A stretch of DNA of 35,866 nt, taken from a virus. Location: positions 1 to 35,866 of the IMG/VR virus record IMGVR_UViG_3300030098_000917, one strand, 5' to 3'. Below, one piece after another: positions 1-35,866 of the stretch. Each line of letters begins with the position of its first letter. Positions within the stretch are counted from its first letter, which is position 1. The notes under the pieces are model-generated. The model did not search any database, was not told the origin of the DNA, and was given only the letters and a program-made list of their open reading frames with translations. The position numbers and the translations under genes are program-made.

Positions 1-99
1 AGTCCGCAGACCACGGACCAGGCTATGTCACTTATGATGATCAGTCGGGGCCATAGGAGCATTGTCATCGTGGATCACCTCCATCTTCCTGATGACCCC
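1..99. repeat. Terminal overlap, copy 1, identical to 35768..35866
   Basis: A base-by-base comparison of the first 99 nt with the last 99 nt shows identity. The repeat covers the 3' end of ORF 28..300, so it looks like a circular-assembly overlap rather than a non-coding T7-type terminal repeat. Confidence 0.95.
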
Positions 100-300
100 G
101 GTTGGGATACAGTTGACGTTGCCGAGCAGGGCCCCATCGTCTTCCCAGCTTCCGGCCACTACGACGTAGCCTTCACCTTCGGACACTAGAACCCCTATCG
201 ACGTTATTTCCGCAGGTCTCAAGGCCCTTACGTCTTCAGGTTCCCACCACGGCTTATCGTGCCCTGTGATGTCTTGCCATTCGACGCGGACGACCTTCAC
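28..300 (-). CDS. Hypothetical protein (90 aa)
   Basis: Minus-strand ORF with a protein-like composition, co-directional with all other genes and 5 nt downstream of ORF 306..539. I recognise no motif. Confidence 0.55.
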   Translation of the reverse strand: MKVVRVEWQDITGHDKPWWEPEDVRALRPAEITSIGVLVSEGEGYVVVAGSWEDDGALLGNVNCIPTGVIRKMEVIHDDNAPMAPTDHHK

Positions 301-305
301 GGCCT

Positions 306-539
306 TCAGCCCTTGGTGCGATCACGGATCTTAAGATCCCAGGGGTTCATGAGGTGACCTACTCGGCCTCTGCCTCCGCCTCTGGGTCCATGGGAGTAGC
401 CCAGGTGTCTGTCACCGTAGCCTCGGGGCCTACGTCGCTTGGAGTCACTGGTGCCCTTCTTCACGGTGGTGGTGACCGTGTTGTAGGTGGTGTTGCCATG
501 CCTATCGGTCGTGGCTACCTGTTTGGTTCTTTCGGCCAT
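306..539 (-). CDS. Hypothetical basic R/G/T-rich protein (77 aa)
   Basis: ATG at 539 lies 6 nt downstream of AAGGAG (plus-strand ctcctt, 546..551). The track start at 542 is a GTG one codon upstream. Low-complexity basic sequence. Confidence 0.45.
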   Translation of the reverse strand: MAERTKQVATTDRHGNTTYNTVTTTVKKGTSDSKRRRPRGYGDRHLGYSHGPRGGGRGRVGHLMNPWDLKIRDRTKG

Positions 540-542
540 CAC

Positions 543-831
543 TGGCTCCTTCCGAGTATTAGCTTATTAGTCTATATGACCTATTAGTCTTAAGAGACTT
601 AATAGGCTTATCGTCTCGTCTACCCCTATCATCTTTTCTTCTTTTCCAGTCTCGGGGGTCTAATTAGTCTTATATGTCCTCCCCTATAGGTCACCTACCT
701 CATTTTTAGGGTCGTTAGACGGTGTCTTTCAGGGACGTCTTACCCCTGTTTAGGGGGTCTTAAAGGCCCATAGGCCCTGAGAGGCCCGTACAGGCTCTCT
801 GTGGGCTTTTCGTCTTTCAATGAGTGGGGAG
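543..831 (-). repeat. AT-rich non-coding region with oriented short repeats, a possible concatemer-junction/packaging region
   Basis: There are 11 copies of GTCT on the plus strand (AGAC on the coding strand) at 570, 587, 613, 618, 649, 658, 667, 724, 737, 757 and 812, against 2 in the opposite orientation. There are three copies of ATTAGTCT(T)A (566, 584, 663). An imperfect palindrome CCTATTAGTCTTAAGAGACTTAATAGG sits at about 580..606. No credible ORF is present. Confidence 0.6.
680..707 (-). promoter_or_regulatory. Candidate phage-RNAP promoter (SP6/T7-like)
   Basis: The minus strand reads AAAAATGAGGTAGGTGACCTATAGGGGAGGA. It shares TAGGTGAC..CTATAG with the SP6 promoter ATTTAGGTGACACTATAG and TATAGGG(G)AG with the T7 initiation region. 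I found only one strong copy in the window. Confidence 0.4.
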
Positions 832-1095
832 TCAGAATGAGTCCCAAAAGGGCGTAGGAGGCTCTTCAGGCTCTTCTGGAGGAAGCTCTGGAGGTCTACC
901 GTCAATGATGTCTTCTGGCAACTGATCCAGCATCGCCTTCATCTCCTCGGCCAGCTCCAGGTGGTCGGTCTTGTCGAGGAGGTACTTCTCGTAGGTGGCG
1001 ACGACGATGTATGCCCTGGCTACCAGATCGCAGTAGGCGGTCTTGTAGTCATCCAGGAGACGGAGGGCTTCCTCATGGGTTAGGTCTGCATCCAT
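832..1095 (-). CDS. Hypothetical acidic protein (87 aa), at the position of T7 gene 19.5
   Basis: Minus-strand ORF overlapping the TerL stop by 16 nt, with an acidic, Pro/Glu-rich C-terminus. Confidence 0.55.
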   Translation of the reverse strand: MDADLTHEEALRLLDDYKTAYCDLVARAYIVVATYEKYLLDKTDHLELAEEMKAMLDQLPEDIIDGRPPELPPEEPEEPPTPFWDSF

Positions 1096-2744
1096 GTGTT
1101 GCCTCTCTTAGGTCTCCCCAGAGCGTGGGTCATAAAGTTCTCAAGCTCATCTCGGAGCTTGGTGTTGTGGGCCTCTTTCATCAGACGGTCCCTGTCAGCT
1201 GCCATCTGCTCGGCCCAGTAGCCCACAGCCATCGACAGGACATCCAGGCGGTCATCGTGAACCAATGCACCCTTCTGCCTGGTGATTCGAGATAGCTGGT
1301 AGAACAGTTGATACTTGAGGGCCTTCTCGGGCGGGAGGTGCTGGGTGGATTGGAAGTCCTGCTCGATCAGACGCCTATCGACCACCAGACGGTGGGAACT
1401 CAAAACTGGCTCTATTGTATCGATAATGCGGCGTTCTTTCTGGATTGAGTGGCGAACTTCCTCGATCTCGACCGGATGGATCTTGGCCATCACGGGCCTC
1501 AGCAGGGACGTATACATGCCGTCACCGAAGTTGGATTCGATGATGACCTTGTTGACATCCTGCTTCTTGGCCAGGGCCGACAGGGCCTTCAGAGTCTCCT
1601 CCTCATAGCCCCCCTGGAGCCCCCCGGCCTCCAAGATGAACAGCTGCGAGTGGAGCATCTTCACGACGGCAAAAGCCGTCTCGTCCTGCCCTCGTCCACT
1701 AGGGTCAATGGCCATCACCGACCCGCTGTAAGGCAGCCACTCGCCTTGGGTGACCATGGGGCGGTAGTACCTGTCGCCGTTGAAGCCGACGTTGGGCAGA
1801 TCGGAGTCCACGAGATCCGGGCTGGCTGCCCAGATCACCTTCTCAGGAGCATTATCGGGGTTCAGGTTCATGACGATAAGGTCACTGAGCTTCAGTGGGT
1901 AGCGGTTCTGGTCACTGAGCGACGTATCGAGCATGAACTGAAGAGCAAAGCCCGTGCGACCGTATGACGCCTCACGCTCCATGAGGTCAATGTCATCGAA
2001 CCGCTGCGGGTCCGTGGGCTTGCCGACGAGTTCACCATCGGCCTTTAGGTCCGATTGGATCTTGGGGGCCAATCGGTCCCCGAGGGACTGGGAGGTCTTC
2101 TCGTCCGGGTAGCGGGCAGGCCAAATGGCCACGTTGTATCCACGCTCAGGTAGGGACGAGTAGATCGACATCTCGGTCTGAGGGGTGCCCAAGAAGATGA
2201 TGCGACCCTCTGGCTTGATGACAGCCTCGAACTCCTTGGTGGCCGTGACCAGCTTGTCCCTCATGCCGCTAGTGGCCGAGTTGTTCAAGGACTCTGCATC
2301 ATCTGAGATGATGAGGTCGGCTCGCTGCCCGGTGATCTGAGAGGTGATGCCTCGGGAGGTGACCGAAGGGGCGTGACTCGCCGGGGCAGGCCCGACGTCA
2401 AACGCGATCTTGGAGTTCCTCTGGTTCTCATTGGGCTTGAGGTGCTGGAGGATCGGCATCTCCTCGATCAACCGGAGCGTGAAGGTCGAGAAGTCATCGG
2501 CTCGTTGCTTGGAGGCCGAGACGACCAGAATGTTCTTAGAGGGATCGAGAAGAAGTTGGTGACACACAAATGCAGAGGTGATCCAACTCTTCCCGACCCC
2601 TCGGAATGCCTGGATGCAGATACGGCGGGGGCCGTTCTGGAGATATTCAGCGATGTCGTACTGAATCGGCGTAGGGTCCGGGAGACGCAGGTGATCCCAC
2701 GCCAGGTAGAGGAAGTTTCGGAAATCCGTTAGTCGCTGATCCAT
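1080..2744 (-). CDS. terL: Terminase large subunit (T7 gp19-like)
   Basis: 554 aa. A Walker A-like motif AFRGVGKSW lies near the N-terminus. Its size and its position at the end of the structural module match T7-like TerL. Confidence 0.9.
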   Translation of the reverse strand: MDQRLTDFRNFLYLAWDHLRLPDPTPIQYDIAEYLQNGPRRICIQAFRGVGKSWITSAFVCHQLLLDPSKNILVVSASKQRADDFSTFTLRLIEEMPILQHLKPNENQRNSKIAFDVGPAPASHAPSVTSRGITSQITGQRADLIISDDAESLNNSATSGMRDKLVTATKEFEAVIKPEGRIIFLGTPQTEMSIYSSLPERGYNVAIWPARYPDEKTSQSLGDRLAPKIQSDLKADGELVGKPTDPQRFDDIDLMEREASYGRTGFALQFMLDTSLSDQNRYPLKLSDLIVMNLNPDNAPEKVIWAASPDLVDSDLPNVGFNGDRYYRPMVTQGEWLPYSGSVMAIDPSGRGQDETAFAVVKMLHSQLFILEAGGLQGGYEEETLKALSALAKKQDVNKVIIESNFGDGMYTSLLRPVMAKIHPVEIEEVRHSIQKERRIIDTIEPVLSSHRLVVDRRLIEQDFQSTQHLPPEKALKYQLFYQLSRITRQKGALVHDDRLDVLSMAVGYWAEQMAADRDRLMKEAHNTKLRDELENFMTHALGRPKRGNTWMQT

Positions 2745-2750
2745 ATGTGG

Positions 2751-3053
2751 TTACTTGTTGCTAAGTACTTTCGGGCTAGTATTATTACTTGCGTTGCTGC
2801 CACCACTAGAAGAGTTGTTCCAGCCACCGCCACCGCCGCCACTTCCGTTGAACCAGTTGTTAAGTCCACCTGGGGGATCACCAATTGGCGAGGGGCCCTC
2901 GTTGGCACCAATGCGGCTACAGACCCACCGCCCTTTAATCTTCTTCGCTTCAAAGCCCTCTGGGCATCTGGGCCGTCTCTCAAGACCATGGTTCGTAACC
3001 TTGCGGATACGAAGATCGTTATTGGGGCTGGAGTTCTTACGCTTCTTCTTCAT
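2751..3053 (-). CDS. Small protein with a basic N-terminus, a Cys pair and a Gly/Asn/Ser-rich tail (100 aa)
   Basis: ATGA start/stop overlap with the upstream TerS-like ORF at 3050..3053. The sequence runs MKKKRK...CPEGFEAKKIKGRWVC...GSGGGGGGWNNSSSGGSN. It sits at the T7 18.5/18.7 position but has no TM segment or lipobox. Confidence 0.5.
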   Translation of the reverse strand: MKKKRKNSSPNNDLRIRKVTNHGLERRPRCPEGFEAKKIKGRWVCSRIGANEGPSPIGDPPGGLNNWFNGSGGGGGGWNNSSSGGSNASNNTSPKVLSNK

Positions 3054-3301
3054 CCGGCTTCCTCCACAGGGGCTTCGGGGTCAAATGGTAATACGCGAGC
3101 GAGGTTAATCAGCGGCTCGCTCTTCTGGGCACTGGCGTCAATGCCGTTGTCCTTGAGGAACTTGATGGCCGCAGCCAGTTCGGCAGCAGTTGCCTCACCG
3201 GATTGAATACGAGCAAGAAGCTCCTCGGCCAGGGACTTGTGAATGTTGGTCAGCAGGTCGTTGAGTTGATTATCCATCAGGCCCACTCCTTGAATATCCA
3301 T
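3050..3301 (-). CDS. Terminase small subunit candidate (T7 gp18-like)
   Basis: 83 aa helical protein just upstream of TerL. The ...AAELAAAIKFLKDNGID... segment resembles small terminases of T7/phiKMV-like phages as I remember them. Confidence 0.55.
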   Translation of the reverse strand: MDIQGVGLMDNQLNDLLTNIHKSLAEELLARIQSGEATAAELAAAIKFLKDNGIDASAQKSEPLINLARVLPFDPEAPVEEAG

Positions 3302-3495
3302 GAGATGATTGTGGCAGCGACAGACCCCACCACAGCTGCTCCGCCCAACAGGGCTGCACGGCCCTGCTCTAGTACCCGGACACGCTTGTCGATGCGGTCC
3401 ATCTCCTCAGCGTGGGAGCGTTGCATGTGGATCAAGGACTCCACCTTGCCCTCCAATCGGCCAAGGGCCAGGAGGATGTCTCTTGAGTCGTCCAT
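3277..3495 (-). CDS. Small coiled-coil protein with a C-terminal TM segment, a possible holin at the T7 17.5 position
   Basis: 72 aa. The hydrophobic stretch ALLGGAAVVGSVAATIISWIF lies at the C-terminus. The gene is located between the tail fibre genes and TerS, as T7 gene 17.5 is. Confidence 0.45.
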   Translation of the reverse strand: MDDSRDILLALGRLEGKVESLIHMQRSHAEEMDRIDKRVRVLEQGRAALLGGAAVVGSVAATIISWIFKEWA

Positions 3496-3503
3496 AGGTC
3501 ACC

Positions 3504-3992
3504 TTATGCGAAGTAGAAGCCAGTGATGATCATGCTTACTTGGGTGCTGGCAGGGATCTGTGTATCGCTCATGCCCCCAAGATTCTCAGAAGTCGTTGTG
3601 GGATTCTTGTACAAAGAAATCTTTGATTCCCCACCGTTTACGCTGGCACTGAGAGAGGGATCACAGTCGATCTTATCGTTCGGCCGAATCGAAACCGCCG
3701 ACAACGCAGCTGCCGCCGACGCCACAGGCAGGCCCTCAACAGACAGTGTTCCTGTATTCGTTGCACGATTGAATGCCAGGTTGCAGGTGAAGTAGACTAC
3801 GTTTCCAATTCGAGTGAACTGTCCCGTAGTTGAACCCGCGACCGTAATGGCCGTGGTCCCAATCTTGACCACTGGGGTCCAGGTGCCCTCATCGTAGACC
3901 GTGAGGTTGTCTTCGCCGACGTTGATTCCAGTGAAGACCGGGGTTTGACCCTTGTTGGTCTGCACCACAGTAGTTGATAGCTTGGTGACCAT
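3504..3992 (-). CDS. Tail fibre-associated or receptor-binding structural protein (162 aa)
   Basis: The start is trimmed to MVTKLSTTVV (ATG 3992), which removes the overlap with the tail fibre gene. The composition is beta-rich and T/G/S/V-rich, and the gene is immediately downstream of the fibre gene. Confidence 0.5.
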   Translation of the reverse strand: MVTKLSTTVVQTNKGQTPVFTGINVGEDNLTVYDEGTWTPVVKIGTTAITVAGSTTGQFTRIGNVVYFTCNLAFNRATNTGTLSVEGLPVASAAAALSAVSIRPNDKIDCDPSLSASVNGGESKISLYKNPTTTSENLGGMSDTQIPASTQVSMIITGFYFA

Positions 3993-4018
3993 TATTGGAC
4001 TCTTGTTATGAGGAGTTA

Positions 4019-6028
4019 TTAAGCGATTTCGATAGCGGTGAGGGTCGCAAAACCGGCTTTGGGGTAGCACCGAACCTTGTTGTTGGCTTGTCTGTTGCTC
4101 ACAGCAAGATCATATCGGTGCATGTTCGTAGTTCCGGCGACTCGTTGAACAAACATAGTGGGCCGTTGGTAGAACAAGGTCTGATGGGCTACGGATGTTG
4201 ACACTCGGTGGTGGTGATGCTCGACTATTTGAGTAGCATCAGAACCAAAGTCATTGCCATTCGACTTTTCGTGAATATGACCTAATGAAGTAGCATCGGT
4301 ATGCGTGACATCAGGGTCCTCACCACCGCTTTGGTAAGAACCATCCTGGAACGTCACTGACTGGCCCACAGTCTCATGATGAGCACGAACGTAGTGTCGA
4401 TATAACGAGCCGGTCAGTCCATCGTAGCCCGAAGCGGGGGCCACTCCAGCCGCAGCTTGGGTGGTTGTTCCATCAGTTCTGAAGTAGATTTTAGCATCAG
4501 TTTGGACGCCTCCTGTGCCACTTGTAACCTCGCTGTGTAGGAGAGGCACCGCAATCAGAAGGATGTGTGAATCGGCCGATGCAGGCTGAATGTTGACCGA
4601 AAGACCGTACAGTCGATAGTCATCAATTGCGGTAATCTCGTGGTAATCCTGCTCACTGACATTTGCCGACTCATCGTAAGTGGCAGTGACGATCTGGCGG
4701 ATTGTCATTGAGCCGGTGATAAGCCCAGTGACATTGACGGTCCCCGATAACGTGGTGGTGCCCGAGACGTCTAAGGAACCGCCGATAGTCGTATTACCTG
4801 TGACCGTGCAGTTTCCGCCGATGCTGGCGTCATCGCTGACCGTGAGATCGTCGCCCACTGTGACATCGCCGCTCGCATCAAAGTCGCCTGAGATGTCAGT
4901 GTTTCCGTTGTATTTGATGGACGCAACACTGTCGTCGCCGTCACGGATATCAAAGGCTTTGTTGCCTTCCACGCCACCTTCGGCACCCTGAATGAAGACC
5001 CGGCCTTGGTTTACTCCCCCGCTATCTTCGGAGACCTGAGCCAGGACGCCAAAATTATTTTCGTCGGCGCTTGCCTGGTTCTTGACCTCAATGCGATCAG
5101 AGGCGATCTCGGTGTTGGCGTCCTGTGAGTCGCCCCCAACCTGGATCTTCCCGTCGGCATTGACCGAGAACAGCTCGTTGTCTGAAGAGTCCACAGCCTG
5201 GATAAGGTCTTCCGACTGGCCGATGTTCCCCTTGACCGTAAGGCCCACGCTTGAGGTGGTCTCAGGGATGATGGGCTGCTTGATGTAATTTCGAGCCACC
5301 CCGAAGTTCTGAATAGTCACGGTGTCGCTATCTTCCAGATCCTCGCTGCCCATCTTCAGTGTGAAGGTGTAGACACCGCCTACTTCTTCGACCGTGAAAT
5401 CGGTGTCAGGTCTTTGGATAAACCCCTCGTAAGACACCATGTAAAGGTCGTTGTTGTCTCCACTGGGGGTGGGGTCGGTAAGCACGAGCGTGCAGTCCCC
5501 GGTATCCCCGGTGAAATCTCCGCCAACTTTGTGCCAAGTTTGTGGAAGACTGACACCACCACCGTAGAGAGCCCTGCCATCTACATAGTATTTGGTGACC
5601 GCATCCTTATCGGCTACTTCTGATCCCAGATCCTTGATCCGCTTGTTTCCTGCGGTGTAGTGCCCGTCATAGTCAATGGGAAGACTAGACGCACCAGTCT
5701 CATTGGCTTCCTGAGCCAGATAGAGCAGCTGCAAACAGGCTTTGTCGAGATCCGCTTCGGCCAGGACAGATCCGTCTTGGAAATCAACGAGCATGATTTT
5801 GCTGTCAGCTTCGCGGCCAGGGGTCAGACGGTATACCCGGATCATTTGACCTGCGGAGGCCGCAGAGTCTAACACCACATTTTCTCCCACGATGGAGAAG
5901 GCGGAGCTCACTACACCGTCGATCTTTACCTTGACATGAGAGGCGTCGATGTACGGGAAATTGATTTGAAAGGTAGTGTTACCTGGGGCGCTACCTGTCG
6001 CCGTGTAGTTCGTGTAGGTGATGGCCAT
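4019..6028 (-). CDS. Tail fibre protein (T7 gp17-like N-terminal domain)
   Basis: 669 aa. The N-terminus MAITYTNYTATGS...FQINFPYIDASHVKVKIDGV...VYRLTPGRE...FQDGSVLAEADLD...LQLLYLAQEANE matches the pattern of the T7 tail-fibre N-terminal (tail-attachment) domain. The central part has GD/GN-rich beta-helix-like repeats. Confidence 0.85.
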   Translation of the reverse strand: MAITYTNYTATGSAPGNTTFQINFPYIDASHVKVKIDGVVSSAFSIVGENVVLDSAASAGQMIRVYRLTPGREADSKIMLVDFQDGSVLAEADLDKACLQLLYLAQEANETGASSLPIDYDGHYTAGNKRIKDLGSEVADKDAVTKYYVDGRALYGGGVSLPQTWHKVGGDFTGDTGDCTLVLTDPTPSGDNNDLYMVSYEGFIQRPDTDFTVEEVGGVYTFTLKMGSEDLEDSDTVTIQNFGVARNYIKQPIIPETTSSVGLTVKGNIGQSEDLIQAVDSSDNELFSVNADGKIQVGGDSQDANTEIASDRIEVKNQASADENNFGVLAQVSEDSGGVNQGRVFIQGAEGGVEGNKAFDIRDGDDSVASIKYNGNTDISGDFDASGDVTVGDDLTVSDDASIGGNCTVTGNTTIGGSLDVSGTTTLSGTVNVTGLITGSMTIRQIVTATYDESANVSEQDYHEITAIDDYRLYGLSVNIQPASADSHILLIAVPLLHSEVTSGTGGVQTDAKIYFRTDGTTTQAAAGVAPASGYDGLTGSLYRHYVRAHHETVGQSVTFQDGSYQSGGEDPDVTHTDATSLGHIHEKSNGNDFGSDATQIVEHHHHRVSTSVAHQTLFYQRPTMFVQRVAGTTNMHRYDLAVSNRQANNKVRCYPKAGFATLTAIEIA

Positions 6029-6041
6029 GATTTACCTCGGC

Positions 6042-9000
6042 TCAATAATCCAGTAGAGGCTGGATATCGCGGCCAGTCCTCCGATAGTGCTTAAGTTGGG
6101 TGTTGCGGTCATAGAGCCCCTTGACTTCAGGGAACTCACGAAGGGCCTCATCTTTGGCGAGAGCCCGATACTTCCGAATGACTTTCTGGAGCTCGTTGAT
6201 CCGGGGACTTTCGACCCCTTGCATGTCCTCGATCGGAAGATTCTGGTAGCGAGGGGAGCGGATCAGATCCTTCATGGCCTGGCGGAACGTGCGGCCTCCA
6301 ATGCGGACGCGGCCGTGGAGTTCCAACCATCGGTCATAGAAAGACTGCCCCTTCGAGTTTCTGTATTGAGTCGTGTCGATCGCGTTGACCACCCGGCTCG
6401 GGGGACCAAAGGCGTTCTGGTGCCCGAGCATGTCCAGCTCGTTCATCACCACATCGTCCTTGACCTTGCTGTAGTGGATCGGAGCAGGCCACAGGACATC
6501 AGGACGCTCGACCTCCTCGCCGAAGATGTTTCGACGAGGCTCTACCTTCGAGGTGATGCCAAGGGCTTCAAGGTCGGATTCGCCCGTGAGGCCGTACTTG
6601 GCCCGCATGGCGTCCAGGACTCCACGGATCTCCTGCTGGTAATCATCAGCCCCAATGGTCTGACCAGCCATGGAGGAGAACGGCATCATCGAGGAGATCG
6701 TCTGCTCCAAGTAGGACGAATCGTAGCGATCAGGGTTCGAGAGCACGTTGGCCGCTCGGGCCATGCCCGTCAGGTAGCTCTTGTTGGTCACGTTGCGAGC
6801 CGCAGCGTTGATCACAGCACCGACGAGAGCCTGAAGACTCTCCTGCTCCTCGGGGGGAGCGGCAGCCATGACCTCACTGACGTCAGCGATGGTGCCGAAG
6901 AAGGAGGCAAAGGGATCGAAGCGGCGGTAGCTGAACCACTCATCGCCGACCCGGATGCTGTAGGGCTGCCAGCCTGTGGCTTCCTTGAGCTTCCGTTCGG
7001 CCGGGTTGGTCGGCCCACCGCCGGTAATGATGCCGGAGTGAACAGCCATGACGCCACCGAAGGTGAGCATGGCTCCCGTGGACAAACGGCCTACGAGGTC
7101 TTCCTTGGCGGGGCCCTCCTTGGCCAGGATGTCAGCAGTCTCGCCGTTGATCTTCTTCCAATGCTTGACGCTGCCCTTGTAGCCCATCTTGCCCAAGTCG
7201 GCCCAAGCACCCACGGTGCGGTCGAGGTAGAAGGCAAGGAGGTTGGTAGGCGTTCTGATGAACGGCGTCACCAGACGGAGCAGCGGCAGGTCGTTGACGA
7301 GCTGATTGTACTTACCGGCCGCTCGGACCAGTCGGGCTCGATCAGGATCGTTTAGGTCACGAGTGTAGGTGATGTCTCGGCCGTACTGGATGGCATTCTT
7401 CGCCAATTCGCCTCGGGTGTTGACCCCGGAGTCCTCATCGACAAAGGCTTTCCAGTTCTTATCCATCAGCTGCTTGACACGGGCCCTGACCGCAGCGTTC
7501 CGCTCACCAATGTCGGAGATCCCACGAGCAGCCACCTCATCAGCAGCCTGACGCTCGGCGTTCAGACGCACCGTCTTGTAGGAGTAGTGCTGACCGTCCA
7601 CAATCATCCTATTCATGCCCTCTTCGACATGACGAGCCAGGGCCATTCCGGTCTTATTGGCCTTGGCTCCCTCAGCGAACAGGCCCTCACGAACCGTGGC
7701 CCTGTAGTTCAGGTGCTTGAAGAAGGCATCTTCAGCCATCAGGAAGCGGCTGGGCAGGTTCAGAGCTTTGCCGATCCAGTTGACCGCTGAGTTGCCCACG
7801 GTGTTGTTGACCCACCGAGGCGTGTTGCCGGAGGCAATAGCCCGGTCATAGCCAGTCTTGGTGTCAATGACGCCGATCTGGTCAAGGTCGTCGCCCCAGT
7901 TCTTGAAGGACGACGCAGCGGCCGAGAAGGCGTCCTGCATCTGACTGGCCAAATGGACGTAGAACTTCAGATCATCCGCAGCCTTGCCGAACTGGAGCGT
8001 GGCTGCATGGCCCACGAACCGCTCAAACGGGAGGAACAGGGTGTTGATCGTGTTCGAGGTCATGTTGACCATGTGGGTCAAGGGGCCCGACAGGATCGAG
8101 TTGAGCCAATACTCAACGAACATTTCGGAGTAGCGGGCTCGGTCCTGGAGGTACTTGGTGGCTGCACCCTCTCCCTGTGTTTTCCGTACTGCGGTGTATC
8201 GGGCAGCCATCTTCTGAACCTGATCCCGGCCCTTGGCCATATCACCGCCACCGAGCTCTGCCAGAGTTTCGTTGACGAACCGGGGATCGGCATCGTCAAG
8301 GACTTCCATAGGGATCAACTCCCTGTCAGGAAGCATATCGGTGCCTTGGATTCTTTGGGCTCCAAGGGCCTGAGCAATCTTCTCTTGGTTTCGTTTGACG
8401 AGGACGCCGACGGCTTCGGCCCGCTGCTGTACCAGAAGGAACCGGACTTGATCTTCAGCTGTTCCGGTGAGGGCCTTCTCAGCCAGCTTATCTGCTTTGT
8501 GGACGTACTGTTGATGGTAGTTCCGAAGGACGTTCTGCTTTGCAATCACCTCTTCCAGCTGGCCGGTGCTGTCCAGTTCATCGAGTTGACGGCGAGACAG
8601 TCCACGAGCACCCATGGCCCTGAACTCTTCATTGACAGCCTGGGCGTCGTCACGAACCTCGTCATGGGGCTTCCGACGAACCTTGGCGAGCTCTTCCTGA
8701 AACTCCGGTGAGCCGGTGCGGACTTGAGCGTCCAGCATTCGATCGACTTCCTCGACCTCAGACAGACGGTTGAGGTTGTAGGGATGTCCCGCTTCTTTGC
8801 GGCGGCGAACTCCCTGCCTATCGACATAGGGGGTTCCTGCCGGAGACCTGGCTCCTGCGGGGATACCAGATTGCTCGTTCTGAAGCCTCTTGAGGTGACG
8901 GATCTGGCCGGGCTTGGCCTTTGTGGGCCAATCGGAACCATGCTCCTGTTCGAGCCTAGCCTCGTAATCAGCGACTTTATTCGTTGCCTCAGTGGATTGA

Positions 9001-9842
9001 ACTGGTGAAGCCTCTTCAGCCTCACGGACCGGGGCCTCTTCAGCCTCACGAACTGGAGCCTCTTCAAGATCACGGACTGGGGCCTCTTCAACCGCTTCCG
9101 TAGCTTCAGCCTTCCGAGCCTGTTCCTTCTGCCACGCCGTATCCAATGCTTGGTCAGGGTTCTTTCCAGCAGCTCGGTCCTTACGGGCCTTTCGCATGGC
9201 TCGAAGGCCGATGATGAACGGCTCACTCAAGGCACCCAGAATCCCACCTTCCATCAGGTTCTTGAGCCGACCCTCAATCTCGGTGTCATCCTCATCGGCA
9301 GCCAAGAACTCGGTGACCGGGTTGGCCAACGCCGGATACATCTCGATCAGGTTGGAGAGCCTCTGCTCCTGGGCGTCAAAGACCGCGAAGTCCGCAACGG
9401 CACCAGCCGTCATCGACTTGGCAAAGCCTGAGCCGTACTGAATAGCCTTGGCAGTCTTGACCTTGCCCGCAGCCTTCGCGGCCTGAGCAGCCTTGCCGAT
9501 CTTACCGGCCTTGAGGCCCACACCAGTCAGCCCGGCAACCTTGCCAAGATGACCCACGCCCCACATGCCTGGAGCGAAACCTGCCGCAAACTGAGTGATG
9601 CCTTGTACCAAACCACCCACAAGGGTCTTGGAATGGCCCAAACCAAAGTTATCCGGTGCATCGGGTAACCAATCCATCAGGGCCCAATCAGCCAGATCGT
9701 ATACACCCTCAGCAGCACCCGCGATACCGCGTCCTATAGCAAAGACAGAGGCATCTGCCACGGTGCCCCAGAAGCCAAGATCCTCATCGGTAGCCGCAAG
9801 GCTCCCGTCAGGGTTCTGGTAGCCGGATAGATCAAACTTCAT
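6042..9842 (-). CDS. Internal virion (ejection/core) protein, T7 gp16-like
   Basis: 1266 aa. Size and position (the last of three internal protein genes before the tail fibre) match T7 gp16. I saw no SLT motif in it. Confidence 0.75.
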   Translation of the reverse strand: MKFDLSGYQNPDGSLAATDEDLGFWGTVADASVFAIGRGIAGAAEGVYDLADWALMDWLPDAPDNFGLGHSKTLVGGLVQGITQFAAGFAPGMWGVGHLGKVAGLTGVGLKAGKIGKAAQAAKAAGKVKTAKAIQYGSGFAKSMTAGAVADFAVFDAQEQRLSNLIEMYPALANPVTEFLAADEDDTEIEGRLKNLMEGGILGALSEPFIIGLRAMRKARKDRAAGKNPDQALDTAWQKEQARKAEATEAVEEAPVRDLEEAPVREAEEAPVREAEEASPVQSTEATNKVADYEARLEQEHGSDWPTKAKPGQIRHLKRLQNEQSGIPAGARSPAGTPYVDRQGVRRRKEAGHPYNLNRLSEVEEVDRMLDAQVRTGSPEFQEELAKVRRKPHDEVRDDAQAVNEEFRAMGARGLSRRQLDELDSTGQLEEVIAKQNVLRNYHQQYVHKADKLAEKALTGTAEDQVRFLLVQQRAEAVGVLVKRNQEKIAQALGAQRIQGTDMLPDRELIPMEVLDDADPRFVNETLAELGGGDMAKGRDQVQKMAARYTAVRKTQGEGAATKYLQDRARYSEMFVEYWLNSILSGPLTHMVNMTSNTINTLFLPFERFVGHAATLQFGKAADDLKFYVHLASQMQDAFSAAASSFKNWGDDLDQIGVIDTKTGYDRAIASGNTPRWVNNTVGNSAVNWIGKALNLPSRFLMAEDAFFKHLNYRATVREGLFAEGAKANKTGMALARHVEEGMNRMIVDGQHYSYKTVRLNAERQAADEVAARGISDIGERNAAVRARVKQLMDKNWKAFVDEDSGVNTRGELAKNAIQYGRDITYTRDLNDPDRARLVRAAGKYNQLVNDLPLLRLVTPFIRTPTNLLAFYLDRTVGAWADLGKMGYKGSVKHWKKINGETADILAKEGPAKEDLVGRLSTGAMLTFGGVMAVHSGIITGGGPTNPAERKLKEATGWQPYSIRVGDEWFSYRRFDPFASFFGTIADVSEVMAAAPPEEQESLQALVGAVINAAARNVTNKSYLTGMARAANVLSNPDRYDSSYLEQTISSMMPFSSMAGQTIGADDYQQEIRGVLDAMRAKYGLTGESDLEALGITSKVEPRRNIFGEEVERPDVLWPAPIHYSKVKDDVVMNELDMLGHQNAFGPPSRVVNAIDTTQYRNSKGQSFYDRWLELHGRVRIGGRTFRQAMKDLIRSPRYQNLPIEDMQGVESPRINELQKVIRKYRALAKDEALREFPEVKGLYDRNTQLKHYRRTGRDIQPLLDY
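9010..9099 (-). repeat. In-frame 24-nt tandem repeat (about 3.7 copies) encoding EEAPVR(D/E)(L/A)
   Basis: The plus-strand units are gcctcttcagcctcacggaccggg, gcctcttcagcctcacgaactgga, gcctcttcaagatcacggactggg and gcctcttcaaccgcttcc. The protein reads EEAPVRDLEEAPVREAEEAPVREAEEASPV. Confidence 0.9.
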
Positions 9843-9848
9843 GTGGTG

Positions 9849-12263
9849 TTACTCGCTTTGAAGTGCCTTGATAAGATCAGCGGGGATAGCCGGAAGGGTG
9901 TTAAGGCCAATTCCCTTAAGAGTAAGGGCCACAAAGCTTGAAGGCCCCTCGTCAAACGACACGGCGTTGTTCTCGCCCACCATGTCCCGATAGCCCAAGT
10001 AGCCCTCGACGATGCCGTTGCCAGGTAAACGCTCCTGAAGCTGCTCAGGAGTCAACCCGTCCTCGACGGCACTGAGGGCTTCGAGATCAGAGATCACCGT
10101 GTCCGGGTTGACCATGAGGGTCTTGTAGGGGCTTTTGAAGTCTGGGTTTACAGACAAGGGAACGCCCATGTCGTCAACACCCGTTCGCATGTTTTCCGGT
10201 GAGTACCCCAGAAGCCGACGAGCCTGAATGTATTGATCTGAGTGGCGATTCTCCACGAGAGTAATGAACATTCTCGTCTGAGCTTCCTCATCTGTAGGAC
10301 GCCCCGTAGCTGTCAGGATATCTAAGGCATCACCCTGAATAGCCTCTATAAAGGCCATAGAGTCCTGTCGGGATTCCTGATTGTATTCATTGATCTGAGC
10401 GTCTCGATTAGGTGTCTGAGGCGTTTGATGCAGCTGTCGAACATCGTCGATGTTGTCGATCATGGCACGCCTAATCCAAGTGCCTTCCTGCAACCCGATC
10501 TCTGGAAGTTCCTGGCCTTCCCTTAATTCCATGGCCGTTTGACCGACTCCAATGGCACTGGCAGCCGACTCGCGAGTCATGTCCTCCATGACCCGAAGGA
10601 CGTCGGGCGTGAAGACCTCGGGGTAGATAGCACCGTACTGACGAGCCTTCTCAAGATCGAAGGACTCGCCACGGCCCAGGGTGACCTCTCGCCACGCTCC
10701 GTTGATCGCCGCCGCTGCTTCGTTGAATGCCTCATTCATTTCTTCCTGAGTTGCCCCTCGCTTGATCAGTGCTTCAACGGCTCGATTGCCCATCATCTGA
10801 GGGCTGTTGGCTCTCATGGTGCCAAGGGTCGAAACGTCAATCGCATCGGTATTCATGCTTGTCGCACTTGCAGCCAACAGGTCAGCCTGTCCTTGTGCAC
10901 CATTAATCTGAGCAGCTGCCGAATCGTTAGCCAAAGACTTGGCAAGCATATCGACCTGTCGCTGGCTGTTGACGTACTGACGAATCTGCATTCGCATCCT
11001 TGGAGGCATATCCTCGTTGCTGAGGATTATTTCCACTTGATCGGGGTCATGGATGTTGGCATCAACCTGGTCGTACAAAGCCTTCTCATCAGCAGGTGAA
11101 ATACGTTCCTGATCGCTCTCATAGTCTTGAATAGCATCGCGGTACATTTCAGCCTGATACCTGTTCAGTGCTCTAGAGCTCACACTGTCACCGAGGCTAT
11201 CAACGACCATTGTCCACATGGCATCAGGGTCAATGGGGCCTTCTGATTCCACCATCAAGCGGTTTACCTCGTCACGAATGACCCGAACGTCATCTTGGAT
11301 CTCACTCTCGGTATTCTTGCCAAGGTTCTTCTCGGCGATGTTGAGCGAGTTTTCCAGTTCATCCAGGCTGTCGAGGTGATCCTTGGAGAGAGCCAGGGGG
11401 CCCGTCTTCTGAAGTTTGATCTGGTCGACCAAGTTCTGGAGCCTATCAATCTCATCCGCATCCTCGGCGGTGAGGCTTTGATTACGGACTGCTTCCACAA
11501 TGCCCTTCATGATGTGATCACGACCCGCGTCGCCTTCGAGCTCATAGAAGGTGTTGGACTTCTCGGTGACCAGTTCGTTGAGTTCCACGAAGTTGCTCCC
11601 ACCCTCAGCGTACTGACGGGCGAAATGGTACGAGGCGTCGTAGAGATCATCCCGGTTCTTCGCCACCATCCGTGACGCCTTCTGGGAGTTGACCTGAGCC
11701 AGCCAGTTGGCCGACATGGAGTTGTAGAGCTCGGAAGCCTTACGCTGGGCAAAGCCCCCTTGGATGTTTAGGCCCTCAAACGTGTCCCGAGCGAATGCCT
11801 GAGCATTCTCCTCGCTCATGGGGTTCGAGAAGCGGGAGATATTCGACGTCAGGGTCGGGGCAAACTCATCCCGCATCACCCGCTCGGCCAGGTACTCCAT
11901 GGCAACCATGCGGCGATAGGGATTGGACCCAAAGGTCAATAGGCCGCTCTGCTCTGCTTCCTTGGCCTGCCGCTTCAGTTCCGCACGGACCTGATCCGTA
12001 TTGAGCTGTGTGATCCTGATCTCTTCCTCGGCCTGGATCTTGTCCTTCTCACGGTCCCACATGGTCTGACCAAAGCCGAACAGGGCGTTGGAGAGCCGGG
12101 CAAAGGCTGCCTGCTCAGTGGCCGTATCGACCGCTAGGGCCACGGGAGCGGGCCGTGCAGGCATCTGGGGCGGCGTGGGGGCACGGAGATTAGGGGCGTA
12201 ATAGCCATCCCCGCGACTGGTACCCGCCTGGGGCCGAGGGAGTCGAGTGAAATCTTTAGCCAC
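9849..12263 (-). CDS. Internal virion protein, T7 gp15-like
   Basis: 804 aa helical protein. Size and synteny fit, as it lies between the gp14-like and gp16-like genes. Confidence 0.7.
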   Translation of the reverse strand: MAKDFTRLPRPQAGTSRGDGYYAPNLRAPTPPQMPARPAPVALAVDTATEQAAFARLSNALFGFGQTMWDREKDKIQAEEEIRITQLNTDQVRAELKRQAKEAEQSGLLTFGSNPYRRMVAMEYLAERVMRDEFAPTLTSNISRFSNPMSEENAQAFARDTFEGLNIQGGFAQRKASELYNSMSANWLAQVNSQKASRMVAKNRDDLYDASYHFARQYAEGGSNFVELNELVTEKSNTFYELEGDAGRDHIMKGIVEAVRNQSLTAEDADEIDRLQNLVDQIKLQKTGPLALSKDHLDSLDELENSLNIAEKNLGKNTESEIQDDVRVIRDEVNRLMVESEGPIDPDAMWTMVVDSLGDSVSSRALNRYQAEMYRDAIQDYESDQERISPADEKALYDQVDANIHDPDQVEIILSNEDMPPRMRMQIRQYVNSQRQVDMLAKSLANDSAAAQINGAQGQADLLAASATSMNTDAIDVSTLGTMRANSPQMMGNRAVEALIKRGATQEEMNEAFNEAAAAINGAWREVTLGRGESFDLEKARQYGAIYPEVFTPDVLRVMEDMTRESAASAIGVGQTAMELREGQELPEIGLQEGTWIRRAMIDNIDDVRQLHQTPQTPNRDAQINEYNQESRQDSMAFIEAIQGDALDILTATGRPTDEEAQTRMFITLVENRHSDQYIQARRLLGYSPENMRTGVDDMGVPLSVNPDFKSPYKTLMVNPDTVISDLEALSAVEDGLTPEQLQERLPGNGIVEGYLGYRDMVGENNAVSFDEGPSSFVALTLKGIGLNTLPAIPADLIKALQSE

Positions 12264-12274
12264 GGATTAGTCCT

Positions 12275-13048
12275 TTAATCTACCCAACTGGGCTTTGGTG
12301 AATGCCAGCCCCACATCTGCGTCTGGCCCCCATAACTCTGAATCCCCGGCATTTGGGGAGCCGGGGGCGTAGGCATAGTCCGAGGTGTCGCTGGGGTGTT
12401 CTGGAAGTAGAACTGGGCCGCGTTCAGCATGGTGCTCGCCCCACTCATCAGAGCACTGAATGAACTAGGCCGTGTGGTGACGCCAATGGGAGCCGGGAGG
12501 GCCGGAAGCGGTAGGGGCGTGGGGTTCGCAGAGTCGATACGGGCTTGGGTCTGAGCCTCGACGTCCTCACCAGCCGCGATGGCTTCATCAAACTTCCACT
12601 GACGCTCTCGAACGATGTTGTTCGTAGCCTCCAGCTCATTGAAGGCAATCGCATCCAACAGGTAGTCCACTGAGGCTCCGGCCACCTCTCGATCAGCGGC
12701 GTTGCCGATGAAGGCTGATTGAAGAGACCGGGAATCTCTGGCGATCTTGTTGATCTCCATGATCGAGACCACACGATCCTGCTCGACCCGTTCCTGGATC
12801 ATGTCGTAATTGCGGAGAGCCGCATCAGTAGCCCGACGAGCATTCTCAATGTACGTTTCATCCTGGTGCTCACGCTGCTTGGCGTGATATTCGCTCTCAG
12901 TCAGATACCGCTGCTGCTCGTAATCGTAGGCACGACGCTGGTTCATTGACTGAGCACGAGCCTGGGCTCTAGCAGCTTGGCTGCCTTGAACCATCTGCAT
13001 TCCGCCCATCGCTAATCCGGCGATGCCAATAGTGACAGGGTCGCACAT
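12275..13048 (-). CDS. Internal virion protein, T7 gp14-like
   Basis: 257 aa. It has a hydrophobic Gly/Ala-rich N-terminus (VTIGIAGLAMGGMQM), then a coiled-coil segment and a Pro-rich C-terminus. Called on synteny. Confidence 0.6.
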   Translation of the reverse strand: MCDPVTIGIAGLAMGGMQMVQGSQAARAQARAQSMNQRRAYDYEQQRYLTESEYHAKQREHQDETYIENARRATDAALRNYDMIQERVEQDRVVSIMEINKIARDSRSLQSAFIGNAADREVAGASVDYLLDAIAFNELEATNNIVRERQWKFDEAIAAGEDVEAQTQARIDSANPTPLPLPALPAPIGVTTRPSSFSALMSGASTMLNAAQFYFQNTPATPRTMPTPPAPQMPGIQSYGGQTQMWGWHSPKPSWVD

Positions 13049-13050
13049 AG

Positions 13051-13527
13051 TCAGTTAATCCTTACGAACTCATAGAAGGGTAATCGGCCAACCCCGAACT
13101 CGGGGTGTAGATTTATGAACGAAAATCCAAGCCACCTGAGCCACTTGATGTGGACAGTGTTCCTGGCATCCACGTAGTTGAACAACAGATCGAACTCGTC
13201 GTGGAGCTCTTGCAGACAATCCCGTGACCGCCTGAGCACAGGCAGCCAAGCCTTGGAAATCACATCAGAGCCCAGCATCCAGACCAGTCCTACGTTGTCG
13301 AGGACTGGAGCAGCACCGAACATCAGGATTGGCTCGCCTTTGTAGTGGGCACTCTGGCAGAGCGTGGAATTAGCCAAACCAGCCTCAAGGGCCTCATGGG
13401 GCGTAGAGCCACCATTCGCCGTAATCTCATCGACATCCGCTTGCCGTAACCGGCTCCCCAGATACTCAACGTCCTCTGGGACCGAGGGGCATACGAATAA
13501 GTCAGGAGTACCTTTGGGCTCGGGCAT
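13051..13527 (-). CDS. Internal virion protein A candidate (T7 gp13 position)
   Basis: 158 aa ORF directly downstream of the tail tubular B gene. It overlaps the tail tubular B stop by 26 nt. The ...NYVDARNTVHIKWLRWLGFSF... segment resembles gp13-family proteins as I remember them. Confidence 0.55.
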   Translation of the reverse strand: MPEPKGTPDLFVCPSVPEDVEYLGSRLRQADVDEITANGGSTPHEALEAGLANSTLCQSAHYKGEPILMFGAAPVLDNVGLVWMLGSDVISKAWLPVLRRSRDCLQELHDEFDLLFNYVDARNTVHIKWLRWLGFSFINLHPEFGVGRLPFYEFVRIN

Positions 13528-15943
13528 TCAGAGAGAGCTCAAACTCTGCCGACATGAGACTGCACGGCAGTGGGGTATCGTTCCGGCACTCAATCTTGAC
13601 CTGATCGGCCTTTGAGTACACCGGGACTCGGAAGGTGCCGGTCTCCAGGGGCACACTGCCCAAGGTGTTGCTACCGGCACCAAGGATTCTACCAGTGAAT
13701 GGATGCGTACTGGCGTCTCGGTAGTCCGGGGTCACGACGACTTTGAAGAACCCAGAGTCCGAATAGCTCAAGGTCATATATCGGACCTGCACCCGGCCTT
13801 CAGCTCTCGCCACATCCCCACCGCCTTGGGTGGGCTCACGCATGACGACATCACTGAACTCATAGACCATCTCGTACTGCTCGCCCAGCCAGTACGTAGT
13901 GGAGGAAAGATCCTCAGCCACCACGATCTGGTTGCTGTCGTTGGTCTGAGTAGCCACCGGAATACGCTTGCCAGCCTTGGTGATGACCTCGATCGTTGAA
14001 TTGGTGTATGCCTTGTACGGCATCGTGATCGTGGTGTTTCCCGTGCTTGCGTTGAACGAGGGGGTGGCTACCGTATGGTCAACCCTTCGATCCAACATGG
14101 TCCGATAGGTCGAGTCGGTGTCCACCAGACCCGACTCCATACGCATCTTGTCGAGGAAGATCCCATCGGCCCTCTTGACCACTATATACAGGGTGGTGTC
14201 GATGAACTCGATCCCAAGGATCGTATCGTTCGAGGAGAACTTGAAGCGGCACCAAGAGGATTGGAGCCTCTCCCGTCCTTTATCAAAGAACTTGTAGACG
14301 TACAGGCTCGACCGATCCCCATCAGCCAGGACGAACAAGACGTCCTCGTGGCTAGATCCCGCCATGTCTCGAATAGTGCCACTGATGTACTGAGGAACCT
14401 GATTCGCTATGTCCTCTGCATCGAAGAGAGTCTCAGCTGTGTCAGCGGAAATGTAGTATTGCCTCAGTCCACTGTATGAGCCCCGATTGAACCCGAAGTA
14501 GATTGAAGACCCCAGGGTCACAGGGCGAGCATCCGCGAGGGACTCGTAGTTCGTAGTCTTGGTGATCGCCACCGTCTTGGGGCTCAAAGGCGATGAGCCT
14601 TGGAGGACAAACTGAGTCTGATCGCTGAACAAGACCAGTTGCCGAGCGAAGGGGATAGCCGACTGAAGAATGGAGACGGTGGTGTGCGTGGAGGCCACAT
14701 CAATGGGGTCCGTATCCAGCAGATCGGTGACCGTGGTTCTCCAGAAGTTGAAGAACTCAGCCGTCTCCGACATCACTACATTCTCATCGGCCAGGAAGCC
14801 CAGACGGTTCTTGAAGAAGAAGATGTCATTGATCGTGGTGCCAATGAAGGTGGGGTCGGCGTTGCTTACTTCATCCCCACAGTTTCGTTCTCCCCATGTG
14901 GGAAACAGAGCATGGGAGCCATCGCAGGGGCCGAACCTGAAGGTGTCAGCATTTTCTCGGACCAGCACATGAGGCATGGTTGCGGCACTGAACTTGTATT
15001 TGATGTTCTTCTGGCGGAACTCCTGCCAGTAACCAGTGCCAAATACGCCATCATCCGCGACAAACTGGACGTAGTAGTCATCCCGAGTATCGGTTGCATC
15101 CCCGACAATCTTGACCTCAAAGCCGTGAGGGGCCGTGGTCGGAAGGTCTGTAAGGTGCTGGGTTTCATCTTTGATGATGACAAGGGCGGTGTCTCCCAAG
15201 CCGTCGAAGCCGTCAATCGTGAAATCGGTGGTGCTATCGCTCTTAATCCAGATGACGCTGCCAGACCGAGACACGGTGCAGTTGGTCACACTGCCGTCGA
15301 TCTGATCAGCGATGTAGTCCGTAGCGATCAATGCACGATCAGCCGTCACATCTCCGTCAGCACTTGTGTGGGTTTGTGTCGTGGTGTCACTACCGTGAAC
15401 GACCGTGTATTCGTACTTGGTTGAGTAGTCGCCCTGCTTGACGAACACCAAAGCCTCCGGGTTCCGGTTGGTCCCCAAAGCCGCGTCCATCTCCACCGGC
15501 TTGGTTCGATTCACCAAGAAGGTGTAGTCAGCGATGGTAATGGCTCGAAGGTTTGTATCAGCTTTGGTGGCTGAGTTTGGCATGTTCAAGTAGGCCAGGT
15601 CAGTTGCATCGACCGCGTTACCATCGTAATCCTTAACAGTCTTGGCCGTGCCGTCGATGTCGTGGACTGTTAGGGTTGCTCCGCTGTTGGTGGACTTGAT
15701 AGTCACCACATACCGCTCGGTAGAATCCCGATTGATCGTGTGAATGAAGTAGTCATTCGCGTTCCCACTGGCGGTGGAGTCGATGTTAGCCACATGCTCC
15801 GTGGGCATTCGCTTGGTAAGGCCCTCCAGGACGCTGGGGATCGCATTGTCTTGAACGTCACATTGGTTCTCGAACCGAACGGTATCCGGCTGCTGAGACA
15901 CGCCCCCAATAAGGTTGGAGATTCCCTTGCTGACAAGTGCCAT
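13502..15943 (-). CDS. Tail tubular protein B / nozzle (T7 gp12-like)
   Basis: 813 aa. The N-terminus ISNLIGGVSQQPDTVRFENQCDVQDNAIPSVLEGLTKR is the characteristic gp12 signature. Synteny agrees. Confidence 0.85.
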   Translation of the reverse strand: MALVSKGISNLIGGVSQQPDTVRFENQCDVQDNAIPSVLEGLTKRMPTEHVANIDSTASGNANDYFIHTINRDSTERYVVTIKSTNSGATLTVHDIDGTAKTVKDYDGNAVDATDLAYLNMPNSATKADTNLRAITIADYTFLVNRTKPVEMDAALGTNRNPEALVFVKQGDYSTKYEYTVVHGSDTTTQTHTSADGDVTADRALIATDYIADQIDGSVTNCTVSRSGSVIWIKSDSTTDFTIDGFDGLGDTALVIIKDETQHLTDLPTTAPHGFEVKIVGDATDTRDDYYVQFVADDGVFGTGYWQEFRQKNIKYKFSAATMPHVLVRENADTFRFGPCDGSHALFPTWGERNCGDEVSNADPTFIGTTINDIFFFKNRLGFLADENVVMSETAEFFNFWRTTVTDLLDTDPIDVASTHTTVSILQSAIPFARQLVLFSDQTQFVLQGSSPLSPKTVAITKTTNYESLADARPVTLGSSIYFGFNRGSYSGLRQYYISADTAETLFDAEDIANQVPQYISGTIRDMAGSSHEDVLFVLADGDRSSLYVYKFFDKGRERLQSSWCRFKFSSNDTILGIEFIDTTLYIVVKRADGIFLDKMRMESGLVDTDSTYRTMLDRRVDHTVATPSFNASTGNTTITMPYKAYTNSTIEVITKAGKRIPVATQTNDSNQIVVAEDLSSTTYWLGEQYEMVYEFSDVVMREPTQGGGDVARAEGRVQVRYMTLSYSDSGFFKVVVTPDYRDASTHPFTGRILGAGSNTLGSVPLETGTFRVPVYSKADQVKIECRNDTPLPCSLMSAEFELSLNARAQRYS

Positions 15944-16548
15944 TAGGAGACCCTGTTCCTCACGTTGCCCCGGTCGATGACCCGGTAGACGTCGTAGTGG
16001 TCGAAGATGGTGTAGTCACCGCCGTCACTCTCAGCTTCACGGAGCGTGATGAGAGCCTGGTATTCGTCCTTCTCGTTGAAGTCGTGATGCTTGCCGGAGC
16101 CCACCACACGGTCTTGGAACCTGCGGGCTGATCGGATCATGATGTAGTGCCGGGCTGCCTGGGGCAGATCGGTCCACTCAAGCAGATAGATAATCGTGCA
16201 TTTGAGGGCGTCCTCGATCGTGAAGGTCCGATCGGTCTTGTTGTAAATCTTCTGACCCCGCTGCACGTAGAGCTTGGTGCCAGCGTTCTTGGGCTCCACA
16301 TCTATACGAGCCACGTTCTCGGAAAGAACGATCTCGTTGTCTGTGGTCGGGTTCAGCTCCACCTCGTATTCCCGATTGAAGTTCCAACCGGCGGTCTGGA
16401 TCTCGCGGGACACCTCATCCAGAATCTTCTGGGCCATGATGACATCAGAGGTCTGACTGGAGGCATCGAGAGTGTTTACCGGAGCCTCTCCGATAGCAGA
16501 CATCATCGTGTTGATGGCTTCCAGTTTGGTGGTGTTTGAGAGAGGCAT
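15943..16548 (-). CDS. Tail tubular protein A / adaptor (T7 gp11-like)
   Basis: 201 aa. The N-terminus KLEAINTMMSAIGEAPVNTLD is typical of gp11. It has an AAGGA RBS, and both synteny and size fit. Confidence 0.85.
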   Translation of the reverse strand: MPLSNTTKLEAINTMMSAIGEAPVNTLDASSQTSDVIMAQKILDEVSREIQTAGWNFNREYEVELNPTTDNEIVLSENVARIDVEPKNAGTKLYVQRGQKIYNKTDRTFTIEDALKCTIIYLLEWTDLPQAARHYIMIRSARRFQDRVVGSGKHHDFNEKDEYQALITLREAESDGGDYTIFDHYDVYRVIDRGNVRNRVS

Positions 16549-16559
16549 AGGTATTCCTT

Positions 16560-16594
16560 AAGTGAAAGGAGGTGACCCCCCGAAGGGGGCCACC
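16560..16594 (-). terminator. Stem-loop terminator downstream of the capsid gene (T7 T-phi position)
   Basis: The minus-strand RNA is GGUGGCCCCC-UUCG-GGGGGUCACC followed by UCCUUUCACUU. The stem is 10 bp with one mismatch and carries a UUCG tetraloop. Confidence 0.6.
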
Positions 16595-16622
16595 CCCGAT
16601 TGGCCGGGACAATGGCCTAGTA

Positions 16623-17624
16623 TCAGACAGTCAGTTCCACGAGAGCCTCGTGGCGGAGGATGTCGTGGCCCATGGCGTACCGAGCGACCATCAGGGTTCC
16701 CTGACGCTCGACCTGGTACTCGGTCTCGACTGCGAGATCCATGAGCTTGACCGTACCAAGAGCACTACGCTGGAAGACGAGGCCCTTGGTGATGCTGCCA
16801 GTGGTACCAACGAAATCGTGGGCACCATCAGCGGAGCCTTGGTCGCCAGCATCCGGGGTCCAGTCTGCCGAAGGCATGTGATTGGACTTGAGGATGCGGA
16901 TACCCGCCACGCTCAGGACAACACCGCTGGAGAGGGAACCGTTGCCATCGTTACCGTAGTCACGGTTGATGGCGTCCTTGTTCTCCTCGACCAGGAGGTA
17001 GTATTCGGCCGGAGCCAGAACACAGAAGCGATCGTTAGCGGGCACATTCTTCTCATCGAGTTTCTGTGCGGCGTCAACGATGCCACCCAACAGGTGGGCA
17101 CCATCGTCGGCATTGCCGATGTCGAGTTTAGTACCGAGGTACTTAGTGTCACCGGTGTTATTGAAACGGTCGGTGGTTGCACGGGCTCCTGCGAGACCGT
17201 AGTTGATCAGCGTGGTGTCCGCTGAGTTGGCCAGGGCGAAGCCCATCTGCCGGGTGTACTCAGAACGAACGTCCCAGTGCGACTTAGCTTCGTCGATGTT
17301 GGCGACGAATACACCGGAGACCAGGAGATCATTGATCGTCACCGTGATTTCACCAGTGGCGATGGGAGACAGGTAATCATTGTCACCTGCATCCTGATCT
17401 TCGATGATCGACTCACCAGGGGTGTGGTAACGAGCGTTGGCGGTGCCGACGGCCGGGAACTGGGCCGACTTGCCGCTTGTGATGGTTCGCACGGTATGAC
17501 AAGGCATCATCACGCAAGCTTCCTCGAAGGTGGCGAGAACTTCACCAGCCCACTGCTTAAGGAAAAGGGCGTCCTGAGTGCCTGCATTATCAAGCAAACC
17601 AGGCCGCGAAAGTTGCATAGCCAT
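16623..17624 (-). CDS. Major capsid protein (T7 gp10-like)
   Basis: 333 aa. The segment ...ALFLKQWAGEVLATFEE...VRTITSGKSAQFPAVG... matches the conserved N-terminal pattern of T7-like capsid proteins. Synteny agrees. Confidence 0.9.
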   Translation of the reverse strand: MAMQLSRPGLLDNAGTQDALFLKQWAGEVLATFEEACVMMPCHTVRTITSGKSAQFPAVGTANARYHTPGESIIEDQDAGDNDYLSPIATGEITVTINDLLVSGVFVANIDEAKSHWDVRSEYTRQMGFALANSADTTLINYGLAGARATTDRFNNTGDTKYLGTKLDIGNADDGAHLLGGIVDAAQKLDEKNVPANDRFCVLAPAEYYLLVEENKDAINRDYGNDGNGSLSSGVVLSVAGIRILKSNHMPSADWTPDAGDQGSADGAHDFVGTTGSITKGLVFQRSALGTVKLMDLAVETEYQVERQGTLMVARYAMGHDILRHEALVELTV

Positions 17625-17716
17625 AGTAAATGCCTCTTAATTCAGGTTTAGGAATTGAACGTGTCGCGTTCCTCAACGCCTCGGACCACTGGTTATCCGC
17701 CTCGACGGGCCAGTTC

Positions 17717-17968
17717 CTAATTCGCAGAAGCTTCTTGCGACTCAAGTGACCCGGCATACCAACCTTCAGGAAGGTCTACCGGGTTGCTGGAAAGCTCCCA
17801 CGTGGAGCCATTCCAGAAATAGACATGACCCCGTATTCCGGGGCCAAGCCTGATAAGTGCATCTGATTCAGGGACGAAGACTACTTTTGTGCCTCCGCAG
17901 CCGGTCACGCCAGCGGCGGCGAACATCAGAAGGAACGTCAGGAGCATCGTGTCCAGTCGTTGCTTCAT
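17717..17968 (-). CDS. Small lipoprotein (83 aa)
   Basis: It has a signal peptide with a lipobox, MLLTFLLMFAAAGVTGC, and a GGAG RBS. The mature part is about 60 aa. Confidence 0.65.
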   Translation of the reverse strand: MKQRLDTMLLTFLLMFAAAGVTGCGGTKVVFVPESDALIRLGPGIRGHVYFWNGSTWELSSNPVDLPEGWYAGSLESQEASAN

Positions 17969-18037
17969 TGGTCTTCTCCCACATGAATGGGATCAAAGCC
18001 TTGAACAAGGCCACAAGGGCCATGCTTATGGCTTCGA

Positions 18038-18232
18038 TCACGAAGTTGCCTTCTTCAGAGTGAGACGAGCACCGGTGTAGCCAAGGGCCACAAGTGCTGC
18101 CTCAACGAGGCCGACGACCTGAGCGGCAGTGCCTTCCAGGTTGAAGGTGCCAGAGGCCACGAGGGCTCCGAGCACAACAGCAATCAAGCTCATCCAAAAC
18201 TCAGTCGTCTTGTATCCAGGTTTGTTGTCCAC
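18038..18232 (-). CDS. Two-TM small membrane protein, holin-like (64 aa)
   Basis: MDNKPGYKTTEFW is followed by two hydrophobic helices, MSLIAVVLGALVASG and AAQVVGLVEAALVALGY, and a basic C-terminus KKATS. Confidence 0.55.
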   Translation of the reverse strand: MDNKPGYKTTEFWMSLIAVVLGALVASGTFNLEGTAAQVVGLVEAALVALGYTGARLTLKKATS

Positions 18233-18244
18233 GGTCAGTTCTCC

Positions 18245-19045
18245 TTACTGGAGGTTGGAAACCGCCAGGCGGTTTGTAACGTCGGCCCGATAGGCCGGGT
18301 CGGTTTGATAGCGAGCGTCCTTCATCGCGGCGGTAACTTCCGCCCAGGACCGATAGGCGTTGGCAGCTCCGATGGAACCGACTTCGCCAGCGATGAGGTT
18401 GGGGCGGCCTTCCGCCTGCTGAAAGCGAGCGTAAAGACCCTGAATGTTCATCATGATGGTGTTCTGATCCCCTGACTCCATGGCGGCGTCATAGGCATCA
18501 ATCTCGGCCTCGGAAAGGTTCTTCGTGGCCCACTCAGTCAGTTGGTTGTAGGCTTCCTGGCCGCCGACAGCACCGAGCAGTTCATTCTGATACTGCTGGC
18601 CTAGTGCCTTTTGCCCTTCCACATACGCCTCAACAAGTTCCCGAGGAAGCCCACGGGACTCCAGATCAGCGTAAGTAGCATCGGAGAGGTTGCCGTCTTG
18701 CAGCACTTGGTCGGAGAAGTCTTGCAACTCGTCTGCGGACACGAGGCCACCCTCTTGCCCTTGGGGCAGTGGTGACTCTTCGGACATCGGGTCGCCCTCT
18801 GAAGGCATACCCGATCGCATTCTTTCGAGTTCCATGTAAGACTGTGCCAGGGCTTCAACATCAACGGTCCCATCTTGCGTAATGAACTTATCTGGGACGC
18901 CGGGGGACGATTGGTAGGAAGGTTGTTCGGTTTGCCCTTGCGGCGAGACTTCCTGCTCATTCGGCTGAGAGCCCTCATAGATAGGTTGGTTTGGGGCTTC
19001 AGGTCCGGTGACCTCGCCCTGTACTTGCATTCTTTCGGATTCCAT
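18245..19045 (-). CDS. Scaffolding protein (T7 gp9-like)
   Basis: 266 aa acidic, Q/E-rich protein between the portal and capsid genes. Confidence 0.7.
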   Translation of the reverse strand: MESERMQVQGEVTGPEAPNQPIYEGSQPNEQEVSPQGQTEQPSYQSSPGVPDKFITQDGTVDVEALAQSYMELERMRSGMPSEGDPMSEESPLPQGQEGGLVSADELQDFSDQVLQDGNLSDATYADLESRGLPRELVEAYVEGQKALGQQYQNELLGAVGGQEAYNQLTEWATKNLSEAEIDAYDAAMESGDQNTIMMNIQGLYARFQQAEGRPNLIAGEVGSIGAANAYRSWAEVTAAMKDARYQTDPAYRADVTNRLAVSNLQ

Positions 19046-19050
19046 AGTCC

Positions 19051-20604
19051 CTATGCCTCATCTACTGGGGGTTGTGCGGCCTGCTGGTTCATCGCGTCGA
19101 TGACCTGAGGCCCGAAGGTCTGAGCAGCCTGCATCATCATAGCTTGCTGCTGTTCAGCTTGAATCTGCTCCTCGGACTTAATGAGACCATCAGTCTCAAT
19201 GCCAAGGGCCATGGCTCTGCGGTCCATGTATTCCCGCATGTCCACGAACTGGCCAAGTGCCTCGGGGCCAAGGAGTTGTCCAATGCCCACGAGGAACTCA
19301 TCCATCTTGTTGAGATCGTTGCCTCGTCCCAGCGCCTCCACGCCTGTAATGATGGCGGGGTGCACAAGGTCAGAGGGGAGTTCTGGGAGTCGCTGATCGC
19401 GTTGCATCTGATCCATGAGCCTCTGAACCAGAGGCATCTGGAACTCCTGGCTGAGGACTGAATAGATGCCGCCCAGCGACCGCTCGATGCTTTGGGTGAC
19501 CAGGCGGACTTCAGCCGCCGTCACTCGATCAGCATTTCGGATGGCGTTGTCCGTCAGAAGGAACGCATACGAAAGACGATCAGAGATCGTTTGAATCGTT
19601 TGGTATGCAATCGACAGATCCGCCGCTTTATTGAGCTGTAGAACGGAGACGTCACCAGCCGATCCTTCAACAATCGCACCATTTGGGGCCTCCGCGAGAA
19701 CACGGGATCGGGTGACCCCATTGGGTGAAACCATGAACAAGACTTTGGCGGCTGCCGCACTGGCCTCGACGATGGACATCGTGAGGCTCTCAAGGCTCTT
19801 GAGGTCGCCGATGTACTGCTCGACAAATCCTCGGCCGTAGTCTTCACCTTCAGTCCGGGACATACGCAGGACGATGTAGGGGCTCTTATCAGCCTCAAAG
19901 GTTCCGTAGGAGCCCGGAACCACAGATCCGCCTACCTCCTGGTAGACCTCGATCTTCCCATCATCCTGCGTTTTGATGCAGGTGTAGATGTCAACAGACT
20001 TATCGGGACTGGTGGCATTCATGTCCTGAGAGGCGAGAGGCTGGGCCTCAGGCGGAAGCAGCTCAGGAGAAATGGACTCCTTGGTGATGATCTTCCGAGG
20101 ATTGCCCATCGCATCCCTCTTGACGACGTAGCGGTCAAGATGGAGCACCCGCATTCCTCCGCCCTCAGGCATGTGGAGGCATACGTTTCCGGTGACGATC
20201 AGGTGCCTAAGGGCCTCAAAGGCGTGGACCCGTAGGGCCTGGGTCTCGATCTCAGACATGACGGCCCGTTCGATCTTGGAGAGAGCCCCCTCGATCTGGG
20301 TCTTCATCTCAGCCCCGCCCCGCTGCCCTTCCATCTCGTTGAGAGCCGTCTGATCAATGACCAGGCGGAAGAAGGGAGCGTTGGGGGGCAGGAGGCTCAG
20401 GAGCAAGGCCGACGCCAAGTTGTTGACCCCGCGAGCGCCCACGCTCTGGTAGGGCGTCGGCAGGCGGCTAGAGGCGTTGTGGCCCTCTTCCGTCATAATT
20501 GTCGGAATCGTGAGCTTTGACGCATCTCGGGCCCGCGTGATGTAGGGGTCTCGAAGGGCACCGAGCCTGGTGTATTCGCTCTGTGCTGAGCCTTTGGTGA
20601 TCAT
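19051..20604 (-). CDS. Portal / head-tail connector (T7 gp8-like)
   Basis: 517 aa. The N-terminus ...LRDPYITRARDASKLTIPTIM...PYQSVGARGVNNLASALLLSLLPPNAPFFRL is the typical T7-like portal signature. Confidence 0.9.
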   Translation of the reverse strand: MITKGSAQSEYTRLGALRDPYITRARDASKLTIPTIMTEEGHNASSRLPTPYQSVGARGVNNLASALLLSLLPPNAPFFRLVIDQTALNEMEGQRGGAEMKTQIEGALSKIERAVMSEIETQALRVHAFEALRHLIVTGNVCLHMPEGGGMRVLHLDRYVVKRDAMGNPRKIITKESISPELLPPEAQPLASQDMNATSPDKSVDIYTCIKTQDDGKIEVYQEVGGSVVPGSYGTFEADKSPYIVLRMSRTEGEDYGRGFVEQYIGDLKSLESLTMSIVEASAAAAKVLFMVSPNGVTRSRVLAEAPNGAIVEGSAGDVSVLQLNKAADLSIAYQTIQTISDRLSYAFLLTDNAIRNADRVTAAEVRLVTQSIERSLGGIYSVLSQEFQMPLVQRLMDQMQRDQRLPELPSDLVHPAIITGVEALGRGNDLNKMDEFLVGIGQLLGPEALGQFVDMREYMDRRAMALGIETDGLIKSEEQIQAEQQQAMMMQAAQTFGPQVIDAMNQQAAQPPVDEA

Positions 20605-20615
20605 GGAGGGGCCCT

Positions 20616-20879
20616 TTAGATGTCAAGTCCGTAGCCAGACTTCGGGATTCGGAGCGCACTCTTGCCCCGTTTGCGGCGGATGGACAGATCTCCACTTCGG
20701 GCCGCAATCATCTCTTTCGTATTGGTACGAGGGGCCGCCCCAAGACGTTCCGCTGACCTGTTCGGGGCCGGGGCCGGGGGCGGAGGGGGAGCCATTACCG
20801 GCTCTGGCGGCGGCGGCGGAGGAGGCGGCGGGGGTGGCGGTGGCGGGGGGGCGCTAATGCTTGGTGAGGATAGACACAT
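20616..20879 (-). CDS. Proline-rich small protein with a 16-residue poly-Pro run (87 aa)
   Basis: ATG at 20879 overlaps the upstream stop by 1 nt (TGATG). The sequence is MCLSSPSISA-P16-EPVMAPPPPPAPAP... followed by a basic C-terminus. Mixed Pro codons (CCC, CCG, CCA, CCT) are used. Confidence 0.55.
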   Translation of the reverse strand: MCLSSPSISAPPPPPPPPPPPPPPPEPVMAPPPPPAPAPNRSAERLGAAPRTNTKEMIAARSGDLSIRRKRGKSALRIPKSGYGLDI

Positions 20880-21073
20880 CACTCTGCTCCTAAGATTGTT
20901 TCGTTCTGCCTCTTGTGCTGCTCAATGAGGAAATCAACGACTGCCCGTTGGCCCGCCCGGAACCACACCATGCGGTCGGTATCATCAAGCCGAGGACTTT
21001 GGTCAGGAAACATCTCATCCAGAGCCTTTAACAAAGCATTTGGGATGGTTGGGATTCCTTCCATAAGGATCAC
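20879..21073 (-). CDS. Hypothetical protein (64 aa)
   Basis: Minus-strand ORF coupled at both ends to its neighbours, by an ATGA overlap at 21070..21073 and by TGATG at 20879. Confidence 0.5.
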   Translation of the reverse strand: MILMEGIPTIPNALLKALDEMFPDQSPRLDDTDRMVWFRAGQRAVVDFLIEQHKRQNETILGAE

Positions 21074-21417
21074 CCCCCTCGTTTATTGGCCTGAGAATCC
21101 ACATAAGCGGCCAACAGGCAGATGTAGTTAATGACATCGACGCAGGTGTCCTCGAAGCTCTCGTCTGACACCTGGAACGTGCCGGTCTTGCAGAAACCAG
21201 CAAGCCTTTTCATCTTGTCGGCCAGCCTCACCATGAAGCCCTGCTCCGTGGTGACCCCCATTCCCATCTCCTCCACGAACATGAAGTTCTGGAAGGGATT
21301 GGAACCATCCTCGCCGCCCGAGTAGTCGTGGTTCTTGGCCATCGAGAGCTCGCGGGCCTTATCGCACAGAGCGGCGTGGAAGGCGAAATACTGTTCTCGG
21401 TTCATGCGGGACTCCAT
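21070..21417 (-). CDS. DUF1599-like protein (nucleotide-modification-associated domain 1 family)
   Basis: The start is trimmed to MESRMNREQ (ATG 21417), 7 nt after AGGAGG. The pattern ...KNHDYSGG...NPFQNF...RLADKMKRL...SDESFEDTCVDVINYICLL matches DUF1599 as I remember it. Confidence 0.6.
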   Translation of the reverse strand: MESRMNREQYFAFHAALCDKARELSMAKNHDYSGGEDGSNPFQNFMFVEEMGMGVTTEQGFMVRLADKMKRLAGFCKTGTFQVSDESFEDTCVDVINYICLLAAYVDSQANKRGG

Positions 21418-22127
21418 AACTTCACCTCCTCTGTGATTGCGTTCCATTCATCTACCCGGAGAATCCGGGCCACACGGGCCTGGGTCAGGGCGACCTCCTC
21501 GCTGAGACCGGCCCTCTCGTAGGCCCCGACGACCTCATCCCACGTATTCTCTTCAAGGATCTTTCGAGCCGTGACCGGGCCAACCTTGGGGCAGCCTGGG
21601 TAGTTGTCTGTCCGGTCGCCCGAGAGGGTCTGGATCAGGTGATTCCGATCCGCCTCTTCCTTATCAATCCATGTGATCTTGTCGTGCATGGGCTGGTAGA
21701 GCCAGCCAGGGATGCTCATCATGTCCTTGTCGTCAGAGGCGATGATGGTCCGATCAGTCTGGAGGATGCCCAGAACATCGTCAGCCTCTAGGTTCGAGAA
21801 GCAGGCTGTTTGGTATTCACTCTCCAGCCACTCCCGAAGCGGGTTGTAGACGACCGGCTTCCGCTTGCCCTTCCGGTTCCCCTTGTAGGGCTCGTAGATG
21901 TCCTTCCGCCAGTTGTGCGAAGGATCTGACAAGGCCACGAGGTTCTGATCGCACTCGGTCCTTGTCTCCCATTCTTCAATCCGGTTCTGGAGCATCTGCT
22001 GGGCTTGCTTGAAATCAGCGGTCAGTGACCACCAATCGTTGCCCCAGTGGATTGGTTCTTCCACAGCAACGGCCACCTGATACAGCAACAGGTCTCCATC
22101 AATGAGCATGGTCGGCATCGTCATCAT
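21402..22127 (-). CDS. 5'-3' exonuclease (T7 gp6-like, FEN/PIN fold)
   Basis: 241 aa. Supporting segments are LIDGDLLLYQ, YKGNRKGKRKP, LEADDVLG and IASDDKDM. Synteny (downstream of the DNA polymerase) agrees. Confidence 0.8.
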   Translation of the reverse strand: MMTMPTMLIDGDLLLYQVAVAVEEPIHWGNDWWSLTADFKQAQQMLQNRIEEWETRTECDQNLVALSDPSHNWRKDIYEPYKGNRKGKRKPVVYNPLREWLESEYQTACFSNLEADDVLGILQTDRTIIASDDKDMMSIPGWLYQPMHDKITWIDKEEADRNHLIQTLSGDRTDNYPGCPKVGPVTARKILEENTWDEVVGAYERAGLSEEVALTQARVARILRVDEWNAITEEVKLWSPA

Positions 22128-22320
22128 CTCCTTCCCGAGCCAGTACCATCAAACGGCCTACTTCAATCAGGCCGAGGCAGCCGTGAAAGCTGCCCGCATA
22201 CGCAAACAATAGATTGTCATCATCGGCAGTTCGGTTGACTGCACCCAAGAAAACCATGGTGTCGAGCCGCTTCTGGAGTTCCTTCAGCAGCTTCGCGGTT
22301 TCAACGAACTCAAGACTCAA
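22099..22320 (-). CDS. Hypothetical protein (73 aa)
   Basis: Minus-strand ORF bridging the nuclease and exonuclease genes with short overlaps. The C-terminus is acidic. Confidence 0.45.
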   Translation of the reverse strand: MSLEFVETAKLLKELQKRLDTMVFLGAVNRTADDDNLLFAYAGSFHGCLGLIEVGRLMVLAREGDDDDADHAH

Positions 22321-22702
22321 GGCTCACCTCGTATTTCCCCCACCCATAATCTCGTTCAAAAGCACCCCCAACCTTTTCCAGATACAGGGTTGCCTTGCCT
22401 GGGAGTTCCTCGAAAGGAATGATCCACATCCTGGATGGCCCCTCAACCACGGCCAAGATGTCAAAGTCTCCAGGCTTGTATGTGTTGTTTCCCCCCAGGC
22501 GGACCCGAGTGTATGTGGAGCCGGATTTTGTCCAGACCCCAGCCGCTTTAACTTGGACCCGTTTGGTCTCCTCTCCCTTGACCATGACGAAATCACACGG
22601 ACTGGTTCCGGTTGGGGTCCAGAAGAGTTCCCAACCTTGGGACGAAAAGTAGGCGGCGGCCATATATTCAGCGGCCGAGCCCTTTCGATGGTGCGGGTGC
22701 AT
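22310..22702 (-). CDS. PD-(D/E)XK endonuclease (I-Ssp6803I / PDDEXK_5-like)
   Basis: The start is trimmed to MHPHHRKGS (ATG 22702), 6 nt after AAAGGA. The pattern is GSAAEYMAAAYFSSQGWELFWTP...CDFVMVKGEETKRVQVK...FDILAVV...MWIIPFEE. Confidence 0.6.
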   Translation of the reverse strand: MHPHHRKGSAAEYMAAAYFSSQGWELFWTPTGTSPCDFVMVKGEETKRVQVKAAGVWTKSGSTYTRVRLGGNNTYKPGDFDILAVVEGPSRMWIIPFEELPGKATLYLEKVGGAFERDYGWGKYEVSLES

Positions 22703-22715
22703 TGGAGTCCTTTCA

Positions 22716-24518
22716 TCAATGCGTCTCCGACCAATCCCTTCCGATCTTGTATTCCCCATCGAGGGAACACTTGAATCCAAAGGGTGTCCCAGCTGTCCTG
22801 ATTGCTCTGACTGTAAGTTCCCCCACAGTGTTAGCGTGTGCCTTGGAGACCTCGTACTGGATCTCATCGTGAATGTGAGCCACCTGATGAGCCTTTACTT
22901 TCTCTTTCCGGTGGAGCCTATGAGCATCGACTGTGGCCTGCTTCATCAGCACCGCACCCGCACACTGCAACAGGGCGTTGAGTGCGGCGTGCTTCGAGCG
23001 AATGGGGATGTGCCGACCGTCCAGGCCGATCAAGTACCCACGGCTCTTGACCTTCTCGTCGATAGCAGTCTTCAGATGCTTCAAGGCAGGCATCTTCTTC
23101 AGGAACCGGGTCATCAATCGCTGGCCTTCCTTGGCCCCTCCGCCCACGATTGAACCGATCTTCTGAGGCCCGGCTCCGTAGAGCCAAGCGTAAATAAACG
23201 TCTTTGCATCGTCACGGTTTGGCAGCCCCGCCGCCTTCTGGTTGGCGGTGTGGATGTCACCCTCGACAATGATGTCGGCATAGATGCCGCCGTCGTAGCG
23301 AGCGAGGTAGTGAGCGAGGCATCGGAGCTCCAACCCTGAAGCATCCACGCCTACAAGAACCTTGTCCTCCCCAGCCACAAACAGGCCGCGACACTCCTTG
23401 CCATAGGGTGCGTATACCGCAGGCACCTGTGCGACGTTCGGCCTGGAATGCGAGCAGCGACTTGTCACCGTGCCCATGGTGTTGACCCGGCCGTAGATGC
23501 GGCCCCGCTCCTCAAGCTTCAGCCACGCTTCCTTGCCCTCAGCCAGTTGGCCAATGCGCTTGGAGATCGTCAGGTAGTCCACCAGCATCTTGGCCTCTTC
23601 GTGTGGAAGGGCCTTGAGGATGGACTCGTCAACCTGGGGCTGCCCGTTGGGCGTAAAGGTCTCAGGCTTCCAGCCATACTTCTCCATCAGACAGCGGGCA
23701 ATCTGTTGGCGGCTGTCAGGGTTGAACGGCTTGACCTTCTCCTTCGGCGGCCCCTTGCGAATGCTGGCATCCTTGTGCCCAGCCTTCTTGGCTGCGGTCT
23801 TCGTCGGGTACTTCTCGCCGCCTGCCATCCAATGTGCCGGGGTCTTCATAACCTCCACGACAGGTGGGAAAGAGGCAACCAGCTGCTTCCGCAGACTTGT
23901 CCGTTGTTCCGACAGGCCGCCGTACAGTTCAGCCGCCCTCTCGACATCAAACCCGAAGCCGTGCCGCTCCTGCTCCTGAATGCAGGTGGCAAACAGGTGC
24001 TCAAGCACAATCGACTCAGGGGTCAGGTGGAGTTTCGATATCTGGTCGTAGAGCTTCTCGGTGACCACGGTGTCCTGGATGCAATACTCAAGCATCTCAT
24101 CCGTGAGTTCATCCCAGCCCCCCTTGTAGTCACCCTTGTACTCCCCGAGCCGGTGACCCCAGGCTTCCAGAGAATGACGGCCGACAAGGTTCCGGGGGAA
24201 GTCGGCGATGTGGTAGTCCTTGTCCTTCTGATCCGGGTAGGCCAGTCGAGCCATCACCACCGTGTCTCGCACCAGCCCCTTGGGACGCCAGCCCTCATAG
24301 AGCTTCTGGATCGCAGGGATGTCGAAGCCGAGGACGTTGTGACCGACGATGACGTCCTGATCTTGCAGGAAGTGAAGGCCGGTCACGATGTCATCGTCCG
24401 TGTAGGTGTAGCACTCACCCCCATGCCGAATGACCAGGCAATGAATCTTCGACAAGCCTTCCAAGGTTCGGAAGTTGTCGATGGCCGTGGTCTCGATGTC
24501 AAAGATGGTGGGGGTCAT
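22716..24518 (-). CDS. DNA polymerase, family A (T7 gp5-like) with a 3'-5' exonuclease domain
   Basis: The start is trimmed to MTPTIFDIETT, which has an ATGA overlap with the upstream ORF. Exo motifs are FDIETT and HNVLGFD. Polymerase motif A is VGVDASGLELR, motif B is RDDAKTFIYAWLYGAG and motif C is VAHIHDEIQYE. Confidence 0.92.
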   Translation of the reverse strand: MTPTIFDIETTAIDNFRTLEGLSKIHCLVIRHGGECYTYTDDDIVTGLHFLQDQDVIVGHNVLGFDIPAIQKLYEGWRPKGLVRDTVVMARLAYPDQKDKDYHIADFPRNLVGRHSLEAWGHRLGEYKGDYKGGWDELTDEMLEYCIQDTVVTEKLYDQISKLHLTPESIVLEHLFATCIQEQERHGFGFDVERAAELYGGLSEQRTSLRKQLVASFPPVVEVMKTPAHWMAGGEKYPTKTAAKKAGHKDASIRKGPPKEKVKPFNPDSRQQIARCLMEKYGWKPETFTPNGQPQVDESILKALPHEEAKMLVDYLTISKRIGQLAEGKEAWLKLEERGRIYGRVNTMGTVTSRCSHSRPNVAQVPAVYAPYGKECRGLFVAGEDKVLVGVDASGLELRCLAHYLARYDGGIYADIIVEGDIHTANQKAAGLPNRDDAKTFIYAWLYGAGPQKIGSIVGGGAKEGQRLMTRFLKKMPALKHLKTAIDEKVKSRGYLIGLDGRHIPIRSKHAALNALLQCAGAVLMKQATVDAHRLHRKEKVKAHQVAHIHDEIQYEVSKAHANTVGELTVRAIRTAGTPFGFKCSLDGEYKIGRDWSETH

Positions 24519-24733
24519 ACCGTGTCCTCCAAAATCAATGGCGTCTGTTCCCCGCACCAAAGACATCTGACGTTGAAGTCGTAGAACTCAACGGCTTCGT
24601 CGTAGGACATGCCCTGGCCCTGTAGTACCTCCAGAATCTTACGATCTGAGTAGACAGCTAGCGTTGCCCGAGACCATTGGCTTCCAAAACCAAGCAAGGC
24701 GTCGTCGAGTCCGTCTAGTATGTAGGGTGTCAT
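24515..24733 (-). CDS. Hypothetical protein (72 aa) upstream of the DNA polymerase
   Basis: Minus-strand ORF with ATGA overlaps to the neighbouring genes at both ends. Confidence 0.5.
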   Translation of the reverse strand: MTPYILDGLDDALLGFGSQWSRATLAVYSDRKILEVLQGQGMSYDEAVEFYDFNVRCLWCGEQTPLILEDTV

Positions 24734-25641
24734 TGATTGCCTCTGTGGATAGATTCAGCCGAAAGAATAGCCTGCCCAATCAGTTGAGGTATCTGAGGGA
24801 CTACGGCGTTGCCGAGCTGCTTGAGTCGGTCCACCCGATTGGGAACCCCATGAGCCACTCGACCCACGTCGGGTTCAGAGCCCCACTCGTTTGGGATACC
24901 ACCATGGATAAGTTGAGCTGCTTCCCTTTGGATAGGCGGCGTTGAATAGCAGGCATCCCCAGATGGCCTCGGTCCCTCACGTCGCTGGCCTGCGGCGTCG
25001 GCCACATCTTGGCTGGCACTGCCCCCTGAGCCTCGAACGGATCTTTCCCGTTCAGCATTGCCTTGGCTTCCTCTCGACTCAGCTCCCCCGCTTCCACCTT
25101 CTCCCAATCCACATTCGGGCCGCAGTCCTTGTGATCCCTCGCACATGGGGTAGGCCACAATCCAGATCCGGTCGCGGCGGTGAGGAGCGCCAACGGCAGC
25201 AGCGGGTACACAGTGCCATTCAACGCAATACCCGATCGAGCAGAGATTTTGTAAGACCAAGGTAAGCCCTTTAGATCGAAGGGCTGATACGTTTTCAATA
25301 ATTGCCCACGACGGCCGTACATCTCGGACGAGTCGAAACATCTCCGCCCAGAGGCCGGAGCGCTCTCCGATGATCCCTGCTCCTTTACCTGCTCCGCTGA
25401 TGTCCTGGCAGGGGAATCCTCCCGTGATGACTGTTGGAACAATTCCATCTGCTTGGAGTCTTTCACCCGTCAGTTCCTTTATGTCGTCATAGATTGGGGT
25501 ATCGGGCCAATGCTTCCGCAGCACGAGCTGTGCCTTCTCATCCTTCTCGCACATGGCGACAGTCTCGAACCCGCCCGTGCGTTCTAGGCCCAGGCTGAAC
25601 CCCCCGATCCCAGCAAACAAATCAAGAACCTTATGCTTCAT
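24730..25641 (-). CDS. DNA (cytosine-5) methyltransferase with a frame-discordant central region
   Basis: Motif I is DLFAGIGG, motif IV is GGFPCQDIS, motif VI is IIENV, motif VIII is APHRRDRIWIVAY, and the C-terminal motif is RVDRLKQLGNAVVPQ. Between about 25150 and 24900 this frame is G/S/R/E low complexity, while the +1 frame carries WPTP and LNPxWVEWLMGFPxGWT motifs (see findings). Confidence 0.75.
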   Translation of the reverse strand: MKHKVLDLFAGIGGFSLGLERTGGFETVAMCEKDEKAQLVLRKHWPDTPIYDDIKELTGERLQADGIVPTVITGGFPCQDISGAGKGAGIIGERSGLWAEMFRLVRDVRPSWAIIENVSALRSKGLTLVLQNLCSIGYCVEWHCVPAAAVGAPHRRDRIWIVAYPMCEGSQGLRPECGLGEGGSGGAESRGSQGNAERERSVRGSGGSASQDVADAAGQRREGPRPSGDACYSTPPIQREAAQLIHGGIPNEWGSEPDVGRVAHGVPNRVDRLKQLGNAVVPQIPQLIGQAILSAESIHRGNQ

Positions 25642-25913
25642 GGATCTTCCGGCCTTTGTAGGCCCACATTCTCCAGCCAGTCCCGAACGAGGGGGTCGTC
25701 TGCCAATTCCTTCCGCAGCTTCTTAAGAGCCTGATAGGCTATGGCCTGTACTCTTTGTCGGCTGATCGGCGTCCCGGTCGTTAAAGCCAGATAGTCCATG
25801 ATCTCCGTCCAGGTCCAACGCTCTCTGGACGAGAATCCAGTAGGCATCAGTGCTGGCCTTATTCGCTCCTTGGGGTCCGCCATTCCAGATTCGGGCGAGG
25901 GTTTCGTAGTCAT
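25638..25913 (-). CDS. Small HTH DNA-binding protein, sigma-70 region-4-like
   Basis: RERWTWTEIMDYLALTTGTPISRQRVQAIAYQALKKLRKEL resembles a sigma region 4 HTH. It has an ATGA overlap with the methyltransferase start. The true start is uncertain (25913, 25883 or 25847). Confidence 0.55.
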   Translation of the reverse strand: MTTKPSPESGMADPKERIRPALMPTGFSSRERWTWTEIMDYLALTTGTPISRQRVQAIAYQALKKLRKELADDPLVRDWLENVGLQRPEDP

Positions 25914-26157
25914 CGTTGGGTGCCCATCTATCGAGGTATGCCCAGAAGATTCGCCGGGCGTAGGTCAGTTTCTTGCAGTCCTCATACGTCCCACCGATTC
26001 CCCCATCGTGATCAGTTGAATCCTTCCAGCAGGCCCATGTGATCTGCATGGGGCCTATCTCTCCCGCGTCCCCTACGGCGTTCGTGGGATCGGGGTGCCC
26101 CCCGGTCTCGACCTGAGTGATGGCGTCTGCCAACCTAGAAGGGAACATCATCCACAT
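25723..26157 (-). CDS. Lysozyme-like lytic transglycosylase (SLT domain), the likely endolysin
   Basis: Supporting segments are ITQVETGG (putative catalytic Glu), GDAGEIGPMQI and ARIWNGGPQG...YW. The conservative start is ATG 26157. The frame stays open upstream to ATG 26382, which would add a signal-anchor. Confidence 0.65.
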   Translation of the reverse strand: MWMMFPSRLADAITQVETGGHPDPTNAVGDAGEIGPMQITWACWKDSTDHDGGIGGTYEDCKKLTYARRIFWAYLDRWAPNDDYETLARIWNGGPQGANKASTDAYWILVQRALDLDGDHGLSGFNDRDADQPTKSTGHSLSGS

Positions 26158-27742
26158 CTTGTTCGTCCCATTCTGACAACCTTCCTGTGAGTGGATTGTA
26201 TTTGACGGAGCAGCAGAGGCCGGTGTCTCCTGTGTATCGGTTCTTGAGAACTCGGAGACTCGTTGTGTTCTTGAGGTCTGCGTCTTGCTGGTCCCTCTCC
26301 AGGCCAATGCAAATATCGCTGAGCTGAGCAATAGCCCCACTGCCACGCAGATGGGCCAAAGAGACTTGACCGCCTTCTTCATGTGATCGTCCTTCCGGTC
26401 GTTTGAGGTGACTGACAATGACGAGGGCGATCTGGAGTTCTTCCACCAGGCTGCGGAGCTTCGTCATGGTGTTGTCGATCAGTCTCCGCTCGTCCCCATC
26501 GCCGATCCCGGACACCACAATGCTGAGGTGATCCAAGAAGATGTGAGTGCAGCCCATCCCCCGAGCCATATACCGAACACGGCTCAGGAGATTCTCGGAA
26601 TCGAGAGAACCCCAATGGTCGTACAAGACACACCGACCGTTCCCGACGGTAGCCTCGAACGCCTGTCTCTTCTGTTCCTCTGTGATCCGCTGCTCGTTCC
26701 ACTTGTGTGGTGGGCATTGGAGATAGAGTCCCATCAGGGCACGGGCTGACTGCTTCACATTCTCTTCCAGGGCTACCACGCCAACCGTGAGTCCCTGATT
26801 CAGCAACCACAGTTGCCATTCTCTAATCACGCTGCTCTTGCCTTGGCCGGTGCCGGACGTCAGGGTGACGACTTCACCCTGCCGCATCCCATAGGTCTTG
26901 GCGTTCAGCCCAGCCCAAGGGTATTCAACCGACTCCACCTCGGTCTCCTCGATGATCTTGTCCCAGAGCTCCTCGCCTGGAACGACACCATCGGGGCGGT
27001 ACGGTCGAGCCTCCCACATCGCAGAGATGAGTTCCTTCGACCGGCCCGCCACCAGCATCTCGCTGGCATCCTTGAGGGGGAGGGAGGCGATCGCCGCCTT
27101 TCCAGGCGACAGTTGCATCGCACATTCGACCGCCGCCTTCTGTCCCGGCTCATCTTGGTCGAACATGAAGACAACCTGCTCGTAGGTCTCCAGCCACTCA
27201 AGTTGGCGTTGAACTGCTTTGGCAGCTCCTTGTGCCCCAGAAGGCACGGAGACCACAGGCCATCGGTTGCCCTGTGCCTGCGACACAGACATCGCATCCA
27301 GCTCCCCCTCAGTGATGACGATCCGCTTGCCCCCCTGGCCCCAGAGGCGTTTGCCCCAAAGGCCAAGGCGGCGGCCCTCGCCAAGGATGTTGAACTCCTT
27401 GGATCGGGTGCGGATCTTCTGGGCAACAAGGCCACCATCATCGTCGTGGTAGTTGGCGACCTGAACTGTCTGACCCTTCCATTGAGACAGTCCGTACCCA
27501 AACTTCCGACAGGTCTCTTCCGTGATCTGCCGCTTGCTCAAGTCCCGGTAGTCCATAGGCAGAACCCCCGAGGGAGAAGTCGTCGGAGCAGTGACCTCAC
27601 CCTCAGCGGATTCATAGTGCCCACAGCCAAAGCAGTAGGCGTGCCCATCATCGTACCGAGCCAGATTGTCCTTGCTGTTGCAGCTGGGGCAGGGCTCGTG
27701 TGCGATGAAGTTGCTGTCCTGATCAGAGTGAGTAAGAGGCAT
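26135..27742 (-). CDS. Bifunctional primase-helicase (T7 gp4-like)
   Basis: The zinc finger is CPSCNSKDN...CFGCGH, followed by a TOPRIM-like region. Walker A is SGTGQGKSS. DnaB-type C-terminal motifs are LRGSGAIAQLSD and VLKNRYTGDTG. The acidic tail ends DEQDVDDVPF. Confidence 0.92.
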   Translation of the reverse strand: MPLTHSDQDSNFIAHEPCPSCNSKDNLARYDDGHAYCFGCGHYESAEGEVTAPTTSPSGVLPMDYRDLSKRQITEETCRKFGYGLSQWKGQTVQVANYHDDDGGLVAQKIRTRSKEFNILGEGRRLGLWGKRLWGQGGKRIVITEGELDAMSVSQAQGNRWPVVSVPSGAQGAAKAVQRQLEWLETYEQVVFMFDQDEPGQKAAVECAMQLSPGKAAIASLPLKDASEMLVAGRSKELISAMWEARPYRPDGVVPGEELWDKIIEETEVESVEYPWAGLNAKTYGMRQGEVVTLTSGTGQGKSSVIREWQLWLLNQGLTVGVVALEENVKQSARALMGLYLQCPPHKWNEQRITEEQKRQAFEATVGNGRCVLYDHWGSLDSENLLSRVRYMARGMGCTHIFLDHLSIVVSGIGDGDERRLIDNTMTKLRSLVEELQIALVIVSHLKRPEGRSHEEGGQVSLAHLRGSGAIAQLSDICIGLERDQQDADLKNTTSLRVLKNRYTGDTGLCCSVKYNPLTGRLSEWDEQDVDDVPF

Positions 27743-27956
27743 ACCGCTTACCCGTCAGGTCAGTCTTCATTTCGGTTTCGATGTCGTGGCCCTGGTTCCT
27801 CAGTTCCTCAACACGGGCGGCAAGCCGGTAGATGCGGTATAAAGACATGGCCTCCAGCGCAGTGATGGAGCCCTTCGTCTCCAAGTGGCGAAGGATTAAC
27901 TGGGCCTGGGTCATCTTCTTGGGAGCCTTCCATAGCTCCATCTGTTTTGTTGTCAT
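27723..27956 (-). CDS. Small winged-helix/HTH protein (HTH_39-like)
   Basis: The start is trimmed to MTTKQMELW (ATG 27956), 7 nt after GAGGAG. The pattern is QAQLILRHLETKGSITALEAMSLYRIYRLAARVEELRNQGHDI...YASYSL. Confidence 0.6.
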   Translation of the reverse strand: MTTKQMELWKAPKKMTQAQLILRHLETKGSITALEAMSLYRIYRLAARVEELRNQGHDIETEMKTDLTGKRYASYSL

Positions 27957-28338
27957 CGTCGATCTCCTCGACAACCAAGTCGATAAGCCCCTCCTCTGCC
28001 GCAAAGTCCTTGAAGGCACAGACCTTTACGATCTGTTGGTCATCCTCCCAGATGTACCCAGTGCAGCAGTCGAGGAGCAGTTTCAGGTAGTTATCAATGT
28101 CGCCTCTAGGTGTGGGGAGCTTTGTTGTCTTCGGCTTCTTCACCGAAAACATCACCCACACCAACAGCCTTCCACTCAAGGGAGCCTCGGGGAGAAGTCC
28201 CTCCTCCCGCATACCACCAAGGAGAGCCAAGGCTTCCGAGCGGAAGGCCTGGTGCCGCTTCCCGTAGTAGGTGCCCCACTTGGAGACACGCGGGCGGGAA
28301 GCAGGGACCGGGTTGATGTTGAGGCGGTAGGTGAGCAT
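27808..28338 (-). CDS. RusA-like Holliday junction resolvase with an extended acidic tail
   Basis: Supporting segments are PVPASRPR...RGDIDNYLKLLLDCCTGYIWEDDQQIV...IDLVVEEI. There is no stop until 27808, so the last roughly 50 codons overlap the downstream HTH gene out of frame. Confidence 0.7.
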   Translation of the reverse strand: MLTYRLNINPVPASRPRVSKWGTYYGKRHQAFRSEALALLGGMREEGLLPEAPLSGRLLVWVMFSVKKPKTTKLPTPRGDIDNYLKLLLDCCTGYIWEDDQQIVKVCAFKDFAAEEGLIDLVVEEIDDDNKTDGAMEGSQEDDPGPVNPSPLGDEGLHHCAGGHVFIPHLPACRPC

Positions 28339-28919
28339 CAGAAGTCGTCTTCGTCCTCACCCGTTCCGTTGACGGCGTTGTCATTCTCCGCCGCCATCAT
28401 GGTGGAAGCTGTCTCGAATCCATCGACAGCCTGGAAGGCCACGCTGGACCCACTGAACTCCTTGAGTTCAATGACCTGCACACCACGGAGCCGGAGGGTA
28501 ACTCCGACACCGAGAGCAGCGACGAACCAAGGGCGAGGATCGAAGTCAACGACGACCTCGGAGCCTGAGCCGATGTTCTCGGTCATGGGGTTGCATCCCG
28601 CGTCAACCAGGGTAGGCCTCTGGTCGAAGCCCTTGGCCGTCTTGGCCTTCAGCTTGATACGAAAGAGCCAGTTGCCCGTGGGGCTACCGTCCTCGTCGTA
28701 CTCCTCCTGGAACGGCAGGTCTGCCTTCTTGAGCTTGGGCTTCTTCCGTTCCTTGCATTCAGTTGCGTAGGCTTCATCTCGGATCTGCTCGATCTTCTCG
28801 ATGAGCTTCTCGCTGTCCTTGGCTCCGAGACTCAGCTGGAGCTGGTAGACACCATCGTCATCAAACTTGGTGTCCGGTTCGTTGAGATGCGGGTACACCG
28901 CAATTCCGCGTGCTTGCAT
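28338..28919 (-). CDS. Single-stranded DNA-binding protein (T7 gp2.5-like)
   Basis: Start at MQARGIAVYPHLNEPDTKF (ATG 28919, AAGGAG RBS). The acidic C-terminal tail ends EDEDDF. Synteny (just after the RNAP gene) agrees. Confidence 0.75.
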   Translation of the reverse strand: MQARGIAVYPHLNEPDTKFDDDGVYQLQLSLGAKDSEKLIEKIEQIRDEAYATECKERKKPKLKKADLPFQEEYDEDGSPTGNWLFRIKLKAKTAKGFDQRPTLVDAGCNPMTENIGSGSEVVVDFDPRPWFVAALGVGVTLRLRGVQVIELKEFSGSSVAFQAVDGFETASTMMAAENDNAVNGTGEDEDDF

Positions 28920-28950
28920 GTGATCTCCTTTCATGCCTCAGTGGATCAAT

Positions 28951-31347
28951 TCACGAATAGAAATACTGACTCTGCCTGATCAGTTCGATATCCAGATCAC
29001 CCCTCTCCGGGGGCTCAGGCAACGTAACCCCTATCGGCAAGTAGTGGGTGAGTTCCGATAGAAAATCTTGCATCAAATCTTGGCTGTAGATTTCGATCAC
29101 CGACTCAAGAAGGTGCTCGACCATCATGGGCATATCGGGCGATAAGCCCAAAGCCGCATCGTGGATAAAGCTCTGAAACATAATCCCACTGCTTGAGTTC
29201 TTGAGAGTTGTCTTGGTCACGATCGACCCATCATCCGAGTGGATTCGGTTGGGAGCCACACCGTTGCAGCCCTTACGCTTGCAGAGTTTTCCACTGCCGT
29301 ATCTGATCTTGTGCTGCCGGATGACGTCGCCGATAACCGTCTTCACGCTCTGGCTTTGCCAAGTCTCATAGGCTTGCTTGACCACAAAGCCGGTCGGAGT
29401 TGTCCACCGGATCGGTGCCTCGTTGTCGATGCAGATCCGAGCCACATCTCGGAACCAAGACATAGCCTTCTGGGCCTCACCAACGACGTCAGAGATCGAC
29501 TCCCAGACGAGGTCGGCCAGGAAGTGAGGGGGCTTGAACGTCTCCTCAAAGCCGAAGGGGTTATCCATGCCCCTGGTCTTGAGCTCCGACAGGAACCACT
29601 CCCGCACATAATCTCGACAGGCCCACCGAGTACCTGAATATGGCACCACCATCGTAGCGCGTTTGGTGGCCTTACGATCGACACCAAACCTCAGCCAGGC
29701 CCGAGCCAAGTCACTGCCGTCGGCTTCAAGACGACGGATGGTTGCGTCGGCCACATCCTGATAGATGTCTTGGGGCCGAGCGGTTGGCAGGACGTTGGTA
29801 GCCAAAGCTCCCACCGGATCACACATAAGCAGCGAGTAAAGTTGCAGGCCATTGCAGGAGCCATCGACAGACACAGGCAGTTGGGTCACAAAGCCCGGCC
29901 CTTCTTTCATATAGTTGGCCCATTCAAAGCAGAAGGCCAAGAACAGTTCCGGCTCGTCCGCCCTGCCCCACAACGACGTCGTGCCCCGAGGGTCTTGAGC
30001 GATGGCCTCGATCATCTCCCGGTTGGCGTGGGTCCACTCGATCCTCTCGTCCAGTGTGCCCTTGTCCTCGCCGTAGCAGTTCGCCCCGTGGATGGTGAGC
30101 CACTTGGCATCCTCGTCAGTCCAGATCGGCTTAGCCGACGCCGACCGCAGGATCGAGCGGGCTACCTTTGATCCCTGGGGCTGCAAGAAGTAGACACGGG
30201 GATACTTCCGGCCACGAAAGTCCATGTACCAGGGGAAGTAGATCGGGCGGCCTTTGAGCTTCTCGGCCATCCAGAATATTTTTGTCATCTGAAGCCGCTT
30301 GGACTCGGCACTTCGGTTCTCGGCGTGAACCCGAGCCGCTGCCTTCCTCCACTTCCGACGGGCCTCCTCGTTCTCCCCGATGTCGGCAGGCTTCGATGGG
30401 ATCTTCTCGCCGACAGGTGAAGGGATGTCACCGATCTCGATGTCCTGCTCCCAGCAGTACCTCAAAGTATCGAGGACGTCCTCATTGATCTCCCAGGCTA
30501 CCCGCTGAAGTTGGTTGACAGCCGCCTTGTCTTCATAAAGATCAATGGCGTTCAAGTGCTCAAGGTGTTGACGGTCGTTTGTCTTGATCAGAGGCCGAGG
30601 GAAAACGTGCTCCGTCAGGTAGCCCCCGGTGTAGACATCAGTCCAATCGGCAGGCCGTTCGATCATAGGCAGGTACAACGGAGAGAGGTCTTCAGAATAC
30701 TTATGAGCCTCTTTCATCCATGCCGTCAGCTCGTCGGTGGCGTGAACGTATGTCTCCGACTTGCCCAGCAGTCCCCGCCGCGTCGTGATCTCGATGATCC
30801 CAGTGGAGATACGCATCAGCTCGATCAACGTCATGCCGATCTTGAGCCGCATGTTCCTCGGCCACTTCGAGAACTGAAGGTCGATGAACTTCTCGCTGTT
30901 GGCCAGGAACTTACGCTTCGACTCGTAGCCAGGGATCTTCTTGGCCTGCTCGACGTTCAGCTTCCAGATGTCCGGGTGCTTGTCCCGCATCTCCCGCCAC
31001 CTGACTTCATCCTCGATCATCCGGGCGACCTTGAATGATGCTTTGGTCAGCCGCTCGTGCATCGAGATCGAGTCGATCACTGTCCTGGCCGTGAGGGCCG
31101 CAACGATCGAAGGGTCCAGGATGTCGATGTATGGGTGCGTTGAGTTCCGGTTGCCCACCGGCTGCCGCTCAACCTGCTTCTTCCACGACCTGATCTCATC
31201 AGCCAGTCGATCCACCGACTCCGTCAGGAGCCTCTTGCCCAATGGATTCTGACTCTCGACGTTGTGCTCAGTCGTTCGCTGAACGTGCTTCCAATACCTA
31301 TGGCGACCGAGTTCTCTCATCTCAGCTTCGAGGTCGGATTGTCTCAT
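28951..31347 (-). CDS. Single-subunit DNA-directed RNA polymerase (T7 gp1-like)
   Basis: 798 aa. VDGSCNGLQ corresponds to T7 DGSCSGIQ, KRATMVVPYSG to T7 KRSVMTLAYGS, and FIHDAA to T7 IHDSFG. Confidence 0.92.
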   Translation of the reverse strand: MRQSDLEAEMRELGRHRYWKHVQRTTEHNVESQNPLGKRLLTESVDRLADEIRSWKKQVERQPVGNRNSTHPYIDILDPSIVAALTARTVIDSISMHERLTKASFKVARMIEDEVRWREMRDKHPDIWKLNVEQAKKIPGYESKRKFLANSEKFIDLQFSKWPRNMRLKIGMTLIELMRISTGIIEITTRRGLLGKSETYVHATDELTAWMKEAHKYSEDLSPLYLPMIERPADWTDVYTGGYLTEHVFPRPLIKTNDRQHLEHLNAIDLYEDKAAVNQLQRVAWEINEDVLDTLRYCWEQDIEIGDIPSPVGEKIPSKPADIGENEEARRKWRKAAARVHAENRSAESKRLQMTKIFWMAEKLKGRPIYFPWYMDFRGRKYPRVYFLQPQGSKVARSILRSASAKPIWTDEDAKWLTIHGANCYGEDKGTLDERIEWTHANREMIEAIAQDPRGTTSLWGRADEPELFLAFCFEWANYMKEGPGFVTQLPVSVDGSCNGLQLYSLLMCDPVGALATNVLPTARPQDIYQDVADATIRRLEADGSDLARAWLRFGVDRKATKRATMVVPYSGTRWACRDYVREWFLSELKTRGMDNPFGFEETFKPPHFLADLVWESISDVVGEAQKAMSWFRDVARICIDNEAPIRWTTPTGFVVKQAYETWQSQSVKTVIGDVIRQHKIRYGSGKLCKRKGCNGVAPNRIHSDDGSIVTKTTLKNSSSGIMFQSFIHDAALGLSPDMPMMVEHLLESVIEIYSQDLMQDFLSELTHYLPIGVTLPEPPERGDLDIELIRQSQYFYS

Positions 31348-31435
31348 GTTCTTGTTTCGTCCATGAACGTGGCAGTGTGCCGTGCCACAATAACTGAAAT
31401 GAGGCAGTCCATTGCCCCAGTGGATCTATCTGCAT

Positions 31436-31466
31436 AATAGGAAACCCAAGGGCTGTGACCCTTGGG
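31436..31466 (-). terminator. Hairpin terminator downstream of tRNA-Leu
   Basis: The minus-strand RNA is CCCAAGGG-UCACAG-CCCUUGGG followed by UUUCCUAUUAU. The stem is a perfect 8 bp. Confidence 0.5.
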
Positions 31467-31532
31467 CTCCCTTTGAGAAAGGAAAGTTGGAGGAGTGGAT
31501 GGATCGTAAAGAGATTTTAAGACTGATGCAAG

Positions 31533-31620
31533 TGGTGCGGGCGGCGGGACTCGAACCCACAACCCATTGATAGGGGGCAGATTTTAAGTCTGCTGTGTAT
31601 ACCACTTCCACCACGCCCGC
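31533..31620 (-). tRNA. tRNA-Leu (anticodon UAA), class II, with an encoded CCA
   Basis: I folded the cloverleaf manually. The acceptor stem is GCGGGCG/CGCCCGC and the D stem is GTG/CAC. The anticodon stem is GCAGA/TCTGC with loop CTTAAAA. There is a long variable arm. The T arm is GTGGG-TTCGAGT-CCCGC, followed by discriminator A and CCA. Confidence 0.9.
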
Positions 31621-31637
31621 AGACCCTTGCCACATGG

Positions 31638-32672
31638 TTATGCCACAACGTCGAGCATGGGACCAGATGATCTGTTGGGCTCCAGCAAACCGATGGCTGA
31701 CACCAAGTTATGAGGAGCCAAGTGAGCGTAGCGGAGCGTGACTTCAATCGTCTTGTGCCCCGCCAGTTCCTTCACCGTCAGGATCGGGACACCTCGCTGC
31801 ACCAGGCGTGAGCAGAACGTGTGCCTCAGAGCATGCATCACCTCCTGCCCAGTGGCTGGCCAGTCCATGTGAAGACGGAGCCGGTCCCAGTAGTTCCTGA
31901 GATGGTGCTTCGTCGTCCACTCGAAAGGCCCCTTGGCCGAGGAGTCCATGGCACCCAACGCAGCTTGAGCCGCCTGGGTCAGGGGGACTCCCCTTGGGCT
32001 CTCGGACTTCGTGTCCGACAGGATCACCACGCCCCCTTGGATGTCACGCCACTCAAGACCACGGGTCTCACTGACCCTGAGCCCAGTGTCGGCCTGGAAC
32101 CTGACCCAGTGCCCCATGTTCGGGTGACCAAGGTGGTCGAAGTAGGCCACCATCTCCTTGAGTTCCTTGTCGGTAAACCAACGCAGACGGTTGACCCCCT
32201 CTCGCAGCCGCTGGACCTTGGGCTTCGAGTCGATCACCCCGATGTCCTTGGCCACCGTCAGGCACTTGGACAGCGAAGCGAGCTTCCGGTTGATCGTGGC
32301 ATTCGAGTTCCCGTGGTCCTTGAGGGCCAAGATCACTCGGTCAATGGCGAACAGGTCGATGTCACGCACCAGTGTCCCCATGCCGATAAGCCCGCCGACA
32401 ATCTCAGCGTTCCGCTTGAGGCCACTGCCAGACTTCGAGTCCGACCAGTACCGAGTAGACACGTACTCGATCATCTGTCCCAGGGTCTTGGGCCTCTCAT
32501 CGGAGCCACGCTCGGTGCCTCCCATGTCCGGCACCCGACCAGCCACTACGTCGGCCTTGGCCTGGGCCTCCCAGACCTCAGCATCCTCGTATGTCTTGAA
32601 CTGCTTACGCCACCGCTGACCCTTGTGGTTCACCGTGGCTTGGAAGCCCTTGTCCCTTGCGCTAATGGTCAT
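31638..32672 (-). CDS. int: Tyrosine recombinase / phage integrase
   Basis: 344 aa. The C-terminal catalytic pattern is ...TGLRVSE...HALRHTFCSRLVQRG...LAGHKTIEVTLRYAHL (R, H-x-x-R, H, Y). Confidence 0.88.
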   Translation of the reverse strand: MTISARDKGFQATVNHKGQRWRKQFKTYEDAEVWEAQAKADVVAGRVPDMGGTERGSDERPKTLGQMIEYVSTRYWSDSKSGSGLKRNAEIVGGLIGMGTLVRDIDLFAIDRVILALKDHGNSNATINRKLASLSKCLTVAKDIGVIDSKPKVQRLREGVNRLRWFTDKELKEMVAYFDHLGHPNMGHWVRFQADTGLRVSETRGLEWRDIQGGVVILSDTKSESPRGVPLTQAAQAALGAMDSSAKGPFEWTTKHHLRNYWDRLRLHMDWPATGQEVMHALRHTFCSRLVQRGVPILTVKELAGHKTIEVTLRYAHLAPHNLVSAIGLLEPNRSSGPMLDVVA

Positions 32673-32988
32673 CAGATAGGTTCTCCAGTGTCGTCTTTAG
32701 TCTTCGGCCAGAGGCCGTGAGACTGACCAGTTTTTGTCGTCGATCCATGATGTCCTCGTGAGCTTCGAGAAGTTTGAGCCCCGGCCGCTTGTGCCTGCTC
32801 CAGGCCCCGAGGGCCGATACGTTCCGAGAGACCGAGGACTGGGCTAGGCCGCTACGCTGAGCCAGCACCCGCATCGGGATTGGGTCAGGGTCCGCCTCCG
32901 CTACCAGCAGAAACGTCACCACCGTCTGTGCCTGGATCTCGGGGTCCAGCTGACGGAACGCCTCGATTGAGGCCAATAAGTTTTTCAT
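32662..32988 (-). CDS. MarR-like winged-helix transcriptional regulator, a candidate lysogeny regulator
   Basis: 108 aa. The pattern is ...MRVLAQRSGLAQSSVSRNVSALGA...LLEAHEDIMDRRQKLVSLTASGRRL. It overlaps the integrase start by 11 nt. Confidence 0.65.
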   Translation of the reverse strand: MKNLLASIEAFRQLDPEIQAQTVVTFLLVAEADPDPIPMRVLAQRSGLAQSSVSRNVSALGAWSRHKRPGLKLLEAHEDIMDRRQKLVSLTASGRRLKTTLENLSDDH

Positions 32989-33159
32989 TAGGTGTCCAGA
33001 TCAAGTTGATTCTCCACAACCGAAGGAACCATTCGCCATCCTCCCGCCATGCCAATACATGCGCCGGTGGATGGGAAAAGTCAAACCAAGCCTGCCCAAG
33101 GCCGAAAGGTAAACGCACCAGCATACGCCGCCCCACCGCTTCATTTACAAATGCGAATG

Positions 33160-33189
33160 ATTATGAGTCGCACCGTTTCCACAAGTCAA
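33160..33189 (-). promoter_or_regulatory. Sigma70-like promoter upstream of the MarR-integrase cassette
   Basis: On the minus strand, TTGACT (33189..33184) is followed by an 18-nt spacer and CATAAT (33165..33160). It lies immediately downstream of the early-operon terminator. Confidence 0.45.
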
Positions 33190-33197
33190 TGCCCCAG

Positions 33198-33240
33198 TGA
33201 AAAGGCCCCGGCCCGCTGAGGATGACAAGCGGACCGGGGC
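33198..33240 (-). terminator. Rho-independent terminator ending the early small-gene operon
   Basis: The minus-strand RNA is GCCCCGGUCCGC-(12-nt loop)-GCGGGCCGGGGC followed by CUUUUCAC. The 12-bp stem contains a G-U wobble on this strand, which would be a C-A mismatch on the other strand. Confidence 0.65.
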
Positions 33241-33254
33241 AACAGGAGAAACTA

Positions 33255-33335
33255 TTAGTCCTCGGGGAGGATGATGCCCAAGGCTACCATGATCAGGGCG
33301 ATGATGCCCACCAGGGCTAGGAGGTTCGTCATCAT
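33255..33335 (-). CDS. 26-aa hydrophobic micro-protein
   Basis: MMTNLLALVGIIALIMVALGIILPED. It has an ATGA overlap with the upstream ORF, is preceded by GGGGGTGACGC and is followed by TAA-TAG and the terminator. It is below the track's length cut-off, so I translated it by hand. Confidence 0.5.
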   Translation of the reverse strand: MMTNLLALVGIIALIMVALGIILPED

Positions 33336-33547
33336 GCGTCACCCCCTACCTGACCATACTGGTTCCACTCGTTGATATCGCCTGTATTGATCTGGGGGCA
33401 TCCCCCATTCATTGAGATCGAATCGATCTCCGGGGTGATGCAGTGTTGGTTTTTTACGCCAGCGAAGATAATGATGTCATCCTTCCATAGCCGCAAGATC
33501 GCAGCGACATCTTCGCCCGTCAGCTTCTTTAGGTCTTGAGGAGTCAT
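33332..33547 (-). CDS. Early hypothetical protein (71 aa)
   Basis: The start lies within the conserved cassette CAGGAGGTGACGCATGA. The protein ends ...QVGGDA. Confidence 0.6.
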   Translation of the reverse strand: MTPQDLKKLTGEDVAAILRLWKDDIIIFAGVKNQHCITPEIDSISMNGGCPQINTGDINEWNQYGQVGGDA

Positions 33548-33702
33548 GCGTCACCTCCTGCCTGGCAGTCCACAGATTCCTCGGAACATTTTTCCAAGCT
33601 TTTTTCGGCATCTTCAAGTTCAAAAAATGGACCGTCAATAAATCCATGACCATCAACAACCCAAAATCCACTTGACCGTTCGACGATTTCGAACTCGTTC
33701 AT
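33544..33702 (-). CDS. Early hypothetical acidic protein (52 aa)
   Basis: Hand-translated as MNEFEIVERSSGFWVVDGHGFIDGPFFELEDAEKSLEKCSEESVDCQAGGDA. The conserved cassette bounds it on both sides. Confidence 0.55.
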   Translation of the reverse strand: MNEFEIVERSSGFWVVDGHGFIDGPFFELEDAEKSLEKCSEESVDCQAGGDA

Positions 33703-34049
33703 GCGTCACCTCCTGTAAGTAACTCCATGATATCGTCGGGTTTGGGTATTCCGGTAGCTTTGGCGATGGCGGCACGGGCTGTAGAAATGGCCCACACCTC
33801 CTCGGGGTATCTATCCTCGGGCTCCTTACCACACTCGTCAAACAGGTGGACCATGTAGATCAGTTCGTCCAGAAGATCACGAAAGGCCGCGATGTTGTAG
33901 GTGCCTATCGGAGTACCTGGGAGGTCGGCTAAGTCTCCACACTCATAAATCGCATCACCCTGCTCTTGACTAATAACGTGCAAGGTGGCCCCATGAGCAT
34001 CACTCCAAGTTTCCCCGTCGTCCAATACTACGATTGTTCCGGTGCTCAT
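33699..34049 (-). CDS. Early, strongly acidic protein (116 aa)
   Basis: The conserved cassette is present at both ends. The protein is rich in Asp and Glu throughout and ends ...LLTGGDA. Confidence 0.65.
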   Translation of the reverse strand: MSTGTIVVLDDGETWSDAHGATLHVISQEQGDAIYECGDLADLPGTPIGTYNIAAFRDLLDELIYMVHLFDECGKEPEDRYPEEVWAISTARAAIAKATGIPKPDDIMELLTGGDA

Positions 34050-34270
34050 GCGTCACCTCCTGGCTGCTCGGTCTCGCCAAGGTGCCGCCGAAGGCCTCGG
34101 AGGGCCCGCTGAGCTTCAGTCGGGGTGAGGACCGCACCGACACGATGCGCCCCGTACTTGCCATCAGCGACGTAGGCGGCTTCATTTCGGTCGGGCCTGC
34201 GGCCTACGGTTCCAATCGTCCCGTTGGACAATACGATGTAGTAGCGGAATGGCCATTCTGATTCTGGCAT
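34046..34270 (-). CDS. Early hypothetical protein (74 aa)
   Basis: The start is trimmed to MPESEWPF (ATG 34270), downstream of AGGAG. The protein ends ...EQPGGDA in the conserved cassette. Confidence 0.55.
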   Translation of the reverse strand: MPESEWPFRYYIVLSNGTIGTVGRRPDRNEAAYVADGKYGAHRVGAVLTPTEAQRALRGLRRHLGETEQPGGDA

Positions 34271-34415
34271 GCGTGGTTTCTCCTGAAGTGCTCCGGCCCA
34301 GGGGCCGAAAGGTGAATGGTGTTTTTGGCCTGATACGGCCATGCGCCGATGCTGTTTTCGGCTGGCTAGATCGTTTCCCCTACCCCCCGGCGACAAGCTG
34401 AGGAGCTGAAACGAC

Positions 34416-34437
34416 CCCGCACCGTTTCCGGTACGGG
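34416..34437 (-). other. GNRA-tetraloop hairpin just after the stop of ORF 34447..34677
   Basis: The minus-strand RNA is CCCGUACCG-GAAA-CGGUGCGGG followed by GUCGUUUCAG. The U-G wobble exists only on this strand. The U-tract is weak, so a terminator role is uncertain. Confidence 0.35.
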
Positions 34438-34446
34438 CTCGGGTAA

Positions 34447-34677
34447 TCAGTGATAGTCCTGCGCGGCTTCGACAGCTTCCGATTCGGTTTCAAAAGGTCC
34501 GAAAGGTGACGACTCCGGCAAGCATCCCGGGAAGCACCACCAGAAGTAGAACCCCGGTTCCATCGAGGGATCATCGACGTGGTGATCGTAGTCAGTCCAC
34601 CAGAATACTTCGACATCCGGCAGCGCGTTGGGGTCTGCTTCTCGGGCTGGATCGCTGTAGATTCTCATTGGTTTCAT
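34447..34677 (-). CDS. Early acidic Trp-rich protein (73-76 aa)
   Basis: MKPMRIYSDP...FWWTDYDHH...GFYFWWCFPGCLPESSPFGPFETESEA. There are two in-frame ATGs, at 34677 and 34668. The second has the better spacing to GAGGA. Confidence 0.6.
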   Translation of the reverse strand: MKPMRIYSDPAREADPNALPDVEVFWWTDYDHHVDDPSMEPGFYFWWCFPGCLPESSPFGPFETESEAVEAAQDYH

Positions 34678-34693
34678 CCTCGATTGTATGGGG

Positions 34694-34840
34694 TCACTTG
34701 TTCCGCTTGCGTTCTGACTCGCGGCGTGCGTCGCCGTTGCACTCCTCGTCCAGACGTTCTACGTGGGGCTCCAGCCACTTGCACAGGGCGACGAGCAGCA
34801 GCATGGCGAGGAAGACGATGATGATCGGTGTGGGGTTCAT
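34694..34840 (-). CDS. 48-aa single-TM micro-protein
   Basis: Hand-trimmed to MNPTPIIIVFLAMLLLVALCKWLEPHVERLDEECNGDARRESERKRNK. The start is in the ATGA overlap with the upstream ORF, after GGAGGTGCTGC. Confidence 0.55.
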   Translation of the reverse strand: MNPTPIIIVFLAMLLLVALCKWLEPHVERLDEECNGDARRESERKRNK

Positions 34841-35094
34841 GCAGCACCTCCAGTCATCACGGTAATGTTGTGGAAGCCCACTGGAGCGATGGCAACGATC
34901 CCCCAATCGCTGGCGATGAAATCTTCCCCTTTGTTCCTGCGAACGTCCCCTAGCTCCCAAACGGCTTCCGCAAAGGTCAGGAAGTACGGCTCGCCGGTGT
35001 CGGGGTCGGTGTCGATCATCAGGTCGCCCTTGTGGGTCAACGTGAAAGAACGGGATTGGGGATCAAGTTCGGTCTGGACTTTCTGAATATCCAT
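34837..35094 (-). CDS. Early acidic hypothetical protein (85 aa)
   Basis: ATG 35094 is preceded by GAGGATGAAACC. The protein ends ...VMTGGAA in a variant of the conserved junction cassette. Confidence 0.6.
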   Translation of the reverse strand: MDIQKVQTELDPQSRSFTLTHKGDLMIDTDPDTGEPYFLTFAEAVWELGDVRRNKGEDFIASDWGIVAIAPVGFHNITVMTGGAA

Positions 35095-35181
35095 GGTTTC
35101 ATCCTCATGGGTTAGGGCTCTCGGGAATCGAGGGCCGGTCAGCCCACCGCCCCGTAGGGCGGCAGGTGGCCGGTCGTCGGG

Positions 35182-35415
35182 TCAGTTGCAGTTGAACGAG
35201 ATCCGGCAGCCCTCGAATGCGATCCGATTGGACCGGATGCGGGTGCGGGCTCCGTTGAGAGTGTAGGGGAATCGGTCCATCGGGTGGGGGCTCCAGGCCT
35301 GCTCCCCAGTGCATCCGGTGTAGTAGTGGCCGGCGGCGTTGCGGATGGAGTAGGGCGCATCGGCGACGATGGGACGGTAGATGCCGGAATCGGCGTACAT
35401 CGGTTCGGTGGTCAT
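35182..35415 (-). CDS. First early-operon protein candidate (77 aa, Cys-containing)
   Basis: The start is trimmed to MTTEPMYADSGIYRP (ATG 35415), 7 nt after AGGAG. Its composition is more protein-like than the overlapping 185-aa ORF. Confidence 0.5.
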   Translation of the reverse strand: MTTEPMYADSGIYRPIVADAPYSIRNAAGHYYTGCTGEQAWSPHPMDRFPYTLNGARTRIRSNRIAFEGCRISFNCN

Positions 35416-35465
35416 GGTGTTGCTCCTGTTCGCCCAGCGGACCATTCCACCGGGGCATGTGATGC

Positions 35466-35493
35466 ATCATCGGATCATCCAGTCCGATGTCAA
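35466..35493 (-). promoter_or_regulatory. Sigma70-like early promoter candidate
   Basis: On the minus strand, a perfect TTGACA (35493..35488) is followed by a 16-nt spacer and GATGAT (35471..35466). It lies about 50 nt upstream of the ATG at 35415. Confidence 0.35.
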
Positions 35494-35678
35494 GAGGCAA
35501 ACCCAACCGATTTGCAAAAAGAATCGAGACGTCCCACAAGAGGGAGACGCCTCGATCATTCGAGCATTCGGATGGATGGATGGTGCTGCATCGGATCGTA
35601 GGTCCGGTGCTGATCGGCAGTGGTGCTGCTGTAGAGGCTGATTCAGTCTCCAGCAGTGGCAAACTGCCCTCCTCCCAG

Positions 35679-35708
35679 TGGCCTAGAATGGCCTAGAGAG
35701 GGTACCCT
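35679..35708. promoter_or_regulatory. Possible operator: tandem 9-nt direct repeat plus a 10-bp perfect palindrome
   Basis: TGGCCTAGA occurs at 35679..35687 and again at 35689..35697, a 10-nt period. The palindrome AGGGTACCCT follows at 35699..35708. A TTGACC hexamer (minus strand, 35718..35713) is adjacent. Confidence 0.35.
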
Positions 35709-35737
35709 ACGGGGTCAAATAGCAGCTACGCTATGCG

Positions 35738-35766
35738 TATATAGGCACTCAGATTTTTCAGCCCAA
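35738..35766 (-). promoter_or_regulatory. Sigma70-like promoter candidate at the start of the early region
   Basis: On the minus strand, TTGGGC (35766..35761) is followed by a 17-nt spacer and TATATA (35743..35738). Confidence 0.3.
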
Positions 35767-35767
35767 A

Positions 35768-35866
35768 AGTCCGCAGACCACGGACCAGGCTATGTCACTT
35801 ATGATGATCAGTCGGGGCCATAGGAGCATTGTCATCGTGGATCACCTCCATCTTCCTGATGACCCC
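35768..35866. repeat. Terminal overlap, copy 2, identical to 1..99
   Basis: Same comparison as for copy 1. It contains a partial duplicate of the 3' end of ORF 28..300. Confidence 0.95.

Follow-up and report, generated by a model that had tools for sequence, protein, structure and literature searches.

In a marine T7-like phage represented by IMG/VR record IMGVR_UViG_3300030098_000917 (positions 1-35,866, the whole stretch of 35,866 nt being referred to below as the window), a lysozyme gene reaches back into the 3' end of the primase-helicase gene, where the same DNA can be read in two frames. As judged from comparison with relatives, both reading frames are under selection, with the start codon, the open frame, and a hydrophobic segment of the lysozyme extension all conserved. 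On these sequence comparisons, we consider it highly probable that the long form of the lysozyme, beginning at ATG 26382 inside the primase-helicase gene, is a real, selected product, and most likely a Sec-exported, membrane-anchored endolysin. We infer translation from this codon, the membrane topology of the product, its export, and its role as an endolysin together with its trigger.

A lysozyme frame inside the primase-helicase gene

All genes of the window are located on the minus strand, and the features discussed here are collected in Table 1. The initial annotation had noted that ATG 26157 of the lysozyme frame overlaps the helicase gene by 23 nt and that the frame stays open for another 225 nt inside the helicase, up to ATG 26382; both sets of coordinates were reproduced. 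The frame is without stops over 25723..26418 (-), and reading from the ATG at 26382..26380 yields a protein of 219 aa beginning MKKAVKSLWPICVAVGLLLSSAIFALAWRG. Database gene calls for the window phage give only a short form of 144 aa, of which P0001 is an instance, while long forms have already been called in the relatives P0003, P0004, and P0010. The lysozyme is in the +1 frame relative to the helicase, so that position 2 of each lysozyme codon in the overlap is position 3 of a helicase codon.

The helicase residues over the same DNA had been read as genuine DnaB/gp4 motifs, which they are: the Pfam DnaB_C match covers primase-helicase residues 277-508, and the C-terminal 129 residues align with residues 415-543 of T7 gp4 (E ~1e-37). 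The DNA of the lysozyme linker, for instance, also codes for ERDQQ...VLKNRYTGDTG...DVDDVPF of the helicase. By its sequence distribution, the helicase frame is the ancestral one and the lysozyme extension is confined to a sub-lineage: the helicase motifs are common to T7 and cultured Autographiviridae, and the extension was seen, in the homologue search and the loci examined, only in the clade with a lysozyme after the helicase. No match was obtained when 50,697 phage records were searched by tblastn with the long form, and blastn matched only the N-terminal part of the helicase, in Ralstonia, Roseobacter, and other phages. As a separate observation on this neighborhood, a hand-built frame A-B-A hybrid of the neighboring methyltransferase gave a Pfam match that was no better.

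Table 1. Coordinates of the lysozyme-helicase locus and of candidate lysis genes in the window
Feature	Coordinates	Strand	Basis or remark
Primase-helicase, T7 gp4 type, 535 aa	26135..27742	(-)	Pfam Helic-prim_T7_N, Toprim_2, DnaB_C
SD-like GGAAGGA	26390..26396	(-)	Helicase codons Pro-Glu-Gly (CCG GAA GGA)
Putative long-form start codon	26380..26382	(-)	'AT' from helicase His454 codon CAT, 'G' from the next Glu codon
Long-form lysozyme gene, 219 aa plus stop (putative signal anchor, linker, i-type lysozyme domain, tail)	25723..26382	(-)	ORF; frame kept in 27 distinct sequences
Two-frame overlap, 248 nt	26135..26382	(-)	Helicase His454-Phe535 (last 82 codons) plus stop; lysozyme residues 1-82
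Predicted hydrophobic transmembrane segment LWPICVAVGLLLSSAIFALAW, residues 8-28, after MKKAVKS	26299..26361	(-)	Kyte-Doolittle; AlphaFold helix 8-29
Hydrophilic Thr/Ser/Gln/Arg-rich linker, residues 29-81	26140..26298	(-)	Predicted disordered; frame stop-free in all clade members
Internal in-frame ATGs M76, M78, M79 (MWMM)	26146..26157 (ATGs 26157, 26151, 26148)	(-)	May initiate the 144-aa short form
Catalytic domain, residues 82-196, invertebrate-type lysozyme/destabilase fold	25795..26139	(-)	Family profile, AlphaFold, Foldseek
Likely catalytic Glu92	26107..26109	(-)	Invariant in family alignment
Likely catalytic Asp105	26068..26070	(-)	Nearly invariant (>= 90% conserved)
Lysozyme C-terminal tail, residues 197-219 plus stop, low confidence	25723..25794	(-)	pLDDT ~50; overlaps next gene, ORF 25638..25913
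Holin/pinholin candidate, 64 aa, two hydrophobic segments	18038..18232	(-)	Hydrophobicity scan; tentative, putative function
57-aa protein with N-terminal TM segment, after the 64-aa holin candidate	17868..18041
83-aa lipobox protein, after the 64-aa holin candidate	17717..17968

Constraint on both frames across the clade

The clade consists of the window and 26 distinct IMG/VR relatives, with identities of 52-87% in the helicase C terminus. Synonymous sites among its members are near saturation, and since the identity at 4-fold sites upstream of the overlap is 0.31, the clade is not near-clonal. Over the overlap, the +1 frame is devoid of stops in all 27 members, and the +2 frame has 2-12 stops. 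For comparison, 78 homologous helicases without the overlap were used as controls, and the +1 frame is open in none of them (1-10 stops, median 5; Fisher's test against clade membership, p = 1e-25). One of these, L079, has the same lysozyme with an overlap of just 68 nt; ACG stands where the ATG would be, and its +1 frame contains 5 stops and reaches a Kyte-Doolittle maximum of only -0.39. In four cultured Autographiviridae, where the helicase motif is nearly the same, the +1 frame has 1-5 stops; and the 73 further IMG/VR helicases have 1-10 stops (median 5) and a median Kyte-Doolittle maximum of 0.23.

When the synonymous codons of the helicase were redrawn 5000 times, the window retained an open frame with P = 0.033 and an ATG at that place with P = 0.13, and the 19-residue Kyte-Doolittle maximum reached at least 2.24, the value of the actual segment, in 0/5000 draws. 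The joint probability of an open frame, the ATG, and the observed hydrophobicity is <= 0.0014 in every clade member, with 0/5000 in 20 of the 27. An open frame by itself is weak evidence, because the genome has 57% GC and 34% of the equal-length upstream windows of this phage are also open in the +1 frame; the significance rests instead on the hydrophobic segment and on the conservation across genomes. An open frame arising by chance from GC content was ruled out by the 78 controls and the resampling.

In the helicase frame, 4-fold sites within the overlap have an identity of 0.45 versus the upstream value given above, and the entropy of helicase third positions is 1.40 bits in the overlap versus 1.75 (p = 0.0015). 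Furthermore, the frequency of T at helicase third positions is 0.48 over the hydrophobic helix versus 0.24 elsewhere, being higher in 27 of 27 members (p = 7e-9). A rough Jukes-Cantor ratio, worked by hand, came to ~0.5, and a value < 1 in the alternative frame across the helix would favor overprinting. The initial annotation had suggested that both frames would be under constraint and had proposed an alignment of relatives and a search for suppressed synonymous variation. Both were carried out, and the suggestion is borne out: in all 27 sequences the alternative frame is free of stops and both its ATG and its hydrophobic segment are conserved, synonymous variation is suppressed at the helicase 3' end, and the controls, the resampling, and the T enrichment agree.

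The putative ribosome-binding site and start codon of the long form

ATG 26382 had been placed 7 nt after GGAAGGA, with which the sequence at 26396..26390 agrees. The anti-SD duplex energy at this upstream ATG is -5.7 kcal/mol in the window and ranges from -5.4 to -12 kcal/mol in the relatives that keep the ATG at the conserved position; the SD sequence itself is largely imposed, because it coincides with the PEG motif of the helicase. The codon equivalent to that of His454 is CAT in 25 of 26 clade members, versus 32 CAT and 38 CAC in the controls, as counted in the 73 IMG/VR helicases (p = 3e-6). In L016, where the His codon is CAC and the ATG is lost, a new ATG is found 4 codons upstream, with an SD energy of -9.1 kcal/mol. 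All 27 clade members begin with M[KR][KRM] or an equivalent. The conservation of ATG and SD, and the replacement ATG of L016, speak indirectly for translation of the frame. A frameshift fusion of helicase and lysozyme was ruled out by inference, as it would need no conserved ATG, no SD, and no compensatory ATG of the kind seen in L016.

The hydrophobic segment and its flanks

The description of the extension as a basic-then-hydrophobic anchor with a hydrophilic linker holds in the window, where MKK is followed by a predicted helix of 21 residues and a disordered linker of ~50 residues. The AlphaFold pLDDT is < 50 over residues 33-73, and the predicted disorder spans residues ~30-80. The uncharged stretch after the start is 15-27 residues long in all 27 members and 19-27 in all but L009 and L017. 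Sequence stretches within residues 1-75 of the long form include TQTSR, VSEFSR, and TDTQETPASAAPSNTIHSQEGCQNGTNK. In the window, the net charge ahead of the helix is +3 and that of the 15 residues following it is +4, and the clade means are +2.3 and +2.15, respectively; with these flanking charges, the positive-inside rule gave no decision on topology for the window or the clade. Several of the downstream Arg and Lys residues are forced by helicase codons. The family is as a rule exported: in lysozyme homologues without the overlap, the domain is immediately preceded by an N-terminal signal peptide or TM segment of the homologue's own.

An invertebrate-type lysozyme domain

The catalytic domain had been called SLT-type, an assignment that has to be revised: both by sequence and by fold, the nearest family is that of the invertebrate-type (i-type) lysozymes and destabilases. 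Single-protein scans remained below threshold, with 14.7 bits against the 26.2 cut-off of Pfam Destabilase (PF05497; E = 0.036) and a transglycosylase match among the PHROGs (E = 0.0095), so that the identity of the family needed profile and fold comparisons; most homologues carry precomputed PF05497 matches. The family profile matches leech destabilase (8bbu) with E = 5e-19, along with 3ab6 and 2dqa. The domain is modeled by AlphaFold with a pLDDT of ~95, and the top Foldseek matches of the model are 8bbu, 8bbw, 2dqa, 4pj2, and 3ab6 (target-normalized TM-scores of 0.74-0.80, with 30% identity at 0.77-0.80). At the level of the predicted structure, the i-type lysozyme/destabilase fold of the domain is established. 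In the HMM alignment, Glu92 and Asp105, in the motifs VETGG and GD, are paired with E and D of 8bbu, and we take this pair to be the catalytic residues, as in i-type lysozymes. Many Cys positions of 8bbu (in CLRCICKVEGC and sCGPYQI) are occupied by other residues in the phage family, and by their sequences the phage proteins are a divergent bacterial/viral branch lacking the disulfide-rich scaffold of the animal enzymes. The length of the C-terminal tail differs among homologues.

Probable place of the enzyme in lysis

No other muralytic domain was found among the larger proteins of the window. The T7-type gp3.5 amidase is absent from the window, and the cultured relatives carry a gp3.5-type amidase upstream of the helicase. 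A tentative candidate for a holin or pinholin is the 64-aa protein of Table 1, which gives weak matches to PHROG holin families (E ~0.007) and is 50-91% identical in 25 IMG/VR contigs, 4 of which also carry the overprinted lysozyme.

In classical SAR endolysins, tethering holds the enzyme inactive, a logic into which a long flexible linker fits poorly. Here, a linker of ~50 residues with pLDDT < 50 parts the helix (residues 8-29) from the domain (residues 82-196), and the two are not adjacent as in the SAR type. The summed Hessa-type free energy of the window helix is ~+0.3, i.e., marginally hydrophobic, within a clade range of -5.1 to +6.4, and close relatives have strongly hydrophobic helices with free energies down to -5. 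The fraction of Gly, Ala, Ser, Thr, and Cys in the window helix is 0.37.

A model for the origin and action of the long form, and its alternatives

We propose that translation of the lysozyme starts at ATG 26382, in frame +1 relative to the helicase, and that its first 82 residues would have arisen by overprinting on the conserved RecA-like core of the helicase and on its acidic tail. Most of the raw material would have come from the helicase sequence itself: the Pro-Glu-Gly codons could serve as the ribosome-binding site, His-Glu-Glu-Gly would be read as Met-Lys-Lys once the His codon is CAT, and T at helicase third positions would become T at lysozyme second positions and hence Leu, Val, Ile, and Phe. 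The helix would act as an N-in/C-out signal anchor that carries the enzyme through the Sec pathway, leaving the catalytic domain to be held in the periplasm by a flexible tether and to act as the phage endolysin. Wall degradation may be completed, or the enzyme released, once a small holin collapses the membrane potential.

Compatible with this model is the tentative possibility of a dual-start gene, in which ATG 26382 would give an anchored long form and ATG 26157, 26151, or 26148 a cytosolic short form, each with a role of its own. In 24 of the 27 clade members, an ATG, GTG, or TTG precedes VETGG by 12-16 codons, a strong internal SD (-8.8 to -9.5 kcal/mol) is seen in L011, L013, and L036, and gene finders pick the internal start. 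The internal ATGs of MWMM derive from GAT-G in the helicase tail D-V-D-D-V, and in 8/8 of the window's subclade the 'AT' is provided by a GAT or TAT codon of the helicase, compared with a GAT usage of ~0.5 elsewhere. However, L010 and L018 lack a start codon at the internal position, and these two as well as L015 are without any ATG from the conserved start region, or the hydrophobic segment, to the catalytic domain; in the window, the internal SD is weaker than the upstream one (-3.9 versus -5.7 kcal/mol); and Met, Val, or Leu may be kept there merely as hydrophobic residues that open the first helix of the domain.

The uncharged stretch of 19-27 residues in most members is long for the core of a signal peptide, which makes it quite unlikely that the hydrophobic segment is a cleavable Sec signal, leaving the lysozyme and its linker soluble in the periplasm. 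The Ala-Leu-Ala directly before Trp28 in the window does suit the -3/-1 rule, and distant homologues have classical short signal peptides with AxA-like ends, but the -3/-1 positions are not conserved in the clade (VLD in L001, VLP in L008, ASD in L009). An inverted, N-out/C-in topology, with the lysozyme tethered on the cytoplasmic face and a hole-forming holin still required, appears very improbable: the flanking charges are balanced, with a slightly more positive C-terminal flank in the window, yet positive charge is denser at the N terminus (3 in 6 residues plus the free amino group), the homologues that lack the overlap are equipped for export by N-terminal signal peptides, and we know of no endolysin that works with such a tether. 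Finally, that the open hydrophobic frame is a functionless by-product of a conserved helicase and high GC, with only the short form being made, can hardly be credited even though parts of the extension (MKK, WRGTSKT, and the SD) follow from the helicase sequence and upstream windows are often open, given that 78/78 controls, including some whose motif is almost identical, contain stops and lack a hydrophobic run, and given the near-zero joint probabilities, the third-position T enrichment with reduced synonymous diversity, and the compensatory start in L016.

Returning to the N-in/C-out anchored endolysin, a more far-reaching version may be entertained as a speculation, and a rather unlikely one. 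The helicase-born anchor would be the only export route for the i-type lysozyme, itself an unrecognized class of phage endolysins. Its initiation would lie inside a translated helicase frame, perhaps along with a second start giving a cytosolic form, so that the amount and timing of exported lysozyme would be tied to helicase translation as a replication-coupled lysis clock in marine T7-like phages.

Implications

The locus offers a natural case of domain birth by overprinting, in which the novelty appears to be a targeting domain on an already existing enzyme and not an entire gene. The overprint sits on helicase motifs of high conservation, a setting in which the evolution of two-frame coding is considered most difficult, and the legibility of the apparent pre-adaptations (PEG to SD, HEEG to MKK, and third-position T to Leu, Val, or Ile) makes it a tractable model for the origin of membrane segments. 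It also points to a blind spot of annotation: gene finders shorten the lysozyme in the window phage and in many relatives, with the consequence that the enzyme appears cytosolic and the lysis strategy of widespread marine T7-like phages is misread. The family assignment places invertebrate-type lysozymes among the probable phage endolysins, which is of relevance to lysin discovery. For phage engineering, the overlap carries a warning, in that the anchor would be lost if the helicase 3' end were recoded with nominally "synonymous" codons.

Comparison with known systems

Overprinting and signal-anchored endolysins are both known kinds of systems, and the present combination is a variant of them. 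The closest parallel in terms of coding is gene E of phiX174, which lies on gene D and likewise places a membrane-spanning, lysis-related segment in the +1 frame of an older gene. In that pair, the older frame is rich in T at its third positions, which serve as second positions in the newer frame and make its product hydrophobic and rich in Leu (reviewed in PMC8227390). The same transfer was measured in our clade in the third-position T frequencies given above. However, E is an entire protein in its own right and an inhibitor of wall synthesis, whereas here only the N-terminal targeting module and linker of an otherwise conventional enzyme are overprinted, and the host frame codes for the conserved catalytic core of a dsDNA phage's replicative helicase.

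The sgl genes of ssRNA phages have arisen de novo, encode TM segments, are preceded by SD sequences, lie mostly in the +1 frame of rep, and have been missed by annotation (PMC7693330). The present case is comparable in having a TM segment with an SD in the +1 frame of a replication enzyme gene that annotation overlooked in the window phage. It differs in that the sgl genes lie mostly over poorly conserved parts of rep and turn over fast, whereas the lysozyme extension, a domain extension rather than a whole gene, lies over highly conserved helicase motifs and persists at 52% helicase identity.

With the SAR endolysins of Gram-negative phages (P1 Lyz, R21 of phage 21, and gp45 of phiKMV), the long form shares an N-terminal hydrophobic segment on a muralytic enzyme, and a small protein with two hydrophobic segments, the tentative holin or pinholin candidate, is encoded elsewhere in the window genome. 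The free energies of the SAR sequences of P1 and R21 are similar to that of the window helix, while the Gly/Ala/Ser/Thr/Cys fraction of such domains is ~0.6 as against 0.37 here. The SAR helix adjoins and regulates the catalytic domain; in contrast, helix and enzyme are separated here by the disordered linker, and the helices of close relatives are strongly hydrophobic.

The enzyme domain resembles the animal i-type lysozymes and destabilase (PF05497; 8bbu, 2dqa, 3ab6) in its fold and Glu/Asp pair, but the phage proteins carry prokaryotic export signals and have fewer scaffold Cys residues. In PhaLP 2.0, "destabilase" figures among the domains of predicted lysins solely under the miscellaneous ones (PMC13237592). 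We found no paper treating the i-type lysozyme/destabilase family as a phage endolysin, nor, in the literature on SAR endolysins, overprinting, helicase overlaps, and destabilase/i-type lysozymes, any description of the present arrangement.

Finally, T7 itself provides a precedent for extra coding information in the primase-helicase gene, and for a lysozyme gene in the block of DNA metabolism genes. Its gene 4 region holds 4B in frame and 4.1 and 4.2 out of frame, and its gp3.5 is a cytoplasmic amidase. Nevertheless, gene 3.5 lies upstream of gene 4, whereas in the window phage an enzyme of a different family is encoded downstream and reaches back into the helicase.

Layout of the helicase-lysozyme overlap

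Every gene of the window lies on the minus strand. Read from ATG 26382, the lysozyme shares 248 nt with the helicase, from helicase codon His454 to the stop and over lysozyme residues 1-82, in helicase frame +1, with helicase codon position 3 serving as lysozyme codon position 2. The open frame, ATG 26382, the spacing from GGAAGGA and the internal ATG 26157 described in the initial annotation are all present. The long product has 219 residues and the N-terminus MKKAVKSLWPICVAVGLLLSSAIFALAWRG; in a large protein collection the 144-residue form (database protein P0001) is the only version of this lysozyme. Marine (Tara Oceans) contigs also carry an exact match to the short protein, again called as 144 aa.

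Features of the window and of its lysozyme
Feature	Position	Strand	Description
Primase-helicase	26135..27742	-	535 aa; Pfam Helic-prim_T7_N, Toprim_2, DnaB_C
Lysozyme open reading frame	26418 to 25723	-	Downstream of helicase
SD-like GGAAGGA	26396..26390	-	7 nt before ATG 26382
Internal ATGs (MWMM)	26157, 26151, 26148	-	Begin 144-residue form
Lysozyme N-terminal helix	Residues 8-29		AlphaFold
Lysozyme disordered stretch	Residues ~30-80		AlphaFold, pLDDT below 50
Lysozyme globular domain	Residues 82-196		AlphaFold, confident, pLDDT about 95
Lysozyme floppy tail	Residues 197-219		AlphaFold
91-aa ORF	25638..25913	-	Over lysozyme tail
RusA-type resolvase	27808..28338	-	In place of T7 endonuclease I
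C5 DNA methyltransferase	24730..25641	-	PF00145
221-aa ORF	24801..25466	-	Other frame, inside methyltransferase gene
Tyrosine integrase	31638..32672	-	Pfam Phage_integrase, E = 1e-19
Conserved cassette	18232..17717	-	Between scaffold and capsid genes
72-aa protein	3277..3495	-	Between tail-fibre and small-terminase genes

The C-terminal 129 helicase residues align with T7 gp4 residues 415-543 (E about 1e-37), and the DnaB_C match covers helicase residues 277-508. In this alignment the extension ATG corresponds to T7 His475; the lysozyme helix lies over the helicase LRGSGAIAQLSD region, and the linker over ERDQQ, VLKNRYTGDTG and the acidic C-terminal tail, whose last residue is Phe. The Arg of VLKNRYTGDTG aligns with T7 Arg522, the arginine finger. 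The helicase dictates lysozyme codon positions 1 and 3, and position 2 is free at degenerate codons: HEEG gives M-K/R-K/R, provided that His is CAT, LERDQQD gives W-R/K/S-G-T-S-K-T, and at the free position T yields Leu, Val, Ile or Phe and C yields Ser, Thr, Ala or Pro.

The same gene block contains further long overlaps. The 91-aa ORF shares up to 190 nt with the disordered C-terminal tail of the lysozyme, so that the lysozyme gene has an overlap at either end. Three relatives (L001-L003) conserve the C-terminal part of this ORF (WTWTEIMDYL...ISRQRVQAIAYQALKKLRKEL), which looks like a helix-turn-helix; the ORF has no match in Pfam or PHROG. The RusA-type resolvase was identified in the window by a PHROG match, and the identical gene of L084/L085 matches Pfam PF05866. 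The 3' end of the resolvase gene shares about 210 nt with the gene for a 98-aa winged-helix protein (HTH_39; 27723..28019), which is read in another frame.

Conservation of the extension

An IMG/VR scan with the lysozyme, after removal of duplicates, gave a clade of the window and 26 loci. All 27 have the helicase followed by the lysozyme in frame +1, with 97-117 open codons before VETGG; the extension starts with M[KR][KRM] (MDADTKK in L016, whose start has moved), followed by an uncharged stretch of 15-27 residues. The relatives' helicase C-termini are 52-87% identical to that of the window, and upstream of the overlap the third positions of 4-fold codons average just 31% identity, close to saturation; therefore, shared ancestry does not explain the conserved features of the extension.

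The initial annotation had proposed looking in relatives for an open alternative frame with a hydrophobic segment and for suppressed synonymous variation at the helicase 3' end. The first is seen in 27 of 27, while the +2 frame of the same DNA has 2-12 stops and upstream +1 windows of equal length average 2-6.7. The second appears as a rise in pairwise 4-fold-site identity from 0.31 upstream to 0.45 in the overlap, and as a drop in entropy, 1.40 bits in place of 1.75, at the third positions of conserved 4-fold codons (p = 0.0015). In 25 of 26 members, CAT is the His codon from which the ATG takes its "AT", as against 15 CAC and 11 CAT for a comparison His ten codons upstream, and helicase third-position T is 0.48 over the helix versus 0.24 elsewhere, being higher in every member (27/27; Wilcoxon p = 7e-9). 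Any helicase third-position change also alters a lysozyme residue; a rough Jukes-Cantor estimate by hand suggests that such alternative-frame changes occur at about half the neutral rate, which would fit selection on hydrophobic character, not on exact sequence.

Choice of start codon

At the conserved ATG, the SD-like duplex energy ranges from -5.4 to -12 kcal/mol in the members that keep it, the helicase Pro-Glu-Gly codons supplying the upstream SD almost for free. In L016 this ATG is lost (CAC) and replaced by one four codons upstream with an SD of -9.1, a compensatory change that would be pointless without translation of the extension. Three other members (L010, L015, L018) have no ATG from the conserved start region (or hydrophobic segment) to the catalytic domain. 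A second, shorter lysozyme may also be made from an internal start, as in the dual-start proposal, though this is less likely than not: an ATG, GTG or TTG lies 12-16 codons before VETGG in 24 of 27 members, some with a strong SD, and the helicase codon giving the internal "AT" is GAT or TAT in all eight members of the window's subclade, but a need for hydrophobic residues where the domain begins would account for their conservation just as well, and the window's SD is weaker at the internal start (-3.9) than at ATG 26382 (-5.7).

Resampling and control helicases

Synonymous helicase codons were resampled 5000 times per genome with that genome's own codon usage. For the window, P(open) was 0.033, P(ATG) 0.13 and hydrophobicity at least as high was reached in 0 of 5000 runs; the joint probability was <= 0.0014 in all clade members and 0/5000 in 20 of the 27. 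L079, a locus with the same lysozyme and an overlap of just 68 nt, has ACG for the ATG, five stops and no hydrophobic run in its +1 frame. The helicases of four cultured Autographiviridae, including Ralstonia phage RpY2 with a motif (SHEEGGQISLSELRGSGAIAQLSD) almost identical to the window's, have 1-5 stops, Kyte-Doolittle maxima of -0.66 to 0.56 and no ATG. A helicase-profile scan added 76 distinct homologues (52-63% identity), of which three have an open +1 frame, all on contigs in which the overlapping lysozyme had been recognised before; the remaining 73, none with a lysozyme downstream of the helicase, have 1-10 stops (median 5), a median hydrophobicity maximum of 0.23, and 32 CAT versus 38 CAC. 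The frame is open in 27/27 clade members against 0/78 controls (Fisher p = 1e-25), and CAT usage also differs (p = 3e-6). L079 and the cultured and IMG/VR control helicases rule out the extension as a by-product of helicase sequence alone. Conservation, resampling and controls thus support the anchor extension of the initial annotation, and on these sequence comparisons an anchored long form overprinted on the helicase, with both frames constrained, is probable.

The lysozyme domain and its probable export

The initial annotation had termed the domain SLT-type; this gives way to an invertebrate-type lysozyme (destabilase family, PF05497), because the family profile matches leech destabilase 8bbu (E = 5e-19) and the bivalve i-type lysozymes 3ab6, 4pj2 and 2dqa, and the same set tops a Foldseek search (target-normalised TM-score 0.74-0.80, 25-30% identity), with the lytic transglycosylases MltE and Slt70 far lower. 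Both types fall within the broad lysozyme-like fold. The AlphaFold model was built with a 23-sequence alignment; Glu92 (VETGG) is invariant and Asp105 nearly so. Among 555 tblastn relatives in IMG/VR, i-type homologues also occur in unrelated phage contigs (L081 2971..3354; L027, L029, L045 and others), with their own short N-terminal hydrophobic signal abutting the domain and no helicase nearby, which suggests that exported phage i-type lysozymes are a widespread, little-described family.

Distant homologues lacking the helicase overlap carry their own short signal peptides or TM segments abutting the domain, and by sequence the family normally acts outside the cytoplasm. A T7-type gp3.5 amidase, which cultured relatives have upstream of the helicase, is absent from the window, and we found no second muralytic domain among its larger proteins. 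On these grounds we infer that the long form would be the phage's endolysin, exported through Sec and anchored by the helix in N-in/C-out orientation. It may behave as a SAR endolysin. In the window the helix is only marginally hydrophobic, with a summed Hessa-type free energy of about +0.26, and close relatives reach -5 on the same scale. The charges flanking the window's helix are balanced (+3 before, +4 after), the small-residue fraction of the hydrophobic segment is only 0.37, and the signal-peptidase -3/-1 positions are not conserved across the clade. The lysozyme differs from classical SAR enzymes in its ~50-residue disordered linker.

Other lysis candidates and neighbouring genes

Three small proteins are encoded in the conserved cassette, tentatively a candidate holin/spanin set: one of 64 aa has two hydrophobic segments, one of 57 aa has an N-terminal TM segment, and an overlapping one of 83 aa has a lipobox (VTGC). 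The 64-aa protein is 50-91% identical in 25 IMG/VR contigs, unusually conserved for a holin, and L093 has the same three-gene order. The 72-aa protein, with a C-terminal hydrophobic segment, lies where T7 has its gene 17.5 holin; its PHROG matches are all of unknown function.

The methyltransferase matches PF00145 only at residues 4-164, the model's first half. The middle and C-terminal parts of the 221-aa ORF (LWPTPCARD..., MWPTPQASD..., LNPTWVEWLMGFPIGWTD) are conserved in L003, whereas the middle of the annotated frame is not; WLMGFPxGWT is similar to motif IX of methyltransferases, and motif X (LGNAVVPQ) closes the annotated frame. Possibly the methyltransferase is split or frameshifted, or the region contains a second overprinted gene; combining the frames by hand into a hybrid left the Pfam score no better. 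The integrase adjoins the RNA polymerase gene, an arrangement shared with some marine T7-like phages, and the phage may be able to integrate.

Comparison with known systems

We detected no homologue of the lysozyme in a 50,697-record cultured-phage collection, and the literature searched described neither a helicase gene that encodes a lysozyme anchor in a second frame nor an i-type lysozyme as a characterised phage endolysin. The extension uses the same T-at-third-position mechanism as genes D and E of phiX174 (PMC8227390) and shows the same +1-frame preference as the embedded lysis genes of ssRNA phages (PMC7693330). However, the latter lie mostly over poorly conserved regions, whereas the window's extension lies over conserved motifs. 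Overprinting is already known, and so are signal-anchored endolysins and TM segments derived from third positions rich in T. The combination of these parts is new, as are its placement over the conserved core of a helicase and the fact that it has persisted.

Follow-up and report, generated by a model that had tools for sequence, protein, structure and literature searches.

Introduction

The linker sequences of the modular theory (Susskind and Botstein; summarised in PMC3029335), known from lambdoid phages, are short conserved sequences at the borders of otherwise unrelated genes; they are common to related phages with different neighbours, and mosaic joints map to them. The origin of such joints is debated in phage genomics between homologous exchange at short boundary sequences and illegitimate joining followed by selection, and the homologous-exchange model has suffered because boundary sequences are rarely visible at joints (PMC3029335). 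A second system is that of the promoter-early stem-loops (PeSLs) of T4-type phages (Arbiol et al. 2010, PMC2839356; Comeau et al. 2014, PMC4122927). These are repeated regulatory cassettes which flank ORFans in a hyperplastic early region; an ORFan is found between two copies in one phage and a single copy in a close relative, and the expression signal is carried along with the gene. Concerning translation, the coupling described by Huber et al. 2019 (PMC6728339) involves co-directional genes whose stop and start codons overlap by 4 nt (ATGA), a Shine-Dalgarno (SD) site being located among the final codons of the upstream gene.

The window, i.e. the whole stretch of 35,866 nucleotides analysed here, contains a gene junction which shares these traits with all three systems. 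[quoted passage not shown] PeSLs are about 100 bp long, intergenic and transcriptional (promoter and terminator), whereas the cassette of the window is 17 nt long, overlaps two ORFs and is translational; no promoter-like or terminator-like site was found at any of its copies, so the composite that characterises PeSLs is absent. Mini-circles have been demonstrated for PeSLs. In ordinary coupled pairs each pair has its own sequence; the window, in contrast, reuses one sequence verbatim, which is far stronger than the other ribosome sites of the genome and marks recombination joints. Linker-like or PeSL-type systems are already known, and the junction of the window differs from them as a variant.

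Junction copies and gene layout of the window

A sequence search of the window located the 17-mer CAGGAGGTGACGCATGA at three exact sites on the minus strand (33544-33560, 33699-33715 and 34046-34062), in agreement with the preliminary description, which had also reported the two variant copies at 33332-33348 (TAGGGGGTGACGCATGA, two mismatches) and 34837-34853 (CTGGAGGTGCTGCATGA, three mismatches). A chance origin of the copies is ruled out by dinucleotide shuffles of the window, none of which (0/100) contained six or more matches (mean 0.14). The sixth near-match, at 31831-31847, falls within the integrase (GQEVMHALRHT) and lacks ATGA; it is attributed to chance. The cassettes are found in the early operon only, the features of which are, in order along the minus strand:

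35466..35493, minus strand: sigma-70-like promoter TTGACA-16-GATGAT upstream of the early operon (consensus match only)
35094..35106, minus strand: second-type intergenic junction GAGGATGAAACC-ATG, copy 1
34837..35094, minus strand: 85-aa ORFan ending in GGAA
34837..34853, minus strand: variant cassette CTGGAGGTGCTGCATGA, joining the 85-aa gene (GGAA) and the 48-aa membrane protein gene; predicted SD:anti-SD duplex -13.0 kcal/mol
34694..34840, minus strand: 48-aa membrane protein, kept in relatives L042 and L055
34669..34681, minus strand: second-type intergenic junction, copy 2, preceding a 73-aa gene
34046..34270, minus strand: 74-aa ORFan ending in GGDA
34046..34062, minus strand: exact cassette, with the ATG and SD of the 116-aa gene and the TGA of the 74-aa gene; predicted SD:anti-SD duplex -16.0 kcal/mol
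33699..34049, minus strand: 116-aa protein of a family whose usual end is AIAKATGG[DE]A
33699..33715, minus strand: exact cassette joining the 116-aa and 52-aa genes
33544..33702, minus strand: 52-aa ORFan with an exact cassette on both sides
33544..33560, minus strand: exact cassette joining the 52-aa and 71-aa genes
33332..33547, minus strand: 71-aa protein ending in GGDA
33332..33348, minus strand: variant cassette TAGGGGGTGACGCATGA, joining the 71-aa gene and the 26-aa membrane peptide
33255..33335, minus strand: 26-aa membrane peptide (MMTNLL...ILPED), the last gene of the early operon, kept in relatives
33200..33240, minus strand: GC-rich hairpin with a short T run which closes the early operon, kept in relatives (conserved block 33311-33200)

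According to the ORFs, each copy supplies the SD and ATG of the downstream gene and the TGA stop of the upstream gene, as had been proposed, and the co-directional ORFs overlap by 4 nt (ATGA) at all five cassette junctions. The ORFs of the window agree with independent public gene calls on identical contigs. The five junctions had been described as consecutive; this applies to four of them (34046, 33699, 33544 and 33332), but the copy at 34837 does not adjoin the others. Two junctions of another type lie in between: one, at 34668, is intergenic (GAGGATGAAACCA-ATG) and the other consists of a gap of 176 nt ahead of 34270. Relatives possess their own, genome-specific versions of the second-type intergenic junction.

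The 17-mer appears to be the standard junction of the polycistronic early operon of a temperate marine T7-like phage. By RNA polymerase, the nearest isolates are Roseobacter CRP phages and pelagiphages (34%), and the early region has no DNA similarity to isolated phages. Concerning the host, neither a prophage copy nor an exact tRNA-Leu 3' half was found in 185,579 species genomes. An integron gene cassette (attC/IntI) was considered and rejected: the 17-mer has no inverted-repeat arms, the search for known RNA families (Rfam) finds only tRNA, and the only integrase adjoins tRNA-Leu as a phage attP-type module.

Ribosome-site strength and C-terminal tails

The sequence AGGAGGTGA, located 4 nt ahead of the ATG, is perfectly complementary over 9 bases to the 3' tail of 16S rRNA; its GGAGG core lies 6 nt ahead of the ATG, inside the upstream ORF. 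The five strongest predicted SD:anti-SD duplexes among the 44 genes are those of the five cassette starts (-13 to -16 kcal/mol, compared with -10.3 for the next best and -5.8 for the capsid gene). ATGA overlaps are common genome-wide, mostly without an SD site. The claim that the nucleotide identity of the copies goes beyond the needs of coupling has to be narrowed, since 13 of the 17 bases correspond to the 9-base anti-SD complement plus ATGA and only about four exceed those needs.

The predicted probability of being unpaired is 0.26-0.44 at the cassette junctions and 0.49-0.68 at the intergenic ones. This greater predicted pairing fits coupling rather than free initiation under the model in PMC6728339. 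A ribosome stopping at the TGA may be held by the strong SD pairing and restart at the ATG (termination-reinitiation), in which case any ORF set between two cassettes would be translated. A prfB-like +1 frameshift site was also considered and rejected; GCA-T is no slippery sequence, and a ribosome shifted to the +1 frame would meet a stop after about 15 codons.

Because stop and start overlap and the SD lies inside the upstream ORF, the junction dictates the four sense codons with which the upstream gene ends; read as GGA GGT GAC GCA, they give GGDA. The proteins of 74, 116, 52 and 71 aa all end in GGDA and the 85-aa protein in GGAA. The relatives bear out the earlier suggestion that these C-termini are forced, as the tail moves with the cassette: homologues of the 71-aa protein in L045 and L047 (49% identity) end in SSNG and not in GGDA, and a 213-aa relative has a PGGDA tail only where the cassette comes next. 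The homologue of the 74-aa protein in L151 ends in GGEA and has another cassette allele (GAAGCGTGA), and the 116-aa protein contains a 12-aa insert, IPKPDDIMELLT, ahead of GGDA. The cost of the arrangement is that the upstream protein, whatever it is, has its last four residues written by the junction, and annotators should not take GGDA and GGEA tails for protein motifs. An AIAKATGG-anchored scan for relatives yielded six contigs, mostly of other phage types with the same protein motif.

Concerning the genes between the junctions, the 52-aa protein is without a relative in a set of 5.8 billion proteins; the GC3 of its gene is 0.37 compared with about 0.7 in core genes. A role of the cargo in host takeover or anti-defence, which had been thought probable, finds no support: family searches gave no hits, with no Pfam match above threshold, and the single PHROG assigned is of unknown function.

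Gene exchange among relatives

The pattern GGAGGTGA[AC]GC[AG]TGA is present at junctions in eight relatives (L042, L045, L047, L059, L150, L151, L154 and L158), and related variants are found in L056. The junction type is kept in the relatives and the neighbouring genes differ; a search for different cargo between copies had been proposed as a check. In three independent pairs, one genome contains one cassette and the other contains several, together with extra genes. The pairs with an ORFan between two copies in one member and a single copy in the other are the window and L151, L158 and L154, and L047 and L045.

The case of L151 is the clearest; this is an ocean variant whose junction is the same in three assemblies from three samples. 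It shares with the window a block of 4481 nt at 99.6% identity (18 mismatches), which begins at 33347, inside the 33348-33332 copy. Upstream of this block the identity to the window is 79%, and the 52-aa and 71-aa genes are absent from L151; the 33699..33715 cassette forms part of a 19-nt stretch identical to the L151 junction. L154 and L158 differ by two extra genes, which lie between copies of the cassette; the left side is 83% identical and the right side 96.5%. L045 and L047 share a 97.3%-identical block of 4373 nt, starting at -13 of a start codon, and one of the two genomes has an extra 78-aa gene. Contigs with the same proteins as the window are at least 99.95% identical and are uninformative on population variation.

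Mosaic breakpoints, the other check proposed, were found at the cassette, where breaks in homology concentrate at -10 to -17 relative to start codons. Fifty-four per cent of the homology ends (n=26, these being HSP ends and not all independent events) lie at most 20 nt from a start codon, compared with 13% for random positions, and none of 2000 random sets reached this value. Three-way alignments show each novel joint to be a hybrid of two cassette copies, free of scars; some exchanges involve diverged copies with only about 7-8 nt in common. At the level of sequence, these comparisons show that when close relatives have gained, lost or replaced genes, both limits of the change fall within the cassette and the register is kept. 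We infer from them that the exchange at the cassette is driven by homology. Copies within a genome are uniform for the intergenic junction type (p ~0.001). For the overlapping type p = 0.024, a value driven by the window (p = 0.39 without it).

Proposed mechanism and alternative explanations

Based on the differences in cargo and the breakpoints at the cassette, which support the linker reading of the preliminary description, we consider it probable that a translational-coupling junction doubles as an in-register recombination linker. The 12-19 nt of identity between copies would act as microhomology, across which the T7-type set of the phage (SSB, 5'-3' exonuclease, RusA and helicase, the genes of which are present in the genome) may anneal or template-switch. 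The products would be deletions between direct copies, and insertions or replacements in co-infection, with reading frames and coupling intact. The uniformity of copies in a genome may come from descent and recombination, plus selection for a strong ribosome site. T7 reportedly deletes DNA between direct repeats of such a length range (Pierce, Kong and Masker 1991, Nucleic Acids Res 19:3901; cited in PMC4417187); that was laboratory work with artificial repeats.

Convergent selection, without any guidance of recombination by the cassette, is an unlikely alternative on the evidence below. Each junction would have separately reached the best coupled ribosome site, and illegitimate recombinants inside genes would have been lost (a Hendrix-type selection filter), so that breaks remain at the cassettes. 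The 13 bases accounted for by the anti-SD complement and ATGA fit this explanation, and the filter predicts breakpoints at gene boundaries (model discussed in PMC3029335). The 4-nt overlap of the genes makes their boundaries coincide with the cassettes, and breaks at cassettes are therefore inseparable from gene-boundary breaks surviving selection after illegitimate recombination. Convergence on the 17-mer does happen: a scan of IMG/VR with the exact 17-mer found 36 contigs, mostly of unrelated phages, in which it is located at real junctions with one copy each. A further scan with CAGGAGGTGAMGCRTGA found 116 contigs, and none of the 80 listed contains more than one copy of the 17-mer family, which speaks against convergence as the source of the repeated copies of the window. 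A widespread mobile repeat is also rejected, since the contigs listed in these scans are single-copy and most are from unrelated phages. Also at odds with convergence are the four 'free' bases (the leading C and the CGC spacer), which are identical in three copies, with CGC in a fourth, whereas relatives have AGC, CAGC and others at these positions. The scarless hybrid joints and the presence of an ORFan of foreign composition between two exact copies likewise favour the coupling junction acting as a linker.

An mRNA operator, by which a translational repressor of the phage, comparable to T4 RegA, or processing by an RNase would turn the early genes off together, is very improbable. It would suit the overlap of several early-gene starts by an identical sequence and the restriction of cassettes to the early operon, but no RNA-binding protein emerged as a candidate, neither an Rfam family nor a conserved structure was found and the non-SD positions vary freely in relatives. 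Tandem duplication of one gene with its junction, the genes then diverging, would account for direct repeats at four adjacent junctions, but it is rejected as having almost no likelihood because the flanking proteins are unrelated, as had been noted before (pairwise BLASTP E-values all > 0.28 outside the shared tail); moreover, DNA identity among copies stops at the edges of the 17-mer, gene lengths differ (74, 116, 52 and 71 aa), GC3 ranges from 0.37 to 0.66 and the homologue distributions differ from gene to gene.

A broader version of the linker reading is speculative and, in our view, doubtful: ribosome-site junctions would mediate recombinase-free gene-cassette exchange clade-wide in marine T7-like phages. 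In this version the non-SD bases would be kept identical by second-order selection for recombinogenic junctions, and units of a gene and one cassette would pass between co-infecting phages, perhaps as PeSL-like small circles. If it were true, the clade would have an integron-like pool of early ORFans needing only the annealing machinery of the phage.

Significance for phage gene shuffling

Concerning the debate on mosaic joints, the clade of the window shows boundary sequences at most joints of its early region. The recombination enzymes of the phage type concerned are well studied in T7, and one of the exchanges is recent (99.6% vs 79% identity), its joint being pinned within a dozen bases. 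The linker route to phage gene shuffling, proposed long ago, would have a clean natural example in this early region.

The phage and its early operon

The window is a complete IMG/VR virus record of 35,866 bp with direct terminal repeats at its ends, and represents a T7-like phage whose genes all lie on the minus strand. The main features around the early operon are:

28951-31347, minus: single-subunit RNA polymerase
31533-31620: tRNA-Leu(UAA)
31638-32672, minus: tyrosine integrase
32662-32988, minus: MarR-like winged-helix gene
~33240-33200, minus: hairpin, early operon end
35493-35466, minus: sigma-70-like promoter, early operon start

By RNA polymerase, the isolates closest to it are Roseobacter CRP phages and pelagiphages, at only 34% identity. 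It recurs, essentially clonal (99.95% or more), across >30 assemblies of marine metagenomes, many of which are from Tara Oceans. A family assignment was found for none of the nine small early genes. The 12-mer GGAAACGGTGCG has two copies in the window (34418-34429 and 33169-33180, minus): one falls within a hairpin of the 176-nt gap downstream of the 73-aa gene, and the other between the two boxes of the TTGACT-18-CATAAT promoter preceding the MarR-like gene.

The cassette and the C-termini it forces

The 17-nt cassette CAGGAGGTGACGCATGA is exact at 34046, 33699 and 33544, with variants at 33332 (two mismatches) and 34837 (three mismatches); six matches were reached in none of 100 shuffles. 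A sixth stretch resembling the cassette (31831, within the integrase) is a chance match. The preliminary description placed the cassette at five consecutive junctions: all five copies are at gene junctions, but only four are consecutive, as the fifth stands two junctions off. At each copy one ORF stops and the next begins, and public gene calls on identical contigs concur. GGDA closes the proteins of 74, 116, 52 and 71 aa, and GGAA the 85-aa protein. The claim that these tails are forced was borne out: GGAGG 6 nt from the ATG, together with the ATGA overlap, dictates the frame and therefore imposes Gly-Gly-x-x on the upstream protein, a direct outcome of junction geometry.

Within the cassette, AGGAGGTGA is complementary at all 9 bases to the canonical 16S 3' tail; this complement and the ATGA overlap account for 13 of the 17 bases. 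The five cassette starts have the strongest predicted Shine-Dalgarno (SD) duplexes among 44 genes (-13 to -16 kcal/mol; next best -10.3, capsid gene -5.8), and most other genes, many ATGA-overlapped ones included, have a weak or absent SD. The sequence is that of a very strong coupled ribosome site. For the SD of the last cassette (TAGGGGGT; 33310-33348, minus), the predicted pairing partner is an anti-SD-like ACCTCCTA ~23 nt downstream, within the membrane-peptide ORF.

Junction types in related phages

Relatives from RNA-polymerase-anchored scans (39-78% identity) carry early cargo almost wholly unlike that of the window. Each has stereotyped junctions of two types, intergenic and overlapping. 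The intergenic type (e.g. ACCCCATTC-CAGGAGAAACCACA-ATG) has a flavour specific to each genome.

Intergenic junction flavour by genome
L042: AGGAGGAATCAC
L045 and L047: CTGGAGAAAC
L053: TTGAAACGGAGTAT
Window: GAGGATGAAACCA

The overlapping type, GGAGGTGA[AC]GC[AG]TGA, gives GG[DE]A tails and was indeed found beside almost entirely different early genes, as expected under the modular swapping first proposed. Junctions are more alike within than between genomes (intergenic type p ~0.001; overlapping type p = 0.024, or p = 0.39 without the window). The more distant relative L053 (RNA polymerase identity 59%) has its quite different leader, TTGAAACGGAGTAT, four times ahead of early genes (L053:3329-5610), so the habit of stereotyped junctions predates any one sequence. 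A third type, GGAGAATCCCACT(A/G)ATG, with a 1-nt stop/start overlap, occurs in three contigs (L150:1018-1035, L154:573-590 and L158:1508-1525); it puts an identical GESH tail on two unrelated upstream proteins and is the start point (-15) of blocks of 92-95% identity.

Exchange of genes at the junctions

Closer relatives were obtained from contigs carrying homologues of the 116-aa protein. The ocean variant L151 matches the window at 99.6% over 4481 nt (18 mismatches) from 33347, inside the cassette, with an identical MarR-like protein, whereas upstream identity is only 79%. Neither the 52-aa nor the 71-aa gene is present in L151, whose version of the 116-aa gene is 45% identical. In a three-way alignment, the L151 junction, seen in three assemblies from three samples, agrees with the left flank of the 33715 copy of the window and, on its other side, with the right flank of the 33348 copy. 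Contig L158 has two extra genes relative to L154, between cassette copies which both align to the single L154 cassette (identity 83% on the left, 96.5% on the right). L047 has an extra 78-aa gene relative to L045, and a 4373-nt block of 97.3% identity begins at -13 of the start codon. Mosaic breakpoints at the cassette, as predicted, emerged from 26 high-identity segment ends in the early regions of 11 relatives, not all independent events: 54% lie <=20 nt from a start codon, where random placement gives 13% (0 of 2000 random sets reached the observed share), and left ends concentrate at -10 to -17, the cassette. These sequence comparisons show genes exchanged in register at the cassette.

Ten of the 18 L151 mismatches cluster at 31686-31875 (integrase 3' part), a stretch that takes in the chance near-cassette 31831-31847 and has the appearance of a short, independent tract of recombination or conversion.

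The tail goes with the junction rather than with the protein. In homologues of the 71-aa protein, the C-terminus is SSNG. The 213-aa protein of L045 has an extra PGGDA, CCAGGAGGTGACGCTTGA and a different downstream gene, while its L047 orthologue (88% identical) ends in APIH. Among homologues of the 116-aa protein, the ending is always AIAKATGG[DE]A; the window's gene has this ending interrupted by a 36-39 nt insert (33716-33754, minus; CGGAATACCC...GAGTTACTTAC, encoding IPKPDDIMELLT). The insert, possibly a scar left by an inexact exchange within a cassette, opens with ACCGGA, which also makes up the first half of an alternative cassette, ACCGGAGGTGA (L150, L158).

Mechanism and origin

Ribosomes would reinitiate at the cassette, a step consistent with the model in PMC6728339 and with the local structure predicted over the SD site. 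The 12-19 nt of identity between copies would guide recombination, for which we propose the T7-type SSB, 5'-3' exonuclease, RusA and helicase of the phage's own gene set.

Illegitimate joints merely filtered by selection are a possible alternative, because gene boundary and cassette coincide; however, such a filter leaves unexplained why the non-SD bases are identical, why the hybrid joints are scarless and why a compositionally foreign ORFan lies between two exact copies. A role as mRNA operator or processing site would be a further, less likely reading. Core genes have a third-position GC of 0.68-0.79, compared with 0.57 for the 116-aa gene and 0.37 for the 52-aa gene, whose protein has no relatives among 5.8 billion proteins. 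Convergence on the sequence is also possible, since the exact 17-mer occurs at real gene junctions in 36 IMG/VR contigs, mostly of unrelated phages, with one copy each; among the contigs listed in two IMG/VR scans, none had a second copy. In unrelated viral contigs of 37-52 kb (L167-L171), a protein ending in ARAAIAKATGGE[AV] precedes a gene with an ATGA overlap; the overlapping cassette may therefore have its origin in a C-terminus conserved across a widespread family of small phage proteins. Tandem duplication is rejected: the flanking genes are unrelated, as first described, with the joined proteins alike in the tail only (all pairwise E > 0.28 outside it) and DNA identity ending at the 17-mer. 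Nor is the element an integron cassette.

In the way it works, the cassette resembles the boundary or linker sequences described by modular theory and the promoter-early stem-loops (PeSLs) of T4-type phages (PMC2839356). Unlike a PeSL, it is only 17 nt long and lies within ORFs, and no promoter or terminator was found at its copies, so that it is not itself a PeSL; it is a variant on an already known linker- or PeSL-like principle.
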